Part shown: piece by piece, positions 1 to 64,000 of the stretch
How the letters are laid out: each line of letters begins with the position of its first letter
Numbering within the stretch: the first letter of the stretch is position 1
DNA from: Picochlorum sp. SENEW3
Lineage: Eukaryota
Assembly (NCBI GenBank): GCA_034226945.1
Contig: CP120457.1
Span: forward strand, 930,001-994,000
Direction of reading: 5' to 3'
Length of the DNA: 64,000 nucleotides
Translations under genes and position numbers: made by a program
The notes under the pieces: generated by a model
Seen by the model: only the letters and a program-made list of their open reading frames with translations
What the model was told of the DNA's origin: nothing
Database searches by the model: none

Positions 1-86
1 ACGTTTATTCTTTTCTTTTTTTCATTCATTTAACATGGCAGACTGTTCATTTCGGTCCATTTTCTCATGACAATACCCATGGATTC

Positions 87-822
87 TTACAACAAAGAGA
101 CAATATCAGATTCAATATCTGCAGGGGTGGTTGTGCTTCCGTACCGCTTCACCACCTCTCCTGATCGATTTGCCAGAAACTTGGTGAAATTCCACTTGAT
201 GTCGTCTCCTAGGAGACCTCCTTGCTTTGCCTTCAAGTACGTCCATAATGGCTCTTCCTCAGGACCATTGACATCACCTTTCATCAACATTGGGAACTTT
301 GCACCTTTGCGTTCCGCGAAAGATTTGATCGATGCATTACTTCCTGGCTCCTGCCCACCAAACATGTTACATGGTTGGGCAATGACCTCAAATCCCTGCG
401 AGTTGTACTTGTTGTACAACTCCACCAAGTCATTGTATTGTGGTGTAAACCCACACTGTGACGCGACATTCACGATCAAAAGAACCTGAATTGTAGATAT
501 ACCACCCTGGTCACCCTTTATTATTGTGATTGTGACATGCCCGTTCAAACGAGGCACCACCATCCCACCTGGGTCTCCTAGAACAAGAAAACAAGGCCCG
601 TACCTTTCCTTTGAACTGACTCATGGATACATCCTTTCCGTCGATTGTCTTCACTTGGACATCATACAGAGAGTCTGGAACAGTTTTTCCACCACCGAAC
701 AAGGCCATTGTGCGAACAGACGAACGACGTGGGCCAGAGACTCTGGCTTGAGCGTTTATCTGGCTACGAGTGGTTCTCGCCACGTATTGGCGCATAGAAC
801 GCTGCAAGGATACAGACTTCAT
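87..822 (-). CDS. GPX: Glutathione peroxidase-like (Cys-type, non-selenium), probably plastid-targeted; exons 822-604, 485-87
   Basis: The GT..AG intron 603-486 joins two ORFs in frame. Motifs VNVASQCGFT, PCNMFGGQEPG and IKWNFTKFL are present. The N-terminus is S/R/A-rich. Confidence 0.93.
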
Positions 823-1031
823 CTCGTTATCAAATATATTACTTGTCAGGTATATTTTGGTACAATAAGTTGTGTGGATCGTGGAATGCGAAGAGATCGA
901 TCAAATTCCACGTACGTGCCGAGATCTCCAAATGTAAAGATCTGCCTTCCTTACAAAAGAAAACTGTTTTGATCATTGGCTCAGCTGTGCACAGGTATGA
1001 AGCATATATATTGCAAATTAGATGCATAATT

Positions 1032-1392
1032 ATGGGTGATATGGATGGAATAAAGAATGAGCGGCTAAGGCATGATGGTTTGGAGAGTTTTAGTGCAGAC
1101 GGAGACTGGGATGTGCAGAAGAAGCGTAGTCCACTGGTAATGGTTGGTACGACGGTCACACTGACACAATGGTATTATATTGATGCGAAATAATGTTTTA
1201 TTGGTGTTTGTAGGTGCACTTGTGACGGGTGGTGTGCTCATGGGTGGTTTGCTTGCTTACAGAAGTGGGAACAAAAATCTGTCACAGAGTATGATGAGAG
1301 CGCGTGTGGTTGCTCAAGGTGTGACAGTGGCACTAATGCTTGGAACCTCTGGTGCCATGGCAATGGAGAGAGGAAAACAGCATACTGCATAG
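1032..1392 (+). CDS. HIG1/RCF1-family mitochondrial membrane protein; exons 1032-1146, 1214-1392
   Basis: The spliced product SPLVMVGALVTGGVLMGGLLAYRSGNKNLSQSMMRARVVAQGVTV matches the HIG1 (Q..MR.RV.AQG.T) signature. Confidence 0.85.
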
Positions 1393-1508
1393 GTGTTTGT
1401 TACTGCAGTTGCTTCTGTACTCTTGATTACGCATTCTCCAAGAACATCAGCACTTTCTTGATCATGATGACTATTTCACACGAATAAAAATAATGTCAAT
1501 TTGACTAC

Positions 1509-1952
1509 CTATACATGGCGATTTTTACTCTGATTCGTTGGAAAATTAATGTCTTTAACACACAATATTGATGTCGCCCTTGATGATTCAGGGTGTGGTT
1601 CCCTGACACGAGCTCCTTCAATATCCGATACATCCATTGCGTCTCTCAAGAATTTGCCTTGTTCTTCCAACGGCGGTTCGTCAACAGGCCACACATAGGA
1701 TGGATCCAAGGGATTCCTGACATGGTTGCTCACCATAGGGACCCTAGGGCGGGCTCCTTGGACTTCAACTTTCACTACTTCATGGGGACTGATGTATTGC
1801 TTCGGTTCCGATCCAGTAATACCTTTTGTTGACAAGGTCCCGTGAGGTGCCGATTGAATAGGCACACCCCCGCAATCAAAGTCAATATTGCTCACATGAA
1901 AACTGTAGCTGTCAGAGTACTCTCCCCTCTTTTTCTTTCTTTGGTTTTCCAT
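1509..1952 (-). CDS. Hypothetical protein with DIEGA / RNPLDPSY-type short motifs; 5' end uncertain
   Basis: 147-aa ATG ORF with recurring GSEPK, VQGARP, DIEGAR and RNPLDPSY motifs. A polypyrimidine-CAG acceptor near 1972 may indicate upstream exons. Confidence 0.5.
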   Translation of the reverse strand: MENQRKKKRGEYSDSYSFHVSNIDFDCGGVPIQSAPHGTLSTKGITGSEPKQYISPHEVVKVEVQGARPRVPMVSNHVRNPLDPSYVWPVDEPPLEEQGKFLRDAMDVSDIEGARVREPHPESSRATSILCVKDINFPTNQSKNRHV

Positions 1953-3157
1953 GGCATACTCCTTTTTCAGTACTGAAAGAGAAAGAGTCGCTTTTGTTTG
2001 TGATTTTCCATCTGATCATGCGTCTCAAATCAGAGACATGTGGGTCATCTGTATTGCTTGGTGGTGACATGCCCCATGCTGACCACATCAATGACTTTGA
2101 CTTTGGACTTAATGTTCACTCATGACATGACTGCAGTATATGAGAGCATATACTGTCGTTAGAACACCACTCTTCGTATGTACACGTACAGAGAGGATTG
2201 CATCACGTCCTTCAAACAGTGAATGACTCTATGCACACATATGGTCCGTGTCCTCATTTGAACAAGCTGACACAGAATGGAAGTATATGCAAATATATTT
2301 TAAAGATGTACATGCATGTATATCGCATACCTAGAATACAATGGTACATTGTGTGCGAGAGGGGCACCACAGTGGTCAGAGAGCCTGGACAAGTACACAT
2401 ATATATGACGTGAGAAGACACACTATATACTGTATGGGTGTTCGAGTTGCGTCTTCTGCGACGATCAGAAAATCACGAACAGAATAGGTATGCAACCCAG
2501 AAATGTCCCGCGCAGGGAGTGGACCCACATGCAATCATGATGCTGCATGTGGGGCTGGAATGGCGGGCTATGCTATGGAGTGCATACATTGGTTTGGCTC
2601 ATGCAATAAGCGGAAAAGAAACCCTCAGGATCTGACATAGAGTCAAACTCAGTTCGCATTCTTGTAATCATGGCCACCACGGTGGGTATTTGTGTCTCGC
2701 ACCAGTCACAGTTGCACAGACTCTTCTTCTTCTTCTTCTTTTCTCTTCATGGATGTTTTCGTCAGACAACGTACTTGAATACAACGCAATCTCCACTGAA
2801 ATAAACGTATGCATATAATACTTTGATTAGAGTATTCAGATCTTGCCCACGTTGTGCACTTGAACAACAGAGGCATGCATGCCTCTGAGCAAGTCTATAG
2901 GTTCCGCTCAGACGGGTACCGAGATCTTTTCTCACATGCTCAAAAAGTTCCAACTAAAACTTGAAAAGCCGATTGGGTATCCAATCCTCGACCCAGTCGC
3001 CGCAATTTTACAATCCAAAGTTGTGTCACAATGTATCAAAATACGGAGATTACGTGTCTCCCTGTGTCCGTCATGTATGAATCGAAGCAATCGTACGAGT
3101 CTCTCGTCTAACTAATGCATCGTCGTAGTCATTTCGACTATTTGTAGCACTATTGGT

Positions 3158-3493
3158 ATGCTTAGAATCGTAAAACTTGGGGGTATTGGCGCTTTTTCGC
3201 TGATAAGCTGGTATACAATCTTGTCAACGAATTTATCGGCATCGACCCACGTGATCGTCCTTTTGGTACGCCAATATATAGAGATGTAATATTTATGGAG
3301 ATGGACCAACAGTCTTTGTCTATTCGTGCAGAGCCCTCTGATCGCCCTCGCGTTGTTGGGGATCTACCTATTGATATCCCTCATAGTTGGTGTATTGAGG
3401 TTTAAAACCGTTCCTAAAGAAGCAGAGCTTTTACAAGAAGACATTAAAAGAGCGAGAAAAGGATTGAAAGCCAAGAAAGTGTCTGTCGAGTAA
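3158..3493 (+). CDS. DPM3: Dolichol-phosphate mannosyltransferase subunit 3 (89 aa); exons 3158-3265, 3332-3493
   Basis: Not in the ORF track. The intron GTACGC..TGCAG gives MLRIVKLGGIGAFSLISWY...SPLIALALLGIYLLISLIVGVLRFKTVPKEAELLQEDIKRARKGLKAK: two TM helices plus the DPM3-type C-terminal coiled coil. Confidence 0.8.
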
Positions 3494-3495
3494 CA

Positions 3496-4356
3496 ATGTC
3501 ATACTCTGGTCGAAAGAATTACGCAAACGGGCGCATCTTTGAACTTCAACAAGGTTCTTCAGAGTTGGAGGAGATCCTGGAGAGTGCATGGTGTTACGAT
3601 TACGTCGTTCTTGTGGATTTTGCAGCCCCATGGTGTGTTCCATGCCAGCGACTCGTCCGTGTGTTTGAGAGTCTCACACAACAGTTTGAAGATACTGTTG
3701 CCTTTGTCAAAGTTGATTGTGAAGCGACTGCTGCAAACAAAGCATTGGCTGCATCTTATTCTGTAGCAGCGTATCCAACAGTGAAATTGTTCCGCGATAA
3801 GAAGGTGAAGAAAGAGATGCGTGGTCTGCAACGACGGGAACTGTTGATCCCCTTGCTACAAGAGAGCAGGGAGATGAAAGATCTTCAGAAAATAAAATCA
3901 AGAGCTGGACAACAAATGGCAGAGGAGATGGCTGATAAGATGGAGTACATGAAGGAGCACATGGAGTATGACGAGTTTCTCGAAACCTCTAGAGCTTTGT
4001 CCCTGTACATGAGAAACATTATTCTTCTGCCAGAAGAAGAAAAGTACAGGCGTATTAGAACGGAGAATCGCCACTTCCAAGGAAAAATTGGCTCGAAACC
4101 GGGAGGAGTGGAATGTATGAAGATTGTTGGGTTTGAGGAAGAGAAAGACGATGATGGTCAAACATGGCTGGTGATGAATACTGTCAGCCCCTCTCTCATC
4201 CAAGTCGCCAAACTTCTTGGCAGAGCTTTGCCGCCGTCAGTTGTTGCTCCGCCACAGGAGCCAGAGCCACAGGCCAGTACATCAGGACAAGTCTCTCCCC
4301 AGGATCTGTCACGCATGTTGGCAAACATGTTCCAAAGCAACAATAGTAGTAGATAA
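3496..4356 (+). CDS. Thioredoxin + PUB domain protein
   Basis: VDFAAPWCVPC thioredoxin motif, followed by a PUB-like segment (YMRNIILLPEEEKYRRIRTENRHFQGKI..GGVECMKIVGF). Confidence 0.85.
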   Translation: MSYSGRKNYANGRIFELQQGSSELEEILESAWCYDYVVLVDFAAPWCVPCQRLVRVFESLTQQFEDTVAFVKVDCEATAANKALAASYSVAAYPTVKLFRDKKVKKEMRGLQRRELLIPLLQESREMKDLQKIKSRAGQQMAEEMADKMEYMKEHMEYDEFLETSRALSLYMRNIILLPEEEKYRRIRTENRHFQGKIGSKPGGVECMKIVGFEEEKDDDGQTWLVMNTVSPSLIQVAKLLGRALPPSVVAPPQEPEPQASTSGQVSPQDLSRMLANMFQSNNSSR

Positions 4357-4367
4357 ATATACATGCA

Positions 4368-4650
4368 TTATAACATTCCCCTCCAAAATGAGACACCTAA
4401 ACTAGAACCATACAGCACCTTCTCATTCCTAGAATGCTCTGTAACTGCTGCAGTTGATTCAGACACAGAGTGATACCCTTGCCTCTGTTTATGCTGCACG
4501 CACATACAGTCAACCATCAGCCAATCCTCCACCCACTTTTTATGTCCATCATACCTTTTTATTTTCCTTGCAAACAACGTATACTCTGCCTCGACGTCTG
4601 ACAATTCTGCAGGCATCGCACATTCTGCGAACAGAAGCCCGTACTTTCAT
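4368..4650 (-). CDS. rpl36: Organellar (probably mitochondrial) ribosomal protein bL36 with C-terminal extension; exons 4650-4555, 4493-4368
   Basis: Spliced [38 protein letters not shown] is the bL36 zinc ribbon. The intron is GTATGA..TGCAG. Confidence 0.92.
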
Positions 4651-4899
4651 AATCTAACGATGCTACAAGCACAAGTCAGGTATCCAAATGTATTAGAGTA
4701 AAATATATCAGAATTGACCCACAGATCCGAGGTATATGACGAGGACACGCAACAACTAACGAATTAGTTTGTCCACTTCTGAACAATGGCACATGTGCCA
4801 GACACCCTTGTCCTCTTTATTTTACAAATTTGGCTTTGATACGTCTATATCATCATTAAAAGTTTGTTGATGTGATGTTTTCAGTGGACTAGATTCCGT

Positions 4900-6924
4900 A
4901 TGACTGTGGTCCATGGAACCAACGGTTCCCCTGGCAGTTGTTTCGGAAGAGAAACAAAAAGCATTCACTGCAGGGTTCGAGCATCGCAGCCGTGTGGCAT
5001 TGATGAAATAGAATGGTCCAATTTGGACATAGCAGTGAATGTAGGATCATTGCAGTTTCATGGTGGATCCAGGAATGACCTTCGTTCGGAGTCTGTACCT
5101 CGTAAGCAGAGCACGTATGTGGAAATTTCATCTGGGGGCACTGTGTTTTTTTGTCTCCTTAGATCATCACGGTGCGATATTCAAGAGAAATGTATCGTTG
5201 TGAAATTCATATCAGATCGTTTGCTGTGCCAGTCGGAGCAATTTGCTGGAGAAATAGCGCATATTTTGGGGATTAACAATCCATGTTCAAGAATTGTCCA
5301 TCAAGAGGAGGATGTCGTTGATTCAGAGTGGAATTCAGTGCGGCGTGCGGCGTCTCTGTGTGGGAAAAGATGTGACGAGTTTGTTCATTGTATGGATACG
5401 CATGTGTCGTTTCTTGTGCTGGAACATATACCAGGACTGCCGCTGAAGGATAGCATCTCTGCGGCTGTGTCTCCTGAGAGGTTGTCTGAATCGAGTCATA
5501 CGCTTGGCAAGATTCTTGCGCTGGATATGATTCTTGGAAATCCAGATAGGCTGTCGTGTGCGAGGTTATCATGGCCGGGGAACTCGTCGAATGTGGTGTT
5601 TTGTCAGAAGGGAAGATTTCAAAATCAAATTACGTGCTTTGATGCCGTTGTGCAGAGAAAGCCCCCTCATAGTCTCACGTCAGTGGAGGACGCTGCATGT
5701 GAGCAGCTCGCTGAGTTAGCATATAATGATATAGACATTGTGTTTGAAGTGCTTGAAAATGCCTTGTTTTTGACACGTATGGAGGGCTGTGATGATGGGC
5801 AAAGCATTATCACGCATGAGGCAGCAAAATCCTGCCAGCGTGGTATGATAGAGACGTTTCAGCGGGCCATGGGGCTACGAGGTATTTTTGAGATGCTGTA
5901 TCAGCAGATTGATGACTGGATTGATGAATTTGTGCAAGATATGGAGGCCAAGGAGGAGGACAGTATGTCTCCTAGGTATAATGAGAATGCAAAACCACCT
6001 TTTAGTCCCAGGAATGTGGAAAAATACAAGCACTCGGCGTCATTGATGACAAGCACGATTCGAACCATACAGAAAGAGGCTGGGAAAGATGAAGTCTTGA
6101 GTAAAAAATTGGAGGATTGGAATGTACTGCTCGGATCAAAGTGTGTTGAGTTGCGCAATGCGCTTGAAAAGTGGCAGTCTCGATCATCTGATGCTGGACC
6201 ATGTTCGAAACGTTATGAAATGACCTTGACCACGGGGTTCTTACAGGGTATACGTCCTGTGGTTGATTTATACGAATTGAAGGTCCGATTGCAGCATATG
6301 CTGCACCGACAGAAAATTCTTGGAGCTGCCTTGTCATCTGAATCTCCCAGCATGCTGTTCCACAATGTGTACATCTCAGGCGCCGTCGCAGCGAATAGCT
6401 TTCATGTTCTAAAAAACATCGGCATTACACACATTTTGAATGCCACGGAAGATCTTTTTCCTCCCGGGGATCCTCGGTCCACGTATATTGCTGATACTTT
6501 TGATGCCACACTTCGGTTGCCATTGAGGGATGACGAGGATGAGCCCATCTGGGATTATTTTGAGGAAGCAGCGCAATTTATTCAGAACTCGATCGATCAA
6601 AAGGACAAGAAGATATTAGTGCATTGCCATGCGGGTCAGAGTCGCTCATGTGCTTTGGTCATTGCGTGGTTGATCCTAAAAAGAAATCTCACCTTGAAGG
6701 ATTCGGTAATCTTGGTGCAACAAGCCCGTCCTCAAGCCGCGCCTAATTCAGGATATATGAATGCCCTCGGTAGGCTTGAAGAAAGAGTACACGGAGTGAA
6801 AACGGTCAAAGTCAAAAAGACAAAGCCAGAAACTCTGACCTGTGGATACTGCGGAAAGCCTGTTGGGCTTTCAAAAAAGACGTTGGATCTTCATGTCAAG
6901 ATGAAACATCCCGACGCTCTATAA
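4900..6924 (+). CDS. PHS1-like atypical (actin-fragmin-type) kinase + dual-specificity phosphatase, with C-terminal C2H2-like finger
   Basis: Kinase-like motifs ISSGGTVFF, LGKILALDMILGNPDRL and WPGNSSN. DSP catalytic motif VHCHAGQSRS. C-terminal CGYC-x13-HVKMKH. Confidence 0.82.
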   Translation: MTVVHGTNGSPGSCFGRETKSIHCRVRASQPCGIDEIEWSNLDIAVNVGSLQFHGGSRNDLRSESVPRKQSTYVEISSGGTVFFCLLRSSRCDIQEKCIVVKFISDRLLCQSEQFAGEIAHILGINNPCSRIVHQEEDVVDSEWNSVRRAASLCGKRCDEFVHCMDTHVSFLVLEHIPGLPLKDSISAAVSPERLSESSHTLGKILALDMILGNPDRLSCARLSWPGNSSNVVFCQKGRFQNQITCFDAVVQRKPPHSLTSVEDAACEQLAELAYNDIDIVFEVLENALFLTRMEGCDDGQSIITHEAAKSCQRGMIETFQRAMGLRGIFEMLYQQIDDWIDEFVQDMEAKEEDSMSPRYNENAKPPFSPRNVEKYKHSASLMTSTIRTIQKEAGKDEVLSKKLEDWNVLLGSKCVELRNALEKWQSRSSDAGPCSKRYEMTLTTGFLQGIRPVVDLYELKVRLQHMLHRQKILGAALSSESPSMLFHNVYISGAVAANSFHVLKNIGITHILNATEDLFPPGDPRSTYIADTFDATLRLPLRDDEDEPIWDYFEEAAQFIQNSIDQKDKKILVHCHAGQSRSCALVIAWLILKRNLTLKDSVILVQQARPQAAPNSGYMNALGRLEERVHGVKTVKVKKTKPETLTCGYCGKPVGLSKKTLDLHVKMKHPDAL

Positions 6925-7169
6925 ATAAATAAAGAAACATGTATCATTCTGTCATTTTGCATGCACACATGTTCATTTGAGACTTGCAGCATTGTAATCA
7001 CATTGTCCATGTTCATCAAGGCTGGCCCCCTTTTTCTGTCGTGTCTGGCGAATCCCGATACAGTCATTGATACATGAAAAGAGAATTCCATGAAAACCCA
7101 GAAAATCTGTCCGCAAGGATTGGTGTGCATGTCGCGAGAAACCTGGAGTCATCATCCAATGACAGGGCA

Positions 7170-7237
7170 GACTCATCATGAGGTCATGCGTCGACTCAAA
7201 AAGGTCATCTGGACTCAAAATGACTCACCGAGACTCA
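7170..7237. promoter_or_regulatory. Cluster of five GACTCA hexamers upstream of the BTB gene
   Basis: GACTCA at 7170, 7193, 7212, 7222 and 7232; the last three are spaced exactly 10 bp apart. Confidence 0.45.
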
Positions 7238-7339
7238 TTTTCAAACCTTTGGTTGAAATTATAGAAACGCCTTGTCTACCATTATTTTTAAAGTGACTAA
7301 TTAAACTTGTATTTGACAGAACTTCTCAAACTATGAGAC

Positions 7340-8641
7340 ATGACCCCTCAGCAATGCGGACTGGACTCTCTCGCGGCAGGAGCTGCGTTTTTCGACCAAG
7401 GTCACAGCTGTGGGACTCTCGACAAGAGTGAGATTCTTCTCCTGCTGGTTCAGAACATGTTCCTAAAGGCACAAGGGCTTGATGATATACCAGAACCCGT
7501 GGTGATCCGTCAAAACAATGATTTCAACATCTTCCCTTTGATTCGGCAGTTTCTCAAGGATGATTACAGGGTGAATGCTGAGAAGTTTTGGGGGATTGTA
7601 AAAAAGGCTTACAATGAGGATGATGTTTCCAAAGAAATTTGGAGGCCACGATTTCAAGGATCTCAGCTCAAGTGTTTGGGAACTGTCAGATATCCTCGCA
7701 CAGCAGAAGAGTGGGAGAGACTGCATGCTGCATTGGCAGCAATGAGCCCGGCATTGGTACCACTTGTCAACCCTGATCAAGTTGCTTCGCGGATAAAATC
7801 TTTTGTTCATGATTTCGGACAAATATGGCGATCGGAAAGACGATTCAAGTATAAAAGACAGAGAGAGGTGGATCCTGTAATTGTTGTAGATCAGAGGTTG
7901 CCAGATGATGAGCTTCAGTCTGGTCATGGACCAACAAGAGAGCAACTTCTTCCGGAAGCAGCGCCATTGCTAGACAATACGAATCAGCAACAGATAGAGC
8001 ATAATATGAGAATCGCCGAGGCAGAGCAATTCCTTTCGCAATCCGGAGAGCCTAGCCAGACTGATAGTCAGACGCTTGACAAGGGCAAAGTGATTGCGAC
8101 TCTCGTGGTGGGGGGCAAAGAATTTACAACAACAATCGGAACATTGAACAGCGTCTCTGGATCATTCTTTTCTAAACTGATACGATTTTCTGATGGAGCG
8201 AGCGAATTCTTCGTGGACAGGTCTCCTTTGATGTTTGATTTTATTCTTGACTACCTGCGTGCAGTTCGATATGCTGAGCCTACAGAGTGTTTCCCTCTTC
8301 CAGATGGCATTCATGAACTCAAATTGCTACGCAGAGAATCAATATTCTACAAAATACCAGAACTTACATTCCTTGTGGAGGATAAAATCGACAAGATGAA
8401 AATCCCCAATATTGACATTGTTGTTATTGAGACTGCATCTGTTCCCTCAGAGCAGGCTCTGAATGAAGAACTTCACATGCTCAGCAACAAAGCTGCTGCT
8501 TGGATGCAAGCCAAGGCAGAATCATTGGGTACATCGTGCGAGAAATTAGAAGTAATGTCACAAGATATACGTGTGATTGATACTGGGCCAAGCATGAAAA
8601 AAGCCCGCGTTGCCCTGACCATGCAGAATCATCATGTGTGA
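7340..8641 (+). CDS. BTB/POZ (KCTD/T1-type) domain protein with unrecognised N-terminal region
   Basis: LVVGGKEFTTTIGTL..SGSFFSKL..FFVDRSPLMFDFILDYLR..LRRESIFYKIPEL is a KCTD-type BTB signature. Confidence 0.85.
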   Translation: MTPQQCGLDSLAAGAAFFDQGHSCGTLDKSEILLLLVQNMFLKAQGLDDIPEPVVIRQNNDFNIFPLIRQFLKDDYRVNAEKFWGIVKKAYNEDDVSKEIWRPRFQGSQLKCLGTVRYPRTAEEWERLHAALAAMSPALVPLVNPDQVASRIKSFVHDFGQIWRSERRFKYKRQREVDPVIVVDQRLPDDELQSGHGPTREQLLPEAAPLLDNTNQQQIEHNMRIAEAEQFLSQSGEPSQTDSQTLDKGKVIATLVVGGKEFTTTIGTLNSVSGSFFSKLIRFSDGASEFFVDRSPLMFDFILDYLRAVRYAEPTECFPLPDGIHELKLLRRESIFYKIPELTFLVEDKIDKMKIPNIDIVVIETASVPSEQALNEELHMLSNKAAAWMQAKAESLGTSCEKLEVMSQDIRVIDTGPSMKKARVALTMQNHHV

Positions 8642-8750
8642 GTGTGTTTACCAATATATATGCCCTCGGGCTACACAATAAATAACTTTATGATACAAAT
8701 TCAATATACACGAGAGGTAAAAAAATTTCCCATCCCCATACAGACAATGA

Positions 8751-10097
8751 TTACGATACATCAGGAATATCACCCAAGATGTCCCCAAAATCAGTTGCCA
8801 AGTCTTCTGTCATCATCAGTTCCACCATGGCAGGATCAATCATCCCTATCCAATCTTCACTCTCTACTTTCTCCCGACCACTTGAGTTCTGTGAATTATC
8901 TTTACTGTTTGATTGTAACCTGGAACTCACTCGTTCCAAAGATGCCATCTCTGGAATGGATTGTGGAAAGACTGCTTGATCTCCTGCTGATGGGGAAATC
9001 CTGGCCGGCAGTGACGACGTAGACGGCTTTTTCGATCGATACTTCATCTTCCCAGAGCGAGAAGAAGTAATAGCAAAGGCCCCATCTGGGCAGTCATCCT
9101 CTGACTCAGTGGACACCCTCCTTCGATCAGGAATCTCTTGGACCCTTTTCCATCTAGAATCCATTCCAGGGCAAATTGGTGGAGGGACCATGTACAAATC
9201 TTCATGCTGACGCAATAGGGACGTATTCACATCTTCTTCATACCTTGCCATATTACGTTTCCGCACCGTTTTGATCTTCTTCTTCTTCATCAGATTCTGA
9301 AGATTTGAGTTGCTCAGCCGTGTCCCAAGCCTCCTCGAGCTCTTATCAGATTTCTTCATGCCTCCTCCAATATGATCATCAATATTAGACGCATTATTTC
9401 CATATACATCAGCAGAAGTAGCCATATGCGCTACAGGCATCGTCCCAACATTCAAATCTTGCCTGCCTGGCATTTGAAAATCAAGAGGGCCATGTGATTC
9501 ATTCATCATCATTCTGACATCATCCACTGAGCATGATACCAAGTTGTATCTCATTAAATTGTTTATTATCATTTCTGTGATCCTCACAAAATCCATATCA
9601 TCATTATTTTGGACAATCTCAATAACCCCAAGGGACTCTTCAGGCATAGATGCATCAAACAGAGGGAACAAAATACACGACTGAATTGAGCAAAGCTTTG
9701 CACTAGACTGCCTGTGGTAATCACTAATATCCATCTTTTGTACATTTGAGCTAAATTCAGGCTTCGAATACAAGTACACCCTTCCAGGAGCCCCCAGTTC
9801 CCGCGGTTTTGCCCCATCCGTCCCAAACTCAAACCGACAAGACAGACACCTGAACAATGCCAGGAAATCAGCCCCTTGAGACCCAGCTATGAAAAATGGC
9901 TGACCCTTTGTACACAATTGCACAGTAGTTCCATCTTCAAGGGTATGTGGAAGCCAAACTTGACACAGTAGCCCTGAAAGCGCAGCCTGCTGGTCAAACA
10001 CATCCATGTACTGTTCCTGGAACGACACCAGCACCCGAGCAATATTCTTGCACAGCATCTCTCTCCGTGTCTCACCCATTAGAAACCTGTGTCCCAT
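8751..10097 (-). CDS. NIT2/NIN-like-protein (NLP) N-terminal GAF-like domain protein; no intact RWP-RK motif seen
   Basis: LLCQVWLP, LCTKGQPF, LALFRCLSCRFEF, LGAPGRVY..PEFSSNVQ, CSIQSCILFPLFD and LGVIEIV match the NLP/NIT2 nitrate-response region. The gene is divergent from NR. Confidence 0.8.
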   Translation of the reverse strand: MGHRFLMGETRREMLCKNIARVLVSFQEQYMDVFDQQAALSGLLCQVWLPHTLEDGTTVQLCTKGQPFFIAGSQGADFLALFRCLSCRFEFGTDGAKPRELGAPGRVYLYSKPEFSSNVQKMDISDYHRQSSAKLCSIQSCILFPLFDASMPEESLGVIEIVQNNDDMDFVRITEMIINNLMRYNLVSCSVDDVRMMMNESHGPLDFQMPGRQDLNVGTMPVAHMATSADVYGNNASNIDDHIGGGMKKSDKSSRRLGTRLSNSNLQNLMKKKKIKTVRKRNMARYEEDVNTSLLRQHEDLYMVPPPICPGMDSRWKRVQEIPDRRRVSTESEDDCPDGAFAITSSRSGKMKYRSKKPSTSSLPARISPSAGDQAVFPQSIPEMASLERVSSRLQSNSKDNSQNSSGREKVESEDWIGMIDPAMVELMMTEDLATDFGDILGDIPDVS

Positions 10098-11170
10098 AAA
10101 AATACAATGTACTAGTCATCGATTCCATTCGGCGAAGATTGTGCTCGACTTGAGAAGAAAAAAAGAAGAAAAGGCACGTGGTAGGGTATCGGAAACATGT
10201 CCCCAAACTTGCCTCCCTCGTGTATATACATCAGAGAACGTACCGAACTGTTATGTATCAAAAACTCAGTAGTTTCTGTCCATTGACGTCGCAATTATAT
10301 CATCAACAACGGAAGTAACACTCTTCTGGGGTTTGCAAGTCCGTTTGCAGCCAATGCACATTGGTTATTCTTCGATACTGAGCCGACTGAATCGATACTA
10401 CGAATTATTTTTTATTGTAGTACTGCAAAGCGGATGCAGGGGACTCTATTGGTCATGGTTTGTGCCTGGCATGAGAACCCTTGGGCGACACTTGCCATGG
10501 CAACCAAGACTCGGCATGATGTCGATTCATAGTTTCTCATGGTTCCGTACGTATCGATCAAGTGATCAAGGAAGTACATGGTTGCATGGGATATGAAGTA
10601 CAGTAGGCTTTCTTTGCCATGAGAGAGCCAGAGGCTTTGGACTGTGCTCAGCTCTCGGGCCCAGAATGCTGTCAACAAGAGCCTCTGCGATCCGGCAAAG
10701 TAGTGTCAATCAAATTCAGAATACTGTAGTATTCTGTCCTCGTGATGAGAGGAAAATGAATGCATCTTGGGTGAGACACTACTCTGGAATATTCATTGTC
10801 AGTCAACAATTTGCCAATACAGCATATGCTCAAGGATGTGAAGACTTTCTTTTCTCTCGAATGGAAAAAGAATGATTCTGATAGTTTTAATTTAATTAGC
10901 CTGACACTCGGCCGAGACGGCATCCACGCCGCGGTTCCGAGTTGTATAAAACCATGGTCATATGTTTGACCTCTTGCATGGATGAACATCAATTTGCATG
11001 AAGATCAGCGATTGCCTATACAGTATCGATGGATGCGTTGTCATTTTCAAAAAGATACATCTTTAAGGAGACCAGCAACCATGTGGGCATGCTCTTGTAT
11101 CAAATGGATAAGAGGAAGCATGATCAAAGTCCAGACCTACTCCTACCCTGGCTCATGAGGAGATTCAGTT

Positions 11171-11192
11171 TGAGTCTGAGTCCGCTGACTCA
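11171..11192. promoter_or_regulatory. TGAGTC-TGAGTC-TGACTCA element in the NR promoter
   Basis: TGAGTCTGAGTCCGCTGACTCA lies about 165-185 bp upstream of the NR ATG. Confidence 0.45.
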
Positions 11193-11355
11193 CATACATC
11201 AGGGTTTTCCATGAACCATGAACAGAAGGAAGGCATTGCTGATAATCTAATTCTCACATTTAATTACATTTCATGATTTTTAAAACACATCAGTTGTAGT
11301 CTTTTGACCTTAATCTCACTGTGGGATTTTTCAACTGGGTGATACTGTCTTCAAG

Positions 11356-13900
11356 ATGATCAAGCAAGGTGATTTTCCTGAGGCATCCAACGGGGGTGTG
11401 GTTGGCATTTGCAAAGACGATATTGGGACAAAAGATGAATGGATTCATCGGGATCCTGGGCTTATCCGGCTGACAGGAAGGCACCCGTTCAACTGGTATG
11501 TGGTGATGATGCATGAGACAACAGAGTGAGCGCACTGTGGCGTTAACCCTCACATGTTTGTAACATTGCAGTGAACCAACAGTCGCCAAGCTTGCAGAGA
11601 GATTTATTACGTATCCAAAGGATCACTATGTGCGAAATCACGGGGCAGTCCCTCGGAAAACGTGGGAAGAGCACAGGCTGGTCGTGTGTGGTAATGGGGT
11701 TGAGACACGCACATTTACCATGGATGACATTATTCAATTGCCATCTGTTGACGTCACATGCACATTGACATGTGCTGGAAACAGAAGAAAAGAACAGAAT
11801 ATGAAAAAGCAGACTATTGGGTTCAGTTGGGGATCAAGTGGTACCAGCTGCTCAACATGGACAGGTGTTAGGCTTGGCCACATTTTGGAATTGTGCGGAG
11901 TTTCTCCCGAACGACGATCAGAGGATGAATATGTGTGGCTTGATGGTCCAGAAGGGGAGCTTCCTGCTGGTGACAAGGGTATCTACGGAACATCGATCAC
12001 AATGTTGCGGGCTTTGGATCCTGCATTTGATGTCATCTTGGCATACAAGCAGAATGGAGACTGGTTGACACCGGATCATGGATTTCCCATACGAACTATC
12101 ATTCCTGGATATATTGGAGGTCGAATGATCAAATTCATCGAGAAGATTACCGTGAGCGATAGGGAGAGTGATAATCATTACCACTATATGGACAACAGAG
12201 TTTTGCCATCTCATGTGGATGCAGAAACAGCAACGAAAGAAGGATGGTGGTACAAGCCAGATTACATCATCAATGACCTGAATATCAACAGTGCAATATT
12301 CTCTCCTGATCAAGGAAATGTGGTGTCGTTTGAGCCCGGTAAATCTCTCAAGGTGACTGGATATGCATACAGCAATGGCAACAAAATCATCAGATGTGAG
12401 GTGAGCATTGATGGTTGCAAGACATGGAGACTTGCTGACGTTACGAATAGGCATCCTCCAAGTAAGTATGGAAAGCACTGGGCGTGGGTATGGTGGAGCA
12501 TTAAGATCCCACATGATGAACTCCTTGGGACTGAGGAAATTGTCTGCAGAGCGTGGGACTCTGCCCAAAACACACAGCCCAACACATTCACATGGAATGC
12601 CATGGGAATGATGAATAACTGTGTGTTCAGGTGTAAAGTCCATAAAGAGCCATTTGCTGGAAAGTTTTGTTTCCGATTTGAGCATCCAACTGTGGCCGGG
12701 GCTAATCCAGGTGGCTGGATGGAGCGGGAAGCATTGGCTGCTCAGCAAGACACGGTTGCCCTGCCCCCCAAGAAAGTCGAAAAACATGCTGGAACGGTCA
12801 AATTTACAATGGAGGAGGTCGAGAAACACGATTCAAAAGAAAGTGCTTGGTTTGTATATCATGGAAAGGTGTATGATGCGACTCCATTCCTTAAAGATCA
12901 CCCAGGAGGTGCTGATTCCATTCTCTTGGTAGCTGGTACAGATGCAACAGAAGAATTTGATGCAATTCACTCGACCAAGGCCAAAAACATGTTGATTGAG
13001 TACTATATTGGGGATCTTGTTTCTGAGGGTGTTGACACACCATCAGGAGATGATGCATTATCACCATCCTCGACAACTCCGGACTTGAGAGCCGCAGCTG
13101 TTCCTGTGGTTGAGGAGCCTGTGGCATTAAACCCCAAGAAGAAGCTTGAATTTCCTCTCATTGAGAAGAAGATACTATCTCATAATGTTATCAAGATGAG
13201 ATTTGGACTTCCATCAAAAGATCACAAGTTTGGGTTGCCTGTTGGAAAGCATGTGTTTTTGTATGCCAAGGTGAATGGGGAGACGGTCATGAGAGCATAC
13301 ACGCCGACATCTAGCGACCACGATCTCGGTTACTTTGATCTTGTTATCAAAGTATACCGCTCAAATGAGCATCCAAAATTCCCCGAGGGAGGTAAAATGT
13401 CGCAGTATCTTGACAGTCTTTCTCTTGGCGACTGTATCACAGTAAAAGGACCTGTTGGCCATGTTGAATACCTTGGGAAGGGTCGGTATCTGCTGGATGG
13501 CGAGGAAAGGTTCGCAACAGCCTTCAATCTTCTTGCCGGAGGAACTGGTATCACTCCCTGCTATCAAATCATGAAGGCAATTTTGAGAGATCCTGAAGAC
13601 ACAACAAAGGTCTCATTCCTCTATGCAAACAACTCGGAGGATGACATTCTGCTCAAAGAGGAACTAGACCAGATGTCCAAAGACAGCCGTTTCACGATCT
13701 GGCACACTCTAACCACCCCTCCTGAGAACTGGAGGTACTCCTCAGGTTTCATATCTCCACAAATGTGCAAAGATCATCTGTTGCCTCATTCAGACAATAC
13801 CATTGCATGCATGTGTGGACCACCTCCAATGATTGAGTTTGCATGCAAGCCTTCACTAAAAGAAATGGGCTTTGATCAATCCCAGATGATTGAGTTTTAA
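11356..13900 (+). CDS. NIA1: Assimilatory nitrate reductase (Moco-cyt b5-FAD), 822 aa; exons 11356-11495, 11572-13900
   Basis: Exon 1 DEWIHRDPGLIRLTGRHPFNC|EP, then YVRNHG, Moco-binding TCAGNRRKE, heme-binding HPGG, RAYTPTS, AGGTGITP and CGPPPMI. Confidence 0.98.
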
Positions 13901-14004
13901 GTTCTTGCATGGCCTTTTGATTGCTGATTTAATGAAAGTTTACATTGCATTTAATAATTCATAGCGCCCGTGTGTGTCAAATAAAATCAAAGCATTACAA
14001 AATC

Positions 14005-14322
14005 TCAAAACCGTTTGAATGGCCTTGTCTCATGAAAACATAATCCAATCAAAGCGAAGAATAGCCAGGCAGTAAACTTATATTCCTTGCTTGAATCGTC
14101 CTTTTGATATGTCACAATGGAACCAATGCATGCAACCAACCCCATCAAGAATCCAACACAATACCTAAACTGTAGCCAAGGAGTTGTGAGCTCCTGCCAA
14201 ACTGTACGCTTATTCTTATTACTCTGTACTGACGGTTCTATCGGTTGTTGCTCTACACCCTTCCTGCTTTTCCGCTGTCTCAGCTCTACAGCAGCACCAG
14301 TCTTGGCAGAGGACCTAGGCAT
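14005..14322 (-). CDS. Orphan 105-aa membrane protein (basic N-terminus, two C-terminal hydrophobic helices)
   Basis: First ATG at 14322. Hydrophobic segments FRYCVGFLMGLVACIGSIVTY and FTAWLFFALIGLCF. It fills the gap between NR and NRT2. Confidence 0.7.
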   Translation of the reverse strand: MPRSSAKTGAAVELRQRKSRKGVEQQPIEPSVQSNKNKRTVWQELTTPWLQFRYCVGFLMGLVACIGSIVTYQKDDSSKEYKFTAWLFFALIGLCFHETRPFKRF

Positions 14323-14492
14323 ACTCAATACGTTTTCCACAGAAATCTCGGTTTCTTCGAGAATGGGCGTAAATATCGTCAATATTAAATTAGAGTAAAA
14401 ATTATCGCTGCAATTACGCGGTGGAATTCAAAATATAGATTCAATCTGCCCAAACCAAACCTAGGGCACGGTCATATGCATATGACGCAACC

Positions 14493-14525
14493 CAGACTCA
14501 ATTGCAATTCTGAGTCTGCAGACTC
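14493..14525. promoter_or_regulatory. CAGACTCA-N10-TGAGTCTG inverted repeat overlapping a GAGTCTGCAGACTC palindrome
   Basis: Read directly from the sequence. The 15-mer TGAGTCTGCAGACTC (14511-14525) recurs at 19551-19565. Confidence 0.55.
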
Positions 14526-14558
14526 TTCATTCATGGATCTGATTGAGCTTTGACACCC

Positions 14559-14588
14559 ATCGTCCATCCACCATCATGGATGGACGAT
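14559..14588. repeat. Perfect 12-bp inverted repeat with 6-nt loop
   Basis: ATCGTCCATCCA-CCATCA-TGGATGGACGAT. Confidence 0.8.
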
Positions 14589-14842
14589 ATCTCATACTCG
14601 CTCTTATTCTCATGTATGTATCGCATCGGATGAATTGACTGCGCCAGCCTGGAGAAGAAGAAGTCCTGGCTCCAAAGTGCACGTGGGCCAATGCATTACT
14701 GCACCATTACCAGGCCTTGGAAAGATCCACAGAGACTTGTGCATATGATTGATTACAGCTCTAGCCTTCTAGTGTACATTATATTTTAACATCGAAACGC
14801 AAATTTACATGAAAAAAAATCGTTATTGTTACTATCAAATCA

Positions 14843-16369
14843 TCAAACTTCCATGTCGGATTCCTGTTTCTCCAGCTCGGCAGCTGCCTTGAAACCTCTC
14901 TGAGATCTGGATTCGTTGGCAAACTTGAGAACCTGAAGATGGAGTCCCTGTTTGATTTCTTCCTCAGAGAAGTCCTTGAGGTAGTATGATTCCTCGCTTC
15001 CCTGAGGATTTCCCTTCAAGAACATGGATCCCCATCCAGCAATTGGGAAGTGCACCAATGGGAGACACACCGAGGTGACTGCAATGATCATCACTCCCAT
15101 CCATTTAAATCCTTCTGCAGTAGTCATCGATGCAGATGTGAAGAAAATAGCCTGAGTGATAGCTGCTCCTGTATTGCCTCCTGCTCCAACCATTCCAGAG
15201 GCTGAGCCAAGTCCTCTCTTTGTGATGAATGGAACTATTCCATAGGAGGCTCCGCATGCCATTGGGACCAAGATTGACCAGAAGGCTACGACAAGCATTG
15301 TCAGCCCAAGGCTACTCTTGGCGTAGAACATGAGCAGAGAGCAAATCCCCCCTCCAACCTGTACAATCCATAACGCCCAAAGACGTCCTCTCATGCCAAA
15401 GTATTTGCAGACATAGTCAGACAAAATTCCACCAAGACCTCTTGCAAAGATGTTTGTCAGGGAGAAGACAGCTCCCAACAGCGATGCTGTTGACAATGAG
15501 AGAGAGAACTGATCGTAAAGATATGGTGAAATGTTGTTGTCAACTGTCAGCTCCACGCCAAAGCAGTATCCATAGGAAAGGAACATGAGCCATGTGCGAT
15601 AATTGCTGTAGGCAGCAATGGTAGACTTTCCACCCTTGGTCACCAAAGCTCCCTCCTTCTTTAACTGACTATATTGTCCATCTGGAAGATCTTGGGCAAA
15701 TGCCAAGATGATGAGTCCAATAATAATCTGGGCCGAGCCTGGGATAAACATGGCTGCTCTCCAGGCAATGAAGGATGGCTGATGAAGGTTGATGCCCTCA
15801 TAAATGAATGGCATGATCAAATGAGTAAATCCTGCTCCAGCATTACCCCATCCTGCCCCAAAGGCATTCGCACTTCCAACAACCTTCACGTTAAACATAA
15901 CAGAGGACCAGAATTGGCAGCTCACAAATGTAGCAAGCGAAAACCCAATCACCATACGAACAACGATGAATCCACCAGCATTCGTTACAGCTGCCATGCA
16001 CATTGTGGCAGCTGACGTCAACAGCTGTAGGAATGCATGTCCATAACGAGGTCCATATGTATCACAAACCAGTCCAAGGGTCAAACGAGAAAAGATGGCA
16101 CCAGTCACAGAAGATATCGCAGCACCAGAGACATCAGTTTTTGTCAAGTCAAGGTTCTCACGAATCACTGGTAAGAGTGGTGGTACAGCAAACGTTGCAA
16201 AGAATGCCAAGAAGAAACTCACCCAACTTGCTTGAAATGACCGGTGGTGTGGGAATTGAAATGACCAGGGCTTGAAGACCTTTGACTTGTGTTCACTGTC
16301 GACAGGAACATTGAAGGTTTTGATATCAGAGAAGGAAGAACTGCTCTTGGGTGATTCCTTCTCACTCAT
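14843..16369 (-). CDS. NRT2: High-affinity nitrate/nitrite transporter (MFS, NRT2 family)
   Basis: VPVDSEHK, nitrate signatures AGWGNAG and VGAGGNTG, YGYCFGVELTVDN and FGMRGRLW. The start is taken at MSEKES; an in-frame ATG at 16390 also exists. Confidence 0.97.
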   Translation of the reverse strand: MSEKESPKSSSSFSDIKTFNVPVDSEHKSKVFKPWSFQFPHHRSFQASWVSFFLAFFATFAVPPLLPVIRENLDLTKTDVSGAAISSVTGAIFSRLTLGLVCDTYGPRYGHAFLQLLTSAATMCMAAVTNAGGFIVVRMVIGFSLATFVSCQFWSSVMFNVKVVGSANAFGAGWGNAGAGFTHLIMPFIYEGINLHQPSFIAWRAAMFIPGSAQIIIGLIILAFAQDLPDGQYSQLKKEGALVTKGGKSTIAAYSNYRTWLMFLSYGYCFGVELTVDNNISPYLYDQFSLSLSTASLLGAVFSLTNIFARGLGGILSDYVCKYFGMRGRLWALWIVQVGGGICSLLMFYAKSSLGLTMLVVAFWSILVPMACGASYGIVPFITKRGLGSASGMVGAGGNTGAAITQAIFFTSASMTTAEGFKWMGVMIIAVTSVCLPLVHFPIAGWGSMFLKGNPQGSEESYYLKDFSEEEIKQGLHLQVLKFANESRSQRGFKAAAELEKQESDMEV

Positions 16370-16789
16370 GGTGCAGTATCTGCAAGTCATACATAGGTTC
16401 GTTCAAGAAGCTTTTGACACCAGACCAGGAAGAAGAAGCAAACTGCTCTTGGATGGAATTCCTTAAACTGTATGCTAGTTTCTGAGGCAGAGAGACAATG
16501 TGCAACATACCGTGTATCTTTAAGCGACGATCAGTAATCAAATTGAATTAAATTATTATTGTGTGATAAACAAAGGCAGATCAAGGGAATATATTACAGT
16601 CTGAGATTGTTTCAAAGCCCTACTGAGCCTCTGAGCCCGTGAGCACAACCTTGTTGGCTAGGTAAACTCAACCCACTGAGTCTACCCTAGTTCATTCTGA
16701 TTTGCTATTGGATCATCCAAATGGCTAGGTTTCCTTCTTATATATCACTATCATTAATATAAATTTGAATTAATACCAACTGGGTCGCC

Positions 16790-17534
16790 ATGTGTCGTAT
16801 TCTGAACAAATTCCTGATTGTCGCATTGATTGCTGCGCTCTTCCTTGTTCAAGGGTCTGAGGGAGCTGCTGCCTTGTCCAAAGGCATTCCAGACAATGAC
16901 ACCACAGCGAGTACGTTGATTGTATATGGTAATAGTCACTCTCAAGTATCTGTATCATGTTGTGGTTTCAATGTTTGCAGCATATTCTGGTATAAGTCCA
17001 CCAAAGTACAATGTTGAGCTTGGATACATCATCAACGGGTCTGAGGAGAACCCAGCCCCATGTGATAACCCTGCGTCTGATGCAAGTTGCATGACAACTC
17101 TGCAAGCTTCTGAAGACTCTGTATTGATCAGATACGCTGTGAAGCCAGGGTACTCTGTGAACAAGACATCTACCATCAGGATTCAGATGTGCTATGGGCC
17201 AGATAACATTATAGACAGACCATGGAGAAAGTTCGACAATGTCATCTCCGAGAACAAGCAATGTGGGTTTGATCTGGTGACCAACCTTTCTCCGGAAGGA
17301 GAGTACACATATCTCGTGACAGAGAATGCTCCAAGCTCTGTCTATTTTATCCAGGTTCTGGAGGTCTGTGATGATGGTACATACTGCTCCTTTGGAAACA
17401 GCACCTACTTCAATGTCAACCAGATTGAGGACACCCCATCTTGGTTGATGGGAATCACTGGAGCATTGGCTGCTCTGGGGCCATTGTCTCTGATTGGCTT
17501 CTTCTTGGTTGAGCACAAGATGAAGAAAAACTAG
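16790..17534 (+). CDS. NAR2: Nitrate transport accessory protein NAR2/NRT3; exons 16790-16910, 16981-17534
   Basis: Signal peptide, CYGP..IDRPWRK..ISENKQC signature and a single C-terminal TM helix. Divergent from NRT2. Confidence 0.92.
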
Positions 17535-17672
17535 ATCTCCTGTATTTGATAATTTTTTACCATTGGGAATAATGATGTAATTTGATTTGCTTTTATCTAT
17601 CTTAATATCGATATAGTCTTTTACAAAATATAATACATACTACAGTAGTATCCAATCATTGCATTATTATTA

Positions 17673-19430
17673 TTATTTTGCCCTTGCTCCAAAATGATCA
17701 ATAAGAATGCGAGACAGGGCTGGAACAGCATCATCAGCTGGAATGGCCTTTTCGAATTCGGTTGCAAGCTTTGGATTCTCTCCAATTTCTCCTCCAAGGA
17801 AGATACGCACACCTTCCACGGCCTTGCCATCCTTCTTTGCAGGGGCACCCATAAGCCCCACGTCTGCCACCTGAGCCTGACCACATGAATTTGGACAGCC
17901 GGTCCAGTGGATTCGTACGAGACTGGGAATCTCTAAAGTCTCCTCTAGCTCTTGTATGATCTTCATAGCTCTATTTTTGGTCTCAATTAATGCCAAGCCA
18001 CAAAACTGGGCTCCTGTACATGATACAAGTCCCCGCATCAAGTTTCCTGGCATAATTTCAAACTTTTTGAAAATTTCTTCGCTCTGTAATGCTGGAATAT
18101 CGGATTCGTCAACATTAGGAATGACCACATTTTGCTCTACGCTCACGCGTACTGTACCCTCACCGTACTTTTCACACACATTGGCCAAATCAACAAAATC
18201 CTTGGCAACCAGCCTTCCTGCTGGAATACATGCCCCAATCCAGTATTTTCCCTTTTGCTTCTGCGGATGGATACCCACAATATCCCGCCTTTGAAATTCT
18301 GTATCATACGTGACATGAACTTCCCCTGGAAGGTCTTCCAAACCCATACGTTGAGCAATCATCTTGCGGAATTCTGTGACACCAATAGCTTCGACCAACC
18401 ACATCAGTCTTGCTTTCTGGCGGTCCAATCTCTCTCCATGGTCCCTAAAGACTTCCATGAGAGCTATACAATAAGGTGTCACCTGGTCAGGGGTGATGAA
18501 CGTGTCGCCAGGGATGCTCATGGTGTTTCTCTTGATGCTGAAATACCCACCAAGCTCTACATTGAATCCCACCTGTCCATCTGGCCCAACCACAGCTTTC
18601 AAACCAACATCATTGATATGACAATGAGCAAAATCATCTCTACTTGTAGAGATACCCACATTGATTTTGCGGGGAAGATTGGTAAGTGCTGCATTGCCCT
18701 TGCCATGGTTGGTAACGACATCATTCAGTTCTTGAACAAGAGGCCTTGAATCAATCAGCTCTTCCGGGTCAATACCAGCTATTGGAGATCCTGTTATATT
18801 TCTAATATTATCCATACCACTCATCAAACTACTCAGACCAACATCACGAAGTGTCTCAATTACTCTATCAGCATCATCAAGTGGAATCCCCCTGAGCTGA
18901 ATATTCGCCCTCGTCGTCACATCACCACAACCATCCTCACCATACGGTTCAATGCATGCAGCCAAGGATCTCAGTTGATTAGCATCAAGAACACCATTCG
19001 GTACCTTGAGCCGCATCATAAATTTACCCGGAGTCCTCTTTGCCCTATGAAACAACCCAGCCCATTTCATTCTGATATCCACATCATCCAAATTCAAATC
19101 TTCCCAAGCAACATCACCCTTTCGTAACATCTTGGCAAGGTCTTCCACCTCATCCCACATGGTACTCCCGCATTTCTTGGCCTTGATCTTTTCAAATTTG
19201 TTGGATTTTTTATTCCCCAGGATACGCAGCTGTGTCTCTTCTGGGAGATACTTGAGGCCACTCTTCTCCATATCAATATTCTGCTCATCCTTGAGCTGTT
19301 CAAGGGAGGGAGAAGAATCTACATGTTGCGATCCACATGCCTGTCGTGCCAATCGTGTTGTACATTCTTGTCTTCTTCTTCTCCTGGAAAGTGGTACACT
19401 GCCATATTTGGTAGCAGCAGTTGGCCTCAT
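17673..19430 (-). CDS. NII1: Ferredoxin-nitrite reductase, plastid
   Basis: KFMMRLKVPNG, TTRANIQLRG, NLPRKINV, and siroheme/4Fe-4S cysteines CTGAQFC and GCPNSCGQ. The first ATG (MRPTAA) begins a transit-peptide-like segment. Confidence 0.97.
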   Translation of the reverse strand: MRPTAATKYGSVPLSRRRRRQECTTRLARQACGSQHVDSSPSLEQLKDEQNIDMEKSGLKYLPEETQLRILGNKKSNKFEKIKAKKCGSTMWDEVEDLAKMLRKGDVAWEDLNLDDVDIRMKWAGLFHRAKRTPGKFMMRLKVPNGVLDANQLRSLAACIEPYGEDGCGDVTTRANIQLRGIPLDDADRVIETLRDVGLSSLMSGMDNIRNITGSPIAGIDPEELIDSRPLVQELNDVVTNHGKGNAALTNLPRKINVGISTSRDDFAHCHINDVGLKAVVGPDGQVGFNVELGGYFSIKRNTMSIPGDTFITPDQVTPYCIALMEVFRDHGERLDRQKARLMWLVEAIGVTEFRKMIAQRMGLEDLPGEVHVTYDTEFQRRDIVGIHPQKQKGKYWIGACIPAGRLVAKDFVDLANVCEKYGEGTVRVSVEQNVVIPNVDESDIPALQSEEIFKKFEIMPGNLMRGLVSCTGAQFCGLALIETKNRAMKIIQELEETLEIPSLVRIHWTGCPNSCGQAQVADVGLMGAPAKKDGKAVEGVRIFLGGEIGENPKLATEFEKAIPADDAVPALSRILIDHFGARAK

Positions 19431-19549
19431 TGTTACTCTCTGACGTCGTACGCAGTCTGTTGTCAATAAAAGCGTTATAATAATATTTATTTCATATTGG
19501 TGGCTTGCCTGAGGCTGATAATGATGAGATTCGCCTCCCAAGGTTTCGA

Positions 19550-19596
19550 GTGAGTCTGCAGACTCACACTCACTGGGGTGAGTGCGTGAGACTCAC
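19550..19596. promoter_or_regulatory. Nested palindromes in the NiR/MOT1 bidirectional promoter
   Basis: Perfect 18-bp palindrome GTGAGTCTGCAGACTCAC (19550-19567), CACTCAC-N4-GTGAGTG (19567-19584) and GTGAG-A-CTCAC (19586-19596). Confidence 0.6.
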
Positions 19597-19783
19597 CTTG
19601 TTCTTCCGTCGAGAAACCCTTGATCGAGGTTAATACCTTAATAATGAGGCCTTCAAGAATTTGCATTATAGCTCTTGATTGAGATGGATTTTATGCAGTA
19701 AAGAAATCTGCATAGGAGGATGTAATCGCTGCACACCACTCTCTCTTTATTTATGTGCAAAACCAGAAGAAGATATATAGAAG

Positions 19784-21352
19784 ATGGAGCGCTTCAGGGT
19801 AGCTGGTGTGGCTTCTGTGACAAGGATGGTATCTCATGTGTCAACATCAGAAATATCAGGCGCTTTGGGAGATTTAGGAACATTCCTTCCTTTGGTTGTG
19901 GGGCTTACTCAAGAAGTTGGTTTGGACCTGGGAACAACTCTGCTCTTCTCTGGAATTTACAATGTGCTGACTGGATTCTTGTTTGATATTCCAATGCCAG
20001 TGCAGCCCATGAAAACAATTGCTGCTGTAGCTTTGTCTGGTAATGGTTTGACGATTCCTCAAATCATGGCTGCTGGTATTTTTGTGTCTGCGTGTGTTCT
20101 TGTGCTTGGAGGGACTGGACTGATGGGTTTGGCAACACGAATGACTCCTCTGCCTGTTATTCGTGGTATGCAGCTCGGGGTGGGGCTAGCATTGTCCCAA
20201 AAAGGATTTCAGTATATTTGGTATCAAGGCGGGTCATCGCAAGATGGGATGAATGGTGTTTGGGGGCTGAGTGGAATCTTTGTGGGCATGTTTTTCATCG
20301 TCTTTATTCTTTTGAGTGTGTACAATGAGGTGGATGCTCAGGGATCTGTAGAATCTACTAGAGATGATCAAAAGATTGGTCAACGTAGTGATGATGGCAA
20401 GCCTTCCACGAGTGTCATGACGGGCGATGAGGATCATTGTATGGAGGAATCTCCTCCAGGAGTCATTGTTCCAATACCAGAAGAGCATAGGATGCATTGG
20501 AGCGCTCAATGTATGGAAAGTTTAGAAAAGAAAATACTGAAGCCTCTATATTTCTGTGGGGACAAGGCTAGTGAAGCTTGTGGGGAGCATGGCAATACGG
20601 CACAACTGCTTCCTCAGAATAATTCATGTGGATGTTCTCCTTTGCCAGCAGGGTCGAAACGAAATATACCAGCGGCATTTATTATAGTGCTGATAGGGAT
20701 TATACTCAGTATAGCTTTTAATCCTTCAATCGTGAGTGGTCTTTCGCTGGGTCCCTCCAAGCCATCTGTCATTATTCCACAGGGGGATGACTGGAGGAGT
20801 GGTATATTAAAGGCAGGCTTGCCGCAGCTTCCACTTACGCTGTTGAATTCAGTGATATCAGTGACACAACTGGCAAATGAATGGTTCCCTGATAGGTACT
20901 CGAGGCCTGGATCGATAGCAACATCCGTTGGGCTCATGAATTTGGTGGGTTGTTGGTTTGGAGCCATGCCAAGTTGCCATGGAGCTGGAGGACTGGCCGC
21001 TCAAGTCAGATTTGGTGCACGATGGGGTACCGCGCCTGTTTTACTTGGGTGCTTCAAAGTTTTTTTAGCGTTGATGTTTGGATCGTCTTTGTTGGTCTTG
21101 CTTCAAGACTTTCCCTTGGCAATGCTTGGAGCCATGCTTGTTTTCTCTGGAATAGAACTTGCCTCTGTTGCAAAGGGTCAAAAGGGCCCTCGAGGCCTTG
21201 CAATAATGTTTTTAGTGGCATCGATTGGTCTAGCTACAAAAAATATCGCTATAGGCGTTGTTACGGGACTTTGTTGTGCATATATACTGGCAATCTGGGA
21301 TGCTTGCCTTGATGGAGTTATTTATTTGAAAAAGAAATACCTTGTTACATAA
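19784..21352 (+). CDS. MOT1: Molybdate transporter MOT1 family
   Basis: SEISGALGDLGTFLP, PMPVQPMKTIAAVA, GLPQLPLTLLNSVI and FGAMPSCHGAGGLAAQVRFGAR motifs. Confidence 0.95.
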   Translation: MERFRVAGVASVTRMVSHVSTSEISGALGDLGTFLPLVVGLTQEVGLDLGTTLLFSGIYNVLTGFLFDIPMPVQPMKTIAAVALSGNGLTIPQIMAAGIFVSACVLVLGGTGLMGLATRMTPLPVIRGMQLGVGLALSQKGFQYIWYQGGSSQDGMNGVWGLSGIFVGMFFIVFILLSVYNEVDAQGSVESTRDDQKIGQRSDDGKPSTSVMTGDEDHCMEESPPGVIVPIPEEHRMHWSAQCMESLEKKILKPLYFCGDKASEACGEHGNTAQLLPQNNSCGCSPLPAGSKRNIPAAFIIVLIGIILSIAFNPSIVSGLSLGPSKPSVIIPQGDDWRSGILKAGLPQLPLTLLNSVISVTQLANEWFPDRYSRPGSIATSVGLMNLVGCWFGAMPSCHGAGGLAAQVRFGARWGTAPVLLGCFKVFLALMFGSSLLVLLQDFPLAMLGAMLVFSGIELASVAKGQKGPRGLAIMFLVASIGLATKNIAIGVVTGLCCAYILAIWDACLDGVIYLKKKYLVT

Positions 21353-21353
21353 T

Positions 21354-22760
21354 TCACCCACCAATTTTAACCATAGGTCTATTTTTGAGAGTATGGAGGA
21401 TGTCCATACCGGCATGTGCTGCTTTCTTCCTGTCCACAGCTGCTGATACAACGGCAAGCAAGTCTTCGTCTGTGGCCCCTTCCCTGAGGGCATCAAGCAG
21501 ACTCACCTCATTATTCCCAAAAAGGCACACTTTAATGTTTCCATCAGCCATCAGACGCACTCTGTTGCAGTCACCGCAAAATGTTGAGGTCATAGACGTG
21601 ATGAATGATACACTGCCCTTGAAACCAGGGACACGGAAGTTTTTAGCCACCTCTCCATGCCCATCTGCAAAGCGAACCAAACCATCTCCAGACGTCTCTT
21701 TAGCGTAGGTATTCACCGCTTTGAACATTTCTTTATATGATACGAGTTTTTCAGTAGACCATACATTTCCATCGAATGGCATGTACTCTATGAATCTAAC
21801 ATTGACATTCTTGTTCCTTGTGAGCTCCACAAAGTCTAGTATTTCATCATCATTGACACCCTTCATGACGACGACATTTATTTTGACTGGATTGTATCCA
21901 AGATCTAGTGATTTATTAATGCTTCCAAGGACCCTTTCATGACCTTTTCGTCTAGTCATTTGCTCGAAACGAGCAGGCTTGAGAGTGTCCAGAGAGAGGT
22001 TTATCAAAGACAAACCAGCATCTTTCAACTGTTCAAGTGACCGAGATAAGACTAACCCATTCGAAGTTATTCCTACATCCTTGATGCCTTCAATTGAAGA
22101 GATTTGTTTCACTATGTTTGCTAAATCCTTTCGAATGGTAGGTTCTCCTCCAGTAAGGCGAACCTTGTTGACCCCAGCAAGGGCAAACAGCTCGACCAGT
22201 TTGACAATCTCCTCCGTATTCAAAAGATGACCATGAGGAGTTAAATCCACTCCTTCTTCCGGCATGCAATACAAGCACCGCAGATTGCACTTTTCCGTCA
22301 ATGAAATTCGGAGATACGAATGCCTCCGAGCATGAGAATCCACAAGAGACCTCTGCAACAACCACTCTATGAATGACAAGCTCTGTACACCTCGTCCTCC
22401 CCTCATCTCCTTTTCATAGGCTTCTCGAGATATTTTGACACAGTCTCTCCAGTCCATGACCGACTGCTCTGTGGGCAAAGGTTGCTTTTTGGCCTGCAAC
22501 TTGAGCACTCGGTGCATCTCCTCTACAGATGGTAACGTCCGGCGCCACGCCTCTAGTGTTGACCGATTAAGAGCATTGCCTGCAGGAGTATATGATGAAT
22601 GAATTCTGAAGACTGACGGCGATGCATGCTGTTCCCTTGGTACTGATGTGGGCCCTGAGACGTGGGTATGTGGTTCCACCAGACCAACAACTGAAACGGG
22701 CTTGAGGAAGCAAGTCCGCAAGAAGCAAATGCCAATATCCCTTCCTTTGCGTGTTATCAT
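21354..22760 (-). CDS. CNX2: GTP 3',8-cyclase (MoaA/CNX2), Moco biosynthesis step 1
   Basis: YLRISLTEKCNLRCLYC radical-SAM motif, LTGGEP, FCGDCNRVRL..KVCLF and C-terminal IGG. The N-terminal extension is presequence-like. Confidence 0.96.
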   Translation of the reverse strand: MITRKGRDIGICFLRTCFLKPVSVVGLVEPHTHVSGPTSVPREQHASPSVFRIHSSYTPAGNALNRSTLEAWRRTLPSVEEMHRVLKLQAKKQPLPTEQSVMDWRDCVKISREAYEKEMRGGRGVQSLSFIEWLLQRSLVDSHARRHSYLRISLTEKCNLRCLYCMPEEGVDLTPHGHLLNTEEIVKLVELFALAGVNKVRLTGGEPTIRKDLANIVKQISSIEGIKDVGITSNGLVLSRSLEQLKDAGLSLINLSLDTLKPARFEQMTRRKGHERVLGSINKSLDLGYNPVKINVVVMKGVNDDEILDFVELTRNKNVNVRFIEYMPFDGNVWSTEKLVSYKEMFKAVNTYAKETSGDGLVRFADGHGEVAKNFRVPGFKGSVSFITSMTSTFCGDCNRVRLMADGNIKVCLFGNNEVSLLDALREGATDEDLLAVVSAAVDRKKAAHAGMDILHTLKNRPMVKIGG

Positions 22761-22812
22761 TATAATTATCTATATCACTCGATCTGTGGTGCATTGTGAG
22801 TAAAACGATTCA

Positions 22813-22908
22813 TAAAAGGGTTTTCAAAACCCTTTTACGAGTGGCTCAAATCCTCAAGATCACGAGTCCGGTACCCTCAAATATGAGTTCGACCCTTGAC
22901 CAAGGGTC
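22813..22908. promoter_or_regulatory. Two inverted repeats in the CNX2/kinase divergent promoter
   Basis: TAAAAGGGTTTT-C-AAAACCCTTTTA (22813-22837) and GACCCTTG-AC-CAAGGGTC (22891-22908). Confidence 0.5.
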
Positions 22909-23185
22909 ACCCGCATCTCCCATCAAAGGCATCTTACGACAGAACCACTCAGCGTATCCAGAGTGCGGTGCTCACATTTGGTACGGGACTCAAATATCAA
23001 GATTGTGGATTTTCGGCAGATCCCATTGACAATCCCATTGAAAAAATGTTCTACCGCCGGAAGAATACGATGACTCTATTCCTATAACACACAAAATGAC
23101 CCTTAAACATGCATGAGCCGTCTCGATCTTTATAGCACGCCCCAACTCTGACTTGGGTGCTCCAGGCAGTATCCAGCCAGTGGTC

Positions 23186-24454
23186 ATGGGTAATTGTCTG
23201 ACAATGACTGCGGACGATGGATATGGTGGACATAGAAACTGGGACTCACATCCGGCCAAACAACAGTGGATTGAGATTCATGAATTGGGATATGGGTCCT
23301 TTTCAAAAGTTGTCTTGGCCAAGCATGCTTTTGAAAAAAAGAGGGTGGCTGCCTTGAAAGTTGTGTTTATAGATGACCCGGAGCTGGATATTTCTACTGC
23401 AGAATCGTTGATTCAAGAGTCGACATTGCTGCAAGAATTGGATCATCCCAATATCGTAAAGTGTTATAGTGTTATCCCCTCACCCAAAGTGTTGGTTTTT
23501 GAGCTGGAATATCTCAAAGGGTGCAATGTGTTTGAAGGTCTATACTTCTTAAGGAACACATACAGTGAGAGAGATGCAGCAAAAATTTTTATACAGGTGG
23601 CTAAAGCAGTACAATACTTGCATTCCAAAGGGATTGTGCATAGAGATATTAAACCAGAGAATGTCGTGTTTGCTGAAAAACTACCAGAGCAGCAGACTGC
23701 CCTATCTATCGGCACTATTCCGACTGTGAAATTGTTGGATCTCGGTTTGGCGATGAGGTACAATCCGAATACTAAATCATCGGGGTGTTTGGGGAGTGCT
23801 GGGTTCATATCACCAGAGGTTATCAGGGGTGGGCAACACACACCTGCCATGGACATGTATGCATTGGGAGTTCTCTTATTTGTCATGTTGGTAGGAAGAA
23901 AGCCTTGGGATATACAGCAGTGTGAGAAATTGGCGTATCACAATATCCCGATAAAGGATGCACCAGGTCTGAAGGATCCTAGATGGCTTGATTTGTCTCC
24001 TGATGCAAAACATTTACTTATGGGAATGCTAACTCCTGATCCTTCGACACGATTTACTGCGGAGCAAGTATTGCAGCATGAATGGATTGAAACAGAAGGA
24101 GGAATAATAATTCGTCATCTGGGCAAGAGTATTGCCCTGGGTGCTGTGACAGTAGCAGAAATGCGACGACTGAGATGTATAAACAAAGGATTGTCAGCCA
24201 TTGATCAGGAGAATGATGACAGTCTTGCCAACTCTCAGAGCAAGCAAAAATACTTGGATGCCTTGGATAGATCCATACACAAAGAAAAAAGTATGCACGG
24301 AAGTAGTAGTTTTGTGGGGATGATGACAAGAACTCTCGCCACAAGGAGCTTCAGTATGGCACATGATACCGGCAAAAGTGTCCATGAGAGTGTCATCTTG
24401 GGAGGGTCCACCAGGAAAGGCACACATTTTAAGAAACACTTACATGCTATATGA
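23186..24454 (+). CDS. CAMK/CDPK-related Ser/Thr kinase, N-terminal MGNC acylation motif, no EF hands
   Basis: LGYGSFSKV, AALK, HRDIKPEN, DLG (DFG variant), SPE and DMYALG. ATG at 23186 gives MGNCL. Confidence 0.9.
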   Translation: MGNCLTMTADDGYGGHRNWDSHPAKQQWIEIHELGYGSFSKVVLAKHAFEKKRVAALKVVFIDDPELDISTAESLIQESTLLQELDHPNIVKCYSVIPSPKVLVFELEYLKGCNVFEGLYFLRNTYSERDAAKIFIQVAKAVQYLHSKGIVHRDIKPENVVFAEKLPEQQTALSIGTIPTVKLLDLGLAMRYNPNTKSSGCLGSAGFISPEVIRGGQHTPAMDMYALGVLLFVMLVGRKPWDIQQCEKLAYHNIPIKDAPGLKDPRWLDLSPDAKHLLMGMLTPDPSTRFTAEQVLQHEWIETEGGIIIRHLGKSIALGAVTVAEMRRLRCINKGLSAIDQENDDSLANSQSKQKYLDALDRSIHKEKSMHGSSSFVGMMTRTLATRSFSMAHDTGKSVHESVILGGSTRKGTHFKKHLHAI

Positions 24455-24505
24455 CCAAATGCATATCACTTTTCTCTATCTCTATGTATATAAATCATAA
24501 TGCTG

Positions 24506-26011
24506 TCAATCAAATACGTCATCGATGCCAACATCTGGATCCAGAATATCAGCCCCAAATGCTGAGACGTCAATACCATCCAAGATGAGGTTTTCTAGTG
24601 TTTCCTCCAAGCCTGTCTCTCCAATACATATGGCACCTCGTACTCGACCATCTTGTATAACTATACGAACAAAATTTCTATCAGGATGAGTTCCTGCGAC
24701 TCTACTGTACAGCCGAATATCATCATCTGTGCCATCATCATGCTCAAGTTTCTGACCATTATAGCATCCGAGGAAAATCACACGCTTGCCTAAAAACCGC
24801 GTCACATGCACAAACATCTCAAAAGCCAAATCAGAGGCCATTTGATCCTCCACGCCGAGCATACAGTGAGCAGCCCGGAGTCCCATGGACCTTGCCTGAG
24901 ACCATAGTCTCATTTGAAACCAAGGCGTCTTGCTATCATCGACAAGAGTGCATGCATCGCCGGCAGCATAGACATCTGGTACCGATGTTTTCATACTTGT
25001 ATCCACCAAAATTCCACCATCGTGCGGGGATCGATGCACAGAGGGTGGGACCCATGCCACTGCAGGGGCAGGGTCCACTCCAATGGCGCTCACCACCATG
25101 TCGACACTATATTCCTTTCCATTCGAGAGCGTAACCCTGATTTTGTCATCTTCGATTCTCCTAGACAACTCCAATACTTCACAATTTGTTTCTATATGAA
25201 GGCGTTTCGCCTCATTAGCTTGCGGCAGGTTTGTGAGGATGTCCAGTGTCCACTTGGGGCCAGCAGAGGACCCAGCACCAACTTTTAGATAGGTGCCGTC
25301 CTTTCGAGAAGAAGGTTGTTCATCAGCACGTGTCGACGAACTTCGAAAGTATTGGAGCTCTTCCAATAAAAACGCCCCAACTTCCCCATCAAAAAATGCA
25401 TCTCCAATTTGCTCATGCCGAACTATCCAGTATGTTTCAATACCACGAATTGCTGCTCTGCACACACACAGACACACTCTATCGTTGCTCTTTTGAAACC
25501 CCAAACACCAACATATGATATATCATGTCACAATAGAGAACCAAACGTACATAATATCAAGTGCTATACCACCATTTCCCACCACCATGAGAGATGTGCA
25601 GTGTTGTAACTGTTCATTCATCGAGGCAATGCTATCTGTATCCCGCAACACGGTCACCAGGTCACTATCCAACACCCTTTTCGGAGATGCTCCTGTGCAT
25701 ATGCATAACGTATCATACGACATGCTTGCCCCCGACGCCAGCGTTAACACCTTGCGCTCCACATCAACACCAGAAACCATGCCTTGAATACTCTTCACAT
25801 TCCTCAGATGAGAAAACGCCGATTCCCCACACTCCAATGCCACATCAACCTCCTCGACATTCTCTGAGATCACTTGCACCACTTTACTCTTCTTCAACAG
25901 CGCATCCGAAGACACAAGAAACACCTCATCATCCTTGGACATTCTCCCCAGCTCTTCTGCACAAGTCACCCCAGCCACTCCTCCTCCAACCACAATATGC
26001 CTCCGACCCAT
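24506..26011 (-). CDS. PYROXD1: Pyridine nucleotide-disulfide oxidoreductase domain protein 1; exons 26011-25551, 25457-24506
   Basis: VVGGGVAGVTCAE, VGNGGIAL, IGDAFFD, WFQMRLWSQA, FVHVTRFLG and LEETLENLIL. Confidence 0.88.
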
Positions 26012-26408
26012 GTGCAATTTTATACGAGTAAAATATATTTATACTGATGAGAAGATATGTAACAGCGTATGATATCTGTAATAGATCTAAAGTAACACAC
26101 AGCAAGGCTCAGGACGCATGCAGACTCAATCGTTCAGAAACCCATCTTCAAAACCCCCGACCTATTACCCATAAATAATGCGTACGGATATATTTTTAGG
26201 AAATTTTTAGAAAATCGAGGAGATTCATCATCATAGATGCAGACATGTCAGAAACGTCCTTAATTGAATGGATTTGAATTCTTTTTCTGCAACGTGCCGT
26301 ATCCCATGTTTCATCCCCAAAGCGACACAAAACTCCACTTTTCCCACCAAATTTATTTCTGTTCGAGTGTCGGATAAATCGGAAGGTCTTGCGCATATTC
26401 CTTCCGAG

Positions 26409-28574
26409 ATGTGGTGGGGTTCTTCCTCTCCTGCTCCTGACCCTTTTTCAAAGGTTTCGGAATTTCTTCAAATCCTTGCGGGTACAGACCTGATTGAAGA
26501 GTCTGATGACAATATTTGGAACATAGTATTAAGTATTAGCGATCCGCTGTGTCGATTTGCTCAGGGAAGATGGAACGACGTCGTTCGTGAAAATATTTCA
26601 GGGCTCGGTACGACAGCACAAAGTTTGATCGAATATTTTGGGCTTCGATGCGATATTTGACTGCTTTTGGATGTAATTGTGTAGTGCAAAATTCAAATAC
26701 GACGAGGAATTTGCAAACGTTTTTGTCATGGACAGCTGCAAGGTTGGAAACTCTGCAAGTGACAATGTTGACCAATCATGGTCTATCAAACGTGATCTAT
26801 CTTCAGCGCTTGTGTGTTGGCATGATGATGACCGACTATAGTTCTGATCTAAAGGGTATCTTGGCCTCTGATGGAAAAGGAGGCTCGTCGTTGGTTGACA
26901 GGATGACAGCATCTAGTATCACAGCATTGCTGGAGGTTTGTGATCAGGGGACACCAGGTGTGAAGAGGCCTTTGGAAGGCGATGTATTGGAAATGGAGTT
27001 GCTCAAATTCATAATCACTCTATGTATATTTGAGGGAAATGGGTTGTTGAAGGATGAGATGGGCGTGCTGGACTCCTGTATGAAGAGCCCGGGGATGGAC
27101 AAGCTTGCGTGTGTATTGCTGCATCGTTGGATTCATGCCACCAAGGAAACTCTTCCAAAGGCATGGATTGAGGAAGATGGCGATGTTTGTACTCAGGAAT
27201 CAGCATTGTCATCGATGACCAAAACATTCGTGTCACTTCCATGGCAGGCAACATCCATGTTGACAAGGGCAGCAGATGATGCCAATCCACAGGATACAAG
27301 CAACCTGTATCCGTCAGCTGATATCCTATGTTTTGCCATCTTGATCTTTTATTACCATGAAAGTAGCGCAAAGAAAGCGGTACCCAACGTGTTCAGAGAA
27401 TCTGTGAAGACTATTCAGGATGGATCCAAGACACAGGATCACACAATGATATCCTTCCCCATGTTTGTAGATACAATTGGATCGCGACTATCAGCGTCAG
27501 AATCATCAGCACTGTTATTGTATACTGTATTGCAAGGAAATTCGAGTTTTTATGCGTATTGCATGGTATGTTGATGTTTGTATGGTTGGATGTTTTGCTC
27601 TCTCTCCTCATCACAGTGCTCTTGCGTGTTCCCATTGCAGGCTCGAACTGATGTGGACATCATCATGGTACCCATTCTTCAGTTATTAATGGATTTTGAA
27701 AAGAGAAGTTTGACGCACGTGTACATTCTCATGATCATCATGCTCATCTTTTCTGAGGAGCCATCCCTTGCTCAGAACAGTGGTGACATTGTTCTCAAAT
27801 CCGTCTCATTTTACAAAGCACGGCAGCTGAAAAACATCAAACTCGACTCTCTCATGTATTTAGTATTACTGCACGTGGCACACTATAATATGCTGACGAC
27901 AAAGGATATGTACTTGCAGACAAACACATTGGCAACCTTGGCCAATGTGGGCCCTGCCATACGAGATCTGCATCCTATTGCGTGTCAAAAACTGTTGAAC
28001 ACATTGGAAAAGGTGAATGATAGGTTGGATAAGATAGAGAATTCAGATGGGACGGTGAATCATTCGTTTGGCCCGCTCGATGTCCAGTTGGCATCAGACT
28101 TTGTCAACATCATTTTGGAGGTATTGAATGCCATGATTGTGCACAATATCTCCTCCAACGCCAATTTATTGTATTCATTGATGCATAAGAAAGAATGTAT
28201 TGATAAAATTAGAGCAAAGTCCCAATATAGAGACGTATCAGAAAATATTGGAAGAGTTGTGGAGTATTTTGCAGAGAGAATTGAGCGGAAATCCCAAGCA
28301 CACCATGGAAGCCCATTGACATCTGAAGCCATCCAGGACGTCATTCAGGATTCCATCAAGGAATGGAGAAGTAGTGTATTAAAACCGTCTGTCGATTTGA
28401 AATTCTCATATGAAGAAGGTACGTATTGTGGTTGACACTCTTGTTATCATTATTGTTCCTGAAAATCACACATGGTTGTCTTGTCTTGTGTGTGTAGAAG
28501 CAAGCAATTCGGAATTTTTCGTTCCGTGTATCCTAGACATGATCAAGAAATCACCTTGGATACCAATAAAATAA
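26409..28574 (+). CDS. DYM: Dymeclin; exons 26409-26607, 26685-27565, 27641-28418, 28498-28574
   Basis: Three GT-AG introns keep the frame. Motifs LLLYTVLQGN..ARTDVD, DMYLQTNTLATLAN and LKFSYEEE..EFFVP. The start codon is uncertain (26268 is in frame). Confidence 0.85.
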
Positions 28575-28612
28575 TATTTATAGATGTACATAACACTCGT
28601 GGAAGTATTCAT

Positions 28613-29371
28613 TCATGATGACTGATGAGACAAGAATTGAATCACAATGAATTCAAATATCGCAAGGCCCACAACAATCTGCACAGCAGATTGAAAAGTT
28701 CTCTCATCCTCCTCCTTATCGTACAATCTCATCGTCCTAAAACTAGCAGTCTCCAAGTATGTCCCATAGATTGCCCTCCAAAACCCCATAACACCACACA
28801 CCTGAACTGCTGACACCCATGGCTCAAACAATCCGCTCACAGCAAGAGGCAACGTATCCGCCCATCCTTGCTCACCCACCAACACACCATTCTCCTGAGA
28901 CGCAACCAAGACCAACCAACTGGCATCAACAGGCATAGAAACCAGCCAGACAAACAACATATTCTTCAACAAACTGTGCAGTCGTTCAGCTGTCCTCAAC
29001 GAATATCCACCGGAAAGCAGCGACACAGCCACCCATGTCGAACATACTGTCGAACTAAATGATATAAATTCTATAAATCTCTCAGGATGAAACTTGAGAG
29101 GGGCCAATAGACCAGGGAAATGGGGCGAATTGATGATTGAAAAGATTTGTTTACAGGAGCAAAAGCTGAAAAGCACGAGCACATCCCCCACGAGTAGTTC
29201 CTCATTTTCAACCTCATAGTGTGCTTTAATAGGCACACATCTACCCACGCGAGCCCTATTGTATCCAAAATAGTGCCTCTGTGGTGGTTGAGTTTCGGAA
29301 GAAGAAACCCTATCAGAAACTCTACGACCCAGTCTGCAAAAAGGGCGATCTATTGCTCTGTATCCAATCAT
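28613..29371 (-). CDS. Hypothetical plastid multi-pass membrane protein
   Basis: R/S-rich N-terminus and several hydrophobic helices (LLVGDVLVLFSF...). Confidence 0.7.
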   Translation of the reverse strand: MIGYRAIDRPFCRLGRRVSDRVSSSETQPPQRHYFGYNRARVGRCVPIKAHYEVENEELLVGDVLVLFSFCSCKQIFSIINSPHFPGLLAPLKFHPERFIEFISFSSTVCSTWVAVSLLSGGYSLRTAERLHSLLKNMLFVWLVSMPVDASWLVLVASQENGVLVGEQGWADTLPLAVSGLFEPWVSAVQVCGVMGFWRAIYGTYLETASFRTMRLYDKEEDERTFQSAVQIVVGLAIFEFIVIQFLSHQSS

Positions 29372-29410
29372 TACATGACGTATTCAGAAACTAAATATCA
29401 ATTGGTAATA

Positions 29411-30548
29411 TTATTCATACACACGGCATTCGTCAGCTGAAGGATCTTGCTCACAGTACTGCTCCAGAGGATCCTCTGCTGCTGGCGGGGATGGAGGATT
29501 CAACCAGAACGAGCCAGGTGTCGTCAGGTCATCGAGACTAAAGTTCTCTGACCCTTCATCTCCAATGCAGTCAAACACGGCATCAGCATCACTGAAATCC
29601 TCTCCCTTTGTATAATACGACTCTGTGACAACCACTCTCATTCCAGCTGCCTTTCCAGCACTGAGTCCAATCTTGCTATCTTCAATCACAACACAGCGAG
29701 CAGGATCAACACCGAGTTCCTTTGCTGCGAGGTTGTAGATATCTGGCGCAGGCTTCTTCTTGGGTACCACATCACCAGCAAATACTCTCATGTTGGCAGC
29801 AATCTTGTCACCAAGCAACACCTTGACAATGTTGCTGACAGCGCGTTCATTGGATGTTGAGCACACAGCCACCTTGACACCCGCATCCATGGCTTCATGA
29901 ATCAAACGCACCACCCCAGGACGAACAGGAAGCTTTCCGCTTTCTATGAGTTCATTGAATATATCAGTCTTCATCTCATGAAGCTCTTTCAAGAATGCTT
30001 TCCTCTCCTCTGGATTTTTGATAGATGCCCAAGGCTCCACAGACTCATTCTGGCTAAAGTACGCATTCATCCTCTCTTTTCCACCTCCAACTTCAAGCAA
30101 CACACCATACTGTTCCAGACTCCAAGTATGAGGAATGCCTTTCCTTTCAAAAGCTTTGTTAAATGCCACTCTATGCCCTTCTGCTTCCGTGTCAACCAAG
30201 ACACCATCACAATCAAACAATAAAGCTTCAGGCCTGCATTGGTACATCAGTATCATTCGTATATTCCATTGCATTCTTCTTTGTTTTCATCATACGAGAA
30301 AAACATGCAATGACGACGCACCAATCAATATTCCTCAGAGCAGCAGCACTGCAGTTCCTCCTCTGCCTTGCTGACACTCGAGTCCCCCTGATGCATCCAG
30401 CCCCTCTCGATATGCGAGGTGAATGGAAAGAATTGTGCTGCTGCTGCCCATACTGTTGCGTCCTCAAGCAGTAGACCTTCTTGCTCTGAACACCATGTGT
30501 TGCAAGACAAGGCACATGTGCCATCCTCTGCATTGTCATTGTCATCAT
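29411..30548 (-). CDS. CBBY: CbbY-like HAD phosphatase (XuBP phosphatase), plastid, with CP12-like C-terminal extension; exons 30548-30322, 30233-29411
   Basis: ALLFDCDGVLVDTEAEGHRVAFN, GGGKERM, VAVCSTSNE, KKKPAPDIY and VIEDS. The tail is EDPLEQYCEQDPSADECRVYE. Confidence 0.93.
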
Positions 30549-30830
30549 GGGATCAATAAAAATGGGTATTCTATCGAACAAGAATCCAAATCAAATCAAC
30601 ATCAATGCGATTAACGATGGCATAGTGAACATGATCTCGACTCTGTGTAAGTTTCTACTACAACAGATGGGTGTTCTTATAGTATCATTTTACAGAGTTT
30701 TTCGGATCTTGTCGGATAATAATAGATAATCTCAGGATATCCAAATCTTCCGACACGTATCCCTGATAGCAATACCAATTCTCATCTCAATATTCTAAAT
30801 TCGAATTCATTTAAACGTGCTACAAGAGCA

Positions 30831-31208
30831 ATGAAAACCTTTCAGCAGGTCAATACCGCTATCAGAGGTCCTTCCCTCTCGGTACCCATGCAACAGCAAC
30901 GGCATGGAATGTGTCTGCTCACCATACCTCGCCATATGAATAGAATACATGGAAATACTATTCAGACACAGGCTATGGCAGACGAAGATGCAAAACAGTA
31001 CGGGTTTGAGGATGTTAAACTCCGAGTACAGCAGATGGGACAAAAGTATGATTTTCTCAGTGCCTTCATGGGCAGCATCGCCGTGACTGGCTACTTTGTC
31101 TTTGCCAAAGGGCAGGATGTGGGGCTTGCCTTGAGCATATCATCATGCTCGACAATCATGGCAGTGGTGGTGAACGAATATCTCTTTGGTGGCAATGAGA
31201 CCCACTGA
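30831..31208 (+). CDS. Hypothetical small plastid membrane protein (two TM helices)
   Basis: Transit-like N-terminus, then YDFLSAFMGSIAVTGYFVF and LALSISSCSTIMAVVVNEYL. Confidence 0.7.
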   Translation: MKTFQQVNTAIRGPSLSVPMQQQRHGMCLLTIPRHMNRIHGNTIQTQAMADEDAKQYGFEDVKLRVQQMGQKYDFLSAFMGSIAVTGYFVFAKGQDVGLALSISSCSTIMAVVVNEYLFGGNETH

Positions 31209-31430
31209 TTCTTGCAAGAGTACCACTTGGTAGTGCACAGTCGAGCAACAACAATCAGACAAGAAGGAAAACAAATGGATGGCATTGTACACTAGCTCTG
31301 TATACCTATGAATGAATGAATGTCCATCAGAACAATCAATTGTAATAATCTATTAATTACTACTACCAATTCTTATTGAACTCGTCATGATGATATGTTT
31401 CATCCCAGGTGCAACCAATATATATACTAC

Positions 31431-31893
31431 TTAGGCTGCTTCTTCTCCTTCGTCAGGCGCACCCCTCATGTACAGAACATTATTACACCGAATAAGCACT
31501 TCACCCAGATTCCCTGTACACTTATCATCTATGTATTCCTCTGTATTCGCCAGCTGAAGATTCATGTAGGCATCCACAGACACCAAAAACCCTGCACATG
31601 TTTTTTGAGTAGGTCAACACGACCAGCATCATGGCATATACTTTCTTGATTTCTGGATCAGAGTAGTAGATATCACGAGTCATCATCATGAATTTCGGTA
31701 CCTACCTTTGTATTCCATGCCCCATTTGAGCTTCACTATCACCGGCTTACCCGTGAGTTCATTTAAAAATGGTTTAGGATTGACAGGAATTGACTGCATA
31801 CAGGTATGTTGACATCCATCAGCAAAGACGACAAAGATGATTGAAAACATGTACTCTTGTGTAAAAAAAGCAAACACGTACGACTCCTGACAT
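31431..31893 (-). CDS. SmF: Small nuclear ribonucleoprotein F; exons 31893-31882, 31793-31706, 31591-31431
   Basis: Spliced [59 protein letters not shown]. Confidence 0.95.
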
Positions 31894-31948
31894 GGCTCTC
31901 TATCTTTATTCACGGTACTATGACTACTACTATTAATAATTAGTATTA

Positions 31949-32869
31949 TTACATTTTAGAACGGGGCGTGCGTTGCAGTTTCTCTAGAATCTTGGCAAGT
32001 CTGCCCACCGTCTCTGGGGAGGACAGCATGGTCCATGCATCCTTGGCTTCGTCATCTACAAATGCCATCCATTCGTCTACAAAATCCTTCCTCAACAGCA
32101 TCTTGGTACCCTATAGATCATCATAATTATCATTGTCATGAATAGTATATTATTGAATAATAATAACGTACCCATCGGGCCTGTCCTGGAAGCTTGGCAT
32201 GCTCAGAGAGCCTCTCAATCACACGCTGCGTCAACTCCTCCTTTGGACATAGTTCATCAACAAGACCAATACGCTCTGCATCATCACTAGACAGAAGCGT
32301 GGCGAACTGAAGGAGTCTTCCCGCTGGCCCTGATCCAATCGTTCGCTCCATCAGCCGTCCCCAATACTTGGGGACATGAATCCCCAGAGCCACCTCATTC
32401 AGTCCAATATACCCGAGCCCCTCGGTCATAATTCTATAATCACAGCATAACGCGAGACAACAACCTCCTGCAGGACACGCACCGCGTATTCCCGCCATGG
32501 TAACAAGCCTTGATGTATGCAGTGCTCCCAGGAATCTATTGCTCACCCTCCAAAACTGCCTGCATGTATGTTTTTGCAGTGACAATGTCATCCATGCTGT
32601 ATCGTATTATTATAGCAAGAAGAAACGTACTTGTATCGATCGAGAGATGTGTTTGGAGCGTAGAGTTCGGTAATATCATTCCCAGCGGTGAACACGTCCT
32701 TGGAAACTCCAGACAGAAACGCAATGCCCTGCATTGCTGGGTTTGACTCGACCCGATGCAGAGCTTCAGCCAATTGGGTCCACATATCCATCGTCATTGT
32801 ATTTACAGGATGTTGTTTCATCCATACGATTGCAATTCCATCGTATTCTTCCACTTCAACGAAGCGCAT
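31949..32869 (-). CDS. Enoyl-CoA delta isomerase (crotonase family) ending in PTS1-like SKM; exons 32869-32631, 32559-32172, 32110-31949
   Basis: [29 protein letters not shown] and [10 protein letters not shown]. The C-terminus is RSKM-stop. Confidence 0.88.
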
Positions 32870-33005
32870 GTCGTGAATTCTTCTTCCACGGATGTCTTGT
32901 ACTATCTGTGTGGGTTTGAGACCCTCGCGATCGTTCCTCCTTCGATCTATGTCGTCATCAATACGTAATTATTACATAAAATAATAATCCCCGACCTCAG
33001 TATTA

Positions 33006-34124
33006 TTATGGCGCGCCATCTCGGATGCGGTAGACGAGAAAGTGGTGGTTGAGACTCTTGAGGGCATGGAGCCTCACATGATGCTGATGAGATCCTGAAC
33101 TCAAGACGCCGTTGGCATCTTCTATTGAATATATGATGCGTCTGAGCCGACTATGAACCAGAGCCATGGCGCACATGGTGCATGGCTCATGTAGGACGTA
33201 GCAATCATATCCAGTGCAGAGATATGGAGGGAGGTCGGCATGACCTGCTCTGTCTCCTGTATCCAAGGCACAAGGTTGGTTCAATACCTTTTTCAAGGTT
33301 GACTGTTTTTGAGGACTTGAAGCAGTATCGTCAGTATGGTACCAGGTGGATTGTTGCCAATCGGCAACCTCTTGAACCGCATTAAAGATGGGATGCTTGA
33401 GAGGGTGTTCCTCCGATGTATCAACGCCTGACCCGACTATTGTATTCGTAACTGGATTCACTATGATGCATGCATTCTGTATCCCACGTTGTTGTGCTGC
33501 TAATGCCCTGACAGTATTCATATGCTGCCTCATGATGCGTCCCTCTGCCGCATCAATCTCATGCCGCTCCCTCATCGTCATCTTATCAGGCATCATAATC
33601 ACCACAGGCCAGTACTCTTTCGTCCATCGTTCCTGATACTCTCGTGTATGTGGTCCGTATTTCGGGACCCGTGCCAGGTGGAGTGTGTGGGTATCATACT
33701 TGCACACAATATCCTTGACCTGCTGACGTGCCATCTCTCTCACATCTGTTCTTGGTGATGCGTTAGTTTGATCATCATCGTCTGGAATTGTCTTCAGATG
33801 GATTCTTTCTATTAATATCATCGCTCTCTTCCCTCCATGCGTCTTCCGAACCCTCTTCACATGACACATGGTCTTTGGCAGAGGCAGCAACTTGGATAGC
33901 AAGGGCACCAGCGTCCTGCAGTCTGGGGCATCAATCTCTACAGCAATCATATCTATCAGCTCCAATCGATTCCTGGGTTTGGATGGAATAAGAATAATAG
34001 AATTATCTTCAATCTGCGTTTGATGAGAGGAAGAAGAGGGTTGTTCATCATCCATGCGAGCATGTGAGATTTTTGGTCTTTTCGCATGCTCGACGACTCC
34101 CACCATTCTCCCAATGTCATCCAT
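33006..34124 (-). CDS. TAD3: tRNA A34 deaminase non-catalytic subunit
   Basis: HVKRVRK, YWPV, HPLKHP, YLCTGYD, EPCTMCAMALVHSR and LNHHF motifs. Confidence 0.9.
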   Translation of the reverse strand: MDDIGRMVGVVEHAKRPKISHARMDDEQPSSSSHQTQIEDNSIILIPSKPRNRLELIDMIAVEIDAPDCRTLVPLLSKLLPLPKTMCHVKRVRKTHGGKRAMILIERIHLKTIPDDDDQTNASPRTDVREMARQQVKDIVCKYDTHTLHLARVPKYGPHTREYQERWTKEYWPVVIMMPDKMTMRERHEIDAAEGRIMRQHMNTVRALAAQQRGIQNACIIVNPVTNTIVGSGVDTSEEHPLKHPIFNAVQEVADWQQSTWYHTDDTASSPQKQSTLKKVLNQPCALDTGDRAGHADLPPYLCTGYDCYVLHEPCTMCAMALVHSRLRRIIYSIEDANGVLSSGSHQHHVRLHALKSLNHHFLVYRIRDGAP

Positions 34125-34465
34125 TGCTGTTTTCTATTTCATCTACATGTATTATTTGTCTGCCATCTATATTCTATTTTTTTTTACCACCGTTGTAGTC
34201 ACAGCAAATCAGGCATCTTTTTTTTAAAGCCTGGGACAGAAGCTGCATTTGAAACACACACCGTCTTTCCATCTTTGGAATAATGTTTCCTATCCAAGCA
34301 ATGGTTTGATAGGACGTTGGGAGATATGGATCGATGTGATTTTAAAATTCCTTCTTCTTCTTCTTCTAGTTGTAGATTCCTCCTGATCATCATGCCATAC
34401 TGGGTATCCAAAAAAAGTACAAAAGTATTTTCATAAATAAAGAGAAAGGAATATCATCAAGAAGA

Positions 34466-34992
34466 ATGGATGAGGCAGCAAAGATTGCGTGGGGAAATGA
34501 GATGAGACGACAATTCAGTCCTGCTGGGGTCTCTTTAGAAGATGGGTCTATTAATCAGGATTTTTTCAAGCCTAAGAAGATTATTATTCAATTGACTGAA
34601 GCCAAGCGATGGGGGGAGCAGGAAAAGGCTGCGCTGCTCAAGGTGAGTTACATTTTTTTTTAAACTGTATTATTCAACAAAGATCAAGCCGATACTCTTG
34701 GGGATGATCACATGTGCAGGGTATTGAAAAACATGGGGTGGGAAAGTGGAGGGATATTATTGAGGATCACACAGAGTTGTGCCGGTATGATGATCAGTTT
34801 ATTCGGTTGAAGACGGCACGGTTGTTGGGTATTCAATCATTGGCGCGGCATATGGGGTGGAAGGGTGATGCGGCTGCGGTGGAGGCAGAGTATGCGAAAC
34901 ATAAGAAGATTGGGGAGGCGTTGGGGTGCTGGAAAGGGGGTGTGTTGGTGGAGAATGATGCGGGGCAGGTTGCCCAGGCGCTTGCAGAGTAG
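34466..34992 (+). CDS. Small Myb/SANT-like domain protein; exons 34466-34642, 34720-34992
   Basis: KRWGEQEKAALLK|GIEKHGVGKWRDI Myb-like repeat. The intron is GTGAGT..TGCAG. Confidence 0.8.
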
Positions 34993-35022
34993 AATTTTCA
35001 TCTTCTTTGCTGTGGATAATGA

Positions 35023-36484
35023 TTACACGATGGTGACACCACGGAAATCAGACATGATGCCAATGTTGTAGTCTTTTCCTCTCTCAGAAATGTGTTTGAG
35101 TGTCCCAAAGAGAATGGATTTTTCTGCACGAAGAAGTGACGCTGCAACCACCTGCCTGGCGGTGCTGCTTGGGTTGGAAATAATATCATCATCTTCTTCG
35201 ATAGATGTTCTATATGCATCCAAGCGCTTCTGTAAGTGCGCCATCAATGCAGAGAGTGCTACTTGTTCATTTTTCATGGAAATAACTGCGTCTTGGCTGT
35301 CAAATGCAACAGCTGCCACTTCTTCTTCTGTTGTTGCAAACGTCAGTCTGAGATATGCAAGTAAATGCTCTGGAACTGGGCTATGTGCACTTAATTGAAA
35401 CGCTTGACTGGTGGCCAGACCGGCATCAGCCAGTCGGTTTCTCTTGGCTCTGAACAAGGGGTCATCATTTGGAATGGTGATTGTCATTGGCATTTTATCA
35501 TATGGGTTGATCGGATCAACCACGCCATAATTAATCAACAACTTGCTATTGGGTTGTGGTCCGCACCATGCATACACTGGGTCACCTGGAGCATACTCTC
35601 TGTCGACTGCGAGCTGAATTTCCCTTGCATCTTCACAGTATCTCAAAACAGCCTTGCAGGTGCTCGAGTAGGTCAGCAGTGGTGGCCCAAGAGGAACCAG
35701 AGCAAATCTCTTACTCAACTCCACGCCTTGTAAATGAACGACAGATCCTTGAATCGCAGCAAACGCCTGCTTGAAAACCTCAAAGCTGAATTGCTCTGTT
35801 GGAATTTCAAACGGATAGTTTCGAAACAAACTGGATCCCATAAACCAGACTGTATCCAATTCATCATACTCTGCCTTGATACCTTTCAACCTCGCGTTGA
35901 TATCATCAATCACCGTACTTCCAGCTAACAATTCATCAATCTCCTTCTGCGACCAAAGCAAGGGCGATTTTGCACCCTGTGATCCCCTTCCAGCTTGCCT
36001 ATCCAACTCTTTGATGAATGGATAAATGTACGAATCCTTCCCACGTTTCTTCTCATAACACAGATACAGAGTCAAACACGCTAATTCACTTAATTTGTTC
36101 GTCGTCAGAAGCTCCGCCACACCCCCATCCTCGAATATTCTGTCCAATGTCACTATCAAAGACTCTGGTATCCTGAGAACTACATCACCTTCCTTGAGTT
36201 CTTCCTTGGCCACGGTCACATCAACATCCCTCCCGCGCCTCTTGAAATTCTGCAACGTTACTTTTTGATCTGGTGCTCCATTCTCCTGCAGAATCGACGG
36301 ATTCAGACAGTGTGTTCTTGGCGAGGATGAAAACCTCTGACAATAGAATTAGGCATATACGCACCGATAGCCACTGTAAAAATGGTTGTGATGACACTGA
36401 TTGACAATGGGTACTCCTCAATCGAGATGGAATACGACAGACTGACTGCCTTGAAAAAGAAATCTTCCTATAGAATTGAGACAT
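35023..36484 (-). CDS. Plastid SET-domain (Rubisco LSMT family) protein, SAFE1-like; exons 36484-36365, 36285-35023
   Basis: AELLTTNKLSELACL, ELDRQAGRG, RFALVPLGPPLL and WCGPQPNSKLLINYG, as recalled for the Arabidopsis At5g14260/SAFE1 group. Confidence 0.85.
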
Positions 36485-36536
36485 GTGCGATGTGCTGTTA
36501 AATACGATTATACTGTATCAATTAATCCAAATACGT

Positions 36537-37925
36537 TTATTCTTCAAATTTTTTAAACAAGATGGAGCTGTTGTGGCCACCGAATCCGAATGAATTCGAC
36601 AGCGCAACATTCACAGTGTGGGCCTGCTGCTCTCGGCCAACCAGAATGTTGAGATTGACATCATCTTCTGGGTCATCGAGGTTCAAATTCGGATGCAGTC
36701 GATCTCTTCTGATTGCTTCTACGACAGCAACGGCTTCTACTGCACCTGCTCCACCGAGCAAATGTCCTATCATTGATTTGGTCGAGTTGATTCTGACATT
36801 CTCATGTCCCAAGACGGATGTGATGGCTCTGTACTCTGCCATATCTCCTGCTGGAGTTGAGGTTCCGTGTGCATTCACATAATCAACGTCCGTTGGATTG
36901 ATTCGTGCATTCTCCAAAGACTTTTTGATGCAGGAGATGACTCCCTTGCCTTCTGGATCTGGGTCTGAAATGTGATGCGCATCACAGGTGAAGGCTCCTC
37001 CGATAAACTCTGCCAGTATGGGGGCTCCTCGAGCCTTTGCATGCTCCAACTCCTCCAACGCCAGGACACCAGCTCCTTCACCCATCACAAACCCATCGCG
37101 GTTCTTATCCCAAGGTCGAGACGCCGCTGCAGGATCATCATTGCGCTTACTCAACGCTTTGCATGCTATAAAGCCACCAATACCTGAAGGAATCACAGCT
37201 GCGTCGGCCCCTCCAGCCAACATGAGGTTCGCTTCTCCTCTCCTAATATGCTCCGCTGCCTGCATAATACAATAATTCCCTGTCGCACACGCGGTCGAGA
37301 TGGAATAATTTGGTCCCATGAATCCGAGATCGATGGCCAACATGGCTCCCCCCATGTTTGAAATGGCAAAGGGAATGCAGAATGGATTCATCTTTCTATG
37401 GCCACTCTTTGCGAGGGCTTCTGCAGCTGTACTAAACGTCATCAGGCCACCCATTGCTGTTCCAATCAATATCCCACACTTTGTCTTATCCAACGTGTCA
37501 TCATCCTCCCACGACACCCCTGCCGCTTCCAGTGCTTTTTTCCCAGCAACCTGGAGGTACAGCATAACTTTATCCTGCCTCTTGACCCACTTTTTCTGAA
37601 CATATCCTGACGCATCAAACGATTTAATCTCCCCAGCGATTTTTGTGCTAAAATCAGACGCATTAAAAGACTCTATCGTGCTAATCCCGCTCTTACCGGC
37701 AAGCAAATTCGAATAAAATTCATCCGTGTCATGCCCCAGACTGCTAACGACTCCCTGCCCAGTCACAACAACCCTTCTCGCTGCTCCTTTTCCATATGGA
37801 GGTGCTGATGAATCATTTGATGCCCTGGGAGAGACAATGTAGCGTGTTCTTCTATGCCGTGTCGTTCCAGTTGGCGAAACGAATCCTTTCGTCGCACTCC
37901 GCTGTACGATTCCGCAGAGATCCAT
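36537..37925 (-). CDS. fabF: 3-oxoacyl-ACP synthase II, plastid
   Basis: RRVVVTG, KAS II-type KMNPFCIPFA, catalytic STACATG, NAHGTST, KSMIGHL and SNSFGFGGHN. Confidence 0.95.
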   Translation of the reverse strand: MDLCGIVQRSATKGFVSPTGTTRHRRTRYIVSPRASNDSSAPPYGKGAARRVVVTGQGVVSSLGHDTDEFYSNLLAGKSGISTIESFNASDFSTKIAGEIKSFDASGYVQKKWVKRQDKVMLYLQVAGKKALEAAGVSWEDDDTLDKTKCGILIGTAMGGLMTFSTAAEALAKSGHRKMNPFCIPFAISNMGGAMLAIDLGFMGPNYSISTACATGNYCIMQAAEHIRRGEANLMLAGGADAAVIPSGIGGFIACKALSKRNDDPAAASRPWDKNRDGFVMGEGAGVLALEELEHAKARGAPILAEFIGGAFTCDAHHISDPDPEGKGVISCIKKSLENARINPTDVDYVNAHGTSTPAGDMAEYRAITSVLGHENVRINSTKSMIGHLLGGAGAVEAVAVVEAIRRDRLHPNLNLDDPEDDVNLNILVGREQQAHTVNVALSNSFGFGGHNSSILFKKFEE

Positions 37926-38343
37926 ACTGCTGCTATGTGAAATGTACGTTCTGCATACACATATTCATGGTGAGATGAATTCAATCGATTCTCGAATGGC
38001 CACATTCCTGCTCTCTGAGACATGGCGCTGCGGCTGTTCAAACAGACTCTACATACCTCTATACCGAGTATACTTTGAGATCGTACTGAAAACTACAAAA
38101 TCTATTGACAATGGATGGTTCTTGGTGTGGGACAATGCGCTTCAGGAGCTAGATTTGGATATGTTTTTAGATTTGTGGGTGATTGACCATGAAAGAGGAT
38201 GGTTGATGGGAGTACTCTTGTCTGGTTGGGAACGTTGATGGCGGTCACGTCGTGCTGCATGGATGGGCATTAAATCATCGTGCATTCTAGTGTATGTACA
38301 CGTGTCGTATATTTGATTGAATTATTACACGGCATTGGTGGGT

Positions 38344-39756
38344 ATGATGGCTGTAAAGGTCGATCGGATGGGGATGCAACGACATGCTTCTTTTTGTCGT
38401 ACGTCTTTGCATCCTGCGTTGATCATCGTGCATGGTACTGGTGGCAGAGAGGCGACATATAGAAGAGTGCATGCAATGTCGAGGGCCGTGCGGGTTGAGA
38501 GCAGCAGCAGCAGCAGCGTGTACTTGGACTGGGCCCTGGAGAAGGGGGTGTCGTTTCAAAAGGTGACGCAGGATGTGATTGGGGGTATGCGAGGGATGGT
38601 GGCTGTTGAAGATGTTGGGAAAGGAGAGATTTTTGTAGAGCTACCAAGGTCTGCTGCGCTTGTAGTTGATCCCTTGGAGAAGTGTCCTTGCAGTGAGTTT
38701 GTGGATGCTGGGTATTACAAAGCATGCTCGTGGTATGTAAAAATGTCCATCTTGTTGCTGTGGGAGAGGCAGAAAGGGGCGTCGTCGAGAATATATGGAT
38801 ATATAGCTCAATTACCGTCGAGTATTGATACTCCTGTTCGTTGGAGTGAGGAAGAAGTAGACCAGTTGCAATCAGCTAGATTGAAACAGGCTGTTCTGGA
38901 GCAAAAAGAGGAATGGTCTGCTGCGTACAAAGAGTTTCAGAAGAATAGAGTAGATAATATCACAGAGGTGACGTATGATGATTTTGTATGGGCCATGGAA
39001 AATGTGAGGAGTAGGTCGTTCAGTGGGCCATATGCTGGGTCTCCAATTAGAGAGCGACTCACCATGGCTGGTATGCTTGCCGTTGTGGGTGGTGGATATG
39101 CGTTCATGTCTCATATTCCTTTAGAGTCTGTGTTAAATGCTGGAATAGCGGTGGCGTGTTTTAATCTCGTGTATGATGTGGTACTCTCATCCAGGCTGAA
39201 ATGGTTTGCCATGTGCCCAGTGATTGACAGTTTGAATCACAGTGGGAATGTGACGAGCTCGATCGAGTACGAGTATTTCAAAGATACATTTGTTGTATCA
39301 ACAGAGTCTTCGTATGAGAAGGGGCAGCAGATATTTATTTCGTATGGGAAGAAGACAAATGAGCAGCTGATGCAGTATTATGGGTTTATTCTGAAGGATA
39401 ATCCTCATGATGTGTATACTGTTGTAGCCACTGTGAATGGAGTCGAAGTTCCATTGTCGATCACGCAGAATGGGCAACTTGCTGAGGAGACGATGACGAT
39501 GCTGGAAGGGAATGATGAGGTGAGGAAAGGTGTGTCTGGAAGTTTCTCAGATGCTGTCAATGCTGCCCTCATTGATGCCGTCAGGCAAGAATTAGATAGA
39601 AAGCAGACATCGCTTGCAGACGATGAACGGCTGTGTAATTCACCTGGAATGGTGAAAAGTGCTAGGCAACAGATTGCTCTTGATTTTCGAATGTCTCAAA
39701 AGACCATGTTGACCAAGGCATTGACACTTGCTGAGAAGAGGCAAAAAAAGCGGTGA
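38344..39756 (+). CDS. Plastid SET-domain (Rubisco LSMT family) methyltransferase-like protein
   Basis: MRGMVA, VRSRSF, PVIDSLNH and FISYG..NEQLMQYYGF SET motifs. The start codon is uncertain. Confidence 0.88.
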   Translation: MMAVKVDRMGMQRHASFCRTSLHPALIIVHGTGGREATYRRVHAMSRAVRVESSSSSSVYLDWALEKGVSFQKVTQDVIGGMRGMVAVEDVGKGEIFVELPRSAALVVDPLEKCPCSEFVDAGYYKACSWYVKMSILLLWERQKGASSRIYGYIAQLPSSIDTPVRWSEEEVDQLQSARLKQAVLEQKEEWSAAYKEFQKNRVDNITEVTYDDFVWAMENVRSRSFSGPYAGSPIRERLTMAGMLAVVGGGYAFMSHIPLESVLNAGIAVACFNLVYDVVLSSRLKWFAMCPVIDSLNHSGNVTSSIEYEYFKDTFVVSTESSYEKGQQIFISYGKKTNEQLMQYYGFILKDNPHDVYTVVATVNGVEVPLSITQNGQLAEETMTMLEGNDEVRKGVSGSFSDAVNAALIDAVRQELDRKQTSLADDERLCNSPGMVKSARQQIALDFRMSQKTMLTKALTLAEKRQKKR

Positions 39757-39921
39757 CTACAAATGTAATGCTCTTTAATAGGATTGACTTTTACAAAGTG
39801 TAAAAAATACCTATGCAATCATGTAAGACAAAGATCTCTGACGACATGGTGCTATGGATACCTATCTGGCATCACAAAATGCATTTGACTGTTGAATTCC
39901 AGAAAATTGTATCATCTGCGA

Positions 39922-42900
39922 TTACTTTTGGCTGACCCTTACAACGGAAGCACGGGACAACAGGCTTCCTGGTGACTGGATGTGACCACCAACTCCTGGA
40001 ACTCCGCCAGAAGTATATCCACCGGCAGAAATGCGCCCAGACAGGCGAGCAACGCTGACACGCGACATGGATGATCTGTTGACGCCAATACCTGCGTTGG
40101 TTCCAATGTGCTCTCCCTTAAGGTTGAAGAAAGTCTGGTACAAAGATTGCTGGCGAATGCCTTCCTCGTTGAGGATGTAGTGCATTGCCCACTTGATTGG
40201 ATCCAATCCAAAGTACCAAATTGCTGCCCAAATCCATGCAGCCACGGCATAGTATGTGCATCCAATCACAGAGGCGGTATTTACTGCCTCTGTTCCAGCA
40301 AATGGAACTTCACGGGAATTGAAGAATGGATTGAATCCACCAGTGGACAGGGTGCAGAATTGGCAGTCCTCAACCGGGTTGGGTGGGAATGTGTATCCAT
40401 TGAATCCAAACACAGAAATCAGAGTGGCGCAGAACTGTGCTGCAAAGAATGCAATATATGTCCAAGATCCAGCGCGAGAGAACAACGAGAACGCTGCTGT
40501 GCGCACAACAAAGACGAGAGCTTGTCCTGAAATAGATACCTGAAGGTACAATGCAGCCCTGGACATGGCTCCACGGACATACCTCTGCTCTACCACGCAC
40601 TGCTCCAAGGCAGGGATTTCTCCATAGCCGGCATTCAATTGCGCTTCGGTCAGATCGTAAATCTGTGAAATTGGTGTGTCATCAGTGATCTGATTCCCTG
40701 ACCTGTTAATGTAGCCAGGAATTCCAGAGGTCTGGCACCACTCTGTGACAGAGTTCTCTCGCTCATCCAAGGAAAACATACTGAGTTTATCCTCGAAGAA
40801 TGTCATATGCGTAAGCACATAGTAGAATACCCACGAGGACAATGTGAGGTACAAGCCATAGACAATTCCTGTGGTGAAGATGGAGAACAGGTTCCAACGA
40901 TTGGGTACATGGGATGGAACAACTCTATCCTTTGACAATGCAATCATGGCTCCATCGTTGAACACAGCCAACAGCACAATCAAAATAGTTGGGAAGAACC
41001 AATCATAGATCACCGTGAGAAGACCAAACGTGAACGAGATACGGAATGTCATTGCAACAGTGTATCTGGCATATGTGGTCATGCGCTGGAAGATCTTTCT
41101 AGCACCAATCACGGCACCAACAATAGTGAAAAGACCTGGTTCAGTGAGCACAATATCTGCGGCACCGCGTGCAGCATCAGTTGCACCGGCAACAGCAATA
41201 CCGACATTGGCCTTTTTCAATGCTGGAGCGTCATTGACACCATCTCCTGTCATTCCAAGCATATGTCCTCTATCCTGCAACATTTTCACAATCATATGCT
41301 TATGCTCAGGGAACACCTCTGCAAATCCATCAGCCTCTTCAACCAGATCCTCCACACTGGCATGGCCTTCCACAAGTCCAAACCCTTGCTTTGCCTTCAA
41401 CAAAGCCTCCGTGGTAAACATATTTGTTCCCAATCCCAACTGCTTTGCTGTTTCCTTACCAATCAGCAACTGATCTCCTGTCACCATCTTCACCTGAATG
41501 CCCATAACCAAGCATCTTTCGATGGTTTCTTTGGTATCATGACGTGGAGGATCAAACAGTGGCACAAGACCAACCATTTGCCAGGATGGGGTTCCCTCTC
41601 CCTCGGAAATAGCAATACCCAATGCACGATATCCTCTTCCGGCATACTCGTTAATCTTCTTGGTGCATACTTCCTCAATATCGCTCGCATTTCTTGCGTT
41701 ACGTACAACCACCTGAGGAGCTCCCTTCATCACCTGGAAGTATCTTCCAGTCTCATTCTCCACCAAATGGGCAATAGTGTACTTATCCGTTGGGTTAAAT
41801 GGAACATACTTTTTCAACGTGTAAAGTTCCTTGATAGAATCTCTCTCAGCATAGGATTCGAAGAGCACCATATCAATAGGCTCTTCAGTGACTGTATTGG
41901 CAGACAGAGCACCATACTTGAGAATATCTTCAATCGTAAAGTCTCCCTCAGGATGACAGGTTGCCACATCTACAGTCAATTTGTTGAGAGTGAGTGTTCC
42001 TGTTTTATCAGAGCACAGAATATCCATTCCAGCCATTTCCTCCACAGCAGACATGCGGGAAACAATAGCACCATCCTTGGCCAATTTGAATGCTCCCAAG
42101 GCCAATGTCACAGACAACACCGTAGGCATGGCAATTGGAATACCTCCAACAATGATGACCAAAATATTCGTGAGGATTGGACAGTATCCCTCTCCACCAT
42201 AGCAAGAGTGATTAAAATGACCAAATCCAACACCAATTTCAATCACAACCCAGACTCCAATCGTAAGCAAACAAATAGCTCCAATCTTTGTCATGATAAT
42301 TTGAAGGTTGGCAACGTTATCAGATGCTCCAAGCAGAGCAGCGGCTCTTCCGAAGAAGGTATCCATACCAGTTGCATAGACAACACAGTGACGCTCTCCT
42401 TGCTTGATGGTGGATCCAGAGAAACACACATCTCCAGAATACTTCTTCACCGGAAGAGATTCACCAGTCAAAGCTGCCTGGTCGCACTGCAATGGTGTCT
42501 CAAGCTCTGGACTCGCAGCACCTTCATCAAGAATCTTCACATCAGCGGGCACAATATCTCCCAATCTGATGACCACGATATCTCCTGGAACAAGATCCTG
42601 CGCTTCCACCGTTTTCGGTTCTCCATCTCGAATAACCTTTGCTTTCGGCGCCAATGCTGATGTCAACGCCTTGATAGCTTTGTCAGCATTCGACTCCTCA
42701 ACAAAAGAAATGGTTGCATTGACAAGCAACAATGCCACAATCAATGCAAAATCAGCATAATCAAGCAACGCAATAGCAATAATCGCTGCTGCTTCCATAG
42801 CCCACGACAATGGATTCCACATATACCCGAGGTAAATAAACAGAGGATTTCTGCTGGACTCTGGCAACTTGTTTGGACCATACTCTTCCAACCTCTTTGC

Positions 42901-43274
42901 AGCCTCTTCGCTGCTCAGTCCCTTCTCATCACACTTGAGCAACTCAAACGCCCTCTGTTCAGACACGTCCTTGAAATCAACCTCATCTCCCTGATCCACA
43001 TCCACATTGACATCTATATATATAGCATTATCATCATCGACACGTGATCGTCCGCCGTCATTCGAGGGCACACAAGAAAAAAAAAAGGACCAAGGGAAAA
43101 TATTCCATTAAAAAGATACCCCCCATCGCACCCCACCCTCGACCGTACACCAGACACCCACGAGGGCAAGCGTCCCTCCGCAGCCTCCAGTTGATCGATT
43201 CGTCAAACATCGTCTTTATAGGCTATCACTAACAACAAAAGACACCCAAACAACAGCGCACCTTTGCTCGACAT
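39922..43274 (-). CDS. Plasma-membrane P3A H+-ATPase; exons 43274-43262, 43013-39922
   Basis: [40 protein letters not shown] and [15 protein letters not shown] 13-nt first exon (MSSK) is inferred from phase-compatible GT/AG sites. Confidence 0.95.
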
Positions 43275-43762
43275 TGTCTCACACTGGTCTGCAGTGCTGA
43301 CCCCGATTCGCAAAGTCTACGTTCCAATCGTCCCTGTAACAACACAATCCCATGCGATGGGAATGTAAACAAGTGATACGTATGCAGGGTAATCGACACC
43401 AGATAAGACGGAGTAAACCGAAACAAATCAACCGTCAGAAATGGGATTCGAGGGAATCGGGGAAGGAGCAGAAAGCCTGAGAATATATTCCATCATACCT
43501 GGTAGACCACACAGTTGTATCGAATTTAACTATTACCAATAATATTACATGCAATTGGCTTGACAAAGCTGTTCTTTGAGGATTAGGTTTTTGGCAGAAA
43601 CACGGGGTTGCCCGCTCCATTGGAACGGCTCCAAGGTTGACAGAGATCTCTCTCGAGGATGAGGAGATGATCAGGAGGACGCGGGTGTATCTCATTGGTA
43701 CCAATTACCGGTAAAATGAGCATGGTTACATGGTGTCGTGCATATCGCTATTGGTACTAGAC

Positions 43763-45563
43763 TCACAAGGCTCCAGCAGATTGGAGTTTTGATGCAACTC
43801 GCCGGCCAAGGTCTGCATCACATTGGCTAAGGTATCCCAGCCATACACGCCTGACTTCTTGTGTGGTTCTTGGATCAAGCAACAAGTCACCAGTGAGGCG
43901 GTCAATGAACCTGTCCTGTCGTGCTTTGTCCCATGATCTGAACCTAATACCTGGTTGGGCAAAGTTGTTTTCTTTGGGAATCACGCCCCTCTCTCTGGTG
44001 CCAGAGAGGTTTCTGGATGGGACTGGGAATTGCTCTGCCTGCCTGGCTGGGTCATTTCTGGAGGGGAAATAGTTCACTTCTTCTTCTCGAATGAGGAAAT
44101 TCATGGCTCCGTCGTGATGGTTGTTATGGTATGCGGATTTGGGGGCGTTTGGAGGGAGCATGAGGTAATTTCCTCCGAGCCTGTACCGCTGTGCATCATG
44201 GTACGAAAACACCCTTGTCTGCAAAAGCTTGTCATCACTATAGTGCACTCCTGGGACAACGATGGCGGGGCAGAATGCCAGCTGCTCATTTTCAAGGAAG
44301 AAATTGTCCGGGTTTCTGTTCAAGACCATTCGTCCCACTGGCTGGAGAGGGAAGACATCCTCTGGCCAAGTCTTTGTCACATCCAATGGGTCAAAATCAA
44401 ACTTGTTCTCATCCTTTGGATCCATAACTTGAATGAACAGTCTCCATTCGGGGTAATCTCCGGCAGCAATTGCATCATACAAATCTTGTGTGGCATGGCT
44501 GTGGTTCTTTCCACCAACAAGAACAGCATCATCATCCAACAGCGACTTGACACCACACGTTGGCTTCCAATGGAACTTGACATACGTCTCCTTCCCTTCC
44601 TTATTCACCATGACAAATGTATGCACACCAAATCCTTCCATATGCCTGTAATTCAGTGGAATACCGACATCATCAAGAAGGAATGTAAACATGTGCATGG
44701 ACTCTGGAAAGTGTGAGAAAAAGTCGGCAATCCTCCACCCCTCTTGAATATGGCTCTTTGGGTTTGGTTTGAGCGAGTGGACCATATCCGGAAACTTCAT
44801 ACCATCTCGGATGAAAAACACTGGCATGTTATTCCCAACCAGATCAAAGTTACCCTCTCTGGTGTAAAATTTGACTGCAAATCCTCTTGGGTCACGAATC
44901 GTCTCTGGAGATCCTCTCTCGTGAATGACTGTCGAGAACCGAACAATCACAGGTGTCTGTACTCCTGGTCCTCTCAAAAAGTCAGCACATGTGAGATGAC
45001 TGATATCGTGAGTCACTTCAAAAAATCCCTTTGCTGACGCTCCTCGGGCATGGACAACTCGTTCTGGTATCCTCTCTCTGTGAAACTGCACAACGTCGTG
45101 GTCATGTAAAGGAAATCATGTAACTAAAAAGAATACAGATGTTAATGAACGTACGTTGGCCAATTTCTCCATCAACTGGTAATCTTCCATCAAAATGGGA
45201 CCTCGAACTCCCACCGTGGCTGAGTTATTGTTATTCCACACGGGAGCACCATGGTTATTGGTCCACTGAGTGGTATTAAACTCGGAATTCGCAGTAAACT
45301 GCAGGCAGAGAGTCGCCGTCAGTCGCCATGGAAGAGACAAAGCATATCCGAAACACGTCTGTGGCTGTCATGATCAAACCCAACCCAAACCCGGACATAT
45401 TTACCATACTTTGGTGTAAAGAAGAGATTGAATGCATAGTAAAGAGGGTGTGGGCAGCATGGCGAACGTTGTTCAATCTCGGTGTCGTCGTCCAACGCCA
45501 GCGTCCCCGCTCTCTCGTCTATTATCCACAGCAATCCAGACAACGTACCTTGTATGGATCCAT
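43763..45563 (-). CDS. CAT: Monofunctional heme catalase (plant type); exons 45563-45549, 45298-45155, 45085-43763
   Basis: MDPYK micro-exon, [26 protein letters not shown] and [12 protein letters not shown]. Confidence 0.97.
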
Positions 45564-45987
45564 GGTGATGTTTTCAATGGATTAAATTCTGTTTGTCGGA
45601 ACCAGTAAGTGCTGTATGTGTCATCATGGATCATCCCCAAACAGACAGGCATGGGTTTTAATATGGATCCGGTCGTTTGTGGGGTTTGATGGGTGGCCAT
45701 TGGTTGGTATCAAGAGGAATGAATTTGGTACGAATCCATGGGCATAGTGGGATGCGTATAGCCAAAATATAAATCAACATGGGGGATGAGGATGAAAGAA
45801 AGAGGAAGAGAGGGAATGGAGGTGGACAGAGTCGGGTGCGTGGACTGCATGTGGCATGCTTTTTTTTAATGTCTTCAATCATTCGATTCCTTGATCCAAC
45901 GATGCATGCATCAGAATACAGTCATATCAAATGCATATATATGTGATTTAAAAACCTATGATGGCCGTATTATGTGCGCAGGATCAG

Positions 45988-46796
45988 ATGAACATGGATG
46001 GAAAGGATATTGTCAAGCTTCCCAGGAAAGGCAAGTATAGACAGCGTGCTCACAGCAATCCATTACTGGATGTGCATTTTGATGTTCCAACAAAGCCATC
46101 TGATGTAGATTGGTGCGTCTCATGATGTATGCATGGTCAACAGCAACAATGATTGTGTTGAATGATTGTCAGCATTATGCATGCAGGTCTACATACTTTC
46201 CTGAACTGTATGCTCAGGCTGTAGAAAAGCAACAGCCTCCGCCACGCGTCGATTTTGTGGATGTGGGGTGCGGTTTTGGGGGTATGACGATAAAATTAGC
46301 AGAAGAGTTCCCGGATAAGCTGGTTGTGGGGATGGAGATTCGGCAAAAAGTGTCAGAATATGTGAAGCAGCGGATTCTAGCCCTACGGAAACGAGAGCCT
46401 GGCAAATATACGAATGCTGCCTCCATTCGTAGTAATACTATGAAGCATCTTGTGCAGTACTTTGAAAAGGGGCAGTTGGAAAAGATGTTTTTCCTGTTTC
46501 CAGATCCTCATTTTAAAACATCAAACCATAGGAGAAGAATTATTCAAACAACTCTGTTGGATGAATACGCATATCTTCTCAAATCAGGAGGTGTATTGTA
46601 TACGATTACCGATGTAGAAGATTTGGCGTGCTGGATGAGAGAGCGATTGGAGCAGCATCCATTGTTTGAGAGAATTCCTGATGACGAGCTGGCCAAAGAT
46701 CCCGTGGCAACGTTTATAGAGACTGTGACTGAAGAAGGTAAAAAGGTGAAGACGAATGGTGGCTCGACATGGAAGGCGATTTTCAGAAGAGTATGA
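45988..46796 (+). CDS. TRM8: tRNA (guanine-N7)-methyltransferase catalytic subunit; exons 45988-46112, 46187-46796
   Basis: [30 protein letters not shown] and TEEGKKV. Confidence 0.95.
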
Positions 46797-46805
46797 TGGC
46801 GAATG

Positions 46806-47213
46806 TTACTGTTTCTTAAATGAGGAGAGATTCTCGTGGAATTCCTTCTTGAGTCGATCAATATCAGGTTTCATTTCTGAAAATAATGGCTTCGCTGGCC
46901 TTTTCAATCCCAATGCCTGCATGCCATGCATTCTTTAACATCATCTTTATGTTGTATTCGAGCTCAAGACGCAAAGAATCTGAAACATACCTCTTGGATT
47001 CCTGCAATGTGACGTAATCCACAAAACCAGAGCGACACCCACCCTATACAAGAATATATGCCGGTAATCTCATCCATAACGCCATCAACGTATTAAAATG
47101 AATAATGAAACAACAATGAATAGGGTTTGAGTCGCACCGAGAGTTGCAAGGGCGAGGACGAGGGCAACGTCCTCTACATCTTTAAGCACGTGTTGGTACC
47201 AGTAGGACTGCAT
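46806..47213 (-). CDS. 79-aa single-pass microprotein, SMIM13-like; exons 47213-47138, 47043-46991, 46916-46806
   Basis: Not in the ORF track. Two GT-AG introns give the open MQSYWYQHVLKDVEDVALVLALATLGWVSLWFCGLRHIAGIQEALGLKRPAKP...KKQ. Confidence 0.6.
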
Positions 47214-47307
47214 ATATGTTCATCTACATCATTAAATCATACATTAATTTATTACTATACATAATTGTGTTTGAATTTCATGGCTCGCTCTCGCTATATG
47301 GATGGTA

Positions 47308-49821
47308 TCAATGGGTCATTAAGGTTTGCTTGTTCCAGAGATGAGCATAGGTTCGCTTGTTCTCCAGCAATTCCTGATGCGTGCCCATTTCAATGATGCT
47401 TCCGTGCTCAACAACAATGATACGGTCAGAGTCTGCGATGGTGGAGAGTCTGTGTGCTACCAAGAGTACTGTTCGATCCTTTCGCTTGGATGACAGCACT
47501 GTTTGGATGTGGTGCTCTGTGATGGAGTCCAAAGATGATGTGGCCTCATCCAGGATGAGGATGGGTGGGTTTTTCAATATTGCCCTTGCAAAAGCAACTC
47601 GCTGTTTTTCTCCCCCACTTAAGCGAAGACCTCGCTCGCCCACCCGAGTTTCAAATCCAGCTGGGAATTTGTTCATGATGGTGTCATACAAACATGCTCC
47701 TTTTGCGGCGGCAATGACATCCTCATCAGACGCATCTGGGTACCCATATTTGATGTTGTACCATATCGTGTCATTGAAGAGCACAGTATCCTGAGGAACG
47801 ACTGATATGAGAGATCGAAGGCTTGTTAATGTGATTCTGCTCAAAGGTTGACCTCCGATGCTTATCCATCCACCCAGTGGATCATACAGGCGAAGTAAGA
47901 GCCTGAGAATTGTGGATTTGCCACTCCCTGTTTGACCCACCAGGCTGCACGTCTTACCATGTGGGATTGTAAAGCTGATATTGTTCAACACTGTGGTGTT
48001 GACTCCATGATATGCAAAGCTGACGTTATCAAACGTGATCTCATGATTGTTTCCCATGAATGGTGCTGATTTTGGATGGTCCTTAATCTTTGCCTCCGTC
48101 TCCAACAGCCTGAAAACGCCCTCCATATCCAGTGCTGCATTTTGAATCATTCGGTAGTATGAGCCAAAAAAGTTCAGTGGAGCGAATAATTGCTGCATGA
48201 GTGTGACAAAGAGGACCGTGTCTCCGACAGACAAGGTTCCCTGGGAGACTCCATACGTGCAAATGAGCATTCCTGAGGCCAGTCCTGTGAAAATGACAAG
48301 CGACTGGAGTACATTCAACGCATTCATGGAGGCAATAAGTTTGTAATCCATTTTCTGGTAATCTCGTATTGCTGTTTCATAACATTTCTTCTCTAAACCC
48401 TCATTCCCAAATATTTTTACAGTCTCGTAATTGAGAAGCGCATCTGTGGCCCTTCCACTGCGTGCATTGTCCAGTTGATTGACTTCTCGTCTAAACTGTC
48501 CCCTCCATTCTGTCAAAAATATTGTCATCGGGATATAAACACCAAGGCTGATGAATACAATCACAGCAATCCATGGCTGCATTTTGAATGCCAGAAACAT
48601 GGCTGCAGCAGCAATGTCAAAGCATGCTGGGCCTATACTAAAGAGAATTGTTCCAAGAATGGTTTGGATCGATGTGCTGCCTCTATCCATAATGCGCAGT
48701 ATTTCTCCAGTCTTTCTATGCAAATGAAAATCATGATCAAGTGCCAGTATGTGAGAAAACACGTCAAGAGATATTCTTTGATACGCCCTTTGAGAAATTG
48801 GAATCCAAAGGTACTGCCGAACATTGTTCAAAATCCCTCCCTGTAAAAAGTAGAGGATCAAATAGATGGCTACAAATGGATACAACGCATCTGAAAATGG
48901 AATGGGTGATGGATGCTTACTCCCTGGATGCGTTTGCTGAGCAATAGCAGAAAACGTGTCGATGACTTTCTTATAAAAGAAGGGCACTGAGATGTTCAAG
49001 AGTCTCATACAAATCACAACCCCTAGGCACAAGCTGGCTCTGATCTTCAACCAAAGTGAGTCAGGCCATACATATTGTAACGCTATTCCAAGCAACAGTA
49101 TCCAATTCTTTTCTCTTTTTCTGAGGCTGTTGTTTGATGGCAAATCCTGATACTCTGTGGAGTTGAGTGCTTGGAGATCCCTGTACTTGAGCACTTCCAG
49201 CAAAGCAAAGACAGCTACCACCATCACATTGAGTGCATAGATGAAAAAATGCTTTTCGCTGACGACAATGCATTGGATACTATAGAACACGAGAGCCGAA
49301 AAGCACCACAGTCGTATACTGGTAATCCCTTCTATATACCCGTGGTTGTGGGCATCCTCTTCATCCTGTATGGTAGAAATCTTTTGCCGTGTCCATCGCA
49401 GCAGCATGACACATGCTATCCATCCACCACCAATGACAATATTACTACATGCGGGAAATATCCCATGGGATATGCCCTTGCTGCTGTAGAGAGCCCAGAC
49501 AGCAACAGCAGCATGCATCATTGCCACGAGGACTGACAGCGCCATCTGGAGTGGAAATAATACCTTGATAGAAGCTCTGCCATAGAGTGAGACATTCAGG
49601 TCGTGAAAATCGAGTCCACTCGCATCACCTCGTTCCAAGAGTGCCTCAGCCTCCTGAGGTGGAGGTGACCTTGGTTGTCGAATCCGAACAACATAGAGGT
49701 ACCGTGCCACAATGGCGACTGATACAATGCTATATACTATATAATTACAAATTCTAACCCCATCCTGCCCTTTCAGATGGTCGAAACCGTACATTCCAGT
49801 GTCGAGCGTTTGAAAACGCAT
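47308..49821 (-). CDS. Half-size ABCB transporter, HMT1/ABCB6-like (extra N-terminal TM domain)
   Basis: FHLHRKTGEILRIMDRG, DALLNYETVK, PLNFFGSYYR, Walker A GQTGSGKST, LSGGEKQR and DEATS. Confidence 0.92.
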   Translation of the reverse strand: MRFQTLDTGMYGFDHLKGQDGVRICNYIVYSIVSVAIVARYLYVVRIRQPRSPPPQEAEALLERGDASGLDFHDLNVSLYGRASIKVLFPLQMALSVLVAMMHAAVAVWALYSSKGISHGIFPACSNIVIGGGWIACVMLLRWTRQKISTIQDEEDAHNHGYIEGITSIRLWCFSALVFYSIQCIVVSEKHFFIYALNVMVVAVFALLEVLKYRDLQALNSTEYQDLPSNNSLRKREKNWILLLGIALQYVWPDSLWLKIRASLCLGVVICMRLLNISVPFFYKKVIDTFSAIAQQTHPGSKHPSPIPFSDALYPFVAIYLILYFLQGGILNNVRQYLWIPISQRAYQRISLDVFSHILALDHDFHLHRKTGEILRIMDRGSTSIQTILGTILFSIGPACFDIAAAAMFLAFKMQPWIAVIVFISLGVYIPMTIFLTEWRGQFRREVNQLDNARSGRATDALLNYETVKIFGNEGLEKKCYETAIRDYQKMDYKLIASMNALNVLQSLVIFTGLASGMLICTYGVSQGTLSVGDTVLFVTLMQQLFAPLNFFGSYYRMIQNAALDMEGVFRLLETEAKIKDHPKSAPFMGNNHEITFDNVSFAYHGVNTTVLNNISFTIPHGKTCSLVGQTGSGKSTILRLLLRLYDPLGGWISIGGQPLSRITLTSLRSLISVVPQDTVLFNDTIWYNIKYGYPDASDEDVIAAAKGACLYDTIMNKFPAGFETRVGERGLRLSGGEKQRVAFARAILKNPPILILDEATSSLDSITEHHIQTVLSSKRKDRTVLLVAHRLSTIADSDRIIVVEHGSIIEMGTHQELLENKRTYAHLWNKQTLMTH

Positions 49822-49864
49822 GCTATGAAGGATTTCGGATCATTACAACAATAATAAGCGTTAC

Positions 49865-51893
49865 TTATTCCTCTAAATCCACTTTATAAATTGCTGCAAG
49901 TACTTTTCTTGCAATATCGTATACGATGATGGCGTCCTTCTTCTTGTCAAATGATCCTGCTGTGAAATGTGCAAATGGCCACCAATCTGGCTTGTTTTCC
50001 TTATCTCTATACACTTTGGTTGGAGGGACCTCTTTCAAGCCTTTTGCCTTTCTTTCGTGGTTCACAGCGTCGGTGACCATGATGCGACAGAGCTTGACGA
50101 GAGGATCCGCTTTGAACACTGTGTGCGGTTTCTGCCATTGGAATGTTTGTTGCGTGGCATTCTCAGCTTCTTTTTGGGCAGATTCTTCGCGTTGCTTCTG
50201 GGCATTCTTCTTCAAGTCATCAATGTTCACCATTTTTGATGCAGCGTCTTCTTTGCTTGCTGATTGCAATAGTTGTGTGAGAACACCGCCGTCTGCCCCA
50301 TCAAATTTGCCACTTGGCTGTGTTGCGGGGACCTCCTCATCAGAGCTTGACTCGTCTGATGAAGACGATGATGAACTGGATTCATCGGAAGAGGAGCTAG
50401 AGTCTTCTGACGAGGAACTGGATTCCTCCTCCGAAGACGAAGCTGGCTTTGGTGCTGGAGGTGCAGCTTTTTGTGGAGGTGGTTCCTGCTTTGGAGAGGT
50501 TACCACAGGAGGCTCCTCCTTGTCAATCACAATATCCTTGCTTTTCTCTTCCGAGGAACTTGAAGATTCGGAAGAAGAGCTCGATGTATCTGAAGAGGAG
50601 GAGTTTGGGGCCGCAGCCACCTTGGTGACCTTCTTTGTCTGCTCAACCACAGGAGCTGGCGGTGCTTTTGCTGGTTCTTCAACGGTCTGCTTTTTCTTCT
50701 TCGGCGACTCTACCGCGCTCTTCTTCTTCTTCTTTGGTGATTCAACTGCAACTTTCTGTTTCGCAGCAATGGGCTGCTCTGCTTTTGTCTCTTTCGCAGC
50801 CACAGCCTGCACAACATCCTTTGCAGATTTTTGTTGAACACTCTTCTTTTCCTTCTTCTCTACAGCAGCTTCCTTTGCTTTTTTCTGTGTCTCCTTCTTC
50901 TGCTTCTTCACTGGCTCTGCAGTTTTCTCCTTTGTGGCAACAGGCTTGGTCGCTTTTGCCCCCTTTCCCTTTTGTGGACCAGTATCCTCATCCTCTGAGG
51001 AAGAAGAAGATGAGGAAGACGAGGAAGATTCTGACGATTCTTCCTCCTCCACAGCCATCTTGACCACCTCATCCTTCTGCACCAACTCTGTGGTGTTATT
51101 CTTCACCGAATCCCTCTTTCTCTTCCTCCTCTCCTTCTTCTTCTGATTCTTCAATGTATTCCCAGCAGCCACCACACCCTTTGCAGGCCCAGTCTCAACT
51201 TCACCATTTTGCTTCTTCTTCTTTTTCTGAACCTCAGCCGGAGCAGTATTCTTCTTATTTATTTGAACCTCCGCCGGTGCAATATTGTTCTTCTTTATCT
51301 GAACCTCAGCCGGAGTCTTCTTCAAAGTCTGCCCCTTGTCCTCCACCACCCTCTCCTTCTTCTGCACACTCTGCTTCCTTCCCTTCCTCACCGGAGTCAC
51401 ATACGGATTCTGCTTCTGCCGAACCACAGGAACAGCATACTCAGCAAATAACTTCAATATATCCGACTGGGCAATATCCCCAACCGTATACTCATCCGGC
51501 ACCGTGAAACAATTCCCCCTCTCTCGACTCGGACTCACAGCATCAAATAAACAATTGATCCGCTCCAGTGTATTCCTATTCTCCACTCCACCATTCTCAG
51601 GCACATCATAATTCTCTCGAATCAGCTCATCCACCCGCTCTGCATACACAAACAGGGAAGAATTCGTGACATTGTCCAGTTCATGCAAACAAAAAAAACC
51701 CGCTCTCTGGTATGACTTCAACTACCACCACGAGAGCACAATCTGCTTTGATTTATATTTTATAGGCAGTATTGCTACATAACGTACTCTTTAAATCCCC
51801 TATCGTCGTCCCAAGATTTTCAATGAGAAGAATGGACGCATCCACGTTTGTATCTACAAACACTCGGACGGTCTTTGTACGGGAAGCAGACAT
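49865..51893 (-). CDS. Low-complexity K/S/E-rich nuclear/nucleolar-type protein; exons 51893-51788, 51639-49865
   Basis: Alternating basic tracts and poly-Ser/acidic tracts, with small globular N- and C-terminal ends (VFVDTN; ENKPDWWP). The intron is GTACGT..TGCAG. Confidence 0.8.
51228..51323. repeat. Coding 36-bp tandem repeat (about 2.7 copies; PAEVQ-K/N-rich unit)
   Basis: TGAACCTC(A/C)GCCGG starts at 51228, 51264 and 51300. Confidence 0.85.
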
Positions 51894-52306
51894 CCTATGC
51901 CTACTATTATTTAATACAAATATTGGGGTGGGTACTGCCACAGAGGCTTTGTATCGACGGATACGACATCACCGACATGAGAATTCTTCAGAACCGGTCA
52001 ATGGGTGGCTTTGACCGAGACATGTGTTCTCAAGAAAACCCTTCACGAGCGAATAGGGTATGAGCGATCATGGTCCTGGTCAGGGTCGCGCATCACGATC
52101 TGACAAAAATAAAAACATTTATACGAATACTATCAGGTAGGTTGGTAGCATGGATGAAGGAATGGAGTTGGTTGCGAGGGTTGTGCGCATGAAGGTGGAT
52201 GGATTGCCCTTTCTTCCTAGTGTGTATTGATTGCGTGATTCCCATGGCTCTTTTCTCTTCATTTCATCGTAATACTATGTTTTAATGGTGTAGCAGTATC
52301 ATTATC

Positions 52307-53677
52307 ATGGTGGCAATCACGGGGATGAAGAATCTGACGACGCAGTGTCACAGACAGCAGCAGGGTTCTCTGTTGCTGTCACAGAAGAGGCATGCGGTGT
52401 CCCCACGGCAGAGACGCTCTGGTCGTGGTGCTGCTGTGAACGTCCATGCATCAGGGGGATTGGATAAGACGAACGTGAACAAGGTTGTGTTGGCGTACTC
52501 TGGAGGACTGGATACGTCTGTGATTCTGAAATGGTTGCAGGATGAGTATGACTGTGAGGTGGTGACGTTTACCGCTGATCTTGGTCAGGGTGAAGAGCTT
52601 GAGCCAGCACGTAAAAAGGCAGAGGCTGCTGGAGTGAAGGAGATTTATATTGATGATTTGAGAGAGGAGTTTGTGAGGGATTATGTGTGGCCCATGTTCA
52701 GAGCAAACGCCACCTATGAGGGTATTTATTTGTTGGGGACGTCCATCGCGAGACCCCTGATTGCCAAGAGGCAGATTGAGATTGCCAAGGAGGTTGGTGC
52801 TGATGCTGTGTCTCATGGAGCGACTGGTAAGGGAAATGATCAGGTTCGATTTGAGCTCGGGTATTATGCTTTAAAGCCAGATATCAAGGTGATTGCTCCA
52901 TGGAGGGAATGGGATTTGAACTCTCGTACAAGATTGATTGCGTATGCTGAGAGCAAAGGATTGGAGGTTCCTCAGAGTAAGAGAGGGGAGCCACCATTCT
53001 CCACGGATGCCAATCTCCTTCATATTTCCTATGAAGGAAATGCATTGGAAGATCCATGGGTGGAGCCTCAGGAGAGCATGTTCACGAGAAGTGTGTCACC
53101 AGAAAATGCTCCTAATGAACCAGAGTATGTTGAAATAGAATTTATGCACGGTGATCCAGTGGCTATCAATGGGGTGGAGATGTCCCCAGCGACCATGCTG
53201 ACCACACTGAACGAACTTGGAGGCAAGCATGGTATTGGACGCATTGATATTGTCGAGTCCAGGTTTGTTGGTATGAAGAGCAGAGGTGTGTATGAGACAC
53301 CAGGAGGAACTATTCTGATCGCTGCCCATCGTGCCATTGAATCCATCTGCTTGGATAGAGGAGAGATGCATTTGAAGGATGAGTTGATGCCACGATATGC
53401 TGAGATTTTGTACAATGGATTCTGGTTCAGTCCAGAGCGTGAGGCACTGCAGGCAGCCATTGATTCAACCCAGAAGTATTGCAATGGAACAGTTCGTTTG
53501 AAGCTGTACAAGGGTAATATCCTCACAGTGGGTCGCAAGGCACCAACATCATTATACGATGACAAGATTTCATCGTTTGAAGATGATGGAGGAGCGTACG
53601 ACCAAAAGGATGCTGCTGGATTCATCAAACTTCAGGCATTGCGTTTGAGAACTCTGGCATCCAAGCGTGGATATTAG
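52307..53677 (+). CDS. argG: Argininosuccinate synthase, plastid-targeted
   Basis: [26 protein letters not shown] and [10 protein letters not shown], after a transit-like N-terminus. Confidence 0.97.
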
Positions 53678-53759
53678 AGTTGTGTGTGGTAGAACAACAA
53701 ATATATGCCTGATTGGTTATTCCAACCATCAACAATGTAATACAACTACTTTACATGCC

Positions 53760-54434
53760 CTAACCCTGTATCCATCGGGAAAAGATCAATGCACCCACTC
53801 CTGAGAGACAGATTGCCGCCACAATGAATGTCAGAATGAAGAAGGAGACAATCTTGTTTGGCAACCCCAATTTATTTTTCAATTTTTCCATCACCATATC
53901 CACCCAAGGAGCCAACGCTGCCGCTCCAGCCAGTCTAAATGGCCTCGTGACGTTATTTCCTGCCCACATGAGAATGCAGATTTTCACAATATCAGCCACG
54001 TTGGCAGTAGGGTTCAACCCAGTTCTTGCCTCGTATCCCAAAAAGGCAATGGCAAACGCAATGCTGTAGCTCACCCCATCAAATAAACCGTATGCCAAAA
54101 CAGCAGCTGGTCCGTATGAAATAAGTTTCTTTCGTAATGCAGCGCTCTTCTCGGCATTGCGTCGAAACCAGGCCTGCACTCCGGTCATGGTGGAAGGAGA
54201 TGAGTTGTCTTGTACCTCATTTGCTTCTTCCTGTTCTCCTCCTTGGCTCTGTGGCATGCTCTCTCCATCCGCCGAAGCGAACGATGCTTTGAAAGTGGAT
54301 ACTTTTATGGCATGTCTCCGTCTATTGGTATCAACTTGTTTCCACAACGGTGGACTCGCTGCTCTGGTATTTAAACTGGCAAACCTGTTGCTGGATGTTC
54401 CCAGCACCCCCTGGACCTGCATATGACTCATCAT
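53760..54434 (-). CDS. Conserved hypothetical plastid membrane protein
   Basis: Transit peptide, YGPAAVLAYGLFDG and WAGNNVTRPFRLAGAAALAP, with several hydrophobic helices. Confidence 0.8.
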   Translation of the reverse strand: MMSHMQVQGVLGTSSNRFASLNTRAASPPLWKQVDTNRRRHAIKVSTFKASFASADGESMPQSQGGEQEEANEVQDNSSPSTMTGVQAWFRRNAEKSAALRKKLISYGPAAVLAYGLFDGVSYSIAFAIAFLGYEARTGLNPTANVADIVKICILMWAGNNVTRPFRLAGAAALAPWVDMVMEKLKNKLGLPNKIVSFFILTFIVAAICLSGVGALIFSRWIQG

Positions 54435-54557
54435 CGTTCATATAAAGGAAAGTTTCAAATTTCTAGTCTTATTCATTGAATAGAATCGTTACTTTGAAGG
54501 AGGATCCTATCAACAACCGATCGAATGTCCCAAATTAGACACATTAAATAACCCGAC

Positions 54558-57494
54558 ATGTTTCGACAATGTAAAGGATCGCCTCGATACAATGTTTCAT
54601 ACAATGCAAATACTATGAAGAGAGAAGAATCAGATTCGATGTTTGATGTTCCATTAGTGGATGAGAATGCATATCGACACGTGCAATTGTCAAACGACAT
54701 GCAGTGCCTGTTGATTTCTGATCCACTGGCTGACAAGGCTGCAGCTGCATGCGATGTTCGTGTTGGGTCATTGAGTGATCCTGAAAATGTGCCAGGATTG
54801 GCGCATTTCCTTGAGCATATGCTATTCTACTCGAGTGCTAAGTACCCAGTGGAGGATGAATACAGCAAGTTTATTTCATCAAAGGGGGGTTCAACGAATG
54901 CGTATACGTCGAATGAATCGACCAATTTTCACTTTGATGTAAATTGTGAGTGGTTAGAAGATGCTTTGGATAGATTTGCGCAGTTTTTTATTCATCCGCT
55001 CATCTCAGCTGATGGGGTGCTGCGAGAGGCAAAAGCTGTGGACAGTGAGCATGAGAAGAACTTGAATTCGGATCCTTGGAAACAGTTGCAGCTGTGGAAG
55101 TTGCATTCCACTGGATTGATGAATAGATTTTCTACTGGAAATTATTCTACTCTGGTAGAGACGCAAGAGGAGCCCCGTGAGAATGTGTTGGGGCTCTATC
55201 ATGAGAAGTATTCTGCAAATCTGATGAAGGTGGTGATCGTGAGCAATCACTCTCTGGACGAGTTGGAGAGGATGTGCAAAGTATTTGAAAGTGTTGAGAA
55301 TAAGAATCTGAAGCAATTGCAGCCTCCGAAGGATGTTTTGCTACCAGAACATAGGGGTATTCTTATTCAGCATGTTCCAGAAAAAGAAGGTCATACAGTA
55401 GAGGTGCAATGGATGACGTTATCAGAAGAAGAACATTACAGAAAAGGACCTCTGAGTATCTTATCTCATTTGCTGGGTCATGAGGAGAAAGGGACATTAT
55501 TTGCAGTACTGAAAGAACATGGTTTGGCGAATTCGTTGACAGCTGGAGAAGCAGGCACCAGTATGAGCTCTGTGTCATTCTTCAGTTGTAAAATTGAGTT
55601 GACCGACGCAGGTAAAGAACAGATCCAGCTGGTGTTGGGTTTACTTTTTGCTCAGATTGATTTGATTCGGCATGTATTCACTCATGAGAGCGAGAACGCG
55701 GAGAGACTGTGGAAGGAGAATCTGCAGTTGGCACTACTTCGGTTTAATTATCGGGAAAAGTTATCCCCATATTCATATGCAACATCTCTTGCTCACGCGA
55801 TGCAGATTTATGAGCTAAAGGATTTGCTTAAATCAATATATCACGTTCCTCTAGAGTATGCTCCTGAATTAGTGCTGGCTGTCTTGGATGATTTGACTCC
55901 AGAACATGCACGAATCATGGTGGCAAGCAAGAGCGTTCAAAAGGAATGCAATCTCAAAGAGGAGTGGTATGGAACTCACTACTCTGTCCAGAAAATACCC
56001 GAGGCGTGGATTTCGGAATGGAAGGCATCATCTGGATCGTTGATTACATCTTACAAGATGTTTATTCCTGAAGCAAATTCACTAATCCCCACTGATTTTA
56101 CTCTTCTGGATGAATGCATGGAGGTTCCAAAAGTGATCTCGAAGAATAGTTCTCATACGATGTACTTCCGGTCTGATCCTACGTTCAAGACCCCAAAAGC
56201 AATACTGTATCTCGGTTTATATTTGCCAGAGTCATATGTGTCCCCATTATCGGCAACCATGACAAACCTGGCTGTGATGATTATTGAAGATGCTTTATCA
56301 GAAATATCATATTCTGCCGAGCTTGCAGGTCTTCGATACTCTTTATCGACTACAACGAAAGGTATTGTTCTGAATTTTTCTGGATATCATGACAAAATGA
56401 GCATTCTAGTCAAAACAGTGCTGAATGCATTGATGGGTCTGAACAACATTTCAGTTGACAGATTTTCGTTTGTCAAGCAAAAGCTGAAGAAGGAATTCTC
56501 GAATTTGAAATTCGAACAGCCATACCGGCTTACTCTGTACGAAATGGATGTTGCATTAGAGCATCGGAAATGGCATATGAAAGATTATGAAGCAGTGGTG
56601 GACAAGATTGGTTTTAGGATGGTTGAAGCCTTCATCCCGAGGCTATTTTCAACATGCCATATTGTTGGTCTTTGTGAGGGAAATTTACCCGAATCTCATT
56701 GCAAGACCCTGATCACTGAGGCTGAAATGATGATTCATGACAGATACGGCACAGATGCACCAGTGGCCTCCCAACTGGTTCACCCAAGAGTCGTTTGCAT
56801 CAATTCAGGTAGCCCAGAAGTGCATCGAATTGTAGCTCGTGAAACAGGCAATCCCAACTCGGCGATCATTGCTTGCTTCCAAGGCGGACAGCCCAAATCC
56901 AGCGTAATGTTACAGTTACTTGCTCACATTGGAAAAAGGGATGCTTTTTACCACCTGAGAACAGTGGAACAGCTCGGGTATATTGTATTCTTTACAACAT
57001 ACGTGATTCAGACAGTGACTCATTTGCTGATTTTGATCCAATCATCCGAGTATGATGCAGCATACATTGACAGCAAAGCTTTGGCATTCCTCTCCATCCT
57101 GAAGGAGAGCCTCTCCAACATGTCTGCCGGGGACTTTGATGGAGCAGTTGCTGAACTCATCGCATCAAAGAAGGAAAAACCAAAGAGATTAGCGCAAAAA
57201 GCTGCACAGCATTGGTATGAAATTGACAAGGAGACATTTGTATTTGACCGCAAGGAGCAAGAAATTGATGCCCTGTCAAAGCTCACCATGGAAGAGTTTC
57301 AGCACTTTACTGAGCAATGCATCCTTGACCCAAACACCAGACGACTCCTCAGAGTGCAAATTCAAAGTAATAACAGCAAAAATCCAACAAACGAAGACGC
57401 AGAAGATGAGGCACTCATTGAGGACATATTTGAGTGGAAGAACAAACAGTCATTACTGCCAAGCAGCATTGATGACATGAAGAGAAGTAACTAA
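54558..57494 (+). CDS. Insulysin-like M16A metallopeptidase
   Basis: Inverted zinc motif GLAHFLEHML, GGSTNAYT, DALDRFAQFF and LRTVEQLGYIV. Confidence 0.95.
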   Translation: MFRQCKGSPRYNVSYNANTMKREESDSMFDVPLVDENAYRHVQLSNDMQCLLISDPLADKAAAACDVRVGSLSDPENVPGLAHFLEHMLFYSSAKYPVEDEYSKFISSKGGSTNAYTSNESTNFHFDVNCEWLEDALDRFAQFFIHPLISADGVLREAKAVDSEHEKNLNSDPWKQLQLWKLHSTGLMNRFSTGNYSTLVETQEEPRENVLGLYHEKYSANLMKVVIVSNHSLDELERMCKVFESVENKNLKQLQPPKDVLLPEHRGILIQHVPEKEGHTVEVQWMTLSEEEHYRKGPLSILSHLLGHEEKGTLFAVLKEHGLANSLTAGEAGTSMSSVSFFSCKIELTDAGKEQIQLVLGLLFAQIDLIRHVFTHESENAERLWKENLQLALLRFNYREKLSPYSYATSLAHAMQIYELKDLLKSIYHVPLEYAPELVLAVLDDLTPEHARIMVASKSVQKECNLKEEWYGTHYSVQKIPEAWISEWKASSGSLITSYKMFIPEANSLIPTDFTLLDECMEVPKVISKNSSHTMYFRSDPTFKTPKAILYLGLYLPESYVSPLSATMTNLAVMIIEDALSEISYSAELAGLRYSLSTTTKGIVLNFSGYHDKMSILVKTVLNALMGLNNISVDRFSFVKQKLKKEFSNLKFEQPYRLTLYEMDVALEHRKWHMKDYEAVVDKIGFRMVEAFIPRLFSTCHIVGLCEGNLPESHCKTLITEAEMMIHDRYGTDAPVASQLVHPRVVCINSGSPEVHRIVARETGNPNSAIIACFQGGQPKSSVMLQLLAHIGKRDAFYHLRTVEQLGYIVFFTTYVIQTVTHLLILIQSSEYDAAYIDSKALAFLSILKESLSNMSAGDFDGAVAELIASKKEKPKRLAQKAAQHWYEIDKETFVFDRKEQEIDALSKLTMEEFQHFTEQCILDPNTRRLLRVQIQSNNSKNPTNEDAEDEALIEDIFEWKNKQSLLPSSIDDMKRSN

Positions 57495-57507
57495 TTCTTA
57501 CAATATT

Positions 57508-58905
57508 TCAAAGCCTAATTTGATAATCACCTGTACTCTTGCATGACTTTCTCACCCATTTATCGACCTTGTAACCATTCTTTTCCCATACCTGCATGTA
57601 CTCGATCTGAATCCCAGACACATTATGCATTGGTATTTGGAAGTTCAAAGACAATGGCGGGCGACTCCACGCAGCTTTTTCTTTCGCGGTAGAAATCAAC
57701 TCAATATTAGCTGCAAGCGTATGTTCTGTCATTCCAGAAAACTTTTTAATCTTCCACACCAACGCGCCTCTCTTTGGATCATATTTTGCCTTTCCAGCAC
57801 TCAATTGAAACTGCGCTCGTGCTGTCTGGGGCGGCACAGGAATCAAAATAACATTATTCATTGATTGAAGCTTTGCATCAAATGATGACCGAACTTTCAC
57901 AGTCACATCCATCCGCGTTCGCCCCTGCTCTGTCAACAATGCTGTTGCCTTGAACGGCAACTCAATCCCCTCTGTCACTCTATATTTCGCCAATTCAAAC
58001 TCCCCGTCGGGAGGAATAAACGACACAACCTTTTCAGCATTATACCGTCCTAAATTAACACACGGATGAAATGTAACATCATCAATCCTATCGTTCAATC
58101 CAATCTTAATCTCTGGCATTCCAGTCAAAAAGGACTTCATCACCAACCTTCCCTGCACATCCGCACGAAGCGTTGCCCCTTGCGGACTCAACAAACCACT
58201 AATATTCTCAACAATATCCAAATACACTTCATTCTTCTTAAACTTCAATCCATCCTTTCTCCAACCAACCGCACCAGTCACCTGAAGCGTTGATGACTGT
58301 GCCTCTGCCGCCCGTCTCCTCTTTGTCTTCTCCGTCGCCCAACCCTTTTGATAAATAAAACTCTTCGCGATAGCCGGATCCGTCAGCTGCGGGTACCCAT
58401 GATCAAGCACATCATCCAGCAATTCATAAATCAACACAAAATTCCCCTTGACAACATCCTCACTAAACTGCCCCTTACAATACGAACGGATCAAATCCAC
58501 CAACCCAGCCAAAAACTGAAGAATCATCATACAATTCGAATTACTCTTCGTAATCGCAAGAAGATATACATCAGCAGCCCTATAATACAGCACAGCATTA
58601 CTCCCAATCACCCTCACAGGAGCAGCCTGCACATCCATCCTCCCACTCCGAGTCGACGCCCGCACAGCATTCAACACAACCGCCCTAAAAGATGCAGCTA
58701 TATTCGGATCAATCCCATCCCGATACAAGCGCTGTATCAGCACGTCCCCTCTCCCATTTAAAAAGTACACTGCCCCAATGTGACTATGACCACCCCCGTA
58801 TGACAATAATGAGAATGATTCCTTGCCACTACTACTCTGTCCTTGTGTGATATTCTGCTCCTGAGAGGCCATGGCATGGCCATTTTCTACAGGTTTGTCG
58901 GACAT
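57508..58905 (-). CDS. AP2M: AP-2 complex mu subunit
   Basis: RGDVLIQRLYRD, NFVLIYELLD, TLQVTGAVGWR, KNEVYLDIVE, SFIPPDGEFEL and VDKWVR. Confidence 0.92.
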   Translation of the reverse strand: MSDKPVENGHAMASQEQNITQGQSSSGKESFSLLSYGGGHSHIGAVYFLNGRGDVLIQRLYRDGIDPNIAASFRAVVLNAVRASTRSGRMDVQAAPVRVIGSNAVLYYRAADVYLLAITKSNSNCMMILQFLAGLVDLIRSYCKGQFSEDVVKGNFVLIYELLDDVLDHGYPQLTDPAIAKSFIYQKGWATEKTKRRRAAEAQSSTLQVTGAVGWRKDGLKFKKNEVYLDIVENISGLLSPQGATLRADVQGRLVMKSFLTGMPEIKIGLNDRIDDVTFHPCVNLGRYNAEKVVSFIPPDGEFELAKYRVTEGIELPFKATALLTEQGRTRMDVTVKVRSSFDAKLQSMNNVILIPVPPQTARAQFQLSAGKAKYDPKRGALVWKIKKFSGMTEHTLAANIELISTAKEKAAWSRPPLSLNFQIPMHNVSGIQIEYMQVWEKNGYKVDKWVRKSCKSTGDYQIRL

Positions 58906-59215
58906 GAAGATTTGCCTTCAAAAACCAATCCAAACCAAACAGGAATCCTCCCGTCTCCTGACCGACGGTGCAAATATGGAATTATGTATTTCTTTTCTAT
59001 TCCTAGTACACGAGGGTGCGTGTCTCTGACCATCGAGAACACTCTGAATCTCCATTTTGACATCAAAAATCAAGTGTACGGTCAAAGCACGTATCTAATG
59101 GGAATGTATTCTGCATCGCATTATCTCAGATGTCAGGTCCATGCGCACTGCATGTCTATTGCATTACATACTTACTATTTGCTCCCCTCTTCTAGATAGA
59201 AAAAACACTATCATT

Positions 59216-60010
59216 ATGAATGGGGTGGTGAAATCAGTGGGATCTCTGTGTCGGTCTCTCGGTCGATTGGTAGAGGATGTTGGCTATGGACTACAGGGGC
59301 GATTGGCGTACAAAGAAACGTTACATAAGAGTCAGACGTTATCTAAATATAAGGATTCTTTGTATCCTACTGTAAAGGATGAGGTTTTTGTGGCACCGAA
59401 TGCCAGTGTGATTGGGGATGTGACAATTGGAAAGGGTTCCTCAGTGTGGTATGGGTGTGTGATTCGAGGGGATGTGAATAGTGTGACGATTGGGGAGATG
59501 AGTAACATTCAGGATAATGTGATGGTTCATGTTGCCAAGCATAATGCTGCTGGTATTCCTCGGAAGACTGTGATTGGGAGTGGGGTGACTGTAGGGCATG
59601 GGGCTACTATTCATGCGGCGACGGTTGAGGATGGGAGTGTGGTTGGTATGGGGGCTGTGATTATGGATGGTGCTGTGGTGGAGAAGGCGGCGATTGTGGC
59701 TGCTGGGTCGTTAGTTGTGCCTGGGACTGTGGTGAAGAGTCGGGAGGTGTGGGCTGGGAGTCCAGCAGCGTGTGTTCGAAAGGTGAGTGATGATGAGGCT
59801 GCTGCGATCGAGCAGGCTGCGGTAGATTATTCTAATCTTGGAGCTGTTCATGCTGCTGAGAATTGTAAGACGTTTGGGGAGATTGAGTTGGATCGTGCGA
59901 GGCGGTGGGATCGACAGACACGGGATCCAGACTATGATTTGCAGCAGGGGGTTGAGAGGGAAATTGAGACGCGTGAGCTTGTGCCGACTGGGTATGTGCA
60001 AACGCAGTAG
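59216..60010 (+). CDS. Gamma carbonic anhydrase (mitochondrial complex I CA-domain subunit type)
   Basis: FVAPNASVIGDV, VWYGCVIRGDVN, SNIQDN and hexapeptide repeats. Three candidate Zn-ligand His residues are retained. Confidence 0.92.
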   Translation: MNGVVKSVGSLCRSLGRLVEDVGYGLQGRLAYKETLHKSQTLSKYKDSLYPTVKDEVFVAPNASVIGDVTIGKGSSVWYGCVIRGDVNSVTIGEMSNIQDNVMVHVAKHNAAGIPRKTVIGSGVTVGHGATIHAATVEDGSVVGMGAVIMDGAVVEKAAIVAAGSLVVPGTVVKSREVWAGSPAACVRKVSDDEAAAIEQAAVDYSNLGAVHAAENCKTFGEIELDRARRWDRQTRDPDYDLQQGVEREIETRELVPTGYVQTQ

Positions 60011-60074
60011 TAGTAGAAATTATAATAGTATTTCTTTGTTTTTTGAAACATACGTTGTGTAATAATAATACTCG

Positions 60075-62000
60075 TCATCGTCGTTCTCGTCTCCGAGGAG
60101 AAGATGTATCATCACGCTGTCTATGCCGTCTTGGAGGCGATTGCCGTCGTTGCCTATACTCTGGCGATTTCGATCTCGATCGCTTGCGCTGTCGTACATT
60201 TTCACCTTCTTCATACGATTCGGATGACGAGTCCGTCTCGTACCCAGATGACGATGTATAATCACCTGATGATGTGTACTCATCGCCAGAGGATGAGGAT
60301 GCTGTTGTATAGGAACTGCCACTGGCTTCTGCCTTCTTCTGTGCTGCCAAGATCTGAGGCAGCTTTTTCAAAAACTCACGCATATTGTCTGTGAGACCAC
60401 CAAGTCCAATGGAGGTGAAAAAGTTGATGGCAAACCTCATATTCTTTGCAGAATCCTTTGGGAACAATCCAGCAAACCAATCTGCACAGGTGGGATCTTG
60501 CAGCCTAGAATCTAATTCTCGCAATCCTAAGATCTCAGATAATTCCTGAAAGAGTATCTTGATGAAAATTCTCGACGATGATGTCGTCTCTTCCTCTGTG
60601 ATTTGAATCACTGCCAGGACTGCCCATGGAAGAGCATCCGATGCTAAAAGATGAGCAAAGAGTTTGGCAACATTCCTCAATTTATTCGTCTCTAACCTAT
60701 GAATCATACTATATTGCTCGACAAAGCAATCCGCAAAACTATCCGCGTATGCCTTTTTCAGTTTGCAGAATCTCTCTCCTAACAGGGCATAGTACTTGAT
60801 GAATGTCTTTTCTTGGGAGCAACATTCAATAATCATTGTTGCCAATTCAATTTCTTGACCTTCTGGAATACCCATTTTCAGTAACTTGTGACCTGCTTCC
60901 TCGAAATCTAACGCACTCATAATCGTCAGGTAAATAGTCCTTCGCAGATTCACCAGGTCAGTTCCGGTCTCATCATGAATAGGACCTGCGTGCTGCTCAG
61001 GCACCTCATCTTCCTCTTCCTCACTCGACCCACTCTCACCACTTTCATCTTCATCGCTATCCTCCCCTAAAATTTCAGCCTTCATCTGTTTATATTCCTC
61101 CTCGTGTTTGAGAAATTCATCATCCTCCCGAAACACATCCAACCCCATGTTGGTATCCAGCTCATCCTCCAACGAAACCTCATGCGTTATTTGATCCTCC
61201 TCTTCAACCAGATCCAAATTCTCGGGAATCACTGGATACCCACTGGCCTCAAACCCTGTCTTTCTCACGGCATACAACCCTTCAATCACATACTGCGTTC
61301 TCTTATCCACATCCCTCCCCTCATGAAGGATGGCCCTCAACCGATCAAAAATAAAATTCAATCCACTCGACGATATCTCCTGTAACTTGGCACCACATTC
61401 TTTAATAAACTCAGACGCCATCTCAACCGAATCATTGGAAGGCTTCTCCAACAACAACAGTGCCATTTCAAACGCAATCACTTCATGGGCCACCTGCTGA
61501 TTCACCAAATGGGCAATAAACTTGAGCGATGCCAAACAAATAGGCTTATCTTTCCTACGAAGAGATCTTTTGAACGCAGTGATAATTCTATGCAGCAAGA
61601 GCTCCCCCACCTCGGGAAACTTGGTATTCACAACTGAAACAAGAGCAGCATACACGGGTGTAAACCCAGGCGAGGCCACCTGAGACTTCATCAAAGCCCT
61701 GCACAACAGCCCTCTACCCCTCACAAGATTCTCTGAGAATAACTCTGGCAGAATATGCTTGATATTCGACGCATTGACTTTATTCACGAGGCCATTGATC
61801 GATTTCCTCAGTGCATCCCATGTAAGTCGCTGGAATTCCACACTCTCTTTGTCAGTCACATCTGACATCATTTGAGCAAGTTTGAATGGAGGGATATATG
61901 CCCCTCCAGTCCGACTCCTATCCATACGAGAGCTCATGTTTCGTGTTCCATTCGCATGTGGGTTTGCCTCCTTTTCTCCTTCATCTACCTTCCTATCCAT
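60075..62000 (-). CDS. CWC22: Pre-mRNA splicing factor CWC22 (MIF4G + MA3)
   Basis: RTGGAYIPPFKL, WDALRKSINGLVNKVN, LRRTIYLTIMS and RFAINFFTSIGLGGLT, with an RS-rich tail. Confidence 0.96.
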   Translation of the reverse strand: MDRKVDEGEKEANPHANGTRNMSSRMDRSRTGGAYIPPFKLAQMMSDVTDKESVEFQRLTWDALRKSINGLVNKVNASNIKHILPELFSENLVRGRGLLCRALMKSQVASPGFTPVYAALVSVVNTKFPEVGELLLHRIITAFKRSLRRKDKPICLASLKFIAHLVNQQVAHEVIAFEMALLLLEKPSNDSVEMASEFIKECGAKLQEISSSGLNFIFDRLRAILHEGRDVDKRTQYVIEGLYAVRKTGFEASGYPVIPENLDLVEEEDQITHEVSLEDELDTNMGLDVFREDDEFLKHEEEYKQMKAEILGEDSDEDESGESGSSEEEEDEVPEQHAGPIHDETGTDLVNLRRTIYLTIMSALDFEEAGHKLLKMGIPEGQEIELATMIIECCSQEKTFIKYYALLGERFCKLKKAYADSFADCFVEQYSMIHRLETNKLRNVAKLFAHLLASDALPWAVLAVIQITEEETTSSSRIFIKILFQELSEILGLRELDSRLQDPTCADWFAGLFPKDSAKNMRFAINFFTSIGLGGLTDNMREFLKKLPQILAAQKKAEASGSSYTTASSSSGDEYTSSGDYTSSSGYETDSSSESYEEGENVRQRKRSRSKSPEYRQRRQSPPRRHRQRDDTSSPRRRERR

Positions 62001-62208
62001 GCTTTCTAAAGACTACAATAATAGTAATCCTATATATGGAGTGAGAGGTTTTTTGGGAATAGCACGAGATCAAATACAATGGCGAGCCTGTTTTATTTGT
62101 ATCAAATTAAGAGTAGACGAATCTCATGGAGCCTGTTTTCCTCATCAGAAGATATCCAGGTCCATCCTATGCTGTAGAATTAAAACCTTCTATACCATTT
62201 TGAACATC

Positions 62209-63468
62209 ATGACGTCAAAAGGGATGGGTCTTGGGATGCGTACGGGAGGGAACACCACCTCACCTCTGCTCCTGCCTAGGCCACGGTCTCTTCTGCTTCA
62301 TGGTAGAAGCACCAGAACAGCGAGGACGGTCGAGACGCATGCTGGGCTGTTTGGCATGACAGGGATACGGGAGAAGGCTGCATTTCCAAAGAGGGAGATG
62401 GTCTCCATGGGTCCATTCATGTCATCACCCATGGGGTTTGGTACTTGTATGTGACACAGTACATGTATGTTGGTCATATCCATGCACAGAATGTCAATCA
62501 ACCATGCATCATGTGCAGGGGCATGGGGAAACAAGCTTTTATGGGGGTATACAGAAGAAGATGATGAAGAGTTGCAGAAAGTCTTCAATCTGATGGTGTC
62601 CAATGGGATTAATCTCTTTGATACTGCAGATTCCTACGGGACTGGGCAGTTGAATGGAAGAAGCGAGATGTTGTTGGGCAAATTTGTCAAGGAATATCCA
62701 GGCTCAACACGGGTGCGAAATCAGATTCACATAGCAACCAAGCTCGCCGCATATCCCTGGAGGCTGACGCCGAGCCAGTGGGTTGGTGCGTGTAAGAACT
62801 CACTCAAGAGGATTGGTGCAGAGAAAATTTCCATGGCACAGTTGCATTGGAGTACAGCGAGGTATGCTCCTCTTCAGGAGCGACTCATGTGGGACGGATT
62901 AGTTGCTATATATGAGGAAGGACTTGTTGATGCAGTGGGACTATCCAATTATGGTCCAAAACAGCTGCAACGCATCCATTCCCATCTCAGTCGGCGAGGG
63001 GTTCCCATCGCATCAGTACAGATCCAGTATAGCTTACTAAGTCGAGGGAAACTACAGGAAGAAGCTAAAGCAGCGTGCGATGATTTAAACATCGCGATGA
63101 TAGCATATAGTCCATTAGCCTTGGGCATGTTGACAGGTAGGCATGCACCTGATGATGACAGTACATATCCCTCGTTGCCAAACCCAAGAAGCCTGCTGTT
63201 CCGTCAAATCGTACCAGAGGCGGGACCTCTGTTCCAAGTCATGCGAGAGATTGGAGAGAATAGAAATAAGACAATGAGCCAAGTTGCCATCAATTGGTGC
63301 ATGTGCAAAGGAACGATACCGATCCCTGGTGCCAGGAATCTCAACCAGGCACAGTCAAACTTGGGTGCATTGGGATGGCGATTGTCAGATGGGGAATGCC
63401 GTGAATTAGAAAAAGCATCTGATATGATTCCAAAGGGTATGACCCAAAATATATTTCAAACGAGATGA
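62209..63468 (+). CDS. PLR1: Plastid aldo-keto reductase, pyridoxal reductase-like; exons 62209-62446, 62519-63468
   Basis: SPMGFGTW|AWGNKLLWGY, FDTADSYG, VGLSNYG, AYSPLALG and PIPGAR. Confidence 0.85.
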
Positions 63469-63557
63469 TGATGAAGGTGTAAGTAAAATGTAACATATAA
63501 AGATTTGACAGCCATCATGGTACTGGCCAGTGGGAAGAGTGTACAGTAGAGATCTCA

Positions 63558-63575
63558 ACGCGCCTCGAGGCGCGT
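63558..63575. repeat. Perfect 18-bp GC-rich palindrome
   Basis: ACGCGCCTCGAGGCGCGT equals its own reverse complement. Confidence 0.8.
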
Positions 63576-63729
63576 CGTTTGTGGTACACATTGCGAGCAC
63601 TTTGTATGCAGAACTACAGATTGCATTTGGTTTAATTTTGTATGTTTTACAAGTCAACATTGGTATCAGTCACTTGTATAGGGTAGGACAGTAATCTATT
63701 TCTCAATGAGAGTCAGCACGTCTAGCACC

Positions 63730-64000
63730 ATGGGTGGCGGTGGTCAATCTGTTTCAGCGGCAGCCATTGCTGTGCTGCTGCTGCTGATTTTTGGAGTACA
63801 AGGTAGACAAGTAGGTTTTCATTGAAATACTATCGTATATAAGGCACTGATGGGCGAGCACGGGCTCCAAAAGTGGTGTTGCCCCTTAGAAAAGGCTCTA
63901 GACGTGTTGTAGCTTTGACGAAAAGTTGGTGGGTGATTTTGATTTCCTTTACATTCCTCTCGTGTCTATTGCAGTTGCAACAGGAAGGAACATGGGATAG
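63730..64000 (+). CDS. 5' part of a probable secreted protein, truncated by the window edge; exons 63730-63810, 63975->64000
   Basis: Signal-peptide-like AAAIAVLLLLIFGVQG followed by RQ|LQQ across a GTAGGT..TGCAG intron. Confidence 0.55.

What the first reader, a model, noticed from the sequence alone, without database searches (positions are those of the whole stretch)
29411..29476. CbbY phosphatase fused to a CP12-like redox tail
Seen: after the HAD domain and a Pro-rich linker (LNPPSPPAA), the protein ends EDPLEQYCEQDPSADECRVYE, with Cys-x8-Cys. Established: this is the C-terminal motif of CP12 (DPLEEYCxxNPxxxECRxY), which binds GAPDH and is reused as a regulatory extension in GapB and Chlamydomonas ADK3. 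CbbY removes the Rubisco inhibitor XuBP. Inference: metabolite repair here may be thioredoxin-gated or tethered to GAPDH/PRK complexes. I do not know of a characterised CbbY-CP12 fusion.
Basis: partly seen in the sequence, partly recalled or inferred. Interest (0 to 1): 0.78.

Follow-up and report, generated by a model that had tools for sequence, protein, structure and literature searches.

The report
CbbY phosphatase with CP12-type tail
A fast-growing green microalga (Picochlorum) makes its Rubisco-inhibitor-clearing phosphatase CbbY with the short redox-sensitive tail that the Calvin-cycle switch protein CP12 uses to grip GAPDH; this pairing was not found in print, and what it does is untested.

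Summary
On the minus strand, a two-exon gene (30548..30322 and 30233..29411) encodes a 349-residue protein with three parts. There is a 76-residue basic leader. The HAD core is 58% identical to Arabidopsis CbbY (PDB 4UAV). The last 21 residues, EDPLEQYCEQDPSADECRVYE, match Pfam CP12 above its curated cut-off (25.9 and 29.0 bits against 22.7). They align with the GAPDH-binding ends of CP12-2 and GapB.

RNA-like contigs from three studies splice the 88-base intron. They run unspliced through the tail and the stop codon, against a public 586-residue model that joins CbbY to the next gene.

The tail was seen only in one clade of Chlorellales (Picochlorum and a sister group). There it replaces the usual green-algal CbbY C-terminal extension. 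Its Cys loop is better conserved than the enzyme core (0.91 against 0.86).

The best reading is a redox-dependent GAPDH-docking tail, as reported for ADK3 and GapB. No binding or redox effect was tested, and the complex predictor was unavailable. Some relatives have lost the loop.

Nine literature searches found no description of this fusion. A Picochlorum fibrillin carries the same kind of tail.

The parts
30322..30548 (-). Exon 1. It starts at the ATG at 30548..30546. It encodes a 75-76-residue leader that looks like a transit peptide and ends ...AAALRNID-W.
   Evidence: The frame was read. The spliced CDS is 1050 nt, giving 349 aa plus stop. The leader has 12 basic residues and 1 acidic residue in 75. 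The same N-terminus appears in named Picochlorum gene models and in an MMETSP transcript ORF. Plastid targeting is inferred from composition only.
30234..30321 (-). Intron 1, 88 nt, GT..AG.
   Evidence: Contigs of 3 of 4 laid runs (X3, X7, X9, from three studies) join 30232 to 30321 and skip 88 bases. The fourth run (X1, probably DNA) reads through. The intron ends are GTGCGT...ATGCAG.
29411..30233 (-). Exon 2: the HAD/CbbY core, the linker, the CP12-type tail and the stop codon, with no further intron.
   Evidence: Single open frame. X7 record 22 and X9 record 24 cover 29388/29383..30232 without a break. X3 record 11 covers 28496..29588 without a break.
29504..30232 (-). CbbY-type HAD phosphatase core (precursor residues 77-319). 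It includes motif I FDCDGV (Asp83, Asp85) and the TTPGSFW stretch conserved in green algae.
   Evidence: Pfam Hydrolase 98.1 bits and HAD_2 75.9 bits. NCBIfam TIGR01509 79.6 bits against a cut-off of 29.4. PDB 4uav (Arabidopsis CbbY) E 4.8e-87 and Rhodobacter CbbY 4uar E 3.2e-42. AF2 model mean pLDDT 92.3. Foldseek top hit 4uav with 58% identity.
29477..29503 (-). Pro-rich linker LNPPSPPAA (residues 320-328).
   Evidence: Read directly. pLDDT is about 58 for model residues 241-250. Mean pairwise identity is 0.61 among the tail-bearing homologues.
29414..29476 (-). CP12-type C-terminal module EDPLEQYCEQDPSADECRVYE (residues 329-349). It contains Cys336 and Cys345 (C-x3-P-x4-C) and the terminal Glu349.
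   Evidence: PF02672 scores 25.9 and 29.0 bits against a gathering score of 22.7. It aligns to CP12-2 and the GapB extension. AF2 predicts a helix at model residues 255-262 with pLDDT 67-79. The Cys loop to the end has mean identity 0.91 among 11 homologues. The two differences seen here in other strains' contigs (29423, 29486) are synonymous.
29411..29413 (-). TAA stop codon, which ends the protein at ...VYE.
   Evidence: It is retained in contigs of X3, X7 and X9 that run 33 or more bases past the donor site of the public merged model.

Best explanation
This is the Picochlorum orthologue of CbbY, the HAD phosphatase reported to destroy the Rubisco misfire inhibitor xylulose-1,5-bisphosphate. 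In this lineage the usual green-algal C-terminal extension has been replaced by the C-terminal GAPDH-binding module of CP12.

Shown here:
- The gene has two exons.
- Its transcripts keep the tail and the stop codon.
- The core is CbbY-like in sequence and in predicted fold.
- The tail matches the CP12 profile and is the best-conserved part of the protein.
- The tail-bearing proteins form one clade.

Inferred, by analogy with CP12, the GapB extension and Chlamydomonas ADK3:
- In the oxidised (dark) stroma, Cys336 and Cys345 form a disulfide that folds the tail into a helix-loop.
- The folded tail inserts into the coenzyme cleft of NAD-bound A4-GAPDH. The terminal Glu349 takes the place of GapB Glu362 or CP12 Glu79 against the arginine that reads the 2'-phosphate of NADP.
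- Thioredoxin reduces the disulfide in the light and releases the enzyme.

The likely net effect is redox-dependent tethering or sequestration of CbbY on GAPDH, with some local inhibition of NADPH-dependent GAPDH activity. It is less likely to be a direct switch on the phosphatase. The tail lacks the PRK-binding half of CP12, so PRK would not be bound directly.
For: - Identity of the core.
- Identity of the tail: it matches CP12 HMM positions 49-70 above the gathering score and aligns residue by residue with CP12-2 (DPLEEYCKDNPETNECRTYD) and GapB ([20 protein letters not shown]).
- Features the literature ties to GAPDH binding are present. These are the CxxxPxxxxC motif (PMC9406205 and PMC13491260, passages), a terminal or penultimate Glu (GapB E362 with R77; Chlamydomonas CP12 E79 with R82; PMC4436894, passages) and an acidic residue before the second Cys (CP12 Glu69 clashes with the NADP 2'-phosphate; PMC6800369, passages; the exact residue equivalence was not checked).
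- Constraint: the Cys loop to the end has mean identity 0.91 (minimum 0.86). The core has 0.86 (minimum 0.76), the linker 0.61 and the pre-Cys segment 0.41, among 11 tail-bearing sequences.
- Expression: contigs of 3 of 3 RNA-like runs splice intron 1 and keep the tail and the stop. An MMETSP transcript ORF marked complete (P0128) ends in VYE.
- Same compartment: the leader is basic and nearly free of acidic residues.
- Single origin: the 11 tail rows form one clade with SH-aLRT 99 in a quick IQ-TREE of 59 rows.
- Source of the tail: its nearest relatives outside CbbY are green-algal CP12s ending DPLE(K/Q)(F/Y)CE.DPSADECRVYED.
- Precedent: ADK3's CP12-like tail is reported to bind GAPDH and to inhibit its NADPH-dependent activity (PMC13491260 and PMC9406205, passages).
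Against: - No binding, redox or activity test was possible. The complex predictor was unavailable.
- GAPDH and CP12 of Picochlorum could not be examined, because no genome is held for the window.
- The DPLE.Y helix before the first Cys is not kept in the sister group (TMQEEVC...).
- The tail is dispensable in at least some relatives. Locus L029 (79% identity) and cluster members P0149-P0151 lack the Cys loop and change frame after TMQEE.
- One cluster member, P0154, has Phe in place of the first Cys.
- The AF2 confidence for the tail is only 67-79, and 49 for the last three residues.
- From general knowledge, not measured here, GAPDH is much more abundant than CbbY. A regulatory effect on GAPDH would then be small, and the benefit of parking CbbY in the dark is not obvious.
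Confidence: 0.55

Rival explanations
1. The tail is an intramolecular redox switch. When oxidised it folds back on the CbbY cap or active site, or changes oligomerisation. XuBP phosphatase activity would then be thioredoxin-gated without any partner protein.
For: GapB shows that a CP12-type tail can give autonomous redox control of the enzyme that carries it (PMC4436894 and PMC13491260, passages). Other stromal phosphatases are thioredoxin-regulated, and the regulation of XuBPase is described as little studied (PMC9833046, passages). The two Cys residues are invariant in the 11 aligned tail-bearing sequences.
Against: In GapB the tail acts on GAPDH's own coenzyme site, which is its cognate target. 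Nothing suggests that a HAD active site offers an equivalent pocket. The residues kept most strictly (C..DP.ADECRVYE) are those shared with free CP12, not residues special to CbbY. The same tail sits on an unrelated PAP-fibrillin in Picochlorum, which argues for a common external partner. The AF2 output gave no contact information.
Confidence: 0.15
2. The tail has a CP12-like side role unrelated to GAPDH docking, such as stabilising the protein, a chaperone-like effect or metal binding. It could also dock to a different partner.
For: CP12 is described as having moonlighting activities (PMC5931566, passages). The pre-Cys helix is variable while the loop is fixed. This could fit a small, self-contained disulfide or metal loop.
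Against: The conserved elements include the terminal aromatic-acidic pair and the acidic residue before the second Cys. The structural literature links these to the GAPDH coenzyme site.
Confidence: 0.12
3. The tail is a nearly neutral leftover of a lineage-specific exon or segment capture from a CP12 gene, with no present function.
For: It is restricted to one clade. It has been lost by deletion in some members.
Against: The 14 terminal residues are more conserved than the catalytic core across proteins whose cores differ by up to 24%. The differences seen in the tail and linker between strains are synonymous, 2 of 2. The flanking linker diverges freely.
Confidence: 0.1
4. The C-terminal position of the tail is an artefact. 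The true product would be the 586-residue protein of the public model, in which an 87-base intron (29334..29420) removes Tyr-Glu-stop and joins CbbY to the downstream ORF, making the CP12 motif internal.
For: A canonical GT..AG pair exists. Splicing it reproduces the public record P0123 exactly. A second haplotype model in another strain (P0127) does the same. One contig (X3 record 11) spans both ORFs.
Against: No joint at that site was found in any of the 4 runs laid. Contigs of X3, X7 and X9 run 33 or more bases past the proposed donor without splicing. Contigs can miss rare isoforms. Other Picochlorum models (P0122, P0129) and an MMETSP transcript ORF (P0128) end at VYE. The downstream ORF resembles stand-alone chlorophyte proteins of about 275 aa (Atlas feature score 0.91, a lead only). 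In the merged model the CP12 score falls below the gathering score, to 21.2 bits.
Confidence: 0.04

Closest known systems
Chlamydomonas reinhardtii adenylate kinase 3 (ADK3) with a CP12-like tail
   Same: A stromal enzyme that is not GAPDH carries only the C-terminal Cys-loop module of CP12 at its very end. The tail is reported to bind GAPDH and to inhibit its NADPH-dependent activity (PMC13491260 and PMC9406205, passages).
   Different: The host enzyme differs: a HAD sugar-bisphosphate phosphatase against a nucleotide kinase. The lineage differs: Chlorellales against Chlamydomonadales. No ADK3 sequence was compared here, and no biochemistry exists for the CbbY fusion.
GapB C-terminal extension of plant A2B2-GAPDH
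   Same: The same module in the same position. Both end in aromatic-Glu as the last residues (LYE in GapB, VYE here). The tail aligns to 2pkq_O and 2pkr_O over 32 residues.
   Different: In GapB the tail regulates the enzyme it is attached to, which is its cognate target. Here the carrier is unrelated to GAPDH, so any GAPDH effect must act in trans.
Canonical CP12 (Pfam PF02672), for example Arabidopsis CP12-2 in 6KEZ/3QV1
   Same: The tail matches profile positions 49-70 of 70. The nearest non-CbbY sequences are green-algal CP12s ending DPLE..C..DPSADECRVYED.
   Different: The N-terminal Cys pair and the AWD_VEEL PRK-binding motif are absent. It is not a free, conditionally disordered scaffold and cannot bridge GAPDH to PRK.
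CbbY / XuBP phosphatase (Arabidopsis At3g48420, 4UAV; Rhodobacter sphaeroides CbbY, 4UAR-4UAU)
   Same: 58% identity and rmsd 1.2 A to 4UAV over 238 columns. The HAD motifs are kept.
   Different: The crystallised chains aligned only to query residue 233 (4uav) or 228 (4uar), that is, not to the tail. Other green algae carry a different extension...SFWLNPPLPMDEEGNW...DVDPL.
Cyanobacterial CBS-CP12 fusion proteins (for example 5NMU)
   Same: CP12-derived sequence is fused to another domain. There is a weak match to the tail (5nmu_A, E 0.71).
   Different: These are reported only in cyanobacteria and have a different architecture, CBS pairs plus CP12 (PMC9406205). One such protein is stated not to form the ternary complex (PMC6800369).

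Membership tests
CP12-like C-terminal extension (the class of the GapB extension and the ADK3 tail) | A Cys pair spaced C-x3-P-x4-C at the extreme C-terminus | tested here: met
   C336-EQD-P-SADE-C345, four residues from the end. It is invariant in the 11 tail-bearing homologues aligned. One further cluster member, P0154, has Phe at the first Cys.
CP12-like C-terminal extension (the class of the GapB extension and the ADK3 tail) | Significant match to the C-terminal part of the CP12 profile | tested here: met
   PF02672 positions 49-70, 25.9 and 29.0 bits against a gathering score of 22.7.
CP12-like C-terminal extension (the class of the GapB extension and the ADK3 tail) | A terminal or penultimate acidic residue after an aromatic residue (GapB E362, Chlamydomonas CP12 E79) | tested here: met
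   The protein ends ...RVYE. The sister group ends ...RVYED. The roles of the residues are taken from PMC4436894, passages.
CP12-like C-terminal extension (the class of the GapB extension and the ADK3 tail) | Redox-dependent binding to NAD-bound GAPDH | not testable with these tools
   The complex predictor was unavailable. No genome is held from which to fetch the organism's GAPDH.
Canonical CP12 (full-length regulator) | An N-terminal Cys pair and the central AWD_VEEL motif that bind PRK | tested here: not met
   Only profile positions 49-70 match. No such motif lies upstream of the tail in the 349-residue product. It is therefore not filed as a CP12 protein.
HAD superfamily, subfamily IA | Motif I DxDG, motif II S/T, motif III Lys and motif IV acidic pair, and a profile score above the cut-off | tested here: met
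   FDCDGV, CSTSNE, PKKKP and IEDS are present and invariant or nearly so in 59 homologues. PF00702 98.1 bits, PF13419 75.9 bits. TIGR01509 79.6 bits against 29.4.
CbbY / XuBP phosphatase | Closest solved relatives are the characterised CbbY enzymes, with the same fold | tested here: met
   4uav E 4.8e-87. Rhodobacter CbbY E 3e-42. The next family, beta-phosphoglucomutase-like, has E 1e-15 or weaker. Foldseek ranks 1-4 are CbbY structures.
CbbY / XuBP phosphatase | Selective hydrolysis of xylulose-1,5-bisphosphate over RuBP | not testable with these tools
   This needs an enzyme assay. The primary paper (Bracher et al. 2015) is not held, so the specificity residues were not checked. No CbbY-specific NCBIfam model matched.

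The most novel reading that the evidence does not exclude
In Picochlorum the C-terminal loop of CP12 may have become a portable, redox-switched 'dock on GAPDH' tag. It is attached to at least two unrelated plastid proteins: the Rubisco-repair phosphatase CbbY (this window) and a PAP-fibrillin (P0197 of P. renovo, P0192). GAPDH would then act as a dark/oxidation-controlled scaffold that gathers or parks several activities, beyond the classical GAPDH-CP12-PRK complex. Through CbbY, Rubisco inhibitor clearance would be coupled to stromal redox and NAD(P)H state.
Probability: 0.3. Interest if true: 0.75.

Novelty: new variant of a known kind. Interest (0 to 1): 0.55.

Why it matters
- A 2022 review describes the regulation of XuBPase/CbbY as little studied (PMC9833046, passages). 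A natural fusion to a known thioredoxin- and NAD(P)H-sensitive docking module gives a concrete, testable link between Rubisco inhibitor clearance and the GAPDH/CP12 redox switch.
- It adds a new carrier to the short printed list of enzymes with CP12-type tails: GapB, ADK3 and argininosuccinate lyase. A 2015 review asked whether more Calvin-cycle-related enzymes would acquire such tails (PMC4436894), and this is an example.
- Picochlorum is a fast-growing alga of biotechnological interest. Genetic tools for some strains are recalled but were not checked here. Tail deletion and Cys-to-Ser tests may therefore be feasible.
- The public 586-residue 'CBBY-like protein' model hides the C-terminal nature of the tail and probably needs splitting into two genes.

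Tried and rejected
- Whole genome of the window: none is held. The organism's GAPDH, PRK, canonical CP12 and any second CbbY copy could therefore not be examined.
- The look-up of sequencing runs: no RNA holder is listed on record. Runs X3, X7 and X9 are treated as RNA-like only because their contigs carry the GT..AG exon joint.
- X7 and X9 contigs stop at 29388 and 29383. This is only a weak hint of a 3' end. Uncovered bins are not used as evidence.
- Metagenome scan with the CbbY alignment: none of the 80 loci carries the tail motif. There was one chance hit on the opposite strand of L080. The best loci were only 77-79% identical, so the scan did not sample Picochlorum itself.
- Tail-less models P0006-P0009 and P0021 (86-88% and about 80% identical, ending just after WLNPP) may be truncated at an intron. 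Their DNA could not be fetched, so they were left out of the tree and are not counted as true absences.
- The search of earlier findings: nothing on this fusion, this place or this genome. The notes on viral half-CP12 genes did not bear on it.
- Bracher et al. 2015 is not held.
- The supplements of PMC13491260 do not list Picochlorum.
- The 'CP12' hits in Picochlorum papers are accession numbers such as CP120453.
- The bare regex search is not specific.
- The NCBIfam equivalog models were all far below their cut-offs, so no bacterial enzyme name applies.

Full report
**What is there**

The finding lies at the 3' end of a minus-strand gene. The long frame 29411..30286 reads through a HAD domain and ends ...TTPGSFWLNPPSPPAAEDPLEQYCEQDPSADECRVYE, followed by TAA. 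Upstream, a second frame starts at the ATG at 30548. It is joined to the main frame by an 88-base GT..AG intron (30234..30321).

I predicted this intron from the sequence, and contigs of three public runs from three studies (X3, X7, X9) confirm it: they join 30232 to 30321. A fourth run (X1, probably DNA) reads through.

The spliced CDS is 1050 bases, giving 349 residues. The first 75 residues have 12 basic residues and 1 acidic residue. This looks like a plastid transit peptide, but that reading rests on composition only.

**The core**

- Pfam gives Hydrolase (98.1 bits) and HAD_2 (75.9 bits).
- NCBIfam passes only the general HAD-IA model.
- Against solved structures, the best match by far is Arabidopsis CbbY, At3g48420 (4uav, E 4.8e-87). 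Rhodobacter CbbY follows (E 3e-42). Beta-phosphoglucomutase-like enzymes come at E 1e-15 or weaker.
- An AlphaFold2 model built on 59 homologues has mean pLDDT 92.3. Its best Foldseek hits are the four CbbY entries; 4uav has TM 0.93, rmsd 1.2 A and 58% identity.

I file the core as a CbbY orthologue. XuBP selectivity itself cannot be tested here, and the primary paper is not held. The function is quoted from a review (PMC9833046, passages).

**The tail**

- The Pfam CP12 model matches its positions 49-70 of 70. It scores 25.9 bits on the ORF and 29.0 bits on the last 49 residues, above the gathering score of 22.7.
- A phmmer search of PDB chains aligns the tail with Arabidopsis CP12-2 (E about 6e-4), a cyanobacterial CP12 peptide and the GapB C-terminal extension.
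- The CxxxPxxxxC pair, an acidic residue before the second Cys and an aromatic-Glu C-terminus are all present.
- Literature passages link these features to GAPDH binding. They describe the terminal or penultimate Glu pairing with the arginine that reads the NADP 2'-phosphate. They also describe exclusion of NADP(H).
- The PRK-binding half of CP12 is absent, so this is a CP12-type tail and not a CP12 protein.
- A bare pattern search is not specific. The case rests on the profile score and on conservation.

**Is the tail really made?**

A public model (P0123, named 'CBBY-like protein' of Picochlorum sp. SENEW3, 586 aa) splices 29420 to 29334. This removes Tyr-Glu-stop and joins the next ORF. Applying that splice to the window reproduces P0123 exactly.

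The evidence is against that model:

- None of the four laid runs shows that joint.
- Contigs of X3, X7 and X9 run 33 or more bases past the proposed donor without splicing.
- Other Picochlorum models (P0122, P0129) and an MMETSP transcript ORF (P0128) end at VYE.
- The downstream ORF resembles stand-alone chlorophyte proteins (Atlas score 0.91, a lead only).

Contigs can miss rare isoforms, so a minor spliced form is not excluded.

**Distribution and origin**

Of the 120 best homologue clusters, 6 carry the tail (P0002, P0003, P0004, P0005, P0011, P0014), all at 77-99% identity. A search with the tail region alone found the same six, plus three hits that matched only the linker.

Named members place the window in Picochlorum.

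In a quick IQ-TREE of 59 core sequences, the 11 tail-bearing rows form one clade (SH-aLRT 99). The clade is nested among Nannochloris, Chlorella and Micractinium. The careful search did not finish, and I left out tail-less models that may be truncated.

Other green algae have a different conserved extension, SFWLNPPLPMDEEGNW...DVDPL. In locus L001 it lies on a separate exon. The CP12 module therefore replaced that extension after WLNPP.

The nearest sequences outside CbbY are green-algal CP12s ending DPLE(K/Q)(F/Y)CE.DPSADECRVYED. A CP12 gene of the same broad lineage is the likely donor.

**Constraint**

Mean pairwise identity among the 11 tail-bearing proteins:

| Region | Mean identity | Minimum |
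|---|---|---|
| Cys loop to the end | 0.91 | 0.86 |
| Core | 0.86 | 0.76 |
| Linker | 0.61 | 0.43 |
| Pre-Cys segment | 0.41 | 0.00 |

Of 18 listed strain differences in the CDS, 12 are synonymous, including both in the tail and linker. A further 13 differences were not shown by the tool.

Against strict necessity:

- Locus L029 and members P0149-P0151 of the sister group lack the Cys loop and shift frame after TMQEE.
- P0154 has Phe at the first Cys.

**Mechanism**

The best-supported reading, at about 0.55, is the one established for CP12 and the GapB extension and reported for ADK3. Oxidation closes the Cys336-Cys345 disulfide. The folded tail then docks in the coenzyme cleft of NAD-bound GAPDH, with Glu349 against the NADP-reading arginine. 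Thioredoxin reduction releases it.

Every step after 'the tail is present, expressed and conserved' is inference. Rivals are an intramolecular switch on CbbY (0.15), another CP12-like side role or partner (0.12), a near-neutral relic (0.10) and the merged-gene model (0.04).

**Novelty**

Nine full-text searches found no description of a CbbY-CP12 fusion. Their term sets were:

- CbbY + CP12
- CP12 + haloacid dehalogenase
- CP12-like + fusion
- Picochlorum + CP12
- Picochlorum + CbbY
- CbbY + XuBP + redox
- CP12 + C-terminal extension + argininosuccinate lyase
- fibrillin + CP12
- XuBP + CP12

(fibrillin + CP12) bears on the fibrillin fusion rather than on CbbY.

Review passages list GapB, ADK3, argininosuccinate lyase and cyanobacterial CBS-CP12 as carriers. 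Subscription journals, and domain-architecture tables in databases, were not searchable.

I rate it a new variant of a known kind: a known module on a new carrier enzyme.

**Second carrier**

A Picochlorum renovo PAP-fibrillin fragment (P0197) and a full-length relative (P0192) carry the same kind of tail. P0192 scores 169.9 bits on PF04755 and 25.7 bits on PF02672. This suggests that the module is used as a portable tag in this lineage.

Noticed in passing
window 28613..30548 (minus strand): The public 586-aa 'CBBY-like protein' model (P0123) joins CbbY to the next ORF through a GT..AG intron at 29334..29420. P0127, in another strain, does the same. The window reproduces P0123 exactly with that splice. 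No contig of the 4 runs shows the joint, and 3 runs read through the donor. This is probably two genes wrongly merged.
   Followed up: yes
window 29369..29413 and 28496..29588: The downstream ORF (252 aa, no Pfam match) has its only plausible ATG at 29371..29369, 39 bases after the CbbY stop. A TGTAA lies at 29371..29375 and overlaps that ATG; from memory, TGTAA is the usual green-algal poly(A) signal. One RNA-like contig (X3 record 11) spans both ORFs. The two transcripts therefore overlap, or a bicistronic RNA exists.
   Followed up: partly
P0197 (named Picochlorum renovo NNA_003039), P0192, P0193: A PAP-fibrillin (PF04755) carries a CP12-type tail, ...DPLE(E/K)FCEEDPSADECRVYED, which scores 25.7-28.9 bits on PF02672. 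The fibrillin + CP12 search listed 10 of 12 papers, none relevant by title or abstract start. This is a second, unrelated carrier of the tail in the same genus.
   Followed up: partly
L001:3100-3650, and the C-termini of P0010, P0016-P0018, P0035, P0042, P0044: Many green-algal CbbY proteins share an uncharacterised C-terminal extension, TTPG|SFWLNPPLPMDEEGNW...DVDP(L/F). In L001 it lies on its own exon after an intron at TTPG|SFW. Several database models (for example P0029 and P0030) read into that intron instead.
   Followed up: partly
L029:1700-1850; P0149-P0151: In the GC-rich sister group, some contigs read TMQEE-G-VYED*. The roughly 35 bases that encode the Cys loop are missing and the frame is shifted, giving ...GVRGLGGGV*. 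This is a natural loss of the tail and is seen in several sources.
   Followed up: partly
P0207 (MMETSP transcript, 119 aa) and P0198: This is a CP12-like protein with a transit-peptide-like leader and a DPSADECRVYED end. It has no N-terminal Cys pair, and AAWEKVENL stands in place of AWD_VEEL. The species is not given.
   Followed up: no
P0163 (MEO2194176.1): An algal CbbY of the sister group is filed in a public record as 'MAG: HAD family hydrolase [bacterium]'. This is probably a eukaryotic contig binned into a bacterial genome.
   Followed up: no
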